DNA of 51,314 bases, taken from IMG/VR virus record IMGVR_UViG_3300035490_000495. The stretch is one strand, 5' to 3'. How positions within the stretch are numbered: the first letter of the stretch is position 1; every line of letters begins with the position of its first letter. This stretch comes from a virus. This document shows, piece by piece, positions 1-51,314 of the stretch. Below the pieces are notes generated by a model. That model was given only the letters and a program-made list of their open reading frames with translations. It was not told the DNA's origin and searched no databases. The position numbers and the translations under genes are program-made.

Positions 1-8150: not shown

Positions 8151-8386
8151 TCTCCTGCCCTCTTTTCTCCTGCCTTTGCCTCGGCAGACTTGGGCCTCGT
8201 GTTCAGGGCATCATGGTACAGCAGCATGGCCTCCTCGCACTTCCCAGGGTCACCCCCGGCGTGCTCCAGGACATACCCTGCCCTGTCCATCAGCCGCTCG
8301 TACTTTACCCTGTCGCTTACCCCCTGCGAGGCCATCACTGCCACGGCTGCCCCGAGGAAGGCAGACAGGAACCTCCCTGCCCTCAT
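8099..8386 (-). CDS. hypothetical protein (95 aa)
   Basis: ATG ORF in track. Confidence 0.4.
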   Translation of the reverse strand: MRAGRFLSAFLGAAVAVMASQGVSDRVKYERLMDRAGYVLEHAGGDPGKCEEAMLLYHDALNTRPKSAEAKAGEKRAGECARRKGSQGARPTPAR

Positions 8387-8820
8387 TATACGCTCCCGAA
8401 CCTTCTCAGGCTGGTGCCCTGGTCATCATAGACATGCACGGGGTTCATCACCCCTCCATGCCTCTTGGCCACCTTCATGGCCTCCTCCTGGCTCTCGAAG
8501 TCGTTGATAAGGTAGTCCGCCCTCGGGCCCTCGAAGGTGTCCACCCCCACTATCCGGAACATCCCCTTGGGGGCCTTGAGGCGCTCCCTGGTGCCGAGCA
8601 GGTCGTCCTGCCTCCTCTGCCTGTCGAAGGCGTCTATCTGCTCCCAGGTGGCCTGCCTCTCATCTGGCTGGGACACCTTCTCCACCGCACAGCCGCAGCG
8701 GGGGCATGCCTTCGGCTCCCACTCGCCCTCCAGCACGGCGAACTCCCCGCCGCACTGGCACTCGTACCGCACGCCGTGGCATTCCTTGTACCCTATCTTG
8801 AACACTGTCACCTTGTCCAC
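8386..8820 (-). CDS. zinc-ribbon protein (144 aa)
   Basis: N-terminal CHGVRYECQCGG...CPRCGC four-Cys cluster. Confidence 0.5.
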   Translation of the reverse strand: MDKVTVFKIGYKECHGVRYECQCGGEFAVLEGEWEPKACPRCGCAVEKVSQPDERQATWEQIDAFDRQRRQDDLLGTRERLKAPKGMFRIVGVDTFEGPRADYLINDFESQEEAMKVAKRHGGVMNPVHVYDDQGTSLRRFGSV

Positions 8821-8829
8821 GCTAGCCCC

Positions 8830-8949
8830 CTAGCGGTGCAGCGCCAGCCAGTATGCCCCGGCCCCGCATGCCACGCCGCATATGAACACCAGGAGCATGA
8901 CCAGTGCTATCCGCTGCCCGCGCCTGTTGCGCTCCTCTATCGTCATCAT
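8830..8949 (-). CDS. small single-pass membrane protein (39 aa, MMTIEERNRRGQRIALVMLLVFICGVACGAGAYWLALHR)
   Basis: Internal ATG of track ORF 8830..9027 followed by a hydrophobic helix. Confidence 0.35.
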   Translation of the reverse strand: MMTIEERNRRGQRIALVMLLVFICGVACGAGAYWLALHR

Positions 8950-9734
8950 GGCATGCCAGTCGCAGGGTCGCGGTCGCCCGGCGCTGTCTCCTTGCCCCTG
9001 CTGAACAGGCAGTCCCCCACCATCCATTGCTTGGGGAGGTATATCCGCCCCTCCAGGATGCCCCGGAACTCGTCCAGGGTCGTCTCCACGAGCACGAACG
9101 GCACCGGCCTATGGGGAGGGCAGGCCTGGAGGGACATGGGCACAATCTCCTGCCCCTGCCCCCCTGTGTCGATTATCTCCAGGAGCTTGAGGGGCTCCTC
9201 GGGGTCGTCCTCGCTGGCCGAGAGCAGGCGGTAGATGCCCTCCACGTTGGCCGATGCCGCCTCTGTCTTTGCCAGTGCCTTGAGGTGCTCCTGCTTGTCC
9301 CTCTCCTCCTTGCTGTACCTGGCCCTCAGCCTCAGGTAGAGGGAGAGGTCGCTGGCTATCTTGCTCCTCCGCTTGAGGTCTGCCGTCTCCAGGTCCTTCC
9401 TCAGCTTCTCTGCCTCGGCCTGCATCTCCTCTTTCTTCAGGCCCTCCACCATCTTCTCCGGGGTCTTGGACAGCAGGCCGTAGGGGCACTCGATAGCGGC
9501 GTCTACCCACTCTGGATGGCACTCGCAGGCATCGTTGTAGGTCTGGTGGAATACTACCCCCGTCTCGGCGAACTCGGTATAGTCCGGCCTCTCGGCCAGC
9601 CTGGGATAGGTAAAGCCCCTGTCCTTGTGGAGCTTGTCCCGCAGGGCGAGCCAGTAGGGCGTCAGCAGGACCTCCAGGTCCTCCTGCTCCCTCCCGTGCG
9701 CCCTGGCCCTCTCCTGCACCGTCTCTATGTTCAT
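8946..9734 (-). CDS. hypothetical protein (262 aa)
   Basis: ATG ORF in track; no motif recognised. Confidence 0.55.
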   Translation of the reverse strand: MNIETVQERARAHGREQEDLEVLLTPYWLALRDKLHKDRGFTYPRLAERPDYTEFAETGVVFHQTYNDACECHPEWVDAAIECPYGLLSKTPEKMVEGLKKEEMQAEAEKLRKDLETADLKRRSKIASDLSLYLRLRARYSKEERDKQEHLKALAKTEAASANVEGIYRLLSASEDDPEEPLKLLEIIDTGGQGQEIVPMSLQACPPHRPVPFVLVETTLDEFRGILEGRIYLPKQWMVGDCLFSRGKETAPGDRDPATGMP

Positions 9735-9952
9735 CCCCGGCTCTGCTCCTCCTGCTGCTTAAGGTATACCGCCGCTGCCTCCTGGCGGGCCTCCCTGGCC
9801 TTCAGCCCGTCGAGCACGTACTGGAGGTTCTCCAGGCTGAGGGGCTGCCTGATGGCCACCTCGTCCACCCTCTTCTCGTCCGGGAGCCGTACCGTCTCCC
9901 CCCGCAGCAGCCTGTGGAGGTCGTCCTGGTCTATCATCAGCCTGATGTCCAT
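9731..9952 (-). CDS. hypothetical protein (73 aa)
   Basis: ATG ORF; 4-nt overlap with the downstream gene. Confidence 0.45.
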   Translation of the reverse strand: MDIRLMIDQDDLHRLLRGETVRLPDEKRVDEVAIRQPLSLENLQYVLDGLKAREARQEAAAVYLKQQEEQSRG

Positions 9953-9953
9953 G

Positions 9954-10505
9954 CTATTTCTCCCTCGGCGTCCATAGGGGCAGGTAGTCGATGATGCCTG
10001 CCATGGCCTTCGGGGTCACGGGCTCCGTGGCGATGGCGGTCATCACCTTCCCTGGCCCGTACGCCTCCGTGTTCTCGTCGTAGAACGCCTGCACGTGGGC
10101 CCAGGGCACCTTCTCCAGGAGCCTATGCACGTGGTGCAGCTCGTAGCTGTCCCGTGCCGCCAGGACCACGGTGGTTATCGGCTTGGAAAGCTCCGTCCAC
10201 AGCTCCATGCCCTCGTCGTTGAACTTGGCGGATATCCTGCCCCCTGCCTGTAGGACCCTCCACGCCATTGCCAGGCGGACGAGGCTGACCGCATGCGCCA
10301 CCTGGGCGACCACCCTCCCGTACGGCTGGCGCACGGTCACGGACTCGGGGGGCCGGAACAGCCTCTCGCCCCCGCCCTCCAGGTCCAGGCCGACAGGGGC
10401 CTGCACCGTCTCGGCCACCACCGCATAGATACGGTGGCCGAGGGTGGTGTCCGTCGCAACCTCCGCCAGGAGCAGCATCTCTGCCAGGTCATCTCTCTTC
10501 TTCAT
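9954..10505 (-). CDS. PTH2-family (archaeal/eukaryotic-type) peptidyl-tRNA hydrolase-like protein (184 aa)
   Basis: Start at internal MKKRDD (cat at 10503-10505 on plus, ATGA overlap with gene 10502..10837); the upstream 206 codons of the track ORF are Gly/Arg low-complexity. GRVVAQVAHAVSL resembles the PTH2 GKIAAQCSHA motif; the C-terminal ...GPGKVMTAIATEPVTPKAMAGIIDYLPLW resembles PTH2 ...APGTVTVLGIGPAP..VTGHLKLL. Confidence 0.6.
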   Translation of the reverse strand: MKKRDDLAEMLLLAEVATDTTLGHRIYAVVAETVQAPVGLDLEGGGERLFRPPESVTVRQPYGRVVAQVAHAVSLVRLAMAWRVLQAGGRISAKFNDEGMELWTELSKPITTVVLAARDSYELHHVHRLLEKVPWAHVQAFYDENTEAYGPGKVMTAIATEPVTPKAMAGIIDYLPLWTPREK

Positions 10506-10837
10506 ACCGCTATGTCCTCCCCATGCAGGTAGTGCTGCGCCACGGATGATATCTCGGAGCATACCACCATGAGGCGCATGTCCACCTTCTCCTGGGCCTT
10601 CCTGAGGGTCGCACGCAGCGCCGTGCCTGCCTTCCCCCTCTTGGCCCCCTTCGCCATCTCCCGAGCCTTCGCCCCGATATTCTCCAGGCATACCCCGTGG
10701 AAGACATCGACGTCGCTCACGAGCGCCGTCAGCTCCTCCCTCGTCCAGCCCTGGAGGAGCGGGAACAGGGCCTCTACGCTCCCTGCACCGAAGCACTTCC
10801 TCAGCCTCTCGCTCGGTATCGTCTCCAGCCTCTTCAT
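10502..10837 (-). CDS. hypothetical protein (111 aa)
   Basis: ATG ORF in track. Confidence 0.5.
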   Translation of the reverse strand: MKRLETIPSERLRKCFGAGSVEALFPLLQGWTREELTALVSDVDVFHGVCLENIGAKAREMAKGAKRGKAGTALRATLRKAQEKVDMRLMVVCSEISSVAQHYLHGEDIAV

Positions 10838-10849
10838 GCCCTTCCCCTC

Positions 10850-11239
10850 CTACAGTTGAAGCACGAGCGGTGGGCTCTGCCGCCGCACGACATGCGGAAA
10901 CTGGGCGCAGGCATAGTCGAAGGCCGCCTGAGCCTCGGGATAGCCGAACCCCCGCACGTAGAAGCCGGAGTTGCATGCACCCCGCGAGTCCACCGAGCGG
11001 TCCCACCAGAAGAACGCATACCAGAGTTCCCAGCCTCCCACTGTCCAGTATACCTTGCCGGTGGTAGCGTCCCGGACCTTTCTGTTCTTGAGGAACCCTG
11101 AGTCCATGAGGCCCTCGCTCCACGGCAGGTCGCTCGGGCGGTCATAGACGGTCAGCCCGTTGACGTCGTACAGGAAATGGCCGGGGCTGTCCCAGCACCC
11201 GAAGTAGAGCGCCATCTTGCCCAGCATGCTGGCGGTCAT
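10850..11239 (-). CDS. hypothetical Trp-rich protein (129 aa, start MTASMLGKM)
   Basis: Internal ATG of track ORF 10850..11308 preceded by GGAGAAGG. Confidence 0.45.
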   Translation of the reverse strand: MTASMLGKMALYFGCWDSPGHFLYDVNGLTVYDRPSDLPWSEGLMDSGFLKNRKVRDATTGKVYWTVGGWELWYAFFWWDRSVDSRGACNSGFYVRGFGYPEAQAAFDYACAQFPHVVRRQSPPLVLQL

Positions 11240-11517
11240 GCCTTCTCCCTGAACGCCCTTGTGTGGTCCCCCTGGTATACCCTCTCCTCCAGCGCCCCGC
11301 AGGGGCACTCCCTGAGGACCGAGGTCTTGGGCTTGGACCTGTCCAGAAGCTCCGCTGCTATGTTGATATACTCCTCGGAGTCCAGGGCCATGTCGATGGC
11401 CTCCTTAAACCTATCCGGGTCCGCCAGCGCCCGCAGCGCCTCCATGTCCGGCCCTACCAGGGCAACGCTCTTGACCTTGAAGCTATGCTCGTGCTTTGGC
11501 CTACTCGGGCTGAACAT
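11236..11517 (-). CDS. hypothetical protein (93 aa)
   Basis: ATG ORF; ATGA overlap with the downstream gene. Confidence 0.45.
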   Translation of the reverse strand: MFSPSRPKHEHSFKVKSVALVGPDMEALRALADPDRFKEAIDMALDSEEYINIAAELLDRSKPKTSVLRECPCGALEERVYQGDHTRAFREKA

Positions 11518-12409
11518 CTGCCTTGAACTCCTTCAGGTCCTCGGTGACGGAGTGAGCATAGCCCCTCAGGCCGTGCTTCCTGGCAATCCTGGTCAGCATG
11601 CTCCTCCAGGGCAGCGATAGCTCCCCGGCTATCTCCCTGTAGCCCTTGCTGGTCTCGCGCAGCAGCCGTACGCATGCCTCCTCGGTCTCCCTTGTCATGG
11701 GGGGCCTGCGGGGGCCGCCCCGGCTCCTGCCGGCCGTGTGTATGCCGTGCTTCCTTGCGACCACGCAGATGGCCTGCTCGTCCACGCTGTGCTTCGCTGC
11801 TATCTCCCTCCATAGGAGCCCGGCCTGGAGGTCCTGGAGGATTGCCCTGCTGCGCCTCTCTATCAGCGCCCTATGGGTCATCCCGGCCTTCTTCCGTGCC
11901 TCGGCTATCCGGCTTACGGCAACCTCCAGGAAGCTGGCCAGCTCCCTGTCGGTGGCGTCCGGGTGGCATGCCTTCATCAGCCTGACGAGCGACCTGTCTA
12001 CCCTTTCCCTGCGCTCCCTGAAGCTGATGCCGTCCTCGGCGGCTATCCTGTAGATGCGGTCGATGGGGCATCCCAGTGCCCTGGAGGCCTTCTTGCAGCT
12101 ATCCAGCGGGTTGCTTGCAAGGTACCTGGATATCTGTACCTCCGAGGGGCTGCGCAGGGGGGCAGGTACCTGGCGGAGGCAGAAGCAGGACAGCATGGGG
12201 GCCGTGGAGGTGCCGTCAATCCATTCCCAGGCGGCCTGCCGGGTCTCCCATAGCCCTGCCCAAGTCTCCGTGCCACGGTCCACGACCGAGAACCCTATGA
12301 AGTCCGGGCAGCGGCAGACGGTATAGCGGGGGCACCTTCCGTTCAGGCGGTACTTCCTCGCCCTCCATGCCCTCCCCAGCATCCCAGGCTCCATCGTATG
12401 TGGCCTCAT
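11501..12409 (-). CDS. putative helix-turn-helix DNA-binding protein (302 aa)
   Basis: Start at MRPHTMEPG (ATGA overlap with the stop of gene 12406..13023). Several HTH-like segments (GYREIAGELSLPWRSMLTRIARKHGL; ISFRERRERVDRSLVRLMKA). Confidence 0.5.
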   Translation of the reverse strand: MRPHTMEPGMLGRAWRARKYRLNGRCPRYTVCRCPDFIGFSVVDRGTETWAGLWETRQAAWEWIDGTSTAPMLSCFCLRQVPAPLRSPSEVQISRYLASNPLDSCKKASRALGCPIDRIYRIAAEDGISFRERRERVDRSLVRLMKACHPDATDRELASFLEVAVSRIAEARKKAGMTHRALIERRSRAILQDLQAGLLWREIAAKHSVDEQAICVVARKHGIHTAGRSRGGPRRPPMTRETEEACVRLLRETSKGYREIAGELSLPWRSMLTRIARKHGLRGYAHSVTEDLKEFKADVQPE

Positions 12410-13023
12410 GCCTTCTCCGCCTCCTCGATGGCCATGGCAAGGTCGATGGTAAGGTCCTGCTGCCGCAGGTACCTCCGCCTGTCCTTCTTCACGTCCTCGA
12501 CCCGGTCCTCGGCGTCCACCTCTACCGGGCGGGCATCGTGCCTCATCCTTCTCTTCAGCCCCCCGGATATCTGGGCCTCCTTGAGCCTTAGCATGCAGTA
12601 CTTGTTCTCCCGGTACTGTAGGACGTGTGCCATCTCGTGCAGGGCGGTGTGCATGAACCACCAGCATGCCTCCAGCCAGTCCACCTTCCTCCCCCGCCTG
12701 CTTATCAGGGAGAGGACGATATACCCTGACTTCTCCCCTAGCATCTCCCCGTTCCTTCCATCCCGGTCGGAGGCGCTGCGCATGAACCCGAGGTAGGGGA
12801 AGCCCCGCTTTGCATAGGCACCGGGCCTGAGCCGCTGCGAGGGGGTCACCTTGACGTATACGTCCCCCTCTACCCCTATCGTCCTGGCCGCGAACTCCAA
12901 GACCCTCCTGATAGGGGCCTCGGGGTGCCGGGTATGGTTGAAGAGGCGGACCATCAGGTTCCCACCTCCCAGGCGGTCGGGAACGAGACGGAGTGGCTTA
13001 TGGTCGTGCCACAGGCCTCGCAC
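12406..13023 (-). CDS. HExxH-motif putative zinc metallopeptidase (SprT/WLM-like), 205 aa
   Basis: WWFMHTALHEMAHVLQY motif. Confidence 0.55.
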   Translation of the reverse strand: MRGLWHDHKPLRLVPDRLGGGNLMVRLFNHTRHPEAPIRRVLEFAARTIGVEGDVYVKVTPSQRLRPGAYAKRGFPYLGFMRSASDRDGRNGEMLGEKSGYIVLSLISRRGRKVDWLEACWWFMHTALHEMAHVLQYRENKYCMLRLKEAQISGGLKRRMRHDARPVEVDAEDRVEDVKKDRRRYLRQQDLTIDLAMAIEEAEKA

Positions 13024-13247
13024 CGGAGGTATAGCTTCTCCGGCCGGTCCTGGGCATGGGATACGGGCCTGAACGGCGGGTTTGCCGAGGGCGCATGCGA
13101 CCAGGGGGAGGCCTTGTCCCTTGCGCTTACCTCCCTATCGTTCTTCTCCCGCCACTCCTGCTCCTTCGGGCAGTCCTGGTGCTCCAGGCGCATGGCAAGG
13201 CGTATGCACGGCTCTATGGCCGCCTCGAACATTTCAGCACGGGTCAC
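12954..13247 (-). CDS. hypothetical protein (97 aa)
   Basis: ATG ORF; ends CEACGTTISHS. Confidence 0.35.
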   Translation of the reverse strand: MTRAEMFEAAIEPCIRLAMRLEHQDCPKEQEWREKNDREVSARDKASPWSHAPSANPPFRPVSHAQDRPEKLYLRCEACGTTISHSVSFPTAWEVGT

Positions 13248-13441
13248 TTCCCCTCCTTGCCTGGATGCCTTTGAGCCGCCTCGCCCAGCCCCATCTCCCG
13301 GGCCTCCCGCTGAATCTCATTGAACAGCCTCAGGTAGCCCCTGTAGAGACTGGCAAAGCGGCGTGCCTCCCTGCGGAGGCATCGTCTCTCCCTCCACCTT
13401 GCGATTGCCTCAGTCAGCCTCCAAGGGACTACCATCTCCAC
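13244..13441 (-). CDS. hypothetical protein (65 aa)
   Basis: ATG ORF. Confidence 0.35.
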   Translation of the reverse strand: MEMVVPWRLTEAIARWRERRCLRREARRFASLYRGYLRLFNEIQREAREMGLGEAAQRHPGKEGK

Positions 13442-13627
13442 CTTCTCGGCCTGGGGTTAAGGGTGAACAGGGGCCTGTTGAGCAGCCTTACCGCCTCCCC
13501 TACCGACCTCACAAGGTCCATCCCCTCGCGGTCGAGGAGCCTTGCGGCGTCCTCCAGCTCCTCCTTGACCGTGGCGACCTCCCTGAGGAGGCCTCCCTCT
13601 CCCTTGCCGGGGGCCTTTTCTTCCATG
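13429..13627 (-). CDS. hypothetical protein (66 aa, MEEKAPGKGEGGLLREVATVKEELEDAARLL...)
   Basis: ATG at 13625-13627 with AGGAAGGGA RBS just after the rIIB stop; the rest of track ORF 13429..14226 is an Arg-rich shadow of rIIB. Confidence 0.3.
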
Positions 13628-13640
13628 CTAGGTTCCCTTC

Positions 13641-14891
13641 CTAGGAGGCGAGGACGGACGGCCGTCCCCGCTTCTCCTGTGCCTTTGCCGAGTCGAAGCT
13701 GACCCCGTAGTACCCGCCCTCCGAGAGCTTCTGCACGGCGGCGATGTGGTTGTCGATGAACCGCTGCGTGGGCTTCTCGGACTTCTCCTGCTTGTACACG
13801 TCGGAGGGGCGGACCTTCATCTCCTTCGCCACCGCCACGATGCTCAGGCCTGCTGCGATGCGTGCCGGGCGGGTGGGGTTGGAGAACACGGCGGACTGCC
13901 CTGCCGGGACGGCCGGGTTGTCTGCGGCGAACCGCTCGTACCACTGGCGGAGGCGTCCCAGGGACGCCTTGCCGATGGCCTGCTTGGTCAGCCCTGCGAC
14001 CTGTACCTGCGGGTGGCTCTCGCCGAGCCTCTTGCGGCTGCGGCGGTACTTCGCACGGTCGCGCTCCGTCCGTGCCACGAGGCGTGCCACTGAGGGCAGC
14101 GCCAGGAGCCTCTTGATGAGCGTCCTGCGGTCCTTGCCCACGGCGATGAGCGGGCGCTGGAAGTAGGCGGCGTCCTCCTTCTCGTAGTTCTGGTTGGGGA
14201 CCTCCTCGATGACCTCGTAGCGCCACGTGCGCCCCTTCCCGCAGTCAACCTCGGGAATCTCGTCCACGTCTGCGGGGTTGACCTTTATCGCCATCAGGTG
14301 CTCGCCGGAGAAGCTGGCGAGGTAGGCCCGCGAGCAGAAGTGGTAGCCCCTGGAGCAGGGGTTCTCGGGGTCCTTGTCCACTTCCCTGCGGTCCATCACC
14401 GGCACCTGCCCGATGTGGTTGTCAACGGTGTGCGAGTAGATGTCCTTGTAGTCCCCGTCCACCCGCTTGTAGGCGACGAAGCACCCGTCGTCGGTGATGG
14501 GCATGCTGTAGCGCTGTAGGAAGTCATAGAGCCCCTGGATGGCCTTGGGGTTGGGGTTCTGGTACAGGTTGTCCATGAACCGCAGCATGTTGGTCACGGG
14601 CTGCCCGTGCTCGACGAGCGTGACCATCATGCGGGTCAGGGAGGAGTCCACCTCGGAGCCCTTGTAGAACACCTTGCCCTCGCGCACCTCCACGTTGCCG
14701 TGGCTGCGGTTGGAGATGGACTGCGCGAGGTTCACCAGGGCCGGGACCCGGTCCCACTTCTTGCCCTTGAGGGCCCTTACCATGCGCTTGAACGTCGGGT
14801 GGCTGGCGAGGAGCTGGAACGGCCTCCCGCCCACCAGTACCGACACGAAGTTGTCCTGCACTACATAGGGGACTGTCGCTGCCTTTGCCAT
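13641..14891 (-). CDS. rIIB: rIIB-like protein (416 aa)
   Basis: Strong match to recalled T4 rIIB: NPNPKAIQGLYDFLQRYSMPITDDGCFVAYKRV...ENPCSRGYHFCSRAYL...GKGRTWRYEVIEEV vs T4 NPSQKAVSRLFDFLVANDIEITEDGYFYAWKVV...TQTCSRGLHVCSKSYI...AKMRTCQYEVVEDV. Lies directly downstream of the rIIA-like gene. Confidence 0.8.
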   Translation of the reverse strand: MAKAATVPYVVQDNFVSVLVGGRPFQLLASHPTFKRMVRALKGKKWDRVPALVNLAQSISNRSHGNVEVREGKVFYKGSEVDSSLTRMMVTLVEHGQPVTNMLRFMDNLYQNPNPKAIQGLYDFLQRYSMPITDDGCFVAYKRVDGDYKDIYSHTVDNHIGQVPVMDRREVDKDPENPCSRGYHFCSRAYLASFSGEHLMAIKVNPADVDEIPEVDCGKGRTWRYEVIEEVPNQNYEKEDAAYFQRPLIAVGKDRRTLIKRLLALPSVARLVARTERDRAKYRRSRKRLGESHPQVQVAGLTKQAIGKASLGRLRQWYERFAADNPAVPAGQSAVFSNPTRPARIAAGLSIVAVAKEMKVRPSDVYKQEKSEKPTQRFIDNHIAAVQKLSEGGYYGVSFDSAKAQEKRGRPSVLAS

Positions 14892-14947
14892 TTAGTTGTC
14901 TCCTTCTACTCTATTATACCTCGCCGGGGGAAAATCCCAGGAGGATT

Positions 14948-17371
14948 TTATACTGCCACGTCCATAGCTGGCACGTCGTTCACTGCCAGGGGGTTAGGCT
15001 CCATGTCTACGGCAGGCATATGCTCCAGTGCCCTCTGTGCCTGCTGCTGCCTCTTGCGCTCGTAGTAGGCCTTCTGGTTGCGTGACTTGCGTGCCCGGCG
15101 AAGCTCGTCCTTGGTAGGGTCCTGGGGCTTCTGGGCCGCCTTGTCCACCATCTGCACGTAGCTGATAAAGGCATCCGTCTCCTTGATGCCCCCGCTGCCG
15201 TAGCCACGGCGTCCGAACACGCTCAGGACGGGGTACTGTGCCTTCACCTTGGCCCAGCCCTCGTTGAAGTCCATGGCATTGGCCTCTATCCCGATCATGC
15301 CCAGGACGGACGCGAAGTGCTCCCCGCTCTTGCCGAGTGCCTTCTTGGCGGCGGCAAGCTCGTCGGCGAACCTCTGGAGGGGGCTGCTGTCGTCCAGGGG
15401 GCGGTGCTTGCCGATGTAGTCCAGGGCAAACTCCCAGTCCGACGAGAAGGAGTGGACCTTGAGGCTCAGGGACGCCTCCCGCGCCGGGGTCAGCTCGCGC
15501 TTCGCTGCCTCCAGGACATACCCTTTCAGCTCCGTCCAGCCCTTCTCCCTGCGCAGCTTGGCGTTCTTGCGCAGCCCGAACACGGGCGTGCTGGCGTCCA
15601 TCCCGAACAGCCCCGACTCCTTCATGTGCGACAGCAGGGAGGAGAAGCTCTTGGGGGACCCGGCCGAGAACACGTCCTGGGGCTCTCGGTTCCTGCCCTC
15701 GATGGTCACGTACAGCTTCACGGACCCGTCGCCGGTGCCGACCTGCTCCGCCGTGGCCGACCTCCAGGCATACCGCCAGGAGCGGCTGGAGTAGTAGGAC
15801 TGCTCGTTGAACCGCAGCACCCCGCGCTCCCTGGGCGCGTACTCGCGCTTGGGGAACAGGTGGATGTACTTCTCCTGCAAGGTACTTGCCAGCGTCACGG
15901 GCGGGTTCCCGAGCGCTGCCAGCAGGGCGTCCGCCTCTGCCAGGGCGGCCTTCTGGCTGGCGTCCTTGCGCGGCGACACCAGGTAGACCACCCGCTTGTC
16001 GGGGTTGTCCGACTCTTTGTTCTGAGCATAGACGTTGGTGTACTTGTTGGCACGGCCGGGCTTCATGTCGTCCATGATGAAGGCGACCTCGGGGGTGACC
16101 TTGAAGCTGCACTCGTAGCCTTCCCGCTCGGTCAGCCCCCGCTTGACGTTCTCCAGGGCAAGCCTGCGGTCCTCAGGCTTAAGGGTGAACATCTCCTCCC
16201 TCTGGCTCCCCCTGCGCCTCCAGGAGCGCTCGTAGCGGTAGACCTGGATGGACGTGAAGTCCAGCTCGTTGACGGTAAGGTTCTTGTCCGTGCTGTCCAG
16301 GGTGAAGTTGGCATACTGCCCGGATAGCTGCCCCTTCTTGGAGGCGGCACTGACTATCCCGGCGATGGCGTCATGCTGGAGCATGTTCCAGATAATCATC
16401 TTGCCTTCCCACATGTTGGCGGCGGCATCGACCTTCTTCTTCACCTGCTCCAGTATCTCCCCGTAGACCTCGTCCAGGGAGTTCTTGATGGCCTCGATGG
16501 TCCTAGCGTCTAGCTGGAGGTTCTCGCGGCTGACGGCGGGGTTGACCTCGCCGATGCTGTAGAAGATGTCCAGCGGCATGTTGAGCACCTGCTGCTGTGC
16601 CTCGTTGAGGCGGCTCACGTCGATGCTGCCGACCGTGTAGGCAACGCCGCCCATGACGGCGCGTATCCCCTTGCCGTTGCTGTCGTTCTTGCGCAGGCCC
16701 CACCGCTTTGTCTCGATGGCGTACTCGGGGCGTGCTATCTCCATGTGCTTGTTGAACTTGGGGAGGGGGTCGAAGAACTCGAACACCTCCTGTGCCTTGT
16801 TCTCGAACTCCCACACGTCCCGCTGCTCGACCGGGAAGATGACCTCCAGGCCGGTATTGTCGGGCATCGTGTCCATCTCTTCCTGTAGCTCGACCTTAGG
16901 GAAGCCGTTGTCGATAAAGGCGGCGTAGGTGCGGACCTTGCCCCCGTGGCAGCTAATCACGGCGAACCCCCCCGTCTTCCCGTTGCGCAGGAAGTAGGCG
17001 AAGGGGGACTTGCTGCCCAGCCCGAAGGCACCGATGACGCTGTTGTCCTTGGTCTTGTCGCTGGCGAAGTAGGTGCAGTAGAGCGAGAGGACCTGGTCGT
17101 GGCTCATGCCCGGCCCGTAGTCACGGATATGGAAGTTGGGGTCGAAGTTGGTGGGAAGGGTAACCTCGAAGGGCTCGTCCTTCTTGCCTGCCGCCACGTG
17201 GGCGTCATAGGCGTTGCAGCTAAGCTCCCGGATGACCGCACGGATGGGGTCCGTGTAGAGCCTGCTGGAGAGCGTCTCGAAGGCGATCTGCGAGTTCTGG
17301 ATGCAGAACTGCTGCGGGGCTTCCATGCCGCCGCTGATGATGGTCTTGCTGGCCTGGGTTCCGTATTTCAT
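14948..17371 (-). CDS. rIIA: rIIA-like protein with N-terminal GHKL (histidine-kinase-like) ATPase fold (807 aa)
   Basis: Bergerat-fold N-box (RELSCNAYDA) and G1 box (IRDYGPGM) near the N-terminus; size and position directly upstream of rIIB as in T4. Confidence 0.75.
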   Translation of the reverse strand: MKYGTQASKTIISGGMEAPQQFCIQNSQIAFETLSSRLYTDPIRAVIRELSCNAYDAHVAAGKKDEPFEVTLPTNFDPNFHIRDYGPGMSHDQVLSLYCTYFASDKTKDNSVIGAFGLGSKSPFAYFLRNGKTGGFAVISCHGGKVRTYAAFIDNGFPKVELQEEMDTMPDNTGLEVIFPVEQRDVWEFENKAQEVFEFFDPLPKFNKHMEIARPEYAIETKRWGLRKNDSNGKGIRAVMGGVAYTVGSIDVSRLNEAQQQVLNMPLDIFYSIGEVNPAVSRENLQLDARTIEAIKNSLDEVYGEILEQVKKKVDAAANMWEGKMIIWNMLQHDAIAGIVSAASKKGQLSGQYANFTLDSTDKNLTVNELDFTSIQVYRYERSWRRRGSQREEMFTLKPEDRRLALENVKRGLTEREGYECSFKVTPEVAFIMDDMKPGRANKYTNVYAQNKESDNPDKRVVYLVSPRKDASQKAALAEADALLAALGNPPVTLASTLQEKYIHLFPKREYAPRERGVLRFNEQSYYSSRSWRYAWRSATAEQVGTGDGSVKLYVTIEGRNREPQDVFSAGSPKSFSSLLSHMKESGLFGMDASTPVFGLRKNAKLRREKGWTELKGYVLEAAKRELTPAREASLSLKVHSFSSDWEFALDYIGKHRPLDDSSPLQRFADELAAAKKALGKSGEHFASVLGMIGIEANAMDFNEGWAKVKAQYPVLSVFGRRGYGSGGIKETDAFISYVQMVDKAAQKPQDPTKDELRRARKSRNQKAYYERKRQQQAQRALEHMPAVDMEPNPLAVNDVPAMDVAV

Positions 17372-17480
17372 CCTGGTTTGTCCCTCCGCATATACTATAC
17401 ACCAGGATACAGGGGTTTCCCCAGGATTGTGGCCGCTTTATGGCCGCTGCTGTCCGAAGGATGCTGCATGCTTCGGACTT

Positions 17481-17813
17481 CTAGTCCGTAATCTCTATGA
17501 GCGGGCATATCCGCTCATGGAACGACCTTATATACGCCACCACTAGGGCATGGAACGGGGAGGGGCGCTTGGGCTCCCTCGGCTTCTCCGGCTCCTCCGG
17601 CCGGTTCTTATTCCGTTCCCTACTCCAGTCCTGGACTGCCTGTATGGCTATAAGCACCAGGGCACCGAACAGTAGCCATGCCATGTCCTCGTAGAGGCCC
17701 AGGAGGCTGAACCACCGCCCGAGCGCCAGGGGGAAGGCCGGAAGCAGTGGAACCCTGCCCTGTACTTCCTCCCCCTGCCGTTCCTTACCCACCTTGCCCT
17801 TGCCCTGAGCCAT
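17481..17813 (-). CDS. membrane protein (110 aa, start MAQGKGKVG...)
   Basis: Internal ATG of track ORF 17481..17900; hydrophobic segment MAWLLFGALVLIAIQAV. Confidence 0.4.
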   Translation of the reverse strand: MAQGKGKVGKERQGEEVQGRVPLLPAFPLALGRWFSLLGLYEDMAWLLFGALVLIAIQAVQDWSRERNKNRPEEPEKPREPKRPSPFHALVVAYIRSFHERICPLIEITD

Positions 17814-17950
17814 GTTCCCCTGGGCACCGTCCTGCTCCCCTCGTGCCCGTGGAACAGGAAGCCCAGGCTCCCGTCCCTGCGGGGCCGGAACGCCTTGCAT
17901 ACCTGCCTCTCGTCCATCCTAAGCAGGGCCTCCTTCCTCGGGGGTGTCGG

Positions 17951-18070
17951 CTAGTACCGTTGGCCTCTCTGGCTCGGGCATGGGCTGTCGGCAAGCTCGG
18001 GGCAGTTGGGGCAGGGAAGCTCGTTGTTCCCCGTGTCCCATATGCCCGTGTCCCTGCATAGCTCGCACAT
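17951..18070 (-). CDS. small zinc-ribbon peptide (39 aa, MCELCRDTGIWDTGNNELPCPNCPELADSPCPSQRGQRY)
   Basis: Not in track (<60 aa). Minus-strand ATG (cat at 18068-18070) preceded by GAGGAGG; two CxxC pairs. Confidence 0.35.
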   Translation of the reverse strand: MCELCRDTGIWDTGNNELPCPNCPELADSPCPSQRGQRY

Positions 18071-18072
18071 GC

Positions 18073-18225
18073 CTACCCCTCCTCGACACGCCTGTCATGC
18101 ACAAGGATAACGTACCTGGTCCCGAGCGGTGCCACTACCACGTAGCCCTTGTCGTACCACTGGTTCAGCGTCTCGGTAATGTCCTCGGCACCGGCGCTTG
18201 ACACGTCGATTACCTTATACTTCAT
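18073..18225 (-). CDS. small hypothetical protein (50 aa, MKYKVIDVSSAGAEDITETLNQWYDKGYVVVAPLGTRYVILVHDRRVEEG)
   Basis: Internal ATG of track ORF 18073..18399; the upstream part is Arg/Gly-rich. Confidence 0.35.
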   Translation of the reverse strand: MKYKVIDVSSAGAEDITETLNQWYDKGYVVVAPLGTRYVILVHDRRVEEG

Positions 18226-18245
18226 GCCCTGGAGCCCCAATGTGC

Positions 18246-18518
18246 CTACTCCTCCCCGTCTACGAACCTCTGGAGGGCCGCTATCGTCCGCCTTGCGTCC
18301 TCCTCGTCCATCTGGGCACCGCAGACGATCTTCTCGTTGGGTGCCAGCGTGACAGGCTGGTCGTCCCTGAACAGGGTGGCCCCGTCTATGAACAGCCATG
18401 TGCGGCGGCGGCCTACCTGGCTGGACCTGCGCACGGTGACCTTCTCCAGCGATGACGTGAGGAACTGGTCGTAGGTAGCGAACCCCCTCGGGGTCCTCTC
18501 AAGCCCTTTCTTTCCCAT
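18246..18518 (-). CDS. hypothetical protein (90 aa, MGKKGLERTPRGFATYDQFLTSSLEKVTVRRS...)
   Basis: ATG (cat 18516-18518) with GGAGGG RBS; the remaining N-terminal part of track ORF 18246..18992 is an Arg-rich shadow of the radical-SAM gene. Confidence 0.45.
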   Translation of the reverse strand: MGKKGLERTPRGFATYDQFLTSSLEKVTVRRSSQVGRRRTWLFIDGATLFRDDQPVTLAPNEKIVCGAQMDEEDARRTIAALQRFVDGEE

Positions 18519-18520
18519 AT

Positions 18521-18554
18521 GGCCCTCCCCGGCTATAGTATACCCCGGAGGGCC
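18521..18554 (-). promoter_or_regulatory. hairpin overlapping the RBS of gene 18246..18518, with an AT-rich loop (tatactata)
   Basis: ggccctcc(ccggc)tatagtata(ccccg)gagggcc: 8-bp perfect outer stem seen in sequence, directly after the radical-SAM gene stop and directly before the next start codon; could act as a terminator, a translational control element or a promoter. Confidence 0.35.
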
Positions 18555-18562
18555 CGACCCCC

Positions 18563-19345
18563 TTAGGGAGCCTTGCAGTTTAGCTGCTTGTTCCAGTAGG
18601 CCTCCTTCGAGGCCCTCTTCATCCTTCCCAGGCATTCCCAGTAGAGCATCTCGCAGTTGCGGCAGTCGATGCAGAGGGAGCTGGACGCCGTGCCGCAGGA
18701 CCTTGCCCCGGTCCCCTTGTACCTTGCCATGACCCTCGTCATGGCCTCGGGCCTGATGCACCAGTAGTCGTTGAGGACGCTCTTCCTCCACTCGTAGTCC
18801 TCGGGCCTCTGCACGGCGTCCCTGCTGTAGTAGCGCATGAAGGTGAGCACGGTCGGGATGCCCCGCTTCTTCTGGTAGAACTCCACGGCGGCGTCCACCT
18901 CGTCCAGGCTCCACGTGCATGCCCTCACCCTGACGAACATCAGGTTGCCTGCGGGGGGCGGCTCTGCAAGGACGAGCCTGCGCCCGTTGCACGTGTATAC
19001 CACGGGGCCGGGGAAGTCGAACCTGGCTATGCTCGTGTTGTAGAACTTGTCGGGGTAGTGCCTGGTCGCCCCGATGACCCCCTCCCTCTGGAGGTTGGAG
19101 TCATGCCCGGAGTTGACCCGGACTATCCTGCCCATGGCCTCCTGGAGGGACGGGACAAGGGGCTCCTCCAGGGTGCGGTAGAACCTGCCCCCGTTGTAGA
19201 AGCACTCGGCGCACCCCACCGGGCACTCCCCGGCCTGGGGTATGCAGTCTATAAGGCACGTTCCTTCGAGCTTGGGGTTCTTCAAGGCATGCTCCAATCC
19301 TGGCGGCGGGGCTGAGCCGCAGACCCCCGCAGGGTTGGGACGCAT
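18563..19345 (-). CDS. radical SAM domain protein (260 aa)
   Basis: CPVGCAECFY = CX3CX2C followed by an aromatic residue; a second Cys cluster at the C-terminus (CGTASSSLCIDCRNCEMLYWEC). Confidence 0.65.
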   Translation of the reverse strand: MRPNPAGVCGSAPPPGLEHALKNPKLEGTCLIDCIPQAGECPVGCAECFYNGGRFYRTLEEPLVPSLQEAMGRIVRVNSGHDSNLQREGVIGATRHYPDKFYNTSIARFDFPGPVVYTCNGRRLVLAEPPPAGNLMFVRVRACTWSLDEVDAAVEFYQKKRGIPTVLTFMRYYSRDAVQRPEDYEWRKSVLNDYWCIRPEAMTRVMARYKGTGARSCGTASSSLCIDCRNCEMLYWECLGRMKRASKEAYWNKQLNCKAP

Positions 19346-19479
19346 TGCTGCGGCGGGTAGCTAGTCCGTCTGGCGTCCTCCTCCCCCGCTTCGCCCTCCT
19401 CTCCCACAGCAGGGAGCATCCGGCGCTTTGCCTAGGCGACTTTTCCCGGCTAGTCGTCCAACCGTCCACTGTCGGCTCT

Positions 19480-19695
19480 TTACGCCGTAAACTCTCCTAG
19501 CCTCACGGCCATGTCGATGTTGCGTGCCGAGCTTTTCTCGAACACGTGGGACCGGAAGTGCTCCTTCATGCGGTCGTAGGCGACCAGCCCGTTGCACTGG
19601 TAGCACTCCAGCGTGTGGGCTATCAGCCTCTCCTCCAGCACTAGGGGCACCCCCGCGCCTGCGCCTACCGTGAAGTACCTGGTATACTGGGACAT
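19480..19695 (-). CDS. hypothetical protein (71 aa)
   Basis: ATG with AAGGAGA RBS. Confidence 0.5.
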   Translation of the reverse strand: MSQYTRYFTVGAGAGVPLVLEERLIAHTLECYQCNGLVAYDRMKEHFRSHVFEKSSARNIDMAVRLGEFTA

Positions 19696-19699
19696 ATAG

Positions 19700-20011
19700 C
19701 TATCTCCTTCCAGGGGCCGGCGAGGGCTTGCCGCTCTCCGGCTTCTTCTTTGCCTCCGGCTTGGGGGCCGCCTCGGGCTTGGGCTTCTTCACCCTCGCCC
19801 TGGCCTTGGAGGCCTTCAGGGGGTCGGTGGTCCCGGCGCTCCGCAGGGGCACGAACACCTTCTCCCCCGTGGGCTTCCCGTCCGGGCCAGCCACGGGCTC
19901 CAGGGTGCCTACCTGAATCAGGGAGGAGCACCTCCTGTTGCCGTGCCAGGGCTTGCGCCTGTATACCCTCCCGTCGAACTCTACTGCCCCCTCCGGTATC
20001 GTATATCCCAT
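19700..20011 (-). CDS. hypothetical protein with Lys/Pro-rich basic C-terminal tail (103 aa)
   Basis: ATG ORF; ...KARARVKKPKPEAAPKPEAKKKPESGKPSPAPGRR. Confidence 0.45.
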   Translation of the reverse strand: MGYTIPEGAVEFDGRVYRRKPWHGNRRCSSLIQVGTLEPVAGPDGKPTGEKVFVPLRSAGTTDPLKASKARARVKKPKPEAAPKPEAKKKPESGKPSPAPGRR

Positions 20012-20023
20012 GTCCCCCCGCCC

Positions 20024-20314
20024 TTACTCGGTGTCGAAGTAGCCGTGCCCGTGCAGGCTCCCCCCCTGGGGTGCCTGGCCCTTAGAGACCTCCTGGAACC
20101 TCGGCCCTATGTAGACCGGGCACTCGTAGACCGGGGTGACCAGGTTCTCGTCCACGCAGATTTTATACAGCCTCTCCGCTATGGGGCAGTTCTTCGGCGT
20201 CCCCGGCTTGAAGCTCTCGCACTTCCAGCACAGGCAGTGCTCACGGTGCGTCCCCTTGAGCGCCTCGTCCACGAATACCTTCGCCCCGTGGTGCTCGTAT
20301 GTTACAATCGCCAT
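20024..20314 (-). CDS. hypothetical Cys-containing protein (96 aa)
   Basis: ATG ORF. Confidence 0.45.
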   Translation of the reverse strand: MAIVTYEHHGAKVFVDEALKGTHREHCLCWKCESFKPGTPKNCPIAERLYKICVDENLVTPVYECPVYIGPRFQEVSKGQAPQGGSLHGHGYFDTE

Positions 20315-20323
20315 CCCGCCTCC

Positions 20324-20521
20324 TTATGCGTTGTCCCAGTCTATGAAGGCCACTAGCCGGCCGTATTCCCTCTCGGTTATGACCTTCCTCTTTACCAGCC
20401 TCCTGAGCCAGCCTGGCCTGCCCCCATGCTCCTTGGCCAGCTCGTCCAGCCTCTTGTCGTAGGCGTTTACCTGCCGGGTGGTATAGGAGCCGAACCCCAG
20501 CTCCGTGGGCAGCGCCATCAC
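20324..20521 (-). CDS. hypothetical protein (65 aa)
   Basis: ATG ORF. Confidence 0.4.
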   Translation of the reverse strand: MMALPTELGFGSYTTRQVNAYDKRLDELAKEHGGRPGWLRRLVKRKVITEREYGRLVAFIDWDNA

Positions 20522-22101
20522 TCCTCCCTTGCCTTACCCATCGCCTCCGGCCAGAACGGCTCCGACACGTCCTTCGGGGCAGCCGCCTCGGGGGGCTCCT
20601 CTGGCGGCAGGGGGACCCTCTTCTCTCCCCGCTTCTCCCTCAGCTCCCGGTTGCGCCGGAAGTCCTCCTCGCTGGGCACGAGGCTCCCCTCCACGGGGGC
20701 CTTGACGCCCAGCGGGCTATAGAAGCCCAGCTTCCCGGCCTGCTCGACATACTCCCCGAACCTGCCCTCGTCCATGGCGAAGCTCGGGTCGGTGAACACG
20801 GGGGTCAGGATGGAGTAGAGCCTGCTCATATTGAGCCTGTCTGCCTCGTTCGGGTTGCCCGCCCCTCCCCGCCTCTCTGCCTCTACCCATACCAGGAATA
20901 GCTCCTGCTTCAGCGGGTTGCGGAGGATGGACTCCATCACGGCGGCATGCGGGTCGAGCTGCATCTCCACGGTCGGCTCCGTGTAGGCGTTGATAGGCTC
21001 TACCGTCCCCTCCTGGAGGGCACGGCAGGCGTCCAGGGCGTCCTCTGACGCATCCTCTAGCTGGTCCTTCAGGCGCTCCTCGTAGGGCTCCCTCGTCACG
21101 TAGGCGACATAGGACATGAGGTCCGTCATCAGCTTCGTCTTGCCGTCTGGCCACTCCGACTGGTAGACCATGCGCAGCAGGGTGTCGTGCTCCAGGTCCG
21201 TCAGCCTCGGGTCCCCGCACGCCATCTCCTTCAGAATCTTGTCGAAGTGCAGGGAGTCGAGTATCCTGGCCGCCGTGGCCCGCATGGTCGCCCGGTAGGT
21301 CAGGGCCTTCTCCAGGAGGTCAACCTCCAGGAACACCTGGGCGGGCTCCTCCTCCAGGCCCTTGCCCCCTACCACGTCCCCGCTGTCCAGCTCGATATAG
21401 GCGTCCACGAGCGGCGTGGGGCTGTAGTCGGCGATAAGCCCGACCAGGTCCGCCCGGAAGAGGCTGAACAGCCTCTTCGCCATGGCGTTGGGCTCGCCTT
21501 TCTGGGTAAAGTAGTTGGGGCACTCCCTCCTGACCAGGGCCCACAGGAAGCCGTCCGAGGCGTCCTTCAGCCCATGCGGGCCTGCCACCTGCTCGGGGAC
21601 AGTGTCGTTGGGGTAGAGGATTAGGCCCTCCCCCGGCTTGCACGTGCATGACAGGCTCCCCGGCCTCAGGTGCCGGCCGGGGTTGTCGGCAGACCAGATG
21701 CGCTCGTGCCACTTCCTCACCGGGCACTCCGGCAGGGGGTGGACTATGCAGCACCAGAAGTGCCTGCCCTCCCCGAGGACCTCCGAGTACTGCTCCAGGT
21801 CGGCGATGGTGCTCACGAAGACCCCGTCGCCGGACATGTACTGCTTGCCTTGCCGGGCGTCCCCGCCGAAGAAGGCCTTGCGGTTGACAATGAAGGCGCT
21901 CTCGATGTGGATGAAGCGGGGGTCGTGTATCATGTCCCAGGTCTGCCCCAGGGTCTCCACGTACCCCTTCTCGCCGAACACGAGCTGGTCGAGGAGCTGG
22001 CAGTACTGGTATTCCTCCTGCTCTACCTCGCTGCCCAGGAACTTATAGATGCGCTTCTCGTCGCCCGCTATGCCGAGCAGGCTTTGTATCGTCCTGTCCA
22101 T
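20518..22101 (-). CDS. large hypothetical protein (527 aa)
   Basis: Long ATG ORF with balanced composition; no motif recognised. Confidence 0.6.
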   Translation of the reverse strand: MDRTIQSLLGIAGDEKRIYKFLGSEVEQEEYQYCQLLDQLVFGEKGYVETLGQTWDMIHDPRFIHIESAFIVNRKAFFGGDARQGKQYMSGDGVFVSTIADLEQYSEVLGEGRHFWCCIVHPLPECPVRKWHERIWSADNPGRHLRPGSLSCTCKPGEGLILYPNDTVPEQVAGPHGLKDASDGFLWALVRRECPNYFTQKGEPNAMAKRLFSLFRADLVGLIADYSPTPLVDAYIELDSGDVVGGKGLEEEPAQVFLEVDLLEKALTYRATMRATAARILDSLHFDKILKEMACGDPRLTDLEHDTLLRMVYQSEWPDGKTKLMTDLMSYVAYVTREPYEERLKDQLEDASEDALDACRALQEGTVEPINAYTEPTVEMQLDPHAAVMESILRNPLKQELFLVWVEAERRGGAGNPNEADRLNMSRLYSILTPVFTDPSFAMDEGRFGEYVEQAGKLGFYSPLGVKAPVEGSLVPSEEDFRRNRELREKRGEKRVPLPPEEPPEAAAPKDVSEPFWPEAMGKAREE

Positions 22102-22141
22102 CTGTTACGGGCCCTCCTGGCCGCCTCGGTAAGGGTGAGGC

Positions 22142-22471
22142 TCATAGGATATCGTTTCCCTCGCAGTCTATGGCAGGGAACGTCCTCCCCATGGCCTCCA
22201 GCCTGGCCTCCACCTCTGCTATGTCCTCGATGCCTGCCTGCCTGGCCAGGAACCTTGCCAGGTCGATGATGGGGAACTTGCCAGGGATGTCGGCAAAGAT
22301 AGTGCTCAGCCCCAGCCCGGCCATGCCGGAGAACCCTGGCATCCCGCCGCCTATGGACGGCCCTCCCTTGGGCACGGTGCCGCAGAAGGCCTCCAGGCGG
22401 TCGTGGCGGAGGTGCATCGCTACATCGGTATTGTTATCCGTGCGCCGTACATTGACCTGTGATAGCCTCAT
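22142..22471 (-). CDS. hypothetical protein (109 aa)
   Basis: ATG ORF; last minus-strand gene before the strand switch. Confidence 0.45.
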   Translation of the reverse strand: MRLSQVNVRRTDNNTDVAMHLRHDRLEAFCGTVPKGGPSIGGGMPGFSGMAGLGLSTIFADIPGKFPIIDLARFLARQAGIEDIAEVEARLEAMGRTFPAIDCEGNDIL

Positions 22472-22499
22472 GGAGGCTTAATACTGAGACGGAGGGCCT

Positions 22500-22709
22500 A
22501 TGGGAGAGCATATACCGTTCAGCAACGCGGACGACTGCCAGGAGTGCGGGGCGGAGACCGTCTCCACGGACAACCCTAACCTGAGGAGGTGCCCGCAGTG
22601 CGGGGCGGGCCTGGGGGTCGTCTGCATTACCGGCACCCCGCTGCCGGCCGCAGAGCCCAGGAGGTTCTGGCTATGGAGGTTCCTCGAACGGGCAATCATG
22701 CCGGGATAG
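22500..22709 (+). CDS. zinc-ribbon protein (69 aa)
   Basis: CQECG...CPQCG; GGAGGG shortly before the ATG. Confidence 0.4.
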   Translation: MGEHIPFSNADDCQECGAETVSTDNPNLRRCPQCGAGLGVVCITGTPLPAAEPRRFWLWRFLERAIMPG

Positions 22710-23134
22710 CGGACGGCCTCCGGGAGTGGAGGCTGGGGGTGCTGAGGAGGGAGGGCCTGGAGGAGTGGAAGGTCCGGGACGGCGAGCCCTACTGCTGGAC
22801 CCCTATAGAAACCATTAAGGTATGGACGGGCAGCAGGCCCGCCGTGTTCCTGCATGAGGTGGCCCATGCCCTCTACCAGCAGCCCGAGGGGCCCATGCAC
22901 AACAACCACTACCACGGGGGGAGCTGGGCGGCGGAGTACGGCAGGCTCGTGGACGCCTACCTGGAGCCCCGGCAGCCTTACCCGTTCTCCCTGTGGGCAT
23001 GGGCCTGGGGCAGGCTTGTCTCCTTCTCCCGGCACGTATGGTGGAACGCCTGCCGGGTGGCGAGGAGGCACTGGCCCTGGGCCAGGGACGGCGACCAGGC
23101 TGAGTGCGGTGCTGTCAAGCATACAGGAGGCTGA
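22670..23134 (+). CDS. HExxH-motif protein (154 aa), second putative metallopeptidase-like gene
   Basis: Start at MEVPRT with AGGAGG 8 nt upstream; AVFLHEVAHALYQ motif. Confidence 0.5.
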   Translation, partial: AMEVPRTGNHAGIADGLREWRLGVLRREGLEEWKVRDGEPYCWTPIETIKVWTGSRPAVFLHEVAHALYQQPEGPMHNNHYHGGSWAAEYGRLVDAYLEPRQPYPFSLWAWAWGRLVSFSRHVWWNACRVARRHWPWARDGDQAECGAVKHTGG

Positions 23135-23257
23135 GCGCTGTACTGTCAGGTTATATGATAGAGAACTTGAGGCTGCTGTTTAAGGTGGTGTGGCTAAAGC
23201 TCCGGGTAGACTGGACCGAAGCCAGGATTGTCCTCAGGCGCGTGCAGATAGCCTTGC

Positions 23258-23476
23258 TTAAGTGGTGGATGCGGGGATAGACACCGGGCGGCCCTTGGCC
23301 CAGGGCACCTGGATGGTGTAGCTGACGAGCCTGCCGTCAGGGTGTACCTTGTAGAGGTGCGTGTCCCGCCCTGCCACCTGTGCCCACACGCACCTGTTGA
23401 TGCGCTTGGCATAGGGGAGGATGTCCGACAGGGACTCTACCTCCCTGACCTCTCTCTTGTCGCAGGGCAGCAGCAT
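23258..23476 (-). CDS. hypothetical protein (72 aa)
   Basis: ATG with AAGGAA RBS. Confidence 0.35.
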   Translation of the reverse strand: MLLPCDKREVREVESLSDILPYAKRINRCVWAQVAGRDTHLYKVHPDGRLVSYTIQVPWAKGRPVSIPASTT

Positions 23477-23654
23477 GTTAGGGTTCCTTAGAAGAAGGCC
23501 GGGGCTGGCCTGGGTACCTCTACCACGGCTATAGGGGCATCGTGGTAGAGGTCATAGACATACTCAAGCTGATAGACCCAGGTGCGGGGGCTGATGGGGA
23601 AGAAGTCCCTCATCCTGGCAACCCTCTCGGGGCCCGGAAGCTCCCCCTGAATCT

Positions 23655-23733
23655 TGGTATCCCCGGCAGGATTTGAACCTGCGACCTTCGGTTTAGGAAA
23701 CCGCTGCTCTGGTCCAGGCTGAGCTACGGGGAC
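23655..23733 (-). tRNA. tRNA-Arg(CCT)
   Basis: Hand-folded cloverleaf: acceptor GTCCCCG/CGGGGAT, D GCTC..GAGC, anticodon arm GCGGT-TTCCTAA-ACCGA, T arm GCAGG-TTCAAAT-CCTGC, A73, encoded CCA. Confidence 0.7.
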
Positions 23734-23762
23734 ACATTCCATGCTGTTCGTTCTCCCTAAAA

Positions 23763-23838
23763 TGGAAGCCCCGGAGGGAGTCTAACCCTCGACCTGCCGC
23801 TTAGGAGGCGGCCGCTCTATACGCTGAGCTACGGGGCC
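23763..23838 (-). tRNA. tRNA-Arg(CCT), second copy with a different body
   Basis: Acceptor GGCCCCG/CGGGGCT, anticodon arm GCCGC-CTCCTAA-GCGGC, T loop TTAGACT, U73, CCA encoded. Confidence 0.7.
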
Positions 23839-23852
23839 AAAAGCTACTTGCA

Positions 23853-23993
23853 AGCCAACGTGGTTACGTTCACGTTGTAGTTGACGGCAGCAAACTTGGC
23901 CTTCTTCCCGAGGGCCTTACGGAGCTGCTTGCGCAAGGCCTTCATCTCCGACTCTGGAACATCGGGGGCACATACCAGGAGTGCAATTCTCAT
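23853..23993 (-). CDS. small ORF (46 aa, MRIALLVCAPDVPESEMKALRKQLRKALGKKAKFAAVNYNVNVTTLACK)
   Basis: ATG at 23991-23993 with a GAGGGTG RBS-like sequence; lies between tRNAs. Confidence 0.25.
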
Positions 23994-24022
23994 CTTCACC
24001 CTCGTTGGACCTGCCGCAAAGC

Positions 24023-24322
24023 CTAATCTCCGCCGCCATCGCCGCCAGCGTCTCCGCCAGCGTCCGCGCCAGCATCGGCGTCAGCATCCGGCGTCTCTTC
24101 CTCTGCCGGGCTTGGCTGTGATGCCGTCTCCTCTTCCTCGTCCCCCCCTGCGACTATCAGCCAGTATGCCAGGGGGACATCGCCGCCATCGTCTTTCTGG
24201 ACGCTCGTGCAGGCCGCTGGCCTCGGGCAGCGGTGCGCCGGGCGCTTTACCGGCCATAGGAGCACGACCGCCAGTATGAAGAGGACAGCCCCTATTACCA
24301 GGGCTTGTGACCGTACATGCAT
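24023..24322 (-). CDS. small membrane protein with an acidic GAD-repeat tail (99 aa)
   Basis: N-terminal hydrophobic helix ALVIGAVLFILAVVLLWP; the C-terminal DADAGADAGGDAGGDGGGD is encoded by gccgcc/agcgtc tandem repeats. Confidence 0.4.
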   Translation of the reverse strand: MHVRSQALVIGAVLFILAVVLLWPVKRPAHRCPRPAACTSVQKDDGGDVPLAYWLIVAGGDEEEETASQPSPAEEETPDADADAGADAGGDAGGDGGGD

Positions 24323-24335
24323 ACGGCTCCTTGCT

Positions 24336-24413
24336 TGGAAGCCCCGGTGGGATTTGAACCCACGGCCTTGCGGGTAGAAGCCGCCTGCTCTCGTTCCGCT
24401 GAGCTACGGGGCC
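24336..24413 (-). tRNA. tRNA-Arg(TCT)
   Basis: Acceptor GGCCCCG/CGGGGCT, anticodon arm GGCGG-CTTCTAC-CCGCA, T arm GTGGG-TTCAAAT-CCCAC, CCA encoded. Confidence 0.7.
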
Positions 24414-24570
24414 GAATGTGTGCCCGTGATAGGCTCACGGTGCCGAGGCCCTACCCCCTTGCGATGGATAGCTGCCCGTTCGCTGGACATTTTGGATGGC
24501 CGTCTTGGAACGGGCCGAAGGTCATCCAGCCAGGTTGGCGGCCTTTGGGGTCTCCCCCGCCGGGCCATGC

Positions 24571-25122
24571 TTACTCCTTGTCTAAGACGGCGTTCCAGTA
24601 GAGCCAGGTCTCCCAGTCCCTCCACTCCGGCCGCATGGTCTTGATATGCAGCTTGAAGTTGTACCTCGGGTCGCTGGGCTTCGGGGCCACTGGCCTGGAC
24701 AGGAGCGCCATGCCGGCCTGCTCCGGGGTCCTGCCGCCCTTCGTCTTGTTGCACCTCATGCACGCCGTGACCGTGTTCTCCCAGGTCGTCTTGCCGCCCT
24801 GGCACTGCGGTATGACGTGGTCCGTGGTGTACTCGTGCGTCCTGATGGTCTTGCCGCAGTACTGGCATGAGGCGTTGTCACGGACTAACAGGTTCCGCCT
24901 CGTGCAGGGGACGGACTGCCGCCTGCGCCGTACCCAGGCATTGCGCACCCGGATGACCCTGGGCATGCCCATCTCGAAGTACTGGCTGTGCAGTACCTTG
25001 CCAGCCTCGTCCTCCTTGACTATCCGGGCACGGTCCTTGGTCCATAGCCTGACCGCCTCCTGCCAAGAGCAGAAGCCGACCGGCGTCCAGTTCATGTCGA
25101 GGACCAGGCAGTCATGGCTCAT
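24571..25122 (-). CDS. HNH homing endonuclease (183 aa) inserted in the tRNA array
   Basis: CQYCGK...HEYTTDHVIPQCQGGKTTWENTVTACMRCNKTKG = canonical HNH with two CxxC pairs. Confidence 0.75.
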   Translation of the reverse strand: MSHDCLVLDMNWTPVGFCSWQEAVRLWTKDRARIVKEDEAGKVLHSQYFEMGMPRVIRVRNAWVRRRRQSVPCTRRNLLVRDNASCQYCGKTIRTHEYTTDHVIPQCQGGKTTWENTVTACMRCNKTKGGRTPEQAGMALLSRPVAPKPSDPRYNFKLHIKTMRPEWRDWETWLYWNAVLDKE

Positions 25123-25276
25123 AGGTCACCCCCTTACTAAGGGGAGCGGAAAACTGTATAGGCGGGGGAAAGGCCGGATTTTATAGCCTTAAGCGACCGG
25201 CAGCCATTAAGGAGCATGGGCGCTGTGTGCGCTCAGACCCCTGCCTACCTTCCACTTACATAATACCTCAGAAAAT

Positions 25277-25363
25277 TGGCAGGGGCGGAGGGACTCGAAC
25301 CCCCGAAACGCCGTAGCGTGGCGGTTTTGGAGACCGCTGCCGTTGCCGCTGGGCCACGCCCCT
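25277..25363 (-). tRNA. class-II (long variable arm) tRNA with Ser-like body and anticodon CCA; isotype ambiguous
   Basis: 87 nt. Acceptor AGGGGCG/CGCCCCT, G73, CCA encoded; 3-bp D stem; anticodon arm GCGGT-CTCCAAA-ACCGC (U33, A37); 16-nt variable arm C-ACGC-TACG-GCGT-TTC; T arm GGGGG-TTCGAGT-CCCTC. Confidence 0.6.
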
Positions 25364-25369
25364 GCAAAC

Positions 25370-25444
25370 TGGCGACCTGGAGAGGATTTGAACCCCTAAG
25401 TCCGGTTTTGGAGACCGGCAGTTTAGCCGTTAGCTTACCAGGCC
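25370..25444 (-). tRNA. tRNA-Trp(CCA), canonical class I
   Basis: Acceptor GGCCTGG/CCAGGTC, anticodon arm CCGGT-CTCCAAA-ACCGG, T arm AGGGG-TTCAAAT-CCTCT, G73, CCA encoded; 6 nt from the class-II CCA tRNA. Confidence 0.7.
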
Positions 25445-25529
25445 TTAAGAATTAGGGCCAGCGTCCTTCCTGTTGAACGAAGGCACGGTCAGGCTCCTAG
25501 GGGCCTGGCCACTGCTACCATTAAGGCTA

Positions 25530-25680
25530 CGCAGCACGGTGTGCCTGCGGGATTCGGACCCGCATTTCTGGCATCCAGCTTGGTGCCCGTGGCGGGAATC
25601 GAACCCGCATACAGCCCCTTGCGGGGGCTGCTTCGGTGGGCGATAACGTGATTCCCTACACCCCGTAGGGTGGCCAGATT
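25530..25680 (-). ncRNA. tRNA-like fragments: two T-arm hairpins (GCGGG-TCCGAAT-CCCGC and GCGGG-TTCGATT-CCCGC), the second followed by CACGGGC-A-CCA, without a foldable 5' half
   Basis: Motifs seen directly; I could not find complementary 5' acceptor strands, so these may be tRNA pseudogenes or a non-canonical RNA. Confidence 0.2.
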
Positions 25681-25863
25681 ATCCCTGGCCTCCGGGCGTC
25701 CCGCCCCTTTCGGTTCCTCCGCAACTCGCTCCCACCGAGGCGTTCTCTCGTTGTACGCCGCTGTGCCTGTTCGCATACACGGGCAAAGCTCGGAGGGCCG
25801 CAGGCCGACTCGCTACACCCGGATGGGTACCGGGCTGCCGCTGTGCCTGTGGCCCTCGATTAC

Positions 25864-25939
25864 TGGTAGCGGCGGCAGGATTTGAACCTGCGACCTTCGG
25901 CTTATGAGACCGCTGCGCTCCCGACTGCGCCACGCCGCC
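25864..25939 (-). tRNA. tRNA-Met(CAT) (elongator-type or Ile2-type; not resolved)
   Basis: Acceptor GGCGGCG/CGCCGCT, D GCGC..GCGC, anticodon loop CTCATAA, T arm GCAGG-TTCAAAT-CCTGC, A73, CCA encoded. Confidence 0.7.
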
Positions 25940-26053
25940 ACGAAACCTTGGCACGCCTTGTCCAGCGACTTGCCTGCGGGGTCCTAGAGGGTGCGTACGC
26001 TGCTCTAAGGTTAGCCGCCTGCGGTCATCTCCGAATCGGCGTGCCTGCTAGGG

Positions 26054-26123
26054 ACATCGGGATGGGATTTGAACCCATGACCTTCCGGCATACCGGACGC
26101 TCTACCGACTGAGCTACCCCACG
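26054..26123 (-). tRNA. aberrant tRNA-like gene / probable pseudogene: canonical D and T arms but anticodon arm 3 nt short (TCCGG-TATG-CCGGA)
   Basis: TAGCTCAGTCGGTAGAGC D arm and ATGGG-TTCAAAT-CCCAT T arm are canonical; acceptor CGTGGGG/CCCGATG has one G-G mismatch; only 15 nt lie between the D stem and the variable region. Confidence 0.4.
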
Positions 26124-26133
26124 TTCCCCGAGA

Positions 26134-26210
26134 TGGTAGCGGGAATGGGAATCGAACCCACCTGTAAGAGGCTTATGAGACCCCTAAACTCACCAGAGTT
26201 CTATCCCGCA
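26134..26210 (-). tRNA. tRNA with CAT anticodon, possibly initiator-like (unpaired 1:72)
   Basis: 3' TCCCGCT-A-CCA pairs with 5' (T)GCGGGA leaving position 1 unpaired; anticodon arm GGGGT-CTCATAA-GCCTC; T arm GTGGG-TTCGATT-CCCAT. Confidence 0.6.
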
Positions 26211-26215
26211 GCAAA

Positions 26216-26291
26216 TGGTTGCGGGGGCCGGATTTGAACCGGCGACCTTGAGGTTATGAGCCTCACGAGCTACCAGGCTGCTCCACCCCGC
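26216..26291 (-). tRNA. tRNA with CAT anticodon (third CAT tRNA)
   Basis: D GAGC..GCTC, anticodon arm TGAGG-CTCATAA-CCTCA, T arm GCCGG-TTCAAAT-CCGGC, acceptor (A)GCGGGG/CCCCGCA with 1:72 A/A, A73, CCA. Confidence 0.65.
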
Positions 26292-26379
26292 TGTAAGCCC
26301 GGCGGTGCCTTGTCCAGATTAGACGACCGGGGGGCTAGGCCCCTCAGGTGGGGTTCGGACCCACATCCCGCCTTGAACT

Positions 26380-26455
26380 TGGCTGGGAGGGGAGGAGTCG
26401 AACCTCTCATTCCGGGGTTCAGAGCCCCGTGGCCTACCGATTAGCCGACCTCCCA
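26380..26455 (-). tRNA. tRNA-Gln(CTG)
   Basis: U1-A72, G73 (Gln-like), acceptor TGGGAGG/CCTCCCA, anticodon arm CGGGG-CTCTGAA-CCCCG, T loop TTCGACT, CCA encoded. Confidence 0.7.
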
Positions 26456-26463
26456 GCAAAACT

Positions 26464-26537
26464 TGGCTCCGAGGCAGGGATTCGGACCCCGATAGCTGCG
26501 TCCAGAGCGCAGCGGCCTACCGTTAGCCGACCTCGGA
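26464..26537 (-). tRNA. tRNA-Gln(CTG), second copy; T loop TCCGAAT (C55)
   Basis: Acceptor TCCGAGG/CCTCGGA, G73, anticodon arm CTGCG-CTCTGGA-CGCAG, T arm CGGGG-TCCGAAT-CCCTG. Confidence 0.65.
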
Positions 26538-26547
26538 ACAACAAACC

Positions 26548-26622
26548 TGGTGCCAACGTCCGGAATCGAACCGGCCACTCCTGCTCTTCAGGCAGGCGCT
26601 ATACCATCCTAGCTCCGTCGGC
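26548..26622 (-). tRNA. tRNA-Phe(GAA)
   Basis: Acceptor GCCGACG/CGTTGGC, D GCTA..TAGC, anticodon arm CCTGC-CTGAAGA-GCAGG, T loop TTCGATT, A73, CCA. Confidence 0.75.
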
Positions 26623-26631
26623 GAAAAAACT

Positions 26632-26708
26632 TGGTGGGTCGGGAGGGAATCGAACCCTCAACCTTGGGCTTAAGAGGCCCCTGCTCTGCCTAGTTAAGCT
26701 ACCGACCC
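26632..26708 (-). tRNA. tRNA-Lys(CTT)
   Basis: Acceptor GGGTCGG/CCGACCC (perfect), anticodon arm GGGGC-CTCTTAA-GCCCA, T arm GAGGG-TTCGATT-CCCTC, A73, CCA. Confidence 0.7.
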
Positions 26709-26802
26709 GAATCGGTGACGGACATAGGGTCTTTATGCCCCTGGCCGCAGCCGCCACCCGCCCTGGTTAGCCTCGCCATGGCAGCAGGCTTCCGTCATAA
26801 TC

Positions 26803-26880
26803 TGGTACCGCCGAGAGGACTCGAACCTCCAACCCTCCGGGTAAGAGCCGGGTGCGCTTGTCCGGTTGCGCCACGGCGGC
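26803..26880 (-). tRNA. tRNA-Lys(CTT), second copy
   Basis: Acceptor GCCGCCG/CGGCGGT, anticodon arm CCCGG-CTCTTAC-CCGGA, T arm GGAGG-TTCGAGT-CCTCT, A73, CCA. Confidence 0.65.
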
Positions 26881-26886
26881 ATATCC

Positions 26887-26965
26887 TGGTCGGAGCGGCG
26901 GATTGGGTGCCCGCAGCCTTCCGCTTAAAAGGCGGCTACTCTTGACCCGTTTGAGTTACGCTCCG
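26887..26965 (-). tRNA. tRNA-Lys(TTT) with non-canonical T-loop (CACCCAA instead of TTCRANN)
   Basis: Acceptor CGGAGCG/CGCTCCG (perfect), D ACTC..GAGT, anticodon arm GCCGC-CTTTTAA-GCGGA; T stem GCGGG/TCCGC encloses loop CACCCAA; A73, CCA. Confidence 0.5.
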
Positions 26966-26972
26966 CTAAACT

Positions 26973-27054
26973 TGGCCATCGTATCCCGACTCGAACGGGC
27001 ATCTCCAGGAAAAGGCCCCCGGCAAGGCGACCATCCGCCTCCCTTTTCACGATG
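26973..27054 (-). tRNA. non-canonical tRNA-like gene (82 nt): clean acceptor and T arm plus CCA, but the body folds only with an expanded D-loop and an 8-nt anticodon loop
   Basis: Acceptor CATCGTG/TACGATG, G73, CCA; T arm GCCCG-TTCGAGT-CGGGA; the best body fold is D stem AAGG/CCTT with a 14-nt loop and anticodon stem CCGGG/CCTGG enclosing GGCCTTTT. Confidence 0.35.
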
Positions 27055-27055
27055 G

Positions 27056-27130
27056 TGGCTCAGGAGGAGGGAATCGAACCCCCAACCACTCGGTTAACAG
27101 CCGAGCGCTCTACCGTTGAGCTACCCCTGA
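27056..27130 (-). tRNA. tRNA-Asn(GTT), canonical
   Basis: U1-A72, G73, anticodon arm CTCGG-CTGTTAA-CCGAG (identical loop to E. coli tRNA-Asn), T arm GGGGG-TTCGATT-CCCTC, CCA encoded. Confidence 0.8.
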
Positions 27131-27218
27131 ATACTCTGAAGCAGCCCTCTTCTGAGCCGCTTCCTAGCTAATAGGGGGGCAATCTATTGATGGCCCGTAG
27201 GCCGCCCCCCTCTAAACT

Positions 27219-27297
27219 TGGTCGGCGTGGTGAGATTCGGACTCACGGCCTCTCGCTCCCGAAGCGAGCGCTCTGAACCAGGCTGAGCTACACACCG
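27219..27297 (-). tRNA. tRNA-Pro(CGG); T loop TCCGAAT (C55)
   Basis: C1-G72, A73 (Pro-like), acceptor CGGTGTG/CACGCCG, anticodon arm CTCGC-TTCGGGA-GCGAG, T arm GTGAG-TCCGAAT-CTCAC. Confidence 0.75.
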
Positions 27298-27304
27298 AGC
27301 TACT

Positions 27305-27381
27305 TGGTCAGGGCGGCAGGATTTGAACCTGCGACAACCGGTATCCGAAACCGGGACTCTTCCAGGCTGAGCTACGCCCTG
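27305..27381 (-). tRNA. tRNA-Pro(CGG), second copy
   Basis: Acceptor CAGGGCG/CGCCCTG, anticodon arm CCGGT-TTCGGAT-ACCGG, T arm GCAGG-TTCAAAT-CCTGC, A73, CCA. Confidence 0.7.
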
Positions 27382-27390
27382 CTAAGAACC

Positions 27391-27409
27391 AGCGTGCCAA
27401 CGGCACGCT
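27391..27409. other. perfect 8-bp hairpin agcgtgcc-aac-ggcacgct between two tRNA-Pro genes
   Basis: Seen directly; possible processing or attenuation element within the tRNA operon. Confidence 0.35.
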
Positions 27410-27413
27410 AAAC

Positions 27414-27490
27414 TGGTCAGGGCGGTGGGATTTGAACCCACGGCAACTCGCCTCCAAAGCGAGGACTCTTCCAGGCTGAGCTACGCCCTG
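27414..27490 (-). tRNA. tRNA-Pro(TGG)
   Basis: Same acceptor as the previous gene (CAGGGCG); anticodon arm CTCGC-TTTGGAG-GCGAG; T arm GTGGG-TTCAAAT-CCCAC. Confidence 0.75.
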
Positions 27491-27497
27491 CTAAACT

Positions 27498-27574
27498 TGG
27501 TCAGGGTGGAGGGATTTGAACCCACGGCCTCATGCACCCCAAGCATGCGCTCCACCAGGCTGAGCTACACCCTG
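27498..27574 (-). tRNA. tRNA-Pro(GGG)
   Basis: Acceptor CAGGGTG/CACCCTG, anticodon arm CATGC-TTGGGGT-GCATG, T loop TTCAAAT, A73, CCA. Confidence 0.7.
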
Positions 27575-27586
27575 ACATCTATAACT

Positions 27587-27663
27587 TGGTCCCGCCTTCC
27601 CGAGTCGAACGGGATTCTCTCCCTCTTCAGGGGAGCGCCATGCACCGCATCGGCCTAAGCGGG
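27587..27663 (-). tRNA. tRNA-Phe(GAA), second copy with a different body
   Basis: Acceptor CCCGCTT/AGGCGGG, D GCCG..TGGC, anticodon arm CTCCC-CTGAAGA-GGGAG, T arm TCCCG-TTCGACT-CGGGA, A73, CCA. Confidence 0.65.
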
Positions 27664-27671
27664 CCTAAACT

Positions 27672-27760
27672 TGGCTGGGGCAGGAGGAATCGAACCCCCG
27701 GTGCCCGTGAGGGCGCTTGATTAACAGTCAAGTGGCTTTACCAGCGTCGCCTACACCCCA
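27672..27760 (-). tRNA. class-II (long variable arm) tRNA with Ser-like body and anticodon GTT; isotype ambiguous
   Basis: 89 nt. Acceptor TGGGGTG/TGCCCCA, G73, CCA encoded; 3-bp D stem GGC/GCC with 12-nt loop; anticodon arm CTTGA-CTGTTAA-TCAAG (perfect); 16-nt variable arm C-GCCC-TCAC-GGGC-ACC; T arm GGGGG-TTCGATT-CCTCC. Confidence 0.6.
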
Positions 27761-27847
27761 GCAATCAATCTGTTCGGGCGGGACATCCCGGCCAGTCGCC
27801 TCGTACGCCCATCAGCGTTGTCAACAGCGTGGCCACCCACCGCAAAC

Positions 27848-27924
27848 TGGAACCCCCGGAGGGAGTCGAACCCTCGGCATCCGGTTTCGAGGACCGGCAC
27901 CCTATCCGTCTGGGCCACGGGGGC
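27848..27924 (-). tRNA. tRNA-Arg(TCG)? with C at position 33
   Basis: Acceptor GCCCCCG/CGGGGGT, anticodon arm CCGGT-CCTCGAA-ACCGG (perfect stem forces loop CCTCGAA), T arm GAGGG-TTCGACT-CCCTC, U73, CCA. Confidence 0.55.
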
Positions 27925-28020
27925 CTGAACTGGTGCCGGTGTGATGCAAAGGGTGTTGCAGGTGTCCTTGGGATGCCTCCCACTGCTCACCTTGCGGCCG
28001 GCCGCTCTACCGGCACAGAA

Positions 28021-28099
28021 TGGAAGCCCCGGAGGGATTTGAACCCTCGACCTTCGGTTTCGTAGACCGCTGCTCTGGTCCAGGCTGAGCTACGGGGCC
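28021..28099 (-). tRNA. tRNA-Arg(ACG)
   Basis: Acceptor GGCCCCG/CGGGGCT, anticodon arm GCGGT-CTACGAA-ACCGA, T arm GAGGG-TTCAAAT-CCCTC, CCA encoded. Confidence 0.75.
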
Positions 28100-28104
28100 A
28101 AAAC

Positions 28105-28181
28105 TGGAAGTCCCGGTGGGATTCGGACCCACGACCTCTTCGTTCGGAGCGAAGCGCCCTAGTCCGCTGGGCGACGGGACC
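28105..28181 (-). tRNA. tRNA-Arg(CCG); T loop TCCGAAT (C55)
   Basis: Acceptor GGTCCCG/CGGGACT, D GCCC..GGGC, anticodon arm CTTCG-CTCCGAA-CGAAG, T arm GTGGG-TCCGAAT-CCCAC, CCA. Confidence 0.7.
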
Positions 28182-28340
28182 TCAAAGAGACAGGGCTGCT
28201 CTGCTTGTTTGAGCTATAGGATGCTGGCCATCCCAGAGGGATTCTCACCCTCATCTCGCCCCCTGACTCGCTGGCGGCCATGATTAACGACCTTTGGCTC
28301 TTAGTACCCGGAACGGTCATGCGGGTCTGCCAGCTTGATT

Positions 28341-28417
28341 TGGGGTGACCGGTGGGACTCTAACCCACTTGGACTGCGTTCACAGCGCAGCGCCTCGTTC
28401 GCTTCGGCATCGGCCAC
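28341..28417 (-). tRNA. tRNA-His(GTG)
   Basis: C73 discriminator (His identity), acceptor GTGGCCG/CGGTCAC, anticodon arm CTGCG-CTGTGAA-CGCAG, T arm GTGGG-TTAGAGT-CCCAC, CCA encoded; no encoded G-1. Confidence 0.75.
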
Positions 28418-28454
28418 AGTCTGCGTACCGGTTGACCCACGGCACGACTTAATC

Positions 28455-28496
28455 CCATAAAACCAAAAAGCCCACCAGGTTCCTCACCCGATGGGC
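28455..28496 (-). terminator. intrinsic (rho-independent) terminator on the minus strand, immediately upstream of the tRNA array
   Basis: Minus-strand GCCCATCGGG-TGAGGAA-CCTGGTGGGC (10-bp stem with two G-U pairs) followed by TTTTTGGTTTT. Confidence 0.55.
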
Positions 28497-28753
28497 CTCA
28501 TTGCTTCAGTCGCCTTAAATCTCTCTAGCCTGCGACAGGAGGCCCAACGGTCGCCGAGCGGGTATTCCGCTTAGGCTGCCAATGCATCTGCGGGTTGGGG
28601 TTCCTAAATCGCATCATCCACCAATCGTTGGACGGCAGGCCCGGGTAACACTTTCTGTCCGGCAGCTCCAGCCATCCTGCTGGCCTCAGGCCAGCCCTTT
28701 CATCTATATAATACCTCCGGTAGTCGTAAAACCTGGAAGAATTCTGCAATGCC

Positions 28754-29041
28754 CTACCAGGTGTCGTCCAGGTGCGGCTTCCTGGGCGTCCCCAGCCCCG
28801 AGGCCAGGGGGCCTGTATAGCCGGTCGCCCCCCTGCCTGCCTCGAACTGCGCTGCCGAGGCAAAGCCCTCCTCGGTGGGCACGTACACCATCCCGCCCGA
28901 CACAAGGAGCATCCCCGTGGTGTCCAGGCGGTACTCCCTTACCCATGCCTGGGCCTCCGCCACCGTGCCGAACTCCTTGGCTATCCCCCATATCCCCATG
29001 GGGTTCCCGGTCACGGGCATCGGCCATATCATCTTCGGCAT
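28754..29041 (-). CDS. hypothetical protein (95 aa)
   Basis: ATG ORF (MPKMIWPMPVTGNPMGIWGIAKEF...). The overlapping 126-aa track ORF 28525..28905 is Arg-rich and is judged a shadow, though coding in 28525..28753 cannot be excluded. Confidence 0.4.
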   Translation of the reverse strand: MPKMIWPMPVTGNPMGIWGIAKEFGTVAEAQAWVREYRLDTTGMLLVSGGMVYVPTEEGFASAAQFEAGRGATGYTGPLASGLGTPRKPHLDDTW

Positions 29042-29066
29042 CGCTTTTTCTCCTGGGGGGCCTGGG

Positions 29067-29639
29067 TTAATCCCTGAGGCCGATAAACAGCAGGTCCGGC
29101 CCCTCTATCTCCTCCATTGCCCGGACACATATGGCAGCGACCTCCACGAGGCCGTCGAACACGCCCTGCCGGTTGCCCGTATACCACCTGCCGTCCCCTA
29201 TCCTGCCCAGGTACCTCCCGAGCAGGTAGACGTGCGGGGCGGTAAACCTGTACTGGCCGGCGTTGTCCTTGGTCCTGGGGTGCTCCCTGTCCTGGCGGTC
29301 ACGGGCCTCGCTTATCAGCCTCCTGGCCTCCTCCTCGCTGAGCCTCTCCTCGGCATTCGGGCGGTTATATGTGACAGGGCCCCTGCTTAGGACCACCTCC
29401 GTGAGCGCCCGGAAGGCGATAGTCGCCATCTTGGCGATGGCCCTGAGGACCTCTGTCTCGTCTATGGACTTCCGCCACTTCCCCCTGGCCTCGCTGTAGT
29501 AGTCCTCCAGCATGAGGAGGTGCGGGGCAGTATACCTGTACTGCTCCACTAGCGGGTGGTTGTCCCTCGGCCACACCCTGTCCTGGTACTCCCTCTCCTT
29601 CCTGATGACCTCGAACGCCTGCTCCCTGCTAAGACCCAT
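29067..29639 (-). CDS. hypothetical protein with internal tandem duplication (190 aa)
   Basis: Two ~75-aa halves share REYQDR..P..N.....QYR(Y/F)TAPH..(L/Y)L; possibly a small NTP-pyrophosphohydrolase-like helical repeat, but not assignable. Confidence 0.5.
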   Translation of the reverse strand: MGLSREQAFEVIRKEREYQDRVWPRDNHPLVEQYRYTAPHLLMLEDYYSEARGKWRKSIDETEVLRAIAKMATIAFRALTEVVLSRGPVTYNRPNAEERLSEEEARRLISEARDRQDREHPRTKDNAGQYRFTAPHVYLLGRYLGRIGDGRWYTGNRQGVFDGLVEVAAICVRAMEEIEGPDLLFIGLRD

Positions 29640-29889
29640 GGGTTCTCTCCTTCCTTACCCTCTCCCGGCCCGGCGTCTCGTAGGACGCTGCGTGCCAGTA
29701 CTCCTCCAGGAAGTCCCCTGTCTGCCAGGGGGGCATCACCTGGAGGTAGTTTACCCTTTTCCCCCCCGTGACAAGGCGGGCGAACCTGACCTTCTCCTCG
29801 TCGGCCTCCAGGACTATGGCCACCTCGGCCAGGATATCCCCCAGCACGGGGCTGCGCCCGTAGTAGACGTCCCCGGTCCCTGGTATCAT
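29629..29889 (-). CDS. hypothetical protein (86 aa)
   Basis: ATG ORF. Confidence 0.4.
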   Translation of the reverse strand: MIPGTGDVYYGRSPVLGDILAEVAIVLEADEEKVRFARLVTGGKRVNYLQVMPPWQTGDFLEEYWHAASYETPGRERVRKERTHGS

Positions 29890-30554
29890 GCTGCCCCGTA
29901 GTAGAGGTCGTCGAAGTGGCAGAAGCGGAACGCCCTTGCGGGGCCCAGGTACCCGTTCAGGTACTCGTCCCTCGCCGTGGTCATCACGCCGAACCCTATG
30001 ACCCGTAGGTCGGGGCGGTCCTCCGAGAACACGGAGGTCCGCAGGGGCACCGGCTCGTGCCTCCTTTGCAGCACCACGTCCGGCCGGCAGACGTAGTGCC
30101 TGCTGGCCTCTGTGACCATGTGCATTACCGCTTCCCTGGCCTGGATGACCTTGGCCTTACCCCATACCTTCCTGGCCGTCATCAGCAGGGGGGCATCGCT
30201 CTTGGAGGGGTCCAGGCCGTATACCTCCTCCATGGCTATGCATGTCCGCTCGTGGACCTCCTGGTAGGGGCCTAGGTACAGCTCTATCCCCTTCTCCTTC
30301 CTCCACTCCTGCATGTGGAGGTCTATCACCGGCGACAGCGCCCTGGCCATGGCCTCCCTGCCCCTGTAGCTCCTCAGCAGCTTCCAGGGGGGGTACCCCT
30401 TGAAGTCCACGCCCTTCAGGGCCTCGAAGAGCCCCTCCTCCAGGCTGTCCTGGAAGCGGCAGGAACGGGAGGGTACCCTTGCCGTCCCCCTGGCTGTCGC
30501 CAGCCCTAGCATGGGAAAAGCCAGCATCCCCGACAGAATCTCGCGCCTGTTCAT
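29886..30554 (-). CDS. Tat-signal (twin-arginine) secreted protein (222 aa)
   Basis: N-terminus MNRREILSGMLAFPMLGLATARG with RRxIL followed by a hydrophobic stretch. Confidence 0.55.
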   Translation of the reverse strand: MNRREILSGMLAFPMLGLATARGTARVPSRSCRFQDSLEEGLFEALKGVDFKGYPPWKLLRSYRGREAMARALSPVIDLHMQEWRKEKGIELYLGPYQEVHERTCIAMEEVYGLDPSKSDAPLLMTARKVWGKAKVIQAREAVMHMVTEASRHYVCRPDVVLQRRHEPVPLRTSVFSEDRPDLRVIGFGVMTTARDEYLNGYLGPARAFRFCHFDDLYYGAA

Positions 30555-31054
30555 AGCGGCTCCACCTTTACAATCTTGCTCAGGATGTCCCCTGGGTACC
30601 TCTGCCTGGCAATGGGGCGTCCGAAGTCACGTGCCATCTGGGCTATCATGTCGGTCTTGTACGGCCTGTAGCCCCCGGCCAGGTCCTCGCCGAGCGTCCC
30701 AGGGGGTATGCCCAGCCCGCTTCCTACCTGAAGGACGGTCTGCTGCCACTCCTTGTCCAGCCCTATCAGGCGGTCGTCGTCGCCGATATCATACCACTTT
30801 CCCGCCAGGTCCTTCGCCCAGGACTCCTTCATCCCGTCCAGGCGTATGACGGGGCAGGAGTAGAGGGGCATCGTCGGCACGCGGACATACTTCCCTATCT
30901 CCTCCTCCGTGGGGAAGTAGTCCACGTGGTGGTCGTCTATTAGCCCGGCCCAGGCTGGGTTCGTTTTCGGCCCCGCCTTCAGCAGCCTGGATGCGGCGGC
31001 GGCCAGCGGGGCCGCCAGCAGCGCCCCCAGGAACCCCCGCCTTGTCGTCCTCAT
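30551..31054 (-). CDS. Tat-signal secreted protein (167 aa)
   Basis: N-terminus MRTTRRGFLGALLAAPLAAAAS. Confidence 0.55.
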   Translation of the reverse strand: MRTTRRGFLGALLAAPLAAAASRLLKAGPKTNPAWAGLIDDHHVDYFPTEEEIGKYVRVPTMPLYSCPVIRLDGMKESWAKDLAGKWYDIGDDDRLIGLDKEWQQTVLQVGSGLGIPPGTLGEDLAGGYRPYKTDMIAQMARDFGRPIARQRYPGDILSKIVKVEPL

Positions 31055-31446
31055 GGTATCACCCTCCCGTAATGCCTCTCTATTACTACCTCCATGCGCT
31101 TCCTGCCTACAGGGTTCTGGGAATGGACCCTGACGCCGTCAGGGGGCCAGGCATCGTGCTCCTCCATCCAGCATATTACCTTGTAGCCCGTATCCTTTTC
31201 CCCCAGGTCATGGTCAAGGGATGCAAGCCTCACCTCTCCTGTCTTCAGGATGGCTATGGCCTGCTTCGATGTCCTGGCCCATGTGAATCCCTTGAGGGGG
31301 GGCCTCCTGTCATCGACCCACAGGTCCATCCTTACCCCTTTCTTTTCGGGGCATCCTCGGGCTGGAACCTGTGGATTCCCCGCCACCAGGGGTGGCAGTG
31401 CCAGCACTTGCTGCATATCTTGCAGACTACCCTCTCCTGGCGGCAC
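31051..31446 (-). CDS. hypothetical protein (131 aa)
   Basis: ATG ORF. Confidence 0.45.
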   Translation of the reverse strand: MPPGEGSLQDMQQVLALPPLVAGNPQVPARGCPEKKGVRMDLWVDDRRPPLKGFTWARTSKQAIAILKTGEVRLASLDHDLGEKDTGYKVICWMEEHDAWPPDGVRVHSQNPVGRKRMEVVIERHYGRVIP

Positions 31447-31462
31447 TGGCCGCAGCAGTACA

Positions 31463-31687
31463 TCACGGTCTCCTCCCCGGAAGCTCGGAGGCCAGGATGC
31501 CCTTCTTCCTAATCCTGATAGGCTCCGGGGAGCCCTTGAGGAAGTGCCTGCGCATCTCCGCCCCTGTCACCTGCCCCAGGACTCCCTTCACGTTGAAGAG
31601 CGCCGTGTCCCCCAGGGGGCAGTCGCAGGGCAGGTCGTTCCTGCCCCTCCTTATGGCCCCCAGGCCGTTGCACTTCGTGCATTCCAT
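31463..31687 (-). CDS. small Cys-rich protein (74 aa, MECTKCNGLG...LPCDCPLGD)
   Basis: ATG ORF. Confidence 0.45.
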   Translation of the reverse strand: MECTKCNGLGAIRRGRNDLPCDCPLGDTALFNVKGVLGQVTGAEMRRHFLKGSPEPIRIRKKGILASELPGRRP

Positions 31688-31694
31688 GCCTGCC

Positions 31695-33260
31695 TCACCA
31701 CTCCTGGAACTTCCTCCCTATCCAGCCATGGGTCGCCCTGGCCTCCTCTGTGACCTTGGGCTCCAGCAGGGGCACCATGAGGGAGGGGTCGCAGTAGGAG
31801 GACGGGCCCATCGTGCCGCTGACGGCGTCGATGTACATGGAGAACTTGCCCTCCCCCCCGGTCATCAGGGCCTCCTGCACGCCTAGCTTCCCCCTCAGCT
31901 CCTCGCCGTGCTGCTGGACCACCAGGGTGTCCACGCCGATGGGGACGCCGCTGTGCTCCTTGCGCACCCTCCTGACAGTAGATACCCAGTCCTCTGGTAT
32001 CTCCTGGAAGCCCTTGCCCAGGCCTGCACGCTTGAACCCCAGGATAGTCACCCTGCTGTAGTTGAGGCACTTCCTGGCCTCCTCCAGGACGCCGTAGAGG
32101 TCCCCGCCCGTGTTCAGGACGTACTGGACCGCTATCTTGTCGCTGTCGTCCAGGAGCCCCTCCAGGCCAGCCTTGTGCAGCGCCTTCTCCAGCGCCTTGA
32201 CGTCCTCGCCCGTGCTGACGGAGTAGGCGAAGGAGCCGCACGTCTCTGCTATCCTCCCGGCGTCCTTCTTCCCTAGCCATGCTAGGCTGCGGGTGGAGAA
32301 GTTGGGCACTATGCCATGGGCCCTGAGGCTCTTCAGGATGCCCAGGAAGTCCGGGTGGAGAGTAGGCTCCCCCCCGCCCAGGGCGGCCTCGAACACCCTC
32401 ATCTGCTCCAGGTCATAGATTAGGGAGTAGAGGCCCATGCCCTTACCATAGAGGTCCTGGGTCTTGGCATGCACCCCGTTGGGGCTGCTCCCCTGGTAGC
32501 AGAACTTGCACCCTGCCGGGCAGAAGTCGGTTATCTTAAGGTCCACCAGCTCCGGCACCTCCGCCTTGATGACGGGCTTCTGCGGCCCCTGCATGAACCT
32601 GCTCGCCAGCACGGCCGTGCTGTTGGCAGGGTTGTGGACTATCTTCCCAGCCGGGTACCTGTCGAAGGTCAGCCTGACCTTGGCCCCCGTGCTGCGGTTG
32701 AAGAGCACCCAGTGGGAGGCCCCGTTCACGGTGTCCTTCCTGGCCACCAGGTCCCCCGTGGCACGGCAGTCACGGTCAAGGCCGAAGTCTATGTGCTTTC
32801 CCTCCCCTGCCAGGGGATGCTCGTCGTCATCGTTGTCGTTGCCCCCCAGGACGGCAACGGGATTCTCCAGGAAGTACCCCATGAAGTCCTTGAAGAACTC
32901 CAGGTTGGCCCCCTTGCCGTCCCAGTTGGCCGGGAAGACGAGGCAGCTCTGGTGGTCCACGCCGTAGCCGTTCTCCTCCAGGGCCGTGGAGAACCTCCCC
33001 CCCGTCCCCCTGAAGGCGAACAGGGCGTCCGTCACGATATCGGCGTTGGACTTCCCGATTAGGTCCCTGAGGGTGCTGTGGATGAGGTACCCCAGGTAGT
33101 TCTCCTTGGAGGTACGGTCCGCCGCCGTGAAGTGCTGCCAGCCGAAGTCCCAGTACTCGTCCGTATGTATCTTGCCCAGCCTGTCGGGCGGCATCAGGAC
33201 TATGGAGTGCGTCGAGGAGGAGTTGTTCGCCAGCCCCACCCTCACATTATGTATCCTCAT
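31695..33260 (-). CDS. large radical SAM enzyme (~521 aa) with ~230-aa N-terminal domain of unknown function
   Basis: Start taken at MRIHNVRVGL (the upstream 42 codons of the track ORF are Arg/Pro-rich); ITDFCPAGCKFCYQGSS = CX3CX2C radical-SAM cluster motif mid-protein; GGGEPTLHPDFLGILKSL resembles the SAM-binding GGEP motif. Confidence 0.65.
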   Translation of the reverse strand: MRIHNVRVGLANNSSSTHSIVLMPPDRLGKIHTDEYWDFGWQHFTAADRTSKENYLGYLIHSTLRDLIGKSNADIVTDALFAFRGTGGRFSTALEENGYGVDHQSCLVFPANWDGKGANLEFFKDFMGYFLENPVAVLGGNDNDDDEHPLAGEGKHIDFGLDRDCRATGDLVARKDTVNGASHWVLFNRSTGAKVRLTFDRYPAGKIVHNPANSTAVLASRFMQGPQKPVIKAEVPELVDLKITDFCPAGCKFCYQGSSPNGVHAKTQDLYGKGMGLYSLIYDLEQMRVFEAALGGGEPTLHPDFLGILKSLRAHGIVPNFSTRSLAWLGKKDAGRIAETCGSFAYSVSTGEDVKALEKALHKAGLEGLLDDSDKIAVQYVLNTGGDLYGVLEEARKCLNYSRVTILGFKRAGLGKGFQEIPEDWVSTVRRVRKEHSGVPIGVDTLVVQQHGEELRGKLGVQEALMTGGEGKFSMYIDAVSGTMGPSSYCDPSLMVPLLEPKVTEEARATHGWIGRKFQEW

Positions 33261-33636
33261 CCTTCCTCCCTTCCCAACGCCCGGCCTCGTCCTCCTTCTG
33301 GCTGAACGGCGTGGCATAGTACGGTGCAGGTCCCGCAAACGAGCAGGCCCCGGCATGGGCCTTGCCCCGGGCCGCCCCGCAGACATGGCAACGGGGCCCG
33401 TCTATCTCAGACTCCGGGCGTATTCTGTCCGGGCGGCAGGCCAGGCTGTCCCCTTCCGTATGCCTCCACCTGCCCCGCATGTACAGCGTGCGCTGCCTGA
33501 AGCCGGCCACGGGCCTGGTCTCGTAGATAGGCTGGTTGCAGTAGTAGCAGAGGAGCTGCCAGTCCTTCGGGACCCAGGGGTACTCGGGGTTCGAGGGGGG
33601 TATCAGTTCTCTTATTCCAGCCATTTCTACACCCAT
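33247..33636 (-). CDS. Cys-rich hypothetical protein (129 aa)
   Basis: ATG ORF; LLCYYCNQPIY...CRPD...CHVCGAARGKAHAGAC. Confidence 0.4.
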   Translation of the reverse strand: MGVEMAGIRELIPPSNPEYPWVPKDWQLLCYYCNQPIYETRPVAGFRQRTLYMRGRWRHTEGDSLACRPDRIRPESEIDGPRCHVCGAARGKAHAGACSFAGPAPYYATPFSQKEDEAGRWEGRKDEDT

Positions 33637-34562
33637 CCCCTCTGCCTCCAGTGCTTGAGCATTGCCCCCGCCACGATACGGCTCACCGCCTCACGGTCGC
33701 ACCTCGGGGGGAGGGGGGAGGCCATCACGGCCGCCGCCACCTCTGCCCTGAGCTGGCCGTAGAGGTCGAGCACGTCCGCCAGGCCTACCTTCCCCGTCCT
33801 GATGTCGAGGAGGAGCTGCCTCTCCGGCCGCGGGAAGGTCATGTGCCCTGTCCTGAGAAGCTCCAGGCACTCGTGCATGCTCCGTATCATGTGCATCCCG
33901 GCCTTGGTGTCGTATCCGAACTCCTCCTGCTGCGCCTTCCTGGTGCCGTGCCGCCCGGTCCCCTCACCCAGCATGCGCTTGAACTGGCTGTCCCCCATGC
34001 CCACGAAGGAGTCCTTCAGGGCCTTGGACAGGAACTCCCCTGTGTTGGGGACGATGTCGGTGTCCCATACTGTCGCCGTAGGGGCCTTCCTGTAGCGCTC
34101 GGCGCACTCCGGGTCGTACCTATGGCTGTCCCAGTTGATGCAGCCTGGGTGCTCGCACTGCTGCTCGTCGTACGGGCAGGTGAACTCCCTCTTCGGCGTC
34201 AGGGACATGTCCCTGATGGCGTCCGGCACGAACAGGAAGGAGAGGGCAGTAGGGTTGCCCTTGAGGGCCAGCCCTGCCCACCGCCTCAGGCTGTATGCCT
34301 TGACGTCCTTGTCCTTTCCTGTGTTCCTGCGGCTGTCGGGGGCAGTGCTCGTGCTGACGTGCCCCCTCTTCCTGGGGTTCTCGCTGTCGAGGTGAAGCTC
34401 TTCCTCTGGCCTCCCTACGAACACGCCGCACACGTCCAGGTCCGCCGTGTCGCTGAGCCTTGCCCCGTGCTGCCAGGAGCCGCCCGCAAAGGCCAGTATG
34501 ATGCCCTCGGGGTCCATGCCCCCGAGCCTCGCCATCTCGTCCTTCAGCCTGCCGTAGAACAT
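33627..34562 (-). CDS. Pol-beta-superfamily nucleotidyltransferase (cGAS/OAS/MNT-like signature), 311 aa
   Basis: ILAFAGGSWQHGARLSDTADLDVCGVFV matches hG[GS]x9-13Dh[DE]h; followed by a helical C-terminal region. Confidence 0.55.
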   Translation of the reverse strand: MFYGRLKDEMARLGGMDPEGIILAFAGGSWQHGARLSDTADLDVCGVFVGRPEEELHLDSENPRKRGHVSTSTAPDSRRNTGKDKDVKAYSLRRWAGLALKGNPTALSFLFVPDAIRDMSLTPKREFTCPYDEQQCEHPGCINWDSHRYDPECAERYRKAPTATVWDTDIVPNTGEFLSKALKDSFVGMGDSQFKRMLGEGTGRHGTRKAQQEEFGYDTKAGMHMIRSMHECLELLRTGHMTFPRPERQLLLDIRTGKVGLADVLDLYGQLRAEVAAAVMASPLPPRCDREAVSRIVAGAMLKHWRQRGWV

Positions 34563-34571
34563 GCCATCAGC

Positions 34572-35207
34572 CTAGTTGTCGAACCAGAACACTACCCTGA
34601 TGTTCTCCCTGCTGTCGTTGGCTACCCTGTACTCGAACGAGACGTCCCAGAGGTAGTCATACCACTTCCCGTAGTAGTCCCCCACAAGCTCGGAGAGCCT
34701 CTCGTTCCAGCGGTACCTGGGGTATATATAGCCGCCCCCGCCGCCAGAGTGGCAGAATCCCCCAGGGGGGGAGCCCCGCCTGTACTCGTCCGCCTCCAGC
34801 CACCTGGCCAGCTCCGGGGAGGGGCTGCGGTCATCGAGCGCCCCGTAGAACCCTATCCGGTCGTTCTTATGCTTCTTGTACCCCTCCTCCAGCTCCCCGA
34901 AGGTGAGGTAGCTGTGGGAGTGCCCGTCGAGCCCCCAATACCTGGACGCTACCCCTATCCTCTGGCAGCAGTCCTTGGGCAGGCCACGCGGCTCGGCCAG
35001 CACGGGTATCTTTTCCCCCCAGGTCCCGTTCCTGACGCCGGCCAGGAAGGCGAACCAGTCGTAGTTCCTGGAGCTGTAGATGCCGCAGTGGCAGGGGATG
35101 CGGTACCTCTTGCTCTCCCCGTAACGGCTGTCCCTCACCCATACGTCGGACGGGTGCCATAGCTTCCTCTTGCGGTGCTCCACATAGGCATGTATGTCGC
35201 ATCCCAT
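34572..35207 (-). CDS. hypothetical protein (211 aa)
   Basis: ATG ORF; His/Cys/Trp-rich N-terminus. Confidence 0.5.
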   Translation of the reverse strand: MGCDIHAYVEHRKRKLWHPSDVWVRDSRYGESKRYRIPCHCGIYSSRNYDWFAFLAGVRNGTWGEKIPVLAEPRGLPKDCCQRIGVASRYWGLDGHSHSYLTFGELEEGYKKHKNDRIGFYGALDDRSPSPELARWLEADEYRRGSPPGGFCHSGGGGGYIYPRYRWNERLSELVGDYYGKWYDYLWDVSFEYRVANDSRENIRVVFWFDN

Positions 35208-35210
35208 AGG

Positions 35211-35411
35211 CTATCCCTCCTCTGACACGATAAACGACCCTGTCATCCTCGGCGGCGGCCCCCAGCCCAGGTCCTCATCAATCTCCGCGCCCGTGGCCAG
35301 GTCGAACGTCCACGGGCCGCACTCGACCGTGGTGCCCGTGACCTTGGTTACCTTCAGGGGCATGGGTATCTGCCCCGCAAGCCACCGGACGACCTTGTCC
35401 CCGACCTTCAT
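35211..35411 (-). CDS. hypothetical protein (66 aa)
   Basis: ATG ORF. Confidence 0.4.
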   Translation of the reverse strand: MKVGDKVVRWLAGQIPMPLKVTKVTGTTVECGPWTFDLATGAEIDEDLGWGPPPRMTGSFIVSEEG

Positions 35412-35423
35412 ACTCCCTTCCTC

Positions 35424-35744
35424 CTAGAACACCGGTACCTTCCTTATGTCATCCCTTGTCCTCTCGGTCTGCTGCTCCAGGCCGCATTTCTTGCAGGTGC
35501 GCCTCCAGAGGGGGGTCTCCTGCGGGGGTATCCAGGTCTTCGGCATGTAGTCGGAGCCCATGGTGCCGGGCTCGTCCCCCGCCTCGAACCCTGGGGTGAC
35601 GATAGGGTCGTAGCGTGGCTCCGTCCAGGCATGCTGGCACCGGGCCCGTATCTCGGCGAGCCTCGCCCTCTGCTTGTCGAGCACCTGCTGCTCGTGCTGT
35701 ATCTCGTTCCATAGCTGGATGGGGTCATCGCCCGTGTACTTCAT
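35424..35744 (-). CDS. hypothetical protein (106 aa)
   Basis: ATG ORF; C-terminal CKKCG. Confidence 0.45.
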   Translation of the reverse strand: MKYTGDDPIQLWNEIQHEQQVLDKQRARLAEIRARCQHAWTEPRYDPIVTPGFEAGDEPGTMGSDYMPKTWIPPQETPLWRRTCKKCGLEQQTERTRDDIRKVPVF

Positions 35745-35754
35745 GGGACCCTCC

Positions 35755-36192
35755 CTAGAGGCCGAGGATTAGGAGGCCGGACCTCGGCCCGAGCGTCACG
35801 GCCTGCTTGGCCTTCATGTTGGGGAAGACCTCGTCCTTCGTCCCGTCGTAGTAGGCCTCCAGCTTGTCATCGTCCTTCTTCATCAGGCGGAAGAACTGGC
35901 GGACGGTAATGTACTTCCTGCCGAACGATGACACCCACACCTTCCCCCCGTCATAGGCATAGGCATGGTCACTGGTACAGGAGTCCTCCCAGGGCCACGG
36001 CCACCCCTGCTCTGGCAGCGTCACGTCGTCGCGCCCGGCGAAGAACTCCTTCAGCGCCTTGCGGAAGGCCCGCCTGTCCTTTGCCTTCAGCATGCCCTTG
36101 GTCAGGCAGTCCGGGCTCCCGTCCCAGGCTATGCTCCCCAGCCATTCCGCCTTCAGGCCCCTGCCGATATAGAAGTCAGCCCTTGTTCCCAT
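35755..36192 (-). CDS. hypothetical protein (145 aa)
   Basis: ATG ORF. Confidence 0.5.
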   Translation of the reverse strand: MGTRADFYIGRGLKAEWLGSIAWDGSPDCLTKGMLKAKDRRAFRKALKEFFAGRDDVTLPEQGWPWPWEDSCTSDHAYAYDGGKVWVSSFGRKYITVRQFFRLMKKDDDKLEAYYDGTKDEVFPNMKAKQAVTLGPRSGLLILGL

Positions 36193-36334
36193 TGTACCTC
36201 CTGCTCATGACGTATTCCTGCGTCACCTCTGTAGTCTCGCCCCTCGACCACACCAGCCTTACGACCCGCAGGCTGGGCCTGATGTAGAACAGCAGGTTGA
36301 CGCACTTCTTGAACAGCCAGGTGTCCCAGCTCAT
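36175..36334 (-). CDS. small ORF (52 aa, MSWDTWLFKKCVNLLFYIRPSLRVV...)
   Basis: ATGA overlap with the stop of gene 36331..36729; not in track. Confidence 0.25.
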
Positions 36335-36729
36335 TCGTCCTTCTCAATCCACAGGTTGTACCCGTAGAGCCTTCTTATGGCGTTTACCGCCGCATAGTAG
36401 TGGCAGCGGAAGTGCTCTGCATCATCGCCGTCCAGCATCCTGTCCCTATGCTCCATCATCTTCAGGTTCAGGGGGGTGTGGTTTATATCTGCGCCCTTTA
36501 CCTTCATGCCGACCAGGGCCCGTATCCTGGCGGTAGTGGAGAGCTTCAGGGTCGTCGGCAGGCGGTCCGAGTCCGGCCCCCTAACGGCGCTCATGATGTT
36601 ATACCCGTCCCCGCTCGACAGGACGAGCCTGATTGCCCTCCTCAGCAGCCACCTGCGCCCTGACTCTACCCATCCGCCTCTCATGTTTATCACGTTTAGA
36701 CCCCCGTCCTGATACGGCACCTCGGGCAC
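36331..36729 (-). CDS. hypothetical protein (132 aa)
   Basis: ATG ORF. Confidence 0.45.
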   Translation of the reverse strand: MPEVPYQDGGLNVINMRGGWVESGRRWLLRRAIRLVLSSGDGYNIMSAVRGPDSDRLPTTLKLSTTARIRALVGMKVKGADINHTPLNLKMMEHRDRMLDGDDAEHFRCHYYAAVNAIRRLYGYNLWIEKDE

Positions 36730-37025
36730 TCCACCCAGTAGGTCTCCTCTCTCGGGTGGGGGCGTACCACCGTGGTGTGGACCTTGGACAAGTCGTACTC
36801 AAGGATGGCCCCGCAGGAGAGGTTGGCACACTGCACCCTCCTCCAGCCCTCCTTGGGCGGGGGGGCAATCCTTACGCCCTCCACCTCCTCCAGGAGCTTC
36901 CGCAGGTCCTCGGCCCCGAGGACGATGGCGGTACTGGAGATGGCATTGCTGCTCTCCCCCCAGATGGAGACCCTGCCGTCCCCCATGGGGCGGTGGCCGA
37001 ACTTCTCGAACGTCGTCCTGTCCAT
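36696..37025 (-). CDS. hypothetical protein (109 aa) ending in a zinc ribbon (CANLSCG...CPRC)
   Basis: ATG ORF. Confidence 0.45.
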   Translation of the reverse strand: MDRTTFEKFGHRPMGDGRVSIWGESSNAISSTAIVLGAEDLRKLLEEVEGVRIAPPPKEGWRRVQCANLSCGAILEYDLSKVHTTVVRPHPREETYWVECPRCRIRTGV

Positions 37026-37026
37026 G

Positions 37027-37425
37027 CTACCTCCGCTTCCCGGCCCCGCTCCCGGCCTTCTTTGCCCTGGCCTTCCGTGCCTTGGCCTTCCGGGCGCTGG
37101 CCTTCTTCTTCTCCGGCTCCGGCTCTGGCGCAGGCTTCTTCTCCTTCACGCCTGCCAGGCTTTCCCATCCCTTCGCCGGAGGGTAGTCCACCTCGTACCC
37201 CTCCATCCATTGCAGGGCGTTGTAGGCATCGGAGTTGAGGTCCATGTCCTCGATGGCGTTTATCTCGTCCTCGTCCATCTCCCCCTTGAGGACCCTTATC
37301 TCCGTCTCTATCTTATCCCAGTTGTTGCCCCCGAAGAAGTCGTTGCGGGGTATCCTGGGCATGTACTCCTCCAGCAGGGCTATCTCCCTCTGGATTTCTT
37401 CCTCCGTCCTAGGTGTCCTGGGCAT
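37027..37425 (-). CDS. hypothetical protein with Lys/Ala/Arg-rich basic C-terminal tail (132 aa from MPRTPRTEEE)
   Basis: Internal ATG of track ORF 37027..37515; C-terminal KKKASARKAKARKARAKKAGSGAGKRR. Confidence 0.4.
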   Translation of the reverse strand: MPRTPRTEEEIQREIALLEEYMPRIPRNDFFGGNNWDKIETEIRVLKGEMDEDEINAIEDMDLNSDAYNALQWMEGYEVDYPPAKGWESLAGVKEKKPAPEPEPEKKKASARKAKARKARAKKAGSGAGKRR

Positions 37426-37888
37426 CCTTTCCCCTTTCTGCCATGAAGGCATCCTCTGATACAAGGTAATACAGCACGGCGTCCTGGTCGTAGTGGTCCA
37501 TGGTGAACCTGGCAATCCTGTCCATCGTGGCCCTGTCCGCCATCAGCATGACAGGAATCATCGCCTCCCTGACCACGGTCCTGCCTGGGGGGTCGGGCCT
37601 TACCCACTCCCCCTTGGCTACGGACATGATGGTCATGCCGCCCCCCGTAAGCTCCCGGCACTTGGCGTCCCACTCGTTATGGGCCCGCAGGGGGAACCTG
37701 CGGCCGGCACGGTCGCACTCCGGCACCAGTATCTCCCATACCTGGCTGCCGAAGACCCGCCTGACCCTCATGGGCATGGCCCTGCGCTTGGCGGCCTCCT
37801 GGCATGCTGCGCACAGCTCCGGGTCACGCTCGTCACGGCATGTGCCGAACTCGTGCTCCCATCCTATGGCCTGCCCTGTTGCTGTCAT
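37409..37888 (-). CDS. hypothetical protein (159 aa from MTATGQAIGW...)
   Basis: Internal ATG; the upstream 41 codons of the track ORF are Gly-rich low-complexity. Confidence 0.45.
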   Translation of the reverse strand: MTATGQAIGWEHEFGTCRDERDPELCAACQEAAKRRAMPMRVRRVFGSQVWEILVPECDRAGRRFPLRAHNEWDAKCRELTGGGMTIMSVAKGEWVRPDPPGRTVVREAMIPVMLMADRATMDRIARFTMDHYDQDAVLYYLVSEDAFMAERGKDAQDT

Positions 37889-38042
37889 GCTCCGTCCCTC
37901 CTGAAGGCTATCAGGTCCAGGTAGGGCCCCATCTCCTCCGCCCACCCTAGCTGCTCGGCCAGGCCTGCCATCCCCATGGCCGCCCCCCGCATCCAGTTGC
38001 ACCTGTGGCACCTGGTGTCCTTGAGGAGCCTGCCCTTGCAGT

Positions 38043-38300
38043 TCAGGCCTCTTTGAGGAGAGGGCCCTCCTTGTCCTTGGCTACCGAGTGCAGGCTAAGG
38101 CTGGATGCCTCCCCGACGAAGAGCGGCTCGAACCCGTCCTCGGTCTCCCTGGCGTAGATGAAGTTGCCCGGCCGGTCCTTGAGCTGGACGTCCAGGTCAT
38201 GTGCGGAGTACAGGTATAGCCTCCTGGACTCGCCCTCAAAGCGGATGGCCTCCGTGTTCGCCCTGCCCCAGAGACGCACCTTGGTCCTCCTGCCAGGCAT
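38043..38300 (-). CDS. hypothetical protein (85 aa from MPGRRTKV...)
   Basis: ATGA overlap with the stop of the upstream small Cys-rich ORF. Confidence 0.4.
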   Translation of the reverse strand: MPGRRTKVRLWGRANTEAIRFEGESRRLYLYSAHDLDVQLKDRPGNFIYARETEDGFEPLFVGEASSLSLHSVAKDKEGPLLKEA

Positions 38301-38476
38301 CAGTAGTAGTCCTCTCTCCCGTGGCACGGGCAGGAGCCCCCGCACGTGCATACCCCACGGCAGTGCTTGGTGCCCTCGCGGTCCACGTACTCCACGTACA
38401 CCCAGTCCCCGCTGCCGTTCGGGGCCACGGCGGTTATCCTGGCACCGTCCGGCAGCCCTGCCAGTAGGTTGTCCAT
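38300..38476 (-). CDS. small Cys/His-rich protein (58 aa, MDNLLAGLPDGARITAVAPNGSGDWVYVEYVDREGTKHCRGVCTCGGSCPCHGREDYY)
   Basis: Not in track; AAGGAG RBS 6 nt upstream of the ATG at 38474-38476. Confidence 0.35.
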   Translation of the reverse strand: MDNLLAGLPDGARITAVAPNGSGDWVYVEYVDREGTKHCRGVCTCGGSCPCHGREDYY

Positions 38477-38485
38477 TCCCGCTCC

Positions 38486-38740
38486 TTATGCCGACCAGCC
38501 CCCGTCCCCGCCTACTATCTCAAGGAAGGTTGCCCATACGACGACGAAGGCAGCCACGAAAGCAGGGGTCTGCCAGCCAAAGGGGTATGCTTTGTCAATC
38601 GAGATGCCTATGATGAAGGCTACGATAAAGGCAAGGTACTGGATGCCCAGCCAGAGGCCCATGAAGAGGCTGCTGTCCCTGTACCTGGACCTTTCCCTGG
38701 CCAGCCATGCCCTTATAGGCTCTCGCAGCAGTTTACGCAT
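38486..38740 (-). CDS. two-helix membrane protein (84 aa from MRKLLREPIRAWLAR...)
   Basis: Internal ATG of track ORF 38486..38842; hydrophobic segments LWLGIQYLAFIVAFIIGI and AFVAAFVVVWATFLEIV. Confidence 0.45.
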   Translation of the reverse strand: MRKLLREPIRAWLARERSRYRDSSLFMGLWLGIQYLAFIVAFIIGISIDKAYPFGWQTPAFVAAFVVVWATFLEIVGGDGGWSA

Positions 38741-38968
38741 AGGCCGTCGTTCCCCGCCACGCAGCAGTCCAGGCCTTCGTCGCCGCACTCCACGCAGGCG
38801 TACGGCTCCTCTGGCTCCCTCTCTGGGTAGTTGGAGCCGCACATGGGGCAGGTGGTGGTGGCCCCGTCAGGCTGCCTTAGCGCTGCCCTTCTCCTCGGTA
38901 CCGGGCCTGCCTTTCCCTTTGCCTTTCCCTTCGCCTTTCCCTTTCCCTTTCCCTTTGCCTTTGCCATT
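38713..38968 (-). CDS. Cys-rich zinc-finger-like ORF in the +1 frame, overlapping the end of gene 38867..39985; possible frameshift-joined C-terminal domain
   Basis: MAKAKGKGKGKAKGKAKGKAGPVPRRRAALRQPDGATTTCPMCGSNYPEREPEEPYACVECGDEGLDCCVAGNDGLCVNCCESL; both frames read the (ggcaaaggg)n repeat as Lys/Gly-rich. Confidence 0.3.
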
Positions 38969-39985
38969 CGCCCTCTTCTTCCTGGCCTTCGGCTTCGGCA
39001 GCCTGGGCCATGCCAAGGCACGCTTCCAGACGTCCCTGGTAAAGCTGGCATAGCACTTCTTGAGGAAGGCCATCGCCAGCCGGACCTCCTCCTCCTTGAT
39101 ACTCTTCACCACCACCGCCCGCCCGCATCCCTTCCGGGGGTGCAGCACCCATAGGACAAGCTCCAGGCGCGGCTCCGGTACGGTGTAGACGTAGCTATGG
39201 CCCTTGCACTCCGTGCAGGGGACAGGGATGCCCAGCCGCTTGCAGCGCTGGTTGCAGCAGATGGACATGTTGATGCCGTCATGGAACATCGGGCCTGACT
39301 TGGCCATAAGGTTGACCTGCTCGGCGGTAGGCTTCTCCGTGAACTGGAGCCCCAGGCGCTTCCCCTCCCACAGAGCATCGGCCTCGTCCTGGGTCAGGGC
39401 AGCGGACCACTCGCCGCCGTTCTGGACGGCTGAGGCCACATGCTCCCTGAACGGCTCGCCGTACTTCTCGACCATTGCCCTCAGGCCGGGGTCGTCATAG
39501 TTCCCGCTGGACGTGCCGGGGGCGGTCTGGCTGGCAGTGGCCTGCCCCGCCTTCACGGTGCCCTCTGCCGAGACGCCACCGCAGATGTGCTCCATGAACA
39601 GGCTGACCCTTACGTCGTCGAGGTTCTGCTGGTAGAAGGGGCTCTTGTGCCTGTACCAGCTATTGAACACCCACTGTGCGTCCGGGCTGAGGCCGGTGCC
39701 GCCGCAGGCCTCGCACGGCCTGCTCTCCCGGTCGATATGGAAGTAGAAGTTGGCGATGATGTTGAGGTCGTCCGGCTCCCACTTGAAGGAGGGCCAGTCA
39801 TCGACAAACACGTTGCTCCTCCATCCATGGTCCTCGCCGGGGCGCTGCGCCATGTAGTCCTCGTGCGGCCCCCACCCCATGTAGGAGGGGTTGAACCTGA
39901 GGGCGTCCAGCATCCACCGCTTTGCCCCTATCTCCTCGACCTCTGTACGGTCGTACTCATCGTCCATGTCCGGGTAGTAGCGCAT
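38867..39985 (-). CDS. hypothetical protein (372 aa) with C-terminal (KG)n low-complexity tail
   Basis: Long ATG ORF with Cys clusters (CEACGGTG; ICCNQRCKRLGIPVPCTECKGH); ends GKGKGKGKGKGEGKGKGKGRPG. Confidence 0.6.
   Translation of the reverse strand: MRYYPDMDDEYDRTEVEEIGAKRWMLDALRFNPSYMGWGPHEDYMAQRPGEDHGWRSNVFVDDWPSFKWEPDDLNIIANFYFHIDRESRPCEACGGTGLSPDAQWVFNSWYRHKSPFYQQNLDDVRVSLFMEHICGGVSAEGTVKAGQATASQTAPGTSSGNYDDPGLRAMVEKYGEPFREHVASAVQNGGEWSAALTQDEADALWEGKRLGLQFTEKPTAEQVNLMAKSGPMFHDGINMSICCNQRCKRLGIPVPCTECKGHSYVYTVPEPRLELVLWVLHPRKGCGRAVVVKSIKEEEVRLAMAFLKKCYASFTRDVWKRALAWPRLPKPKARKKRANGKGKGKGKGKGEGKGKGKGRPGTEEKGSAKAA
38880..38995 (-). repeat. (ggcaaaggg / ggaaaggg)n tandem repeat encoding Lys-Gly repeats
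   Basis: Seen directly on plus as ccctttcc/ctttgcc units. Confidence 0.7.
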
Positions 39986-40003
39986 TCCTCTCCTCCAGTC
40001 TAC

Positions 40004-40669
40004 TCAAACGGCCTTCTCAGGCTCCTTGGGCTCGGCCGTGCCGGTGTTCCCTGCTGACCCGGCCTCCCCCACGGTGCCGGTATACCCCGTCACCTTCCGG
40101 GAGACGTTCCTTGCCTCCACGCACTCCTGCAAGACGTCCCCGTCCTCCCCGTACTCGACGATATACCGCAGCTTCTTCTGGAACACCCTTGCCCGGTAGG
40201 TAATGCCGTCCCGTATGGCAGGGCCAGAGGAGGGAATGAAGGTCACGGGGGTCCCCTCGGGTATGATTCCCCCGGAGGGATAGGGGGCGATATGGTCGCC
40301 CGTGATGAAGTGGGTATGCTTGTCGCCGTCGTCTACGAGGTAGGTATCGCCCTCGGGCGGCTCAAGGATAGTGCCTTTCAGCGCCCCGTAGCTGTCAAGG
40401 CCGGAGTCCTGGTACACCACTGCCTGTCCTGGGTAATAGTCGTAGTCGCTGGTACAGAGGGGGCAGGTACAGCCCTCGTCCTCTTCCTCTTCCCCCCCCT
40501 CGGGCTCGTCAGCAGGGGGGTCCTTCCGGAAGGTCTGGTAGAGGGAGTCTCCCAGCCGTTGCAGCCTCCCGATATAACGGGGAAAGTAGCGGCATATGAT
40601 GGCTACTGCGGCAAGCTCCAGCAGCCCGTAGGTCAGGAACCCGAGCATGAAGTATGCTAGTCTGTACAT
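40004..40669 (-). CDS. membrane protein with N-terminal transmembrane helix and acidic linker (221 aa)
   Basis: MYRLAYFMLGFLTYGLLELAAVAIICRYF hydrophobic start; EPEGGEEEEDEGCTCPLC. Confidence 0.5.
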   Translation of the reverse strand: MYRLAYFMLGFLTYGLLELAAVAIICRYFPRYIGRLQRLGDSLYQTFRKDPPADEPEGGEEEEDEGCTCPLCTSDYDYYPGQAVVYQDSGLDSYGALKGTILEPPEGDTYLVDDGDKHTHFITGDHIAPYPSGGIIPEGTPVTFIPSSGPAIRDGITYRARVFQKKLRYIVEYGEDGDVLQECVEARNVSRKVTGYTGTVGEAGSAGNTGTAEPKEPEKAV

Positions 40670-40720
40670 TTTGTCAGTCTCCTCCGGTGATCTAGTCCTT
40701 CTCCTGAAGTATACACTGGT

Positions 40721-41107
40721 TTACAGTATGCTCTGCCGGTAGTTCTCCACGAACCACGTGTCCCCCGCCACCCATACCCTGCCGCCCTCGGCGTCCCGGC
40801 ACACCCAGTCCCCGTGCTCGACCAGCTTGAAGGTATGGGGGCTGGTGTGTATGTGGGCCCTCAGGCTCACCCCGAGGTCGAAGCAGTCCGTCTTGTGGCA
40901 TATGTCCGGCGTGTCCTGCCCCAGCCAGCGGTAGGCGGTTACGTCCTTGGGTATGAGGCTGTACCTGGCGGGCCTCCTGGGGTCGTAGAGGAACGTCGCC
41001 TTTGCCTTCTGGACTATCCTCACCAGGACAAACAGGGACCCGATGGTAGCAAGGACCACCAGGGCCGCCCCAGGGATGTCCCTGGCTATCTCGGTATGCA
41101 CTATCAT
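40721..41107 (-). CDS. membrane-anchored protein (128 aa from MIVHTEIARD...)
   Basis: ATGA overlap with the upstream stop; hydrophobic ALVVLATIGSLFVLVRIV. Confidence 0.45.
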   Translation of the reverse strand: MIVHTEIARDIPGAALVVLATIGSLFVLVRIVQKAKATFLYDPRRPARYSLIPKDVTAYRWLGQDTPDICHKTDCFDLGVSLRAHIHTSPHTFKLVEHGDWVCRDAEGGRVWVAGDTWFVENYRQSIL

Positions 41108-41562
41108 TTCTCCCCCTCGGGCTGCACGGGGGCCTGCCTGCCGGCCCTCCTCCACCCGTTCTCCTCGCAGTAGAACTCCTCCAGGGCCAGGGGAATCTCG
41201 AAGGGGGGGCTCGCCATCCTCCCGAAGGGCTGGAACTCGTCAAGGCGCTGCTCCCCTGGCCGGGCCTCCGTCCAGTAGCCTATCGTCTCCGGGAACACGT
41301 CGTGGAACTTGGTCCGCCAGTGGACGAACTCCTGCCTCTCGGCGTTCCACCTGGCAACGGTGGCGTTCCGGCATATGCCGTGGTAGTACGCCCCGTGCTC
41401 TAGCTGCTCCCTGGGGACCATCGGGGGGGCCTGGCTGTCCTTGAAGGCGGGGCACAGCATCGTCCTGAGGAACAGGCGCTCTGCCCCCTCGCACCCGTCC
41501 CTGCCGCACCAGGGGCAGAGCCCCCACTGCCTCTCCGCTGTCCCCTCGTCTATGCCAGCCAT
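41104..41562 (-). CDS. hypothetical protein (152 aa) with N-terminal Cys cluster (CPWCGRDGCEG)
   Basis: ATG ORF. Confidence 0.5.
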   Translation of the reverse strand: MAGIDEGTAERQWGLCPWCGRDGCEGAERLFLRTMLCPAFKDSQAPPMVPREQLEHGAYYHGICRNATVARWNAERQEFVHWRTKFHDVFPETIGYWTEARPGEQRLDEFQPFGRMASPPFEIPLALEEFYCEENGWRRAGRQAPVQPEGEK

Positions 41563-41568
41563 AGGTCG

Positions 41569-41850
41569 TCAGACAATCCTGAACACCATGAACCTGCCGT
41601 CCCCGGTCAGCTCGCCGACATAGTGCCTCGACGGGAGCACGGCCTGGGATATCCCGCTCCGGAGCTGCCGCTCCTTGTACTCCTTGACGATGCCTGGGGC
41701 AACGGTGTCGAACAGGGCGTCCATCTGCACCCTGAAGTTGCGCTCGGCCTCCTCCACTGTCTTCCTTGCCTCCTCCAGCAGGGTCCTTGCCCTGACGATA
41801 GGCAGGTACAGCTCCCTGGCCACAGGGACTACGATTGGCTCCTCTGTCAT
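41569..41850 (-). CDS. hypothetical protein (93 aa)
   Basis: ATG ORF. Confidence 0.45.
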   Translation of the reverse strand: MTEEPIVVPVARELYLPIVRARTLLEEARKTVEEAERNFRVQMDALFDTVAPGIVKEYKERQLRSGISQAVLPSRHYVGELTGDGRFMVFRIV

Positions 41851-41875
41851 CGGTGCCCTCCTGTGCTACTATACC

Positions 41876-42229
41876 TTATTTCCTGAGGTATTCCGCGTAC
41901 CACGGCGGTGGCCAGGGGAGGTAGAACTTCCTGCCCCACCTGCCTGCCTCGTAGCCGATGCCCAGGACGGCCCTCATGTGGCGGTCCCAGTCGCGGGCGT
42001 CGGGCACGCAGAGGCGCTTCCCGCCGTCACGGCTCCAGCTATAGGTGTTGTTCCAGGGGCAGCTACGGAAGTGGGGGAGGGGGATATCGAGGCCTGGGTC
42101 CTTCAGCATCAGGCGCACCAGGTGGTTATGCACCCTGCGGACCCCACGGTGGGCCAGCACCTTGTCCTCCTTGGCGGACGTGCCTACCCCGCACACGGCG
42201 CAGTAGGGCCTGCGGTACGAACGAGACAT
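41876..42229 (-). CDS. hypothetical protein (117 aa), CAVCG N-terminus
   Basis: ATG ORF. Confidence 0.45.
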   Translation of the reverse strand: MSRSYRRPYCAVCGVGTSAKEDKVLAHRGVRRVHNHLVRLMLKDPGLDIPLPHFRSCPWNNTYSWSRDGGKRLCVPDARDWDRHMRAVLGIGYEAGRWGRKFYLPWPPPWYAEYLRK

Positions 42230-42318
42230 TGGGCTTTACCTCCCTATGTCATCGTCCTGCGCCTCCGCTTGGTGTGGTCCTCATGGTCTCTAATATAGGG
42301 GGCTGCTAGATGCTTTAT

Positions 42319-42570
42319 TTACCTCCCCGCCTCCTCCAGGATGACCCTCTTCCAGTAGTCCCGGATTCCGGCCTGCACATTGTCCCTGTACAGGTCCGTC
42401 TCCGCCTCCTCCCAGGCAGAGATAGTGTCTATAATCCTATCGACCGCCCTCTCGGCCTGCTCCTCTGTCATCCTCTCCTCCAGCCAAGCCTTACGCCAAG
42501 CCAGTAGATATCGACCTGGCGCTGTATCCTGACGCGCATCACGAGGGGCACGAGGCGGGAGTACGGCCAC
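42319..42570 (-). CDS. hypothetical protein (83 aa; alternative start MTEEQAERAV at ~42472)
   Basis: ATG ORF. Confidence 0.4.
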   Translation of the reverse strand: MAVLPPRAPRDARQDTAPGRYLLAWRKAWLEERMTEEQAERAVDRIIDTISAWEEAETDLYRDNVQAGIRDYWKRVILEEAGR

Positions 42571-42594
42571 CGCTTCCAGTGCGGCCGGCAGCCC

Positions 42595-43086
42595 CTATCC
42601 AGCCAGGCCTGCATCTGTCCCCCCTGCGGGTTCTACCCCTACGGCCCTCAGCCACTTCTCCTCCGGCTCCGACAGCGGGGAGGGGTAGGGGTCGCCGGGC
42701 TTCCACAGGTGCCTGTGGTCCGGGAGCCTGCCCAGCTCGGGGTCCCTGATGCCCATCCACACCCATATGGACATCTGGATGGCGTTGATGATGTTCCAGG
42801 CCGCCTGGGAGAGGTGGGGCTGCGTCCTCTCGCCCGCTATGTGCTGGTCGATATGGCGCTTGCCGCTGTCGAGCAGGTCCTCGACAGGCATGCCATGCTC
42901 CCAGTTCCTCCACCCCCGCCCCAGGTTGCCGTCCTCGTATATCCTGGAGACCAAGAAGAGGGCGTCAGGGGGCATCCAGACAAGCCTGCCCTTGCCGCGC
43001 CTGGAGTCCCTGGTGGCCCCCGTGCCGTAGACGGTGTCCTTGGCCTCTATCTTCTTGAACCCTGTGTCAGGAGTCTCTTCGCCCAT
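42595..43086 (-). CDS. hypothetical protein (163 aa from MGEETPDTGF...)
   Basis: ATG ORF; no motif assigned. Confidence 0.45.
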   Translation of the reverse strand: MGEETPDTGFKKIEAKDTVYGTGATRDSRRGKGRLVWMPPDALFLVSRIYEDGNLGRGWRNWEHGMPVEDLLDSGKRHIDQHIAGERTQPHLSQAAWNIINAIQMSIWVWMGIRDPELGRLPDHRHLWKPGDPYPSPLSEPEEKWLRAVGVEPAGGTDAGLAG

Positions 43087-43145
43087 GCTGCCTAATACCA
43101 CCCGAGAAGAACGACTTTCCATCCTTTACATAGGGGGAGATTCCT

Positions 43146-43421
43146 ATGCCTGACGTCACGCCTAACCTCGGTCTTGTCCTGTCCCGCTATGAGGACCAGG
43201 AGCACCTGGAGTACAACGCCAACTGGGAGACACTGGACTCGACTCCCGGCCAGACCGGGTATACGGGCTATACCGGCCCCCATACGGGCTACACAGGGTA
43301 CACGGGGGACACCGGGCCGGACTTCACGGACTTCACTGGCTATACCGGGCCCATGACGCTGGTCGGGTATGGCCAGACCAGCGTGCTCGGCTCCCCGTAC
43401 TGGGTGCCGCTGTACAACTAG
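43146..43421 (+). CDS. small collagen-like GYT-repeat protein (91 aa), paralogous to the repeat region of gene 1..960
   Basis: Plus-strand ATG with GGGGGAGA RBS; ...DSTPGQTGYTGYTGPHTGYTGYTGDTGPDFTDFTGYTGPMTLVGYG..., the same GYTG triplet units as the fibre-like gene; convergent with gene 43418..43738. Confidence 0.55.
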   Translation: MPDVTPNLGLVLSRYEDQEHLEYNANWETLDSTPGQTGYTGYTGPHTGYTGYTGDTGPDFTDFTGYTGPMTLVGYGQTSVLGSPYWVPLYN

Positions 43422-43738
43422 CCCAGGGGATGGTCGGTAAAGTACAGGGGGTCCTTAGGGTCATACCCCATAGTGCCCTGTGCTTGTGCAGGCGGGATAG
43501 CAGGCCTCAGGCTGGTGCTGGCCATGGCGATGTCCAGCAGGCGCTTGGTCTCCCTCTGCTGCCAGCACAGGAACAGGGCCAGCGCCCCAAGGGTACGCCC
43601 GTCAGTCCAGCCATATGCCTTCCCGGCCTCCAGGATGTCCCAGGGCACAGGGTCGGCCCCGAACTCCGCCGTGATCGTCCTGAGCAGCTCGGAGGTGCTT
43701 TGCCCGGCTATAAGCCGTCCTATCTCGTCCCTTGTCAT
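43418..43738 (-). CDS. hypothetical protein (106 aa)
   Basis: ATG ORF. Confidence 0.45.
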   Translation of the reverse strand: MTRDEIGRLIAGQSTSELLRTITAEFGADPVPWDILEAGKAYGWTDGRTLGALALFLCWQQRETKRLLDIAMASTSLRPAIPPAQAQGTMGYDPKDPLYFTDHPLG

Positions 43739-43751
43739 ACGGGCCTCCCTG

Positions 43752-44054
43752 TTATGCCTGGAACGCCTTGAGGACGGGGATGCTCTGTACCCTTCCCTCC
43801 TCCGCCCCCTTGCTCTCCATCTCGTAGAGGGTGTCCAGGAGCCTCTTGATATCCTTTCCCCTCTCGGTCACGTTGGAGAACCGTATGAACACGGGGGCGT
43901 CCTTTCCCCCCCATATGTACCCTATGACGCATACCCCGTAGCTCTCCGCCAGGGAGGAGAGTTGCTGGGCCATCTCCTGGAGGTCGGCGCTATGCGCCCT
44001 TGCCACCTCCCTTGCCTGCTTCTCCTGCTGGCTTTCCGGGCCGCTCTCGCTCAT
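43752..44054 (-). CDS. hypothetical protein (100 aa)
   Basis: ATG ORF. Confidence 0.45.
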   Translation of the reverse strand: MSESGPESQQEKQAREVARAHSADLQEMAQQLSSLAESYGVCVIGYIWGGKDAPVFIRFSNVTERGKDIKRLLDTLYEMESKGAEEGRVQSIPVLKAFQA

Positions 44055-44310
44055 TGCCTTCCCCCTTCATGCTCTTGATTTTATAGGCCATCTCAAGGGC
44101 CCTCAGCGTGGAGACCCGCAGGGCGTTGACAAGGCCGAAGTCCTGTACCATCCCCCGGTAGTTCTCGTAGATGTTCAGCAGGCTCTTCCTCTTCCACCGC
44201 CTGCCCTCCACCAGCATCAGGGAGCCGTCTATGTAGTCCCTCCACTGCTTGAGCAGTACGGCAAGGCTCCAGAGCTGGTCGGTGGTGAGCGGCTTGGCTG
44301 GCTGGCGCAT
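43990..44310 (-). CDS. hypothetical protein (106 aa)
   Basis: ATG ORF; 65-nt overlap with the downstream gene, so its start is uncertain. Confidence 0.4.
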   Translation of the reverse strand: MRQPAKPLTTDQLWSLAVLLKQWRDYIDGSLMLVEGRRWKRKSLLNIYENYRGMVQDFGLVNALRVSTLRALEMAYKIKSMKGEGNERERPGKPAGEAGKGGGKGA

Positions 44311-44334
44311 ACGGTCCTCCGCCCCTAGTATACC

Positions 44335-44967
44335 CTAGACGGCGTAGGAGAGGGTGAGGATTTTATGCTTTCCGCAGATGCAAGGCTTGCCACGGTGGAC
44401 GTTCCAGCGGAGGCAGTTGGTTATAAGAGCACCGATAGGACCTCCAAGATGTCCTCCAATGGACCCTCCTGCATGTCCTCCACGGACCTTAGCCTCCCGA
44501 GGCTGGATACGAGCAGCCTCCTTACCACCACGGACTTTTGCCTCCCGAGACAGTTTACGGATAGCAGTAATCCCGCCCTTGTGGCCTCCGATAAGACCCC
44601 CGATATGGCCAATCCTAGCAAAGTAGCCTGGTTTTTCGGAGTTTACCTTTCCACCGATATGCCCCATGTCCGTATAATCTTGGGAGCCCGGCAGGGTCAG
44701 GTTCATCCCCCCTGGGTAGCCGTGCCAGGCATGGTACCTGAACATGGCCACGGTCTCGGCAAGGTTGGCGTCAAGGTGGTTATCGGCGGGCTCAGCCCAC
44801 CTGACAGGGCCGGGGAGCCGTATATCTGGGAAAAGGGCCTTAAACCTACGGCCAAAGGAGGTCTTACCAGAGCGGTGCCGTGAGTCCCTGTTAACCCCCT
44901 GCCCTACATAGAGCCATTTGCATGGGTCAAAGGGATGAGGGTAGCGATAAAGGGAGATTAACTTCAT
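44335..44967 (-). CDS. putative GIY-YIG-like homing endonuclease with C-terminal Gly/His repeats (210 aa)
   Basis: KLISLYRY...WLYVGQGVNRDSRHRSGK resembles GIYxI...YVGxx..R motifs; the C-terminal IGHIGGLIGGHKGG / REAKVRGG repeats resemble NUMOD-type DNA-binding modules; weak. Confidence 0.4.
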   Translation of the reverse strand: MKLISLYRYPHPFDPCKWLYVGQGVNRDSRHRSGKTSFGRRFKALFPDIRLPGPVRWAEPADNHLDANLAETVAMFRYHAWHGYPGGMNLTLPGSQDYTDMGHIGGKVNSEKPGYFARIGHIGGLIGGHKGGITAIRKLSREAKVRGGKEAARIQPREAKVRGGHAGGSIGGHLGGPIGALITNCLRWNVHRGKPCICGKHKILTLSYAV

Positions 44968-45290
44968 ACCACGTATGATAGGGTAAGCTGGTCTCGGTCA
45001 AGGATTTCAAACCCTTGAAGTTTAGAGTCAGACGGCACAGCCTCATCCTCACGAAGAGCTTCAAAAGTAGGTAAGAAGCACTCCAGGACTGGGAACACCT
45101 GCATGTGGGGGAGGAGGATGCATGCCTCCTCCACGTAGGGGGGCTGCGCACCGTACTGGGCCAGGAGCATGCTCCTGAGGTGCCTGGGCTGGGAGGTAAG
45201 GTAGCGCAGGCGCACCTTTACCCTTCCGGGCAGGGACGCGGCCAGGGGTATCTTAACCCCTCCTGCTGCTGCTTGTGTCGAGGAACCCAT
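44964..45290 (-). CDS. hypothetical protein (108 aa)
   Basis: ATG ORF. Confidence 0.4.
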   Translation of the reverse strand: MGSSTQAAAGGVKIPLAASLPGRVKVRLRYLTSQPRHLRSMLLAQYGAQPPYVEEACILLPHMQVFPVLECFLPTFEALREDEAVPSDSKLQGFEILDRDQLTLSYVV

Positions 45291-45936
45291 CCAGTGCCTC
45301 CTCCAGGCTGCTCTTTATGCCCATCTGCCGGTAGAACTCCTGGTCCTCCGGCGTAGGGGAGGGAAGCTCTCCGGGCGGGGCAGGGGGCCTGGGGGCGGCG
45401 GGCTTCGCCGGGGAGGGCCTGGCAGGGGAGGTCCTCCTGACGGCCTTGCTTATGGACATCGGCTGCCCCTTGCCTGTCCTGGCCATGTAGTCCCTGAGGC
45501 TCAGGTCGTCCTTTGCCAGGGCCGGGCTGGCGAGGTCCTTCATCGAGGCCCTGCCCCTCGTCCAGCGGGTGCTGAGGAAGCTGGCCTCCCGTATCCCCTC
45601 CCCTCCCCCGGAGGTATAGGCGAACCCCAGCCCCTCGATATGGATGCCGGACCCCAGGAGGGCATAGAGGGCATCGGAGGACAGGGGTATGGCCACTGCT
45701 ATCTCGGAGAGGGCAACGTCCTCCTCGGCAAGGGTGGGGTTGCCCTCCTCGTCCCAGTAGTCCTCCGCCGAGTCTATGATGGCCTCCTTGGCGGCGGCCA
45801 GCACCCCTGGGGAGGAGGTAAGGGCGTACAGGAATATGCTAAGCTCCCCCGCCTTCTCGGCGCTCAGCCTCTCTATTATCTCCAGCCCCCCCATCAGGGA
45901 GCGGAGGCTCTGCTCGTCTGCCCAGAAGTACTCCAT
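45253..45936 (-). CDS. hypothetical protein (227 aa) with Pro/Ala-rich linker
   Basis: ATG ORF. Confidence 0.5.
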   Translation of the reverse strand: MEYFWADEQSLRSLMGGLEIIERLSAEKAGELSIFLYALTSSPGVLAAAKEAIIDSAEDYWDEEGNPTLAEEDVALSEIAVAIPLSSDALYALLGSGIHIEGLGFAYTSGGGEGIREASFLSTRWTRGRASMKDLASPALAKDDLSLRDYMARTGKGQPMSISKAVRRTSPARPSPAKPAAPRPPAPPGELPSPTPEDQEFYRQMGIKSSLEEALDGFLDTSSSRRG

Positions 45937-45963
45937 TGGCCCCTCTAATAAGGAGGGCGGAAG

Positions 45964-46143
45964 CTACCTCCTGAACAGGGCCTTGAGGAGGGCCGCTATG
46001 GCAGGGCCAATCTCCCTGTCCCGGCGTGGCTGCCCCTTGGATATCTCCACCTCCGCCACGCCTGCAATCCTTATGGTGACGGTATGCCCCTGGAGGAGCC
46101 TCTGGATGGTCGCCTCGCTCACCTGCACCCTGGCCTTGGTCAT
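45964..46143 (-). CDS. small protein (59 aa from MTKARVQVSEATIQRLLQGHTVTIRIAGV...), possibly a DNA-binding swapped-hairpin type
   Basis: ATGA overlap with the dCMP deaminase stop. Confidence 0.35.
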   Translation of the reverse strand: MTKARVQVSEATIQRLLQGHTVTIRIAGVAEVEISKGQPRRDREIGPAIAALLKALFRR

Positions 46144-46601
46144 CTTGGTAGGAAGTCCTTCGGCACCCCTATCTCCAGGACCCTGCCTCCGCACTCCTGG
46201 ATGTACTCCCTCGCCCCGTCATCCCCCCACCGCCTGCTCAGGGCGTCCTCGGAGGCATGGGGGCAGACGAACAGCCTGATGCCAGCCTGTATGATGATGG
46301 GGGCGCACCTGATACAGGGCATCATGGGCCAGGTGAACAGGGCATACCCTGCTACCGGCTCCCTGGCGTGGACGGTAGCGTTCACCTCGCCATGGATGAT
46401 GTGGGCATACTTCCACTCCCGGTCGGCGTATAGCGCCTCGTCGTCCTTTGCCCCCCTGGGAAAGCCGTTGAACCCTAGGCTGGCCACTGTCTTGTCGGGC
46501 CGCACGATGACGGCCCCTACCTTGGTCGAGGGGTCCTTGGACCACTGTGCCACGTAGGCCGCCAGCCCCAGGAACCTCCTGTCCCACTTCTCGCTGAACA
46601 T
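46140..46601 (-). CDS. dCMP (deoxycytidylate) deaminase, zinc-dependent cytidine/dCMP deaminase fold
   Basis: HGEVNA (His/Glu zinc-site motif) and PCIRCAPIIIQAGI (PCxxC) match ComEB/dCMP-deaminase signatures. Confidence 0.8.
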   Translation of the reverse strand: MFSEKWDRRFLGLAAYVAQWSKDPSTKVGAVIVRPDKTVASLGFNGFPRGAKDDEALYADREWKYAHIIHGEVNATVHAREPVAGYALFTWPMMPCIRCAPIIIQAGIRLFVCPHASEDALSRRWGDDGAREYIQECGGRVLEIGVPKDFLPR

Positions 46602-46602
46602 C

Positions 46603-47241
46603 CTACTCCTTCGGCAGCTCCACGGGCTCCAGGTCGTCGAAGATTACCGGTATGGTTTTCTTGAACTCCAGCAGCAGCGGCACCGCTATCTCCTTCATCT
46701 GGGGGTGCGCCCCAGGGTTGCACGCCCTCTTCCTGAAGAAGTTCCTCCAGCTCGTCAGGTCGAGGCTCATGATAATCTCCGTCTTCAGGCTGTTGGGGAG
46801 GACGGAGCGGGCTATCTCCGGCCTTGCCCCCAGCCTGCGAAGCTCGTTGTATGCCTTCTCGGCCTCGCTCATGGCGTACATCCAGACATCGAGCTGCGCC
46901 GGGGTCATGTGCCGGCCGATAGCGATGACCTCGATGTTCCCCGCCTTGGCATAGTCGCAGTAGCGGGTGGACTCCTGGAGGTAGGCGGCGACACGGTGCC
47001 GGACTATCTCATGGCTCACCCCCCGGTCGCAGACTATCCTGACCGTGATGATGTGGTGGTCGGCGATGCCCTCGTGCTTGAGGGTATGGAGGAGCCTCCC
47101 GACGAACGCCTTGGTCTGCTCCATGTCCCCCGTCTTGCCCTCGGACTTGTAGCAGTTGCGGGCGTACTTCTCTATCTGGCGCAGGATGAGGCTGCCGTCG
47201 TAGTCGTTCTCGATATGGGCCTCTGCCGTGCGGAGAACCAT
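46603..47241 (-). CDS. thyX: flavin-dependent thymidylate synthase ThyX
   Basis: ThyX signature HEIVRHRVAAYLQESTRY (RHRxxxxxxxS); start taken at MVLRTAEAHI. Confidence 0.8.
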   Translation of the reverse strand: MVLRTAEAHIENDYDGSLILRQIEKYARNCYKSEGKTGDMEQTKAFVGRLLHTLKHEGIADHHIITVRIVCDRGVSHEIVRHRVAAYLQESTRYCDYAKAGNIEVIAIGRHMTPAQLDVWMYAMSEAEKAYNELRRLGARPEIARSVLPNSLKTEIIMSLDLTSWRNFFRKRACNPGAHPQMKEIAVPLLLEFKKTIPVIFDDLEPVELPKE

Positions 47242-47251
47242 CTTTCCCTCC

Positions 47252-47755
47252 CTAGACAGGCACCCCGGCCACGGCACCCTCGTCGAAGGCGCTCTCGCCT
47301 TCGTCCTCCGGGGTGGGGTCGCCCAGCCCCGGCAGGGACGGGCCGCCCACGCAGGTCGGGCAGGGCCCTGGAGGGGGGGGCATTACCCCCTCGCCCTCTG
47401 TCCCTACCGGCTCGTATACAGGCTCCAGCTTCACCAGCTCGTAGGAGATGATGGCGTCCTTGATGGCCTCCCACGTCTCGTGGTTGAACGGGCCGTCCGG
47501 CAGGTCGTTGCCCCGGTGCCAGTCCTCCCCGGCCCTCGTCTTCCTGCTGTTGGCCCCGCACCCCAGGTAGGTCGGGGTGGCATGGATGTAGTAGGTATGG
47601 CTGTCGGTGCAGAGGATATAGCGCAGGTGCCCTGGCGTGGATGGCCTGCTGTCCTCCCTGACGTGCTCCTTAAGGCTGCCGTGGCGTACCGCTATCTCCT
47701 TGAGCCACTCCAGCAGCGTGTCCCTCGTCCTTTCCAGCGTCATTGTCTCGCTCAT
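47252..47755 (-). CDS. hypothetical protein (167 aa)
   Basis: ATG ORF; the C-terminus is Pro/Gly/Glu-rich. Confidence 0.45.
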   Translation of the reverse strand: MSETMTLERTRDTLLEWLKEIAVRHGSLKEHVREDSRPSTPGHLRYILCTDSHTYYIHATPTYLGCGANSRKTRAGEDWHRGNDLPDGPFNHETWEAIKDAIISYELVKLEPVYEPVGTEGEGVMPPPPGPCPTCVGGPSLPGLGDPTPEDEGESAFDEGAVAGVPV

Positions 47756-48416
47756 CTATCCTCCTGAACACAAGGTTCTTCTGGAAGAAAAGCCAGTCCA
47801 GAAAGCTGGCACCCCTGCTGAGGGGGACCCGTATCTCGATAAGGTCCGGCCGTCTGCGGTCTATCGTCCCGCAGTAGTCCCGCATCACCTGCCTCTGGTA
47901 GGAGTCCGACCTGCCCTCGATGGCGTACAGGGTGCCGTCCCCCGAGGGCGGTGCCATCGCCGTCCTGAAGGTCAGGAACTCTATGTGCTCGGGGTCGCTG
48001 AAGGCCACGTCGGCGTGCGGGCATACCCTTACCTGCTGCTCGAAGGAGAAGGCCTCTGTAACGTCCCTCGTCCTTACCGGGAACTTTCTTGTAAGCCATG
48101 CGGGGAGGCAGTCCCGCTTGAGCATCTGCCACCAGGAGGCGGGGACCTTTATGGCCATGGTCTTGCTCACGACCTCGTGCTGCTCCTCGTCCCTCAGCAC
48201 CCATCCCGTCAGCCTCAGCACCATCCTCCCCAGGATGTAGCTGTACTCACGGCGCAGCTCCAGGCTGTTCCTGAGGCAGGGGAGCATGCCAAGCTCCTCC
48301 CTTGCCCGGCCAAGGCAGGGGTCAGCCTCCTGGGTGCCTACGCAGAGGCGCTTGAGGCTGTGGAACACCGCCTCTGCCGGGCCGAGCGCTGCTGACTGGT
48401 CTAGCCTTTGGGTCAT
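47670..48416 (-). CDS. hypothetical protein (248 aa)
   Basis: ATG ORF; 86-nt overlap with the downstream ORF, so one boundary is uncertain. Confidence 0.5.
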   Translation of the reverse strand: MTQRLDQSAALGPAEAVFHSLKRLCVGTQEADPCLGRAREELGMLPCLRNSLELRREYSYILGRMVLRLTGWVLRDEEQHEVVSKTMAIKVPASWWQMLKRDCLPAWLTRKFPVRTRDVTEAFSFEQQVRVCPHADVAFSDPEHIEFLTFRTAMAPPSGDGTLYAIEGRSDSYQRQVMRDYCGTIDRRRPDLIEIRVPLSRGASFLDWLFFQKNLVFRRIDERDNDAGKDEGHAAGVAQGDSGTPRQP

Positions 48417-48653
48417 CTAGGCTATCCCCCCGCTCAGGCCCTCGGCCCTCATCCAGCGCATGAAGTGGCTCTTGTACTCAAAGGGCACCAGGGCCTCAGT
48501 AATGCTGCCAGGCGAGCCTACTGAACGCCAGCCCTTGCACTTCCTGACTGGCCGGACCGAGAACGTCTGGAGGTCGGCCCTCTGCCTCCTGGTCATCCTG
48601 CCCACTACCTCCATGAGGACTATCATCAGTACACCTCCTGCACCGTGAAGCAC
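48417..48653 (-). CDS. hypothetical protein (78 aa)
   Basis: ATG ORF abutting the next start. Confidence 0.35.
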   Translation of the reverse strand: MLHGAGGVLMIVLMEVVGRMTRRQRADLQTFSVRPVRKCKGWRSVGSPGSITEALVPFEYKSHFMRWMRAEGLSGGIA

Positions 48654-49075
48654 CTCGCCCTCTCCCCCCTGGTGAAGGATACGGCCATGGGGATGAGCCA
48701 GCGCCCGTTGGGCACCAGGTCGAGGTCCTGCACGTCCCTGGTCTTATGGATGGATACTTCCTCGTCGGTCTGGGTACGGCACTCCCATGCGTCCCCCCTG
48801 GCCCAGAAGAACCACACTGTGGCCTCGGGGAAGTCCAGGCGGGCCAGGGGGCTCCAGTCGTCCCATGCTACCCCGGCCTCCTCCCTGAACTCCCGGCGCA
48901 TGCCATCCAGCGGGGTCTCCCCGTCCTGGAGCTTGCCGCCTATCCCGTTCAGGAGGCCCCTCTGCCACTCGGGGCGCTTCTTGCGGATGAGGACTACTGC
49001 CTCCATGTAGGGGCTGAACATGAACCCGACACAGTAGAGTCTCTTCCCCTCAGGGAGTGATTCCCAGGCGTCCAT
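48626..49075 (-). CDS. NUDIX hydrolase
   Basis: Nudix box GGKLQDGETPLDGMRREFREEAGV (Gx5Ex7REUxEExGU). Confidence 0.8.
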   Translation of the reverse strand: MDAWESLPEGKRLYCVGFMFSPYMEAVVLIRKKRPEWQRGLLNGIGGKLQDGETPLDGMRREFREEAGVAWDDWSPLARLDFPEATVWFFWARGDAWECRTQTDEEVSIHKTRDVQDLDLVPNGRWLIPMAVSFTRGERARCFTVQEVY

Positions 49076-49088
49076 GCCCCCTAATACT

Positions 49089-49397
49089 CTACCACCTCAC
49101 GTTGGGGCCGAAGATATGATGGCCCTCGGGGTGGACGGGGCAGGATATATGCGCCCCCTCGGGGGGGATGACCATCCAGAGCGGCTTGCCGAGGGTACAC
49201 TCGGCATAGTCGTCCGGCCAGGGCCTCCTCTTGGGGGGGCACCATGGGCAGGGGCGCTCCGGGCTGGGCCGGGGCCTCGGGATGACGGGCCTCGGGACGG
49301 CAGGCAGCGGCCTGGGCCTGGGGTAGGGATAGGGCGGAAAAGGGGGCCTCGGCCAGGGATAGGGCACCCCTGGCGGGGGCCACATGAACATGCACAT
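49089..49397 (-). CDS. proline-rich hypothetical protein (102 aa)
   Basis: PRP/PYP-rich N-terminal two thirds with a more protein-like C-terminus (ECTLGKPLWMVIPPEGAHISCPVHPEGHH); an alternative overlapping frame (49081..49482) also exists. Confidence 0.3.
   Translation of the reverse strand: MCMFMWPPPGVPYPWPRPPFPPYPYPRPRPLPAVPRPVIPRPRPSPERPCPWCPPKRRPWPDDYAECTLGKPLWMVIPPEGAHISCPVHPEGHHIFGPNVRW

Positions 49398-51314: not shown

Follow-up and report, generated by a model that had tools for sequence, protein, structure and literature searches.

A tRNA gene that combines the anticodon of tryptophan with a long variable arm, found in a 51,314-nt stretch of viral DNA (the whole stretch analysed, hereafter the window), is probably a functional phage tRNA-Trp isoacceptor with a variable region enlarged to a stable hairpin; it would be charged with tryptophan and read UGG as tryptophan. 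A long extra arm is normally seen only in tRNAs of the serine, leucine and tyrosine isotypes. Judged from the sequence, the features that should determine the amino acid carried by this molecule all point to tryptophan. The genes and tRNA elements on which the argument rests are listed in Table 1.

Table 1. Location of the long-arm tRNA gene, its elements and its genomic surroundings in the window
Feature	Coordinates	Strand	Details and evidence
Long-arm tRNA(CCA)	25277..25363	minus	87 nt; ARAGORN tRNA(cca); Rfam RF00005; six identical metagenome contigs
Its anticodon CCA (positions 34-36, loop CUCCAAA)	25328..25330	minus	sequence and ARAGORN
Its variable region, C-ACGC-UACG-GCGU-UUC	25305..25320	minus	16 nt; ARAGORN and folding
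Its 5' acceptor strand, AGGGGCG	25357..25363	minus	pairs with CGCCCCT at 25281-25287
Its discriminator, G73	25280	minus	encoded CCA end at 25277-25279
Neighbouring class-I tRNA(CCA)	25370..25444	minus	75 nt; 6 nt from the long-arm gene; Trp model R1 64.3 bits
tRNA array	23655..28417	minus	25 ARAGORN genes and tRNA-like remnants
HNH homing-type endonuclease gene	24571..25122	minus	directly 3' of the long-arm gene; Pfam HNH_5 2.8e-17; phrog_16726 3.9e-32
HNH-RNA ligase fusion	6367..7338	minus	Pfam RNA_ligase 3.9e-30; phrog_24030 1.2e-80
RlaP-family nucleotidyltransferase, 'RNA repair pathway'	33627..34562	minus	Pfam PF10127 6.3e-13; phrog_388 9.8e-39
Second long-arm tRNA, anticodon GTT	27672..27760	minus	U1-A72, G73; variable region C-GCCC-UCAC-GGGC-ACC
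Class-I tRNA-Asn(GTT), partner of the second long-arm gene	27056..27130	minus	ARAGORN

The structure described in an earlier note on this DNA (87 nt, a 7-bp acceptor stem, G73, an encoded CCA, a 3-bp D stem and a 16-nt variable arm) is borne out by ARAGORN and by Rfam, where the gene reaches 49.6 bits, the gathering score of the tRNA family RF00005 being 29. The ARAGORN cloverleaf likewise confirms that a Trp anticodon sits on a tRNA of class-II shape and adds that the gene lies on the minus strand. The acceptor stem (AGGGGCG/CGCCCCT, 7 bp) includes A1-U72, G2-C71, G3-C70, G4-C69 and G5-C68, within a standard 7/5 acceptor/T architecture. The core comprises U8, G9 and a D stem of G10-C25, C11-G24 and C12-G23, with C13 and C22 left unpaired. 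The anticodon stem (GCGGT/ACCGC) closes the loop CUCCAAA with its U33 and A37, the T arm (GGGGG/CCCTC, including one G.U pair) carries a canonical T loop, and G18 and G19 are kept. All the features by which we defined a functional elongator tRNA are present, namely the cloverleaf, U8, A14, G18 G19, U33, the TTCGA T-loop motif and a score above the Rfam threshold. The thermodynamic minimum-free-energy (MFE) fold differs from the cloverleaf, which lies 3.4 kcal/mol above it, within the 0-7.3 kcal/mol spanned by the other 24 tRNAs of the array; as this mismatch is common to many tRNAs of the GC-rich array, the MFE test is uninformative for the gene. An independent fold, which according to the earlier note would refute the reading if it showed a class-I variable region of 5 nt or another anticodon, retained the variable hairpin in the MFE structure and the cloverleaf alike.

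The determinants recognized by bacterial TrpRS are A1-U72, G2-C71, G3-C70, G4-C69, G5-C68, G73 and the anticodon bases C34, C35 and A36 (PMC9976931). The long-arm gene matches this published identity set in full, including the CCA anticodon and G73 that had already been singled out as relevant to TrpRS. Log-odds computed for the acceptor stem together with N73 favor Trp (+5.5/+10.2) over Tyr (-4.5) and Ser (-7.7). By the identity rules, the molecule is predicted to suit TrpRS better than its class-I neighbour, which lies at the spacing given in the earlier note and whose acceptor pairs (G1-C72, G2.U71 and C3-G70) are less canonical for bacterial Trp.

The closest kin of the gene are also Trp tRNAs. 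All 42 deposited-phage records that it matches do so under Trp genes, 41 of them annotated as tRNA-Trp and one, a 75-nt homolog, labelled tRNA-Leu. This last match, to a Corynebacterium phage, was considered as a further long-arm gene and rejected; the genes matched in Corynebacterium phages are normal Trp genes of 75 nt, which makes the label a slip of annotation. In E. coli, the match falls on the single tRNA-Trp gene in 5,426 of 5,426 genomes and on a Ser gene in none. The alignment to phage Trp tRNAs of 74-77 nt runs from end to end, as that of a class-I Trp body with an inserted hairpin, and when the variable region and the anticodon loop are left out the nearest sequences are Trp tRNAs, the best Ser tRNA reaching 0.66, below Met, Cys and Thr. 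With class-I tRNA-Trp the gene shares the CUCCAAA loop, G73, A1-U72, G2-C71 to G5-C68, the anticodon stem and the T arm. It departs from the class-I Trp body in its 16-nt variable region (vs 4-5 nt), G9 (vs A9), 3-bp D stem (vs 4 bp) and C13.C22 mismatch.

The variable hairpin consists of 4 bp capped by a UNCG-type tetraloop, C(UACG)G, and is followed by three unpaired 3' bases; on its own it folds with -5.3 kcal/mol. This 1/4 bp/4/3 layout has the geometry of a Tyr arm: one unpaired 5' base, 3-4 bp, a loop of 3-4 nt and three unpaired 3' bases are found in 30 of 45 phage Tyr arms. Bacterial tRNA-Tyr shares the 3-bp D stem as well, but it has A73 (56/56), G1-C72 and the anticodon GUA, and G73 is an antideterminant for TyrRS (PMC9976931, Table 3).

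The gene is one of a larger set of phage tRNAs, which we defined as 7/5 tRNAs with a variable region that is 10 nt or longer and folds into a short hairpin, a class-I anticodon, the discriminator of their own isotype and a place in a phage tRNA cluster, all of which it possesses. Long-arm tRNA(CCA) genes were found in at least 83 viral contigs, corresponding to 83 of 120 viral pattern hits as against 9 of 120 cellular ones. Their share of phage tRNA(CCA) genes is about 2-3%, and the variable region is 4-7 nt long in 103 of 105 sampled phage tRNA(CCA). Long-arm tRNA(CCA) have U72 in 55 of 65 cases and G73 in 64 of 65, and their 1:72 pairs follow the spectrum seen in class-I phage Trp tRNAs. Long arms occur too on phage Lys, His, Met, Asn and Cys tRNAs, and where the isotype has a discriminator other than G, the long-arm form carries its own discriminator in 54 of 61 cases and G73 in none (0/61). 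Among cultured phages, the Caulobacter phages RB23, CcrBL9 and CcrSC encode a tRNA(CUU) of 87 nt with a class-II body. The window holds a second such gene, with the anticodon GTT, as the earlier note had said; its arm has the identical 1+4+4+4+3 layout, and its MFE fold is directly the five-arm cloverleaf. The acceptor log-odds of this gene (Asn +4.4, Gln +10.5, Ser -12.2) mark its acceptor, and this part alone, clearly as Asn/Gln-like and anti-Ser; BLAST returned partial matches to mycobacteriophage tRNA-Tyr and Pseudomonas phage tRNA-Asn, and the comparison of its body is ambiguous.

Several observations bear on whether the arm is maintained. Variable regions of long-arm tRNA(CCA) fold with a mean z of -4.1, and in 47 of 65 the fold is better than that of 95% or more of the shuffled versions. 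Among 49 non-redundant genes, the inner pairs of the variable stem are each formed by 5-6 different pair types, and the loops are GNRA or UNCG tetraloops. In the ortholog of the long-arm GTT gene carried by the related contig L251, the variable stem is shorter by exactly one base pair. Because of the low z, the varied types of inner pair and the loss of a whole base pair in this Asn-type ortholog, we infer that the arm is a selected helix.

The same data can be set against the possibility that the arm is a tolerated quirk, in which an insertion fixed in the variable region stays a tight hairpin because an unstructured insert would be harmful, and an ordinary tRNA-Trp carries it idly. The rarity of the arm among phage tRNA(CCA) genes and the variation of its length and sequence between families fit such an origin, and engineered tRNAs tolerate hairpins added in the variable arm (PMC7590224). 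However, the arm has been gained or retained in several unrelated sequence families and on many isotypes; it is accompanied by coordinated changes of the core (G9 and the 3-bp D stem); its geometry converges on 1/3-4 bp/tetraloop/3 with hyperstable tetraloops; and it is strongly enriched in viral over cellular hits. An idle arm is on this balance unlikely.

A reading closer to that of the earlier note, which we regard as rather improbable, is that SerRS charges the molecule by way of its long arm, G73 and class-II core, so that a Ser-charged or dually charged tRNA would mistranslate UGG as serine. Serine identity resides mainly in the variable arm and the tertiary shape, the anticodon being ignored (PMC9976931), and G2-C71, C11-G24, G30-C40, G73 and the long arm, all present here, contribute to it in some systems; some low-level serylation is therefore conceivable. 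The gene also shares with bacterial tRNA-Ser the flavour of its D arm (U8-G9-GCC...GGC-A26), and among its 40 nearest D arms, 12 belong to Ser tRNAs. The scoring of Ser against Trp covariance models that had been proposed as a check was carried out with home-made models and returned 62.7 bits for Ser (R2) and 52.6 bits for class-I Trp (R1), both models being poorly specific. The order favors Ser, but the value lies within the non-Ser range: on R2, Tyr tRNAs score 46-59 bits, other long-arm tRNAs 51-73 and class-I tRNAs up to 65, whereas the median of held-out Ser tRNAs is about 74, 9 of 18 reaching 80 bits or more (80-94) and 11 of 18 scoring above the long-arm gene. On R1, the Asn, Lys and Gln tRNAs of the window score 54-60 bits. 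Owing to this poor specificity, the two scores were counted for neither isotype, and the region-by-region log-odds were used in place of the models.

The identity elements speak against serylation. The long arm, G73 and 3-bp D stem had been called hallmarks of tRNA-Ser, a view that found no support. Serine tRNAs have G73 or U73, and the gene has G73, but this base is present in 98 of 98 class-I phage Trp tRNAs and, being common to Ser and Trp tRNAs, is uninformative between them; a 3-bp D stem with a long arm is a general class-II trait rather than a Ser-specific one. In bacterial tRNASer, G1-C72 is described as 'absolutely conserved', with G1-C72 and G2-C71 in most (PMC9976931), and phage Ser tRNAs have G1-C72 in 47 of 49 cases and A3-U70 in 45 of 49. 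The long-arm gene has G2-C71, yet A1-U72 and G3-C70 stand where these serine pairs would be, which agrees with its negative Ser log-odds. Its arm differs too, with 4 bp and three unpaired 3' bases where Ser arms have a stem of 5-7 bp in 96 of 116 cases and 0-1 unpaired 3' bases in 97 of 116. In addition, with every Trp identity element in place TrpRS would compete strongly, and the gene has stayed strictly conserved next to an ordinary Trp tRNA. The window shows no avoidance of UGG either, Trp making up 1.86% of protein residues (weak evidence). A sequence search of the PDB for relatives of the RNA ligase and RlaP proteins of the window, meant for aligning UGG codons with Trp in solved homologs, found none. 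Of the Ser-like reading, the D arm and the presence of a long arm stand; the acceptor, the arm geometry and the BLAST kinship contradict it.

Two precedents lend this mistranslating alternative some plausibility. The nematode nev-tRNAs derive from tRNA-Leu, have A73 in 115 of 115 cases and are charged with leucine in spite of their anticodon (Hamashima et al. 2012, PMC3333845), and the bacterial allo-tRNAs have an 8/4 or 9/3 acceptor/T architecture and a G73/U73 that suggests serylation (Mukai et al. 2017, PMC5389517). Like them, the long-arm gene joins a long variable arm to the anticodon of a class-I amino acid; in contrast to them, it is a 7/5 tRNA whose identity elements match its own anticodon, and it retains no identity of a class-II parent. 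The absence of G73 from long-arm tRNAs of non-G isotypes (0/61) is the opposite of the nev-tRNAs, which keep their parental A73.

The tRNA genes of the array that holds the gene all have the same orientation, minus. Almost all of them include an encoded CCA, and most anticodons are represented by two divergent copies; no Ser, Leu or Tyr tRNA gene was found within the window by ARAGORN or Rfam. It is worth noting that the HNH-RNA ligase fusion suggests a context of RNA repair, as deployed against tRNA nucleases. Neither a synthetase nor a tRNA nuclease gene was recognised in the window with Pfam and PHROGs. This setting could accommodate a decoy or sponge that titrates a host nuclease or toxin directed at tRNA-Trp, or another tRNA-binding defence protein, and does not deliver an amino acid: a separate class-I Trp copy could handle decoding, and RNA-repair genes are at hand. 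We find this still more doubtful than serine charging, since the molecule keeps what charging and the ribosome need (the Trp identity set, a canonical T loop, G18 G19, U33, A37 and an encoded CCA) and is by identity rules the better TrpRS substrate of the two. Moreover, among 84 loci with a CCA tRNA, the long-arm form is the sole CCA tRNA seen in 74, although these loci are partial and were chosen for the long-arm form.

Among deposited phages, the array has no close relatives, only short tRNA matches being found, and relatives of the window came solely from a metagenome scan. Six independent metagenome contigs contain exactly these 87 nt, which shows that the sequence is not an assembly error. 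The gene is 100% identical in L249/L251, where the flanks are 78-95% identical, and the more distant relatives L072/L253 carry a long-arm CCA gene of 85 nt whose arm differs in sequence. The suggestion of a decaying or recently mutated tRNA-Ser(CGA), or of a sequencing or assembly error, prompted by the long arm, G73 and the single substitution that separates CCA from CGA, is refuted by this conservation, by the long-arm CCA genes that these relatives have in place of a normal tRNA-Ser(CGA), by the Trp-type acceptor stem and intact tRNA invariants, and by the long-arm CCA genes of at least 83 other viral contigs.

Based on the above data, we propose that the gene is a Trp isoacceptor with an added arm. 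Host TrpRS would charge it, and the charged molecule would read UGG as tryptophan on the ribosome. Expansion of its variable region would have produced a short hairpin of high stability, and the D stem would have been remodelled to a class-II-type core with G9, C12-G23 and an unpaired 13:22. The arm may alter the shape met by tRNA-targeting host nucleases or toxins and leave synthetase identity untouched; the phage could then keep a working Trp decoder while tRNA-Trp of the host type is attacked, the ordinary copy next to it being the other half of a two-version hedge. That the arm serves to evade tRNA-targeting defences is our leading guess, offered tentatively and by analogy. The favoured analogy is the tRNA-Tyr of phages T5 and SP15, also a phage tRNA with an altered variable arm (PMC11555353; PMC12673091), in which the change leaves decoding intact and defeats the tRNA-cleaving Retron-Eco7 PtuAB (Azam et al. 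2024, PMC11555353; PMC12673091), the longer variable loop conferring resistance (PMC12673091; PMC13096335). There, an existing class-II arm grew by about 5 nt and the effect was shown experimentally; here, a class-I isoacceptor known from sequence has gained an arm. tRNA-Trp is cleaved by VapC25/29/33/37/39 (PMC5175351). As the anticodon loop is identical in the two Trp copies of the window, a nuclease that targets this loop could probably not tell them apart by it.

Two side observations concern the proposed anti-defence step. The RNA ligase and the RlaP repair-type enzyme of the window, together with the lack of UGG avoidance, were counted toward its plausibility; against it, nothing in the window ties the arm to a particular defence system.

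In the literature searched, which covered few subscription-journal papers, no earlier account was found of a tRNA-Trp with a long arm or of phage class-I isoacceptors that have one. It is possible, though we advance it with caution, that phages repeatedly graft a compact, tetraloop-capped arm and a class-II core to match onto class-I isoacceptors (Trp, Asn, Lys, His, Met and Cys among them) while keeping their synthetase identity, as a general route to structurally 'non-host' tRNAs that are invisible to tRNA-cleaving or tRNA-modifying immunity or are spared by the phage's own host-tRNA-destroying activity. Arrays with plain and armed copies of one anticodon would then be hedges against different defences. 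In the known exceptions to the restriction of long arms, the nev-tRNAs and allo-tRNAs, it is the class-II body that decides the charging, whereas in this gene and in dozens of other phage tRNAs of many isotypes the identity elements match the molecule's own anticodon. The annotation of such genes should accordingly follow identity elements and not arm length or an isotype-model score alone, and long-arm phage tRNAs offer ready-made scaffolds for tRNA engineering. If confirmed, the finding would mean that TrpRS, other synthetases of class-I tRNAs, EF-Tu and the ribosome tolerate an extra arm in nature, that an arm can be gained independently of synthetase identity, and that phages have a reason for gaining one.

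ARAGORN and Rfam both call the 87-nt gene with anticodon CCA, here the target, as a tRNA. Its acceptor stem AGGGGCG/CGCCCCU is followed by U8 and G9, a D stem of three pairs (G10-C25, C11-G24, C12-G23, with C13.C22 unpaired), an anticodon arm with stem GCGGU/ACCGC and loop CUCCAAA, a 16-nt variable region (C-ACGC-UACG-GCGU-UUC), a normal T arm, G73 and an encoded CCA. These calls and cloverleaf parts confirm the class-II-shaped tRNA with a CCA anticodon that the earlier note described, and the second gene it placed nearby, built alike but with anticodon GTT (the GTT companion), is also present. Unconstrained thermodynamic folding prefers another structure to the target cloverleaf by 3.4 kcal/mol, a gap usual for this array (range 0-7.3); both folds contain the variable-region hairpin. 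The GTT companion gives a five-arm cloverleaf directly. Because six independent metagenome contigs hold the identical 87 nt, the target is not an assembly artefact.

Every element of the published bacterial Trp identity set (G73, C34 C35 A36, A1-U72, G2-C71, G3-C70, G4-C69 and G5-C68; PMC9976931) is present in the target. In most bacterial tRNASer, G1-C72 and G2-C71 are "absolutely conserved" (PMC9976931); the phage Ser genes that we collected have G1-C72 in 47/49 and A3-U70 in 45/49. Long-arm CCA genes carry U72 (55/65) and G73 (64/65), and their 1:72 spectrum matches that of ordinary phage Trp tRNAs. The target matches 42 deposited-phage records, all at Trp genes and 41 of them annotated tRNA-Trp; the tRNA-Leu label of the remaining record was set aside, its gene being a 75-nt homolog that falls under the Trp genes. 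In E. coli the match is the single tRNA-Trp gene in 5,426/5,426 complete genomes and never a Ser gene. Aligned to phage Trp tRNAs of 74-77 nt, the target proves to be the same molecule, apart from a hairpin that interrupts the variable region and a D stem that has been remodelled. Once the variable region and anticodon loop are removed, it lies closest to Trp tRNAs of both classes, and Met, Cys and Thr all rank above the best Ser match.

Isotype covariance models, built from 50 phage class-I Trp tRNAs and 39 phage Ser tRNAs, gave the target 62.7 bits (Ser) versus 52.6 bits (Trp), both models being poorly specific. At face value this favours the Ser-like reading, but calibration of the Ser model removes most of that support: held-out true Ser tRNAs had a median of about 74 bits (9/18 at 80-94), Tyr fell at 46-59, other tRNAs with a long arm (Asn, Cys, Thr, Met, Trp) at 51-73, and certain ordinary class-I tRNAs reached 65. 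Log-odds by region, listed as class-I Trp, long-arm Trp and Ser, were +5.5, +10.2 and -7.7 for the acceptor with N73, +7.9, +5.8 and +4.2 for the anticodon stem, and -5.9, +2.6 and +2.3 for the D stem. The D arm does lean Ser-like, with 12 Ser among the 40 most similar D arms, the closest few being Met, Val, Tyr and Thr.

The extra arm does not have the shape of a Ser arm. In phage Ser tRNAs, 0-1 unpaired bases lie 3' of the variable stem (97/116) and the stem has 5-7 bp (96/116); Leu typically shows two such bases (57/84) and mostly 3-4 bp, Tyr three (30/45) and 3 bp (29/45), and long-arm Trp three (34/65) and 3-4 bp (49/65). The target and the GTT companion, with three unpaired bases and a 4-bp stem (layout 1/4 bp/4/3), have the Tyr-type layout; the number of unpaired bases at the arm base is regarded as controlling arm orientation and recognition (PMC9976931). 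The arm is capped by C(UACG)G in the target and C(UUCG)G in the more distant relative L072, both UNCG-type tetraloops, and GNRA loops dominate in other long-arm families (26/49). Of the Ser-like interpretation there remain the class-II shape and a Ser-flavoured D arm; the acceptor and anticodon ends are Trp and the arm is Tyr-type. Derivation from a Ser gene is rejected, the acceptor stem being Trp-type. From its sequence, the target is best described as a Trp identity on a class-II-type core.

Compared with shuffles, variable regions of long-arm Trp genes have a mean folding z of -4.1, and 47/65 beat at least 95% of shuffles, an excess comparable to that of genuine class-II tRNAs. Among 49 non-redundant genes, five or six different standard pair types are seen at each of the three pairs nearest the loop, and the arm of the GTT ortholog is shorter by exactly one base pair (GCCC/GGGC to GCC/GGC). 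Such patterns indicate that the arm is under selection. The homologous class-II CCA tRNAs sought in related phages were found: the target is 100% identical in the diverged relative L249/L251, where flanks are 78-95% and other array tRNAs 92-100% identical, and L072/L253 carry an 85-nt CCA gene with the target's acceptor, anticodon and T arms and a completely different arm sequence. The idea of a decaying Ser gene or an error fails on this conservation and on the six independent contigs.

The class-I neighbour, a tRNA(CCA), lies 6 nt upstream of the target; in L251 the two Trp genes stand 216 nt apart. Since its apparent counterpart in L072 has a standard acceptor, the acceptor stem of the neighbour looks replaced in the window lineage. 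The acceptor of the GTT companion fits Asn/Gln and is strongly anti-Ser, and its body has no clear nearest isotype; BLAST returns partial matches to mycobacteriophage tRNA-Tyr, whose GTA is one base from GTT. L072 likewise pairs a plain with an armed Lys gene, as the window does for Trp and Asn.

The window is a fragment of a large phage (64% GC), and none of 50,697 deposited phage records is closely related to it. It encodes rIIA, rIIB, an HNH-RNA ligase fusion, an RlaP-family "RNA repair" nucleotidyltransferase, a radical SAM protein, ThyX, a MazZ-like domain and a vault-shoulder protein. The MazZ-like, ThyX and NUDIX genes lie close together, and the first prompts the question whether the DNA carries modified bases; the window yielded no recognisable PurZ-like protein. 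Nearly all array tRNA genes encode their own CCA, and most anticodons are present as two divergent copies (clearly so for Trp, Asn, Lys CTT, Gln CTG, Phe GAA, Arg CCT and Pro CGG, with Met present three times); no Ser, Leu or Tyr tRNA genes were found in the window. It looks as though two tRNA sets were merged, or are maintained as alternatives.

Coordinates of the features discussed
Feature	Sequence	Coordinates	Strand	Details
tRNA array	window	23655-28417	-	25 tRNA genes and some tRNA-like remnants
Target	window	25277-25363	-	long-arm tRNA(CCA)
Class-I neighbour	window	25370-25444	-	75 nt; unusual acceptor G1-C72, G2.U71, C3-G70, C4-G69, U5-A68
GTT companion	window	27672-27760	-	U1-A72, G73; arm layout 1-4-4-4-3 as in target
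Class-I tRNA-Asn(GTT)	window	27056-27130	-	partner of GTT companion
tRNA-like gene	window	26051-26124	-	4-nt "anticodon loop" (CCGG-UAUG-CCGG); 3' end CCC not CCA; ARAGORN tRNA-???; Rfam tRNA 51 bits; conserved in same-phage contigs
tRNA, Lys UUU	window	26890-26965	-	Rfam 42.4 bits, missed by ARAGORN; anticodon loop CUUUUAA; T loop CACCCAA instead of TTCRANT
Spacer remnant	window	25587-25665	-	weakly tRNA-like, 17-18 bits on home-built Trp model; T arm intact; long hairpin CAGCCCC-CGCAA-GGGGCUG in place of anticodon arm
Spacer remnant	window	26976-27054	-	weakly tRNA-like, 17-18 bits on same model
HNH homing-type endonuclease	window	24571-25122	-	directly downstream of target
Vault-shoulder protein	window	1605-4037	-	810 aa; major-vault-protein shoulder and repeat domains (PF11978 1e-22, PF17795 2e-10); unusual for phage
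MazZ-like	window	42595-43122	-	dATP/dGTP diphosphohydrolase N-terminal domain (PF18909)
ThyX	window	46603-47277	-	
NUDIX protein	window	48626-49075	-	
Counterpart of class-I neighbour	L072	9143-9218		D arm shared; acceptor AGGGGCG/CGCCCCU
Long-arm tRNA-Lys(TTT)	L072	14471-14561		91 nt; adjoins 74-nt tRNA-Lys(TTT)
Caulobacter phage RB23 tRNA(CTT)	L254	2496-2582		same as MZ574433.1 77315-77401; also CcrBL9, CcrSC

We propose that a host-type TrpRS would charge the target, which would then read UGG as Trp. By identity rules the long-arm copy would be the better TrpRS substrate, the acceptor of the class-I neighbour (G1-C72, G2.U71) being less canonical. UGG is not avoided, Trp making up 1.86% of residues in 13 long ORFs. 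The best-supported idea on the arm's purpose, which we hold only tentatively, is that it may serve evasion of tRNA-targeting immunity. It draws on the tRNA-Tyr of T5/SP15, whose distinctive longer variable loop confers resistance to Retron-Eco7 PtuAB, loop deletion or swap restoring defence (PMC12673091), on Septu, which cleaves tRNA-Tyr within the variable loop (PMC13096335), on the several VapC toxins that cut tRNA-Trp (PMC5175351), and on the RNA-repair genes of this phage. Alternatively, the target may be a decoy or be partially serylated, or the arm may be a neutral, tolerated insertion; charging with Ser is unlikely.

The target belongs to a phage-enriched set. A structural pattern (CUCCAAA loop, class-II spacing and T-loop motif) matched at least 120 viral contigs; among the matches listed, 83/120 contigs carry a tRNA(CCA) of at least 82 nt, and these come from several unrelated sequence families. 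On the cellular side (185,579 genomes), such genes made up 9/120 among the matches listed, most in dense tRNA clusters. Long-arm genes form about 2-3% of phage tRNA(CCA) genes (2/105 in an unbiased scan, plus one re-found locus), and a variable region of at least 10 nt occurs in about 4% of class-I-isotype phage tRNAs. The same loci hold long-arm Lys, His, Met, Asn, Cys, Ile, Arg and other tRNAs. Many unrelated viral contigs (L002, L008, L260, L291, L300, L304, L309, L323) share a recurring 90-94-nt "tRNA-Ile(TAT)" whose variable region, about 20 nt long, contains a CCAGAT(T/A)AG-like motif.

Among 61 long-arm genes of non-G-discriminator isotypes, 54 have the discriminator of their own isotype and G73 occurs in none, so the long arm has been added to tRNAs that retain their own identity. 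In this they are the opposite of nematode nev-tRNAs, all of which preserve A73 of the tRNA-Leu parent and are leucylated against the anticodon (PMC3333845). An 87-nt class-II-bodied tRNA(CUU) is found in cultured Caulobacter phages under the plain annotation tRNA-Lys; it has G1-C72, G2-C71, G3-C70 and U73. As U73 is a non-Lys discriminator that occurs in phage Ser tRNAs, this tRNA might in fact be charged with an amino acid other than that of its anticodon.

A review restricts the extra arm to Ser, Leu and bacterial Tyr (PMC4033280), and the literature searched describes neither long-arm tRNA-Trp nor long-arm class-I isoacceptors in phages; as this literature covers few subscription journals, we do not rate the finding as categorically new. 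Less striking than the mistranslation of Trp to Ser that the earlier note had envisaged, the target nevertheless stands well above an ordinary tRNA by virtue of the class-level pattern to which it belongs.
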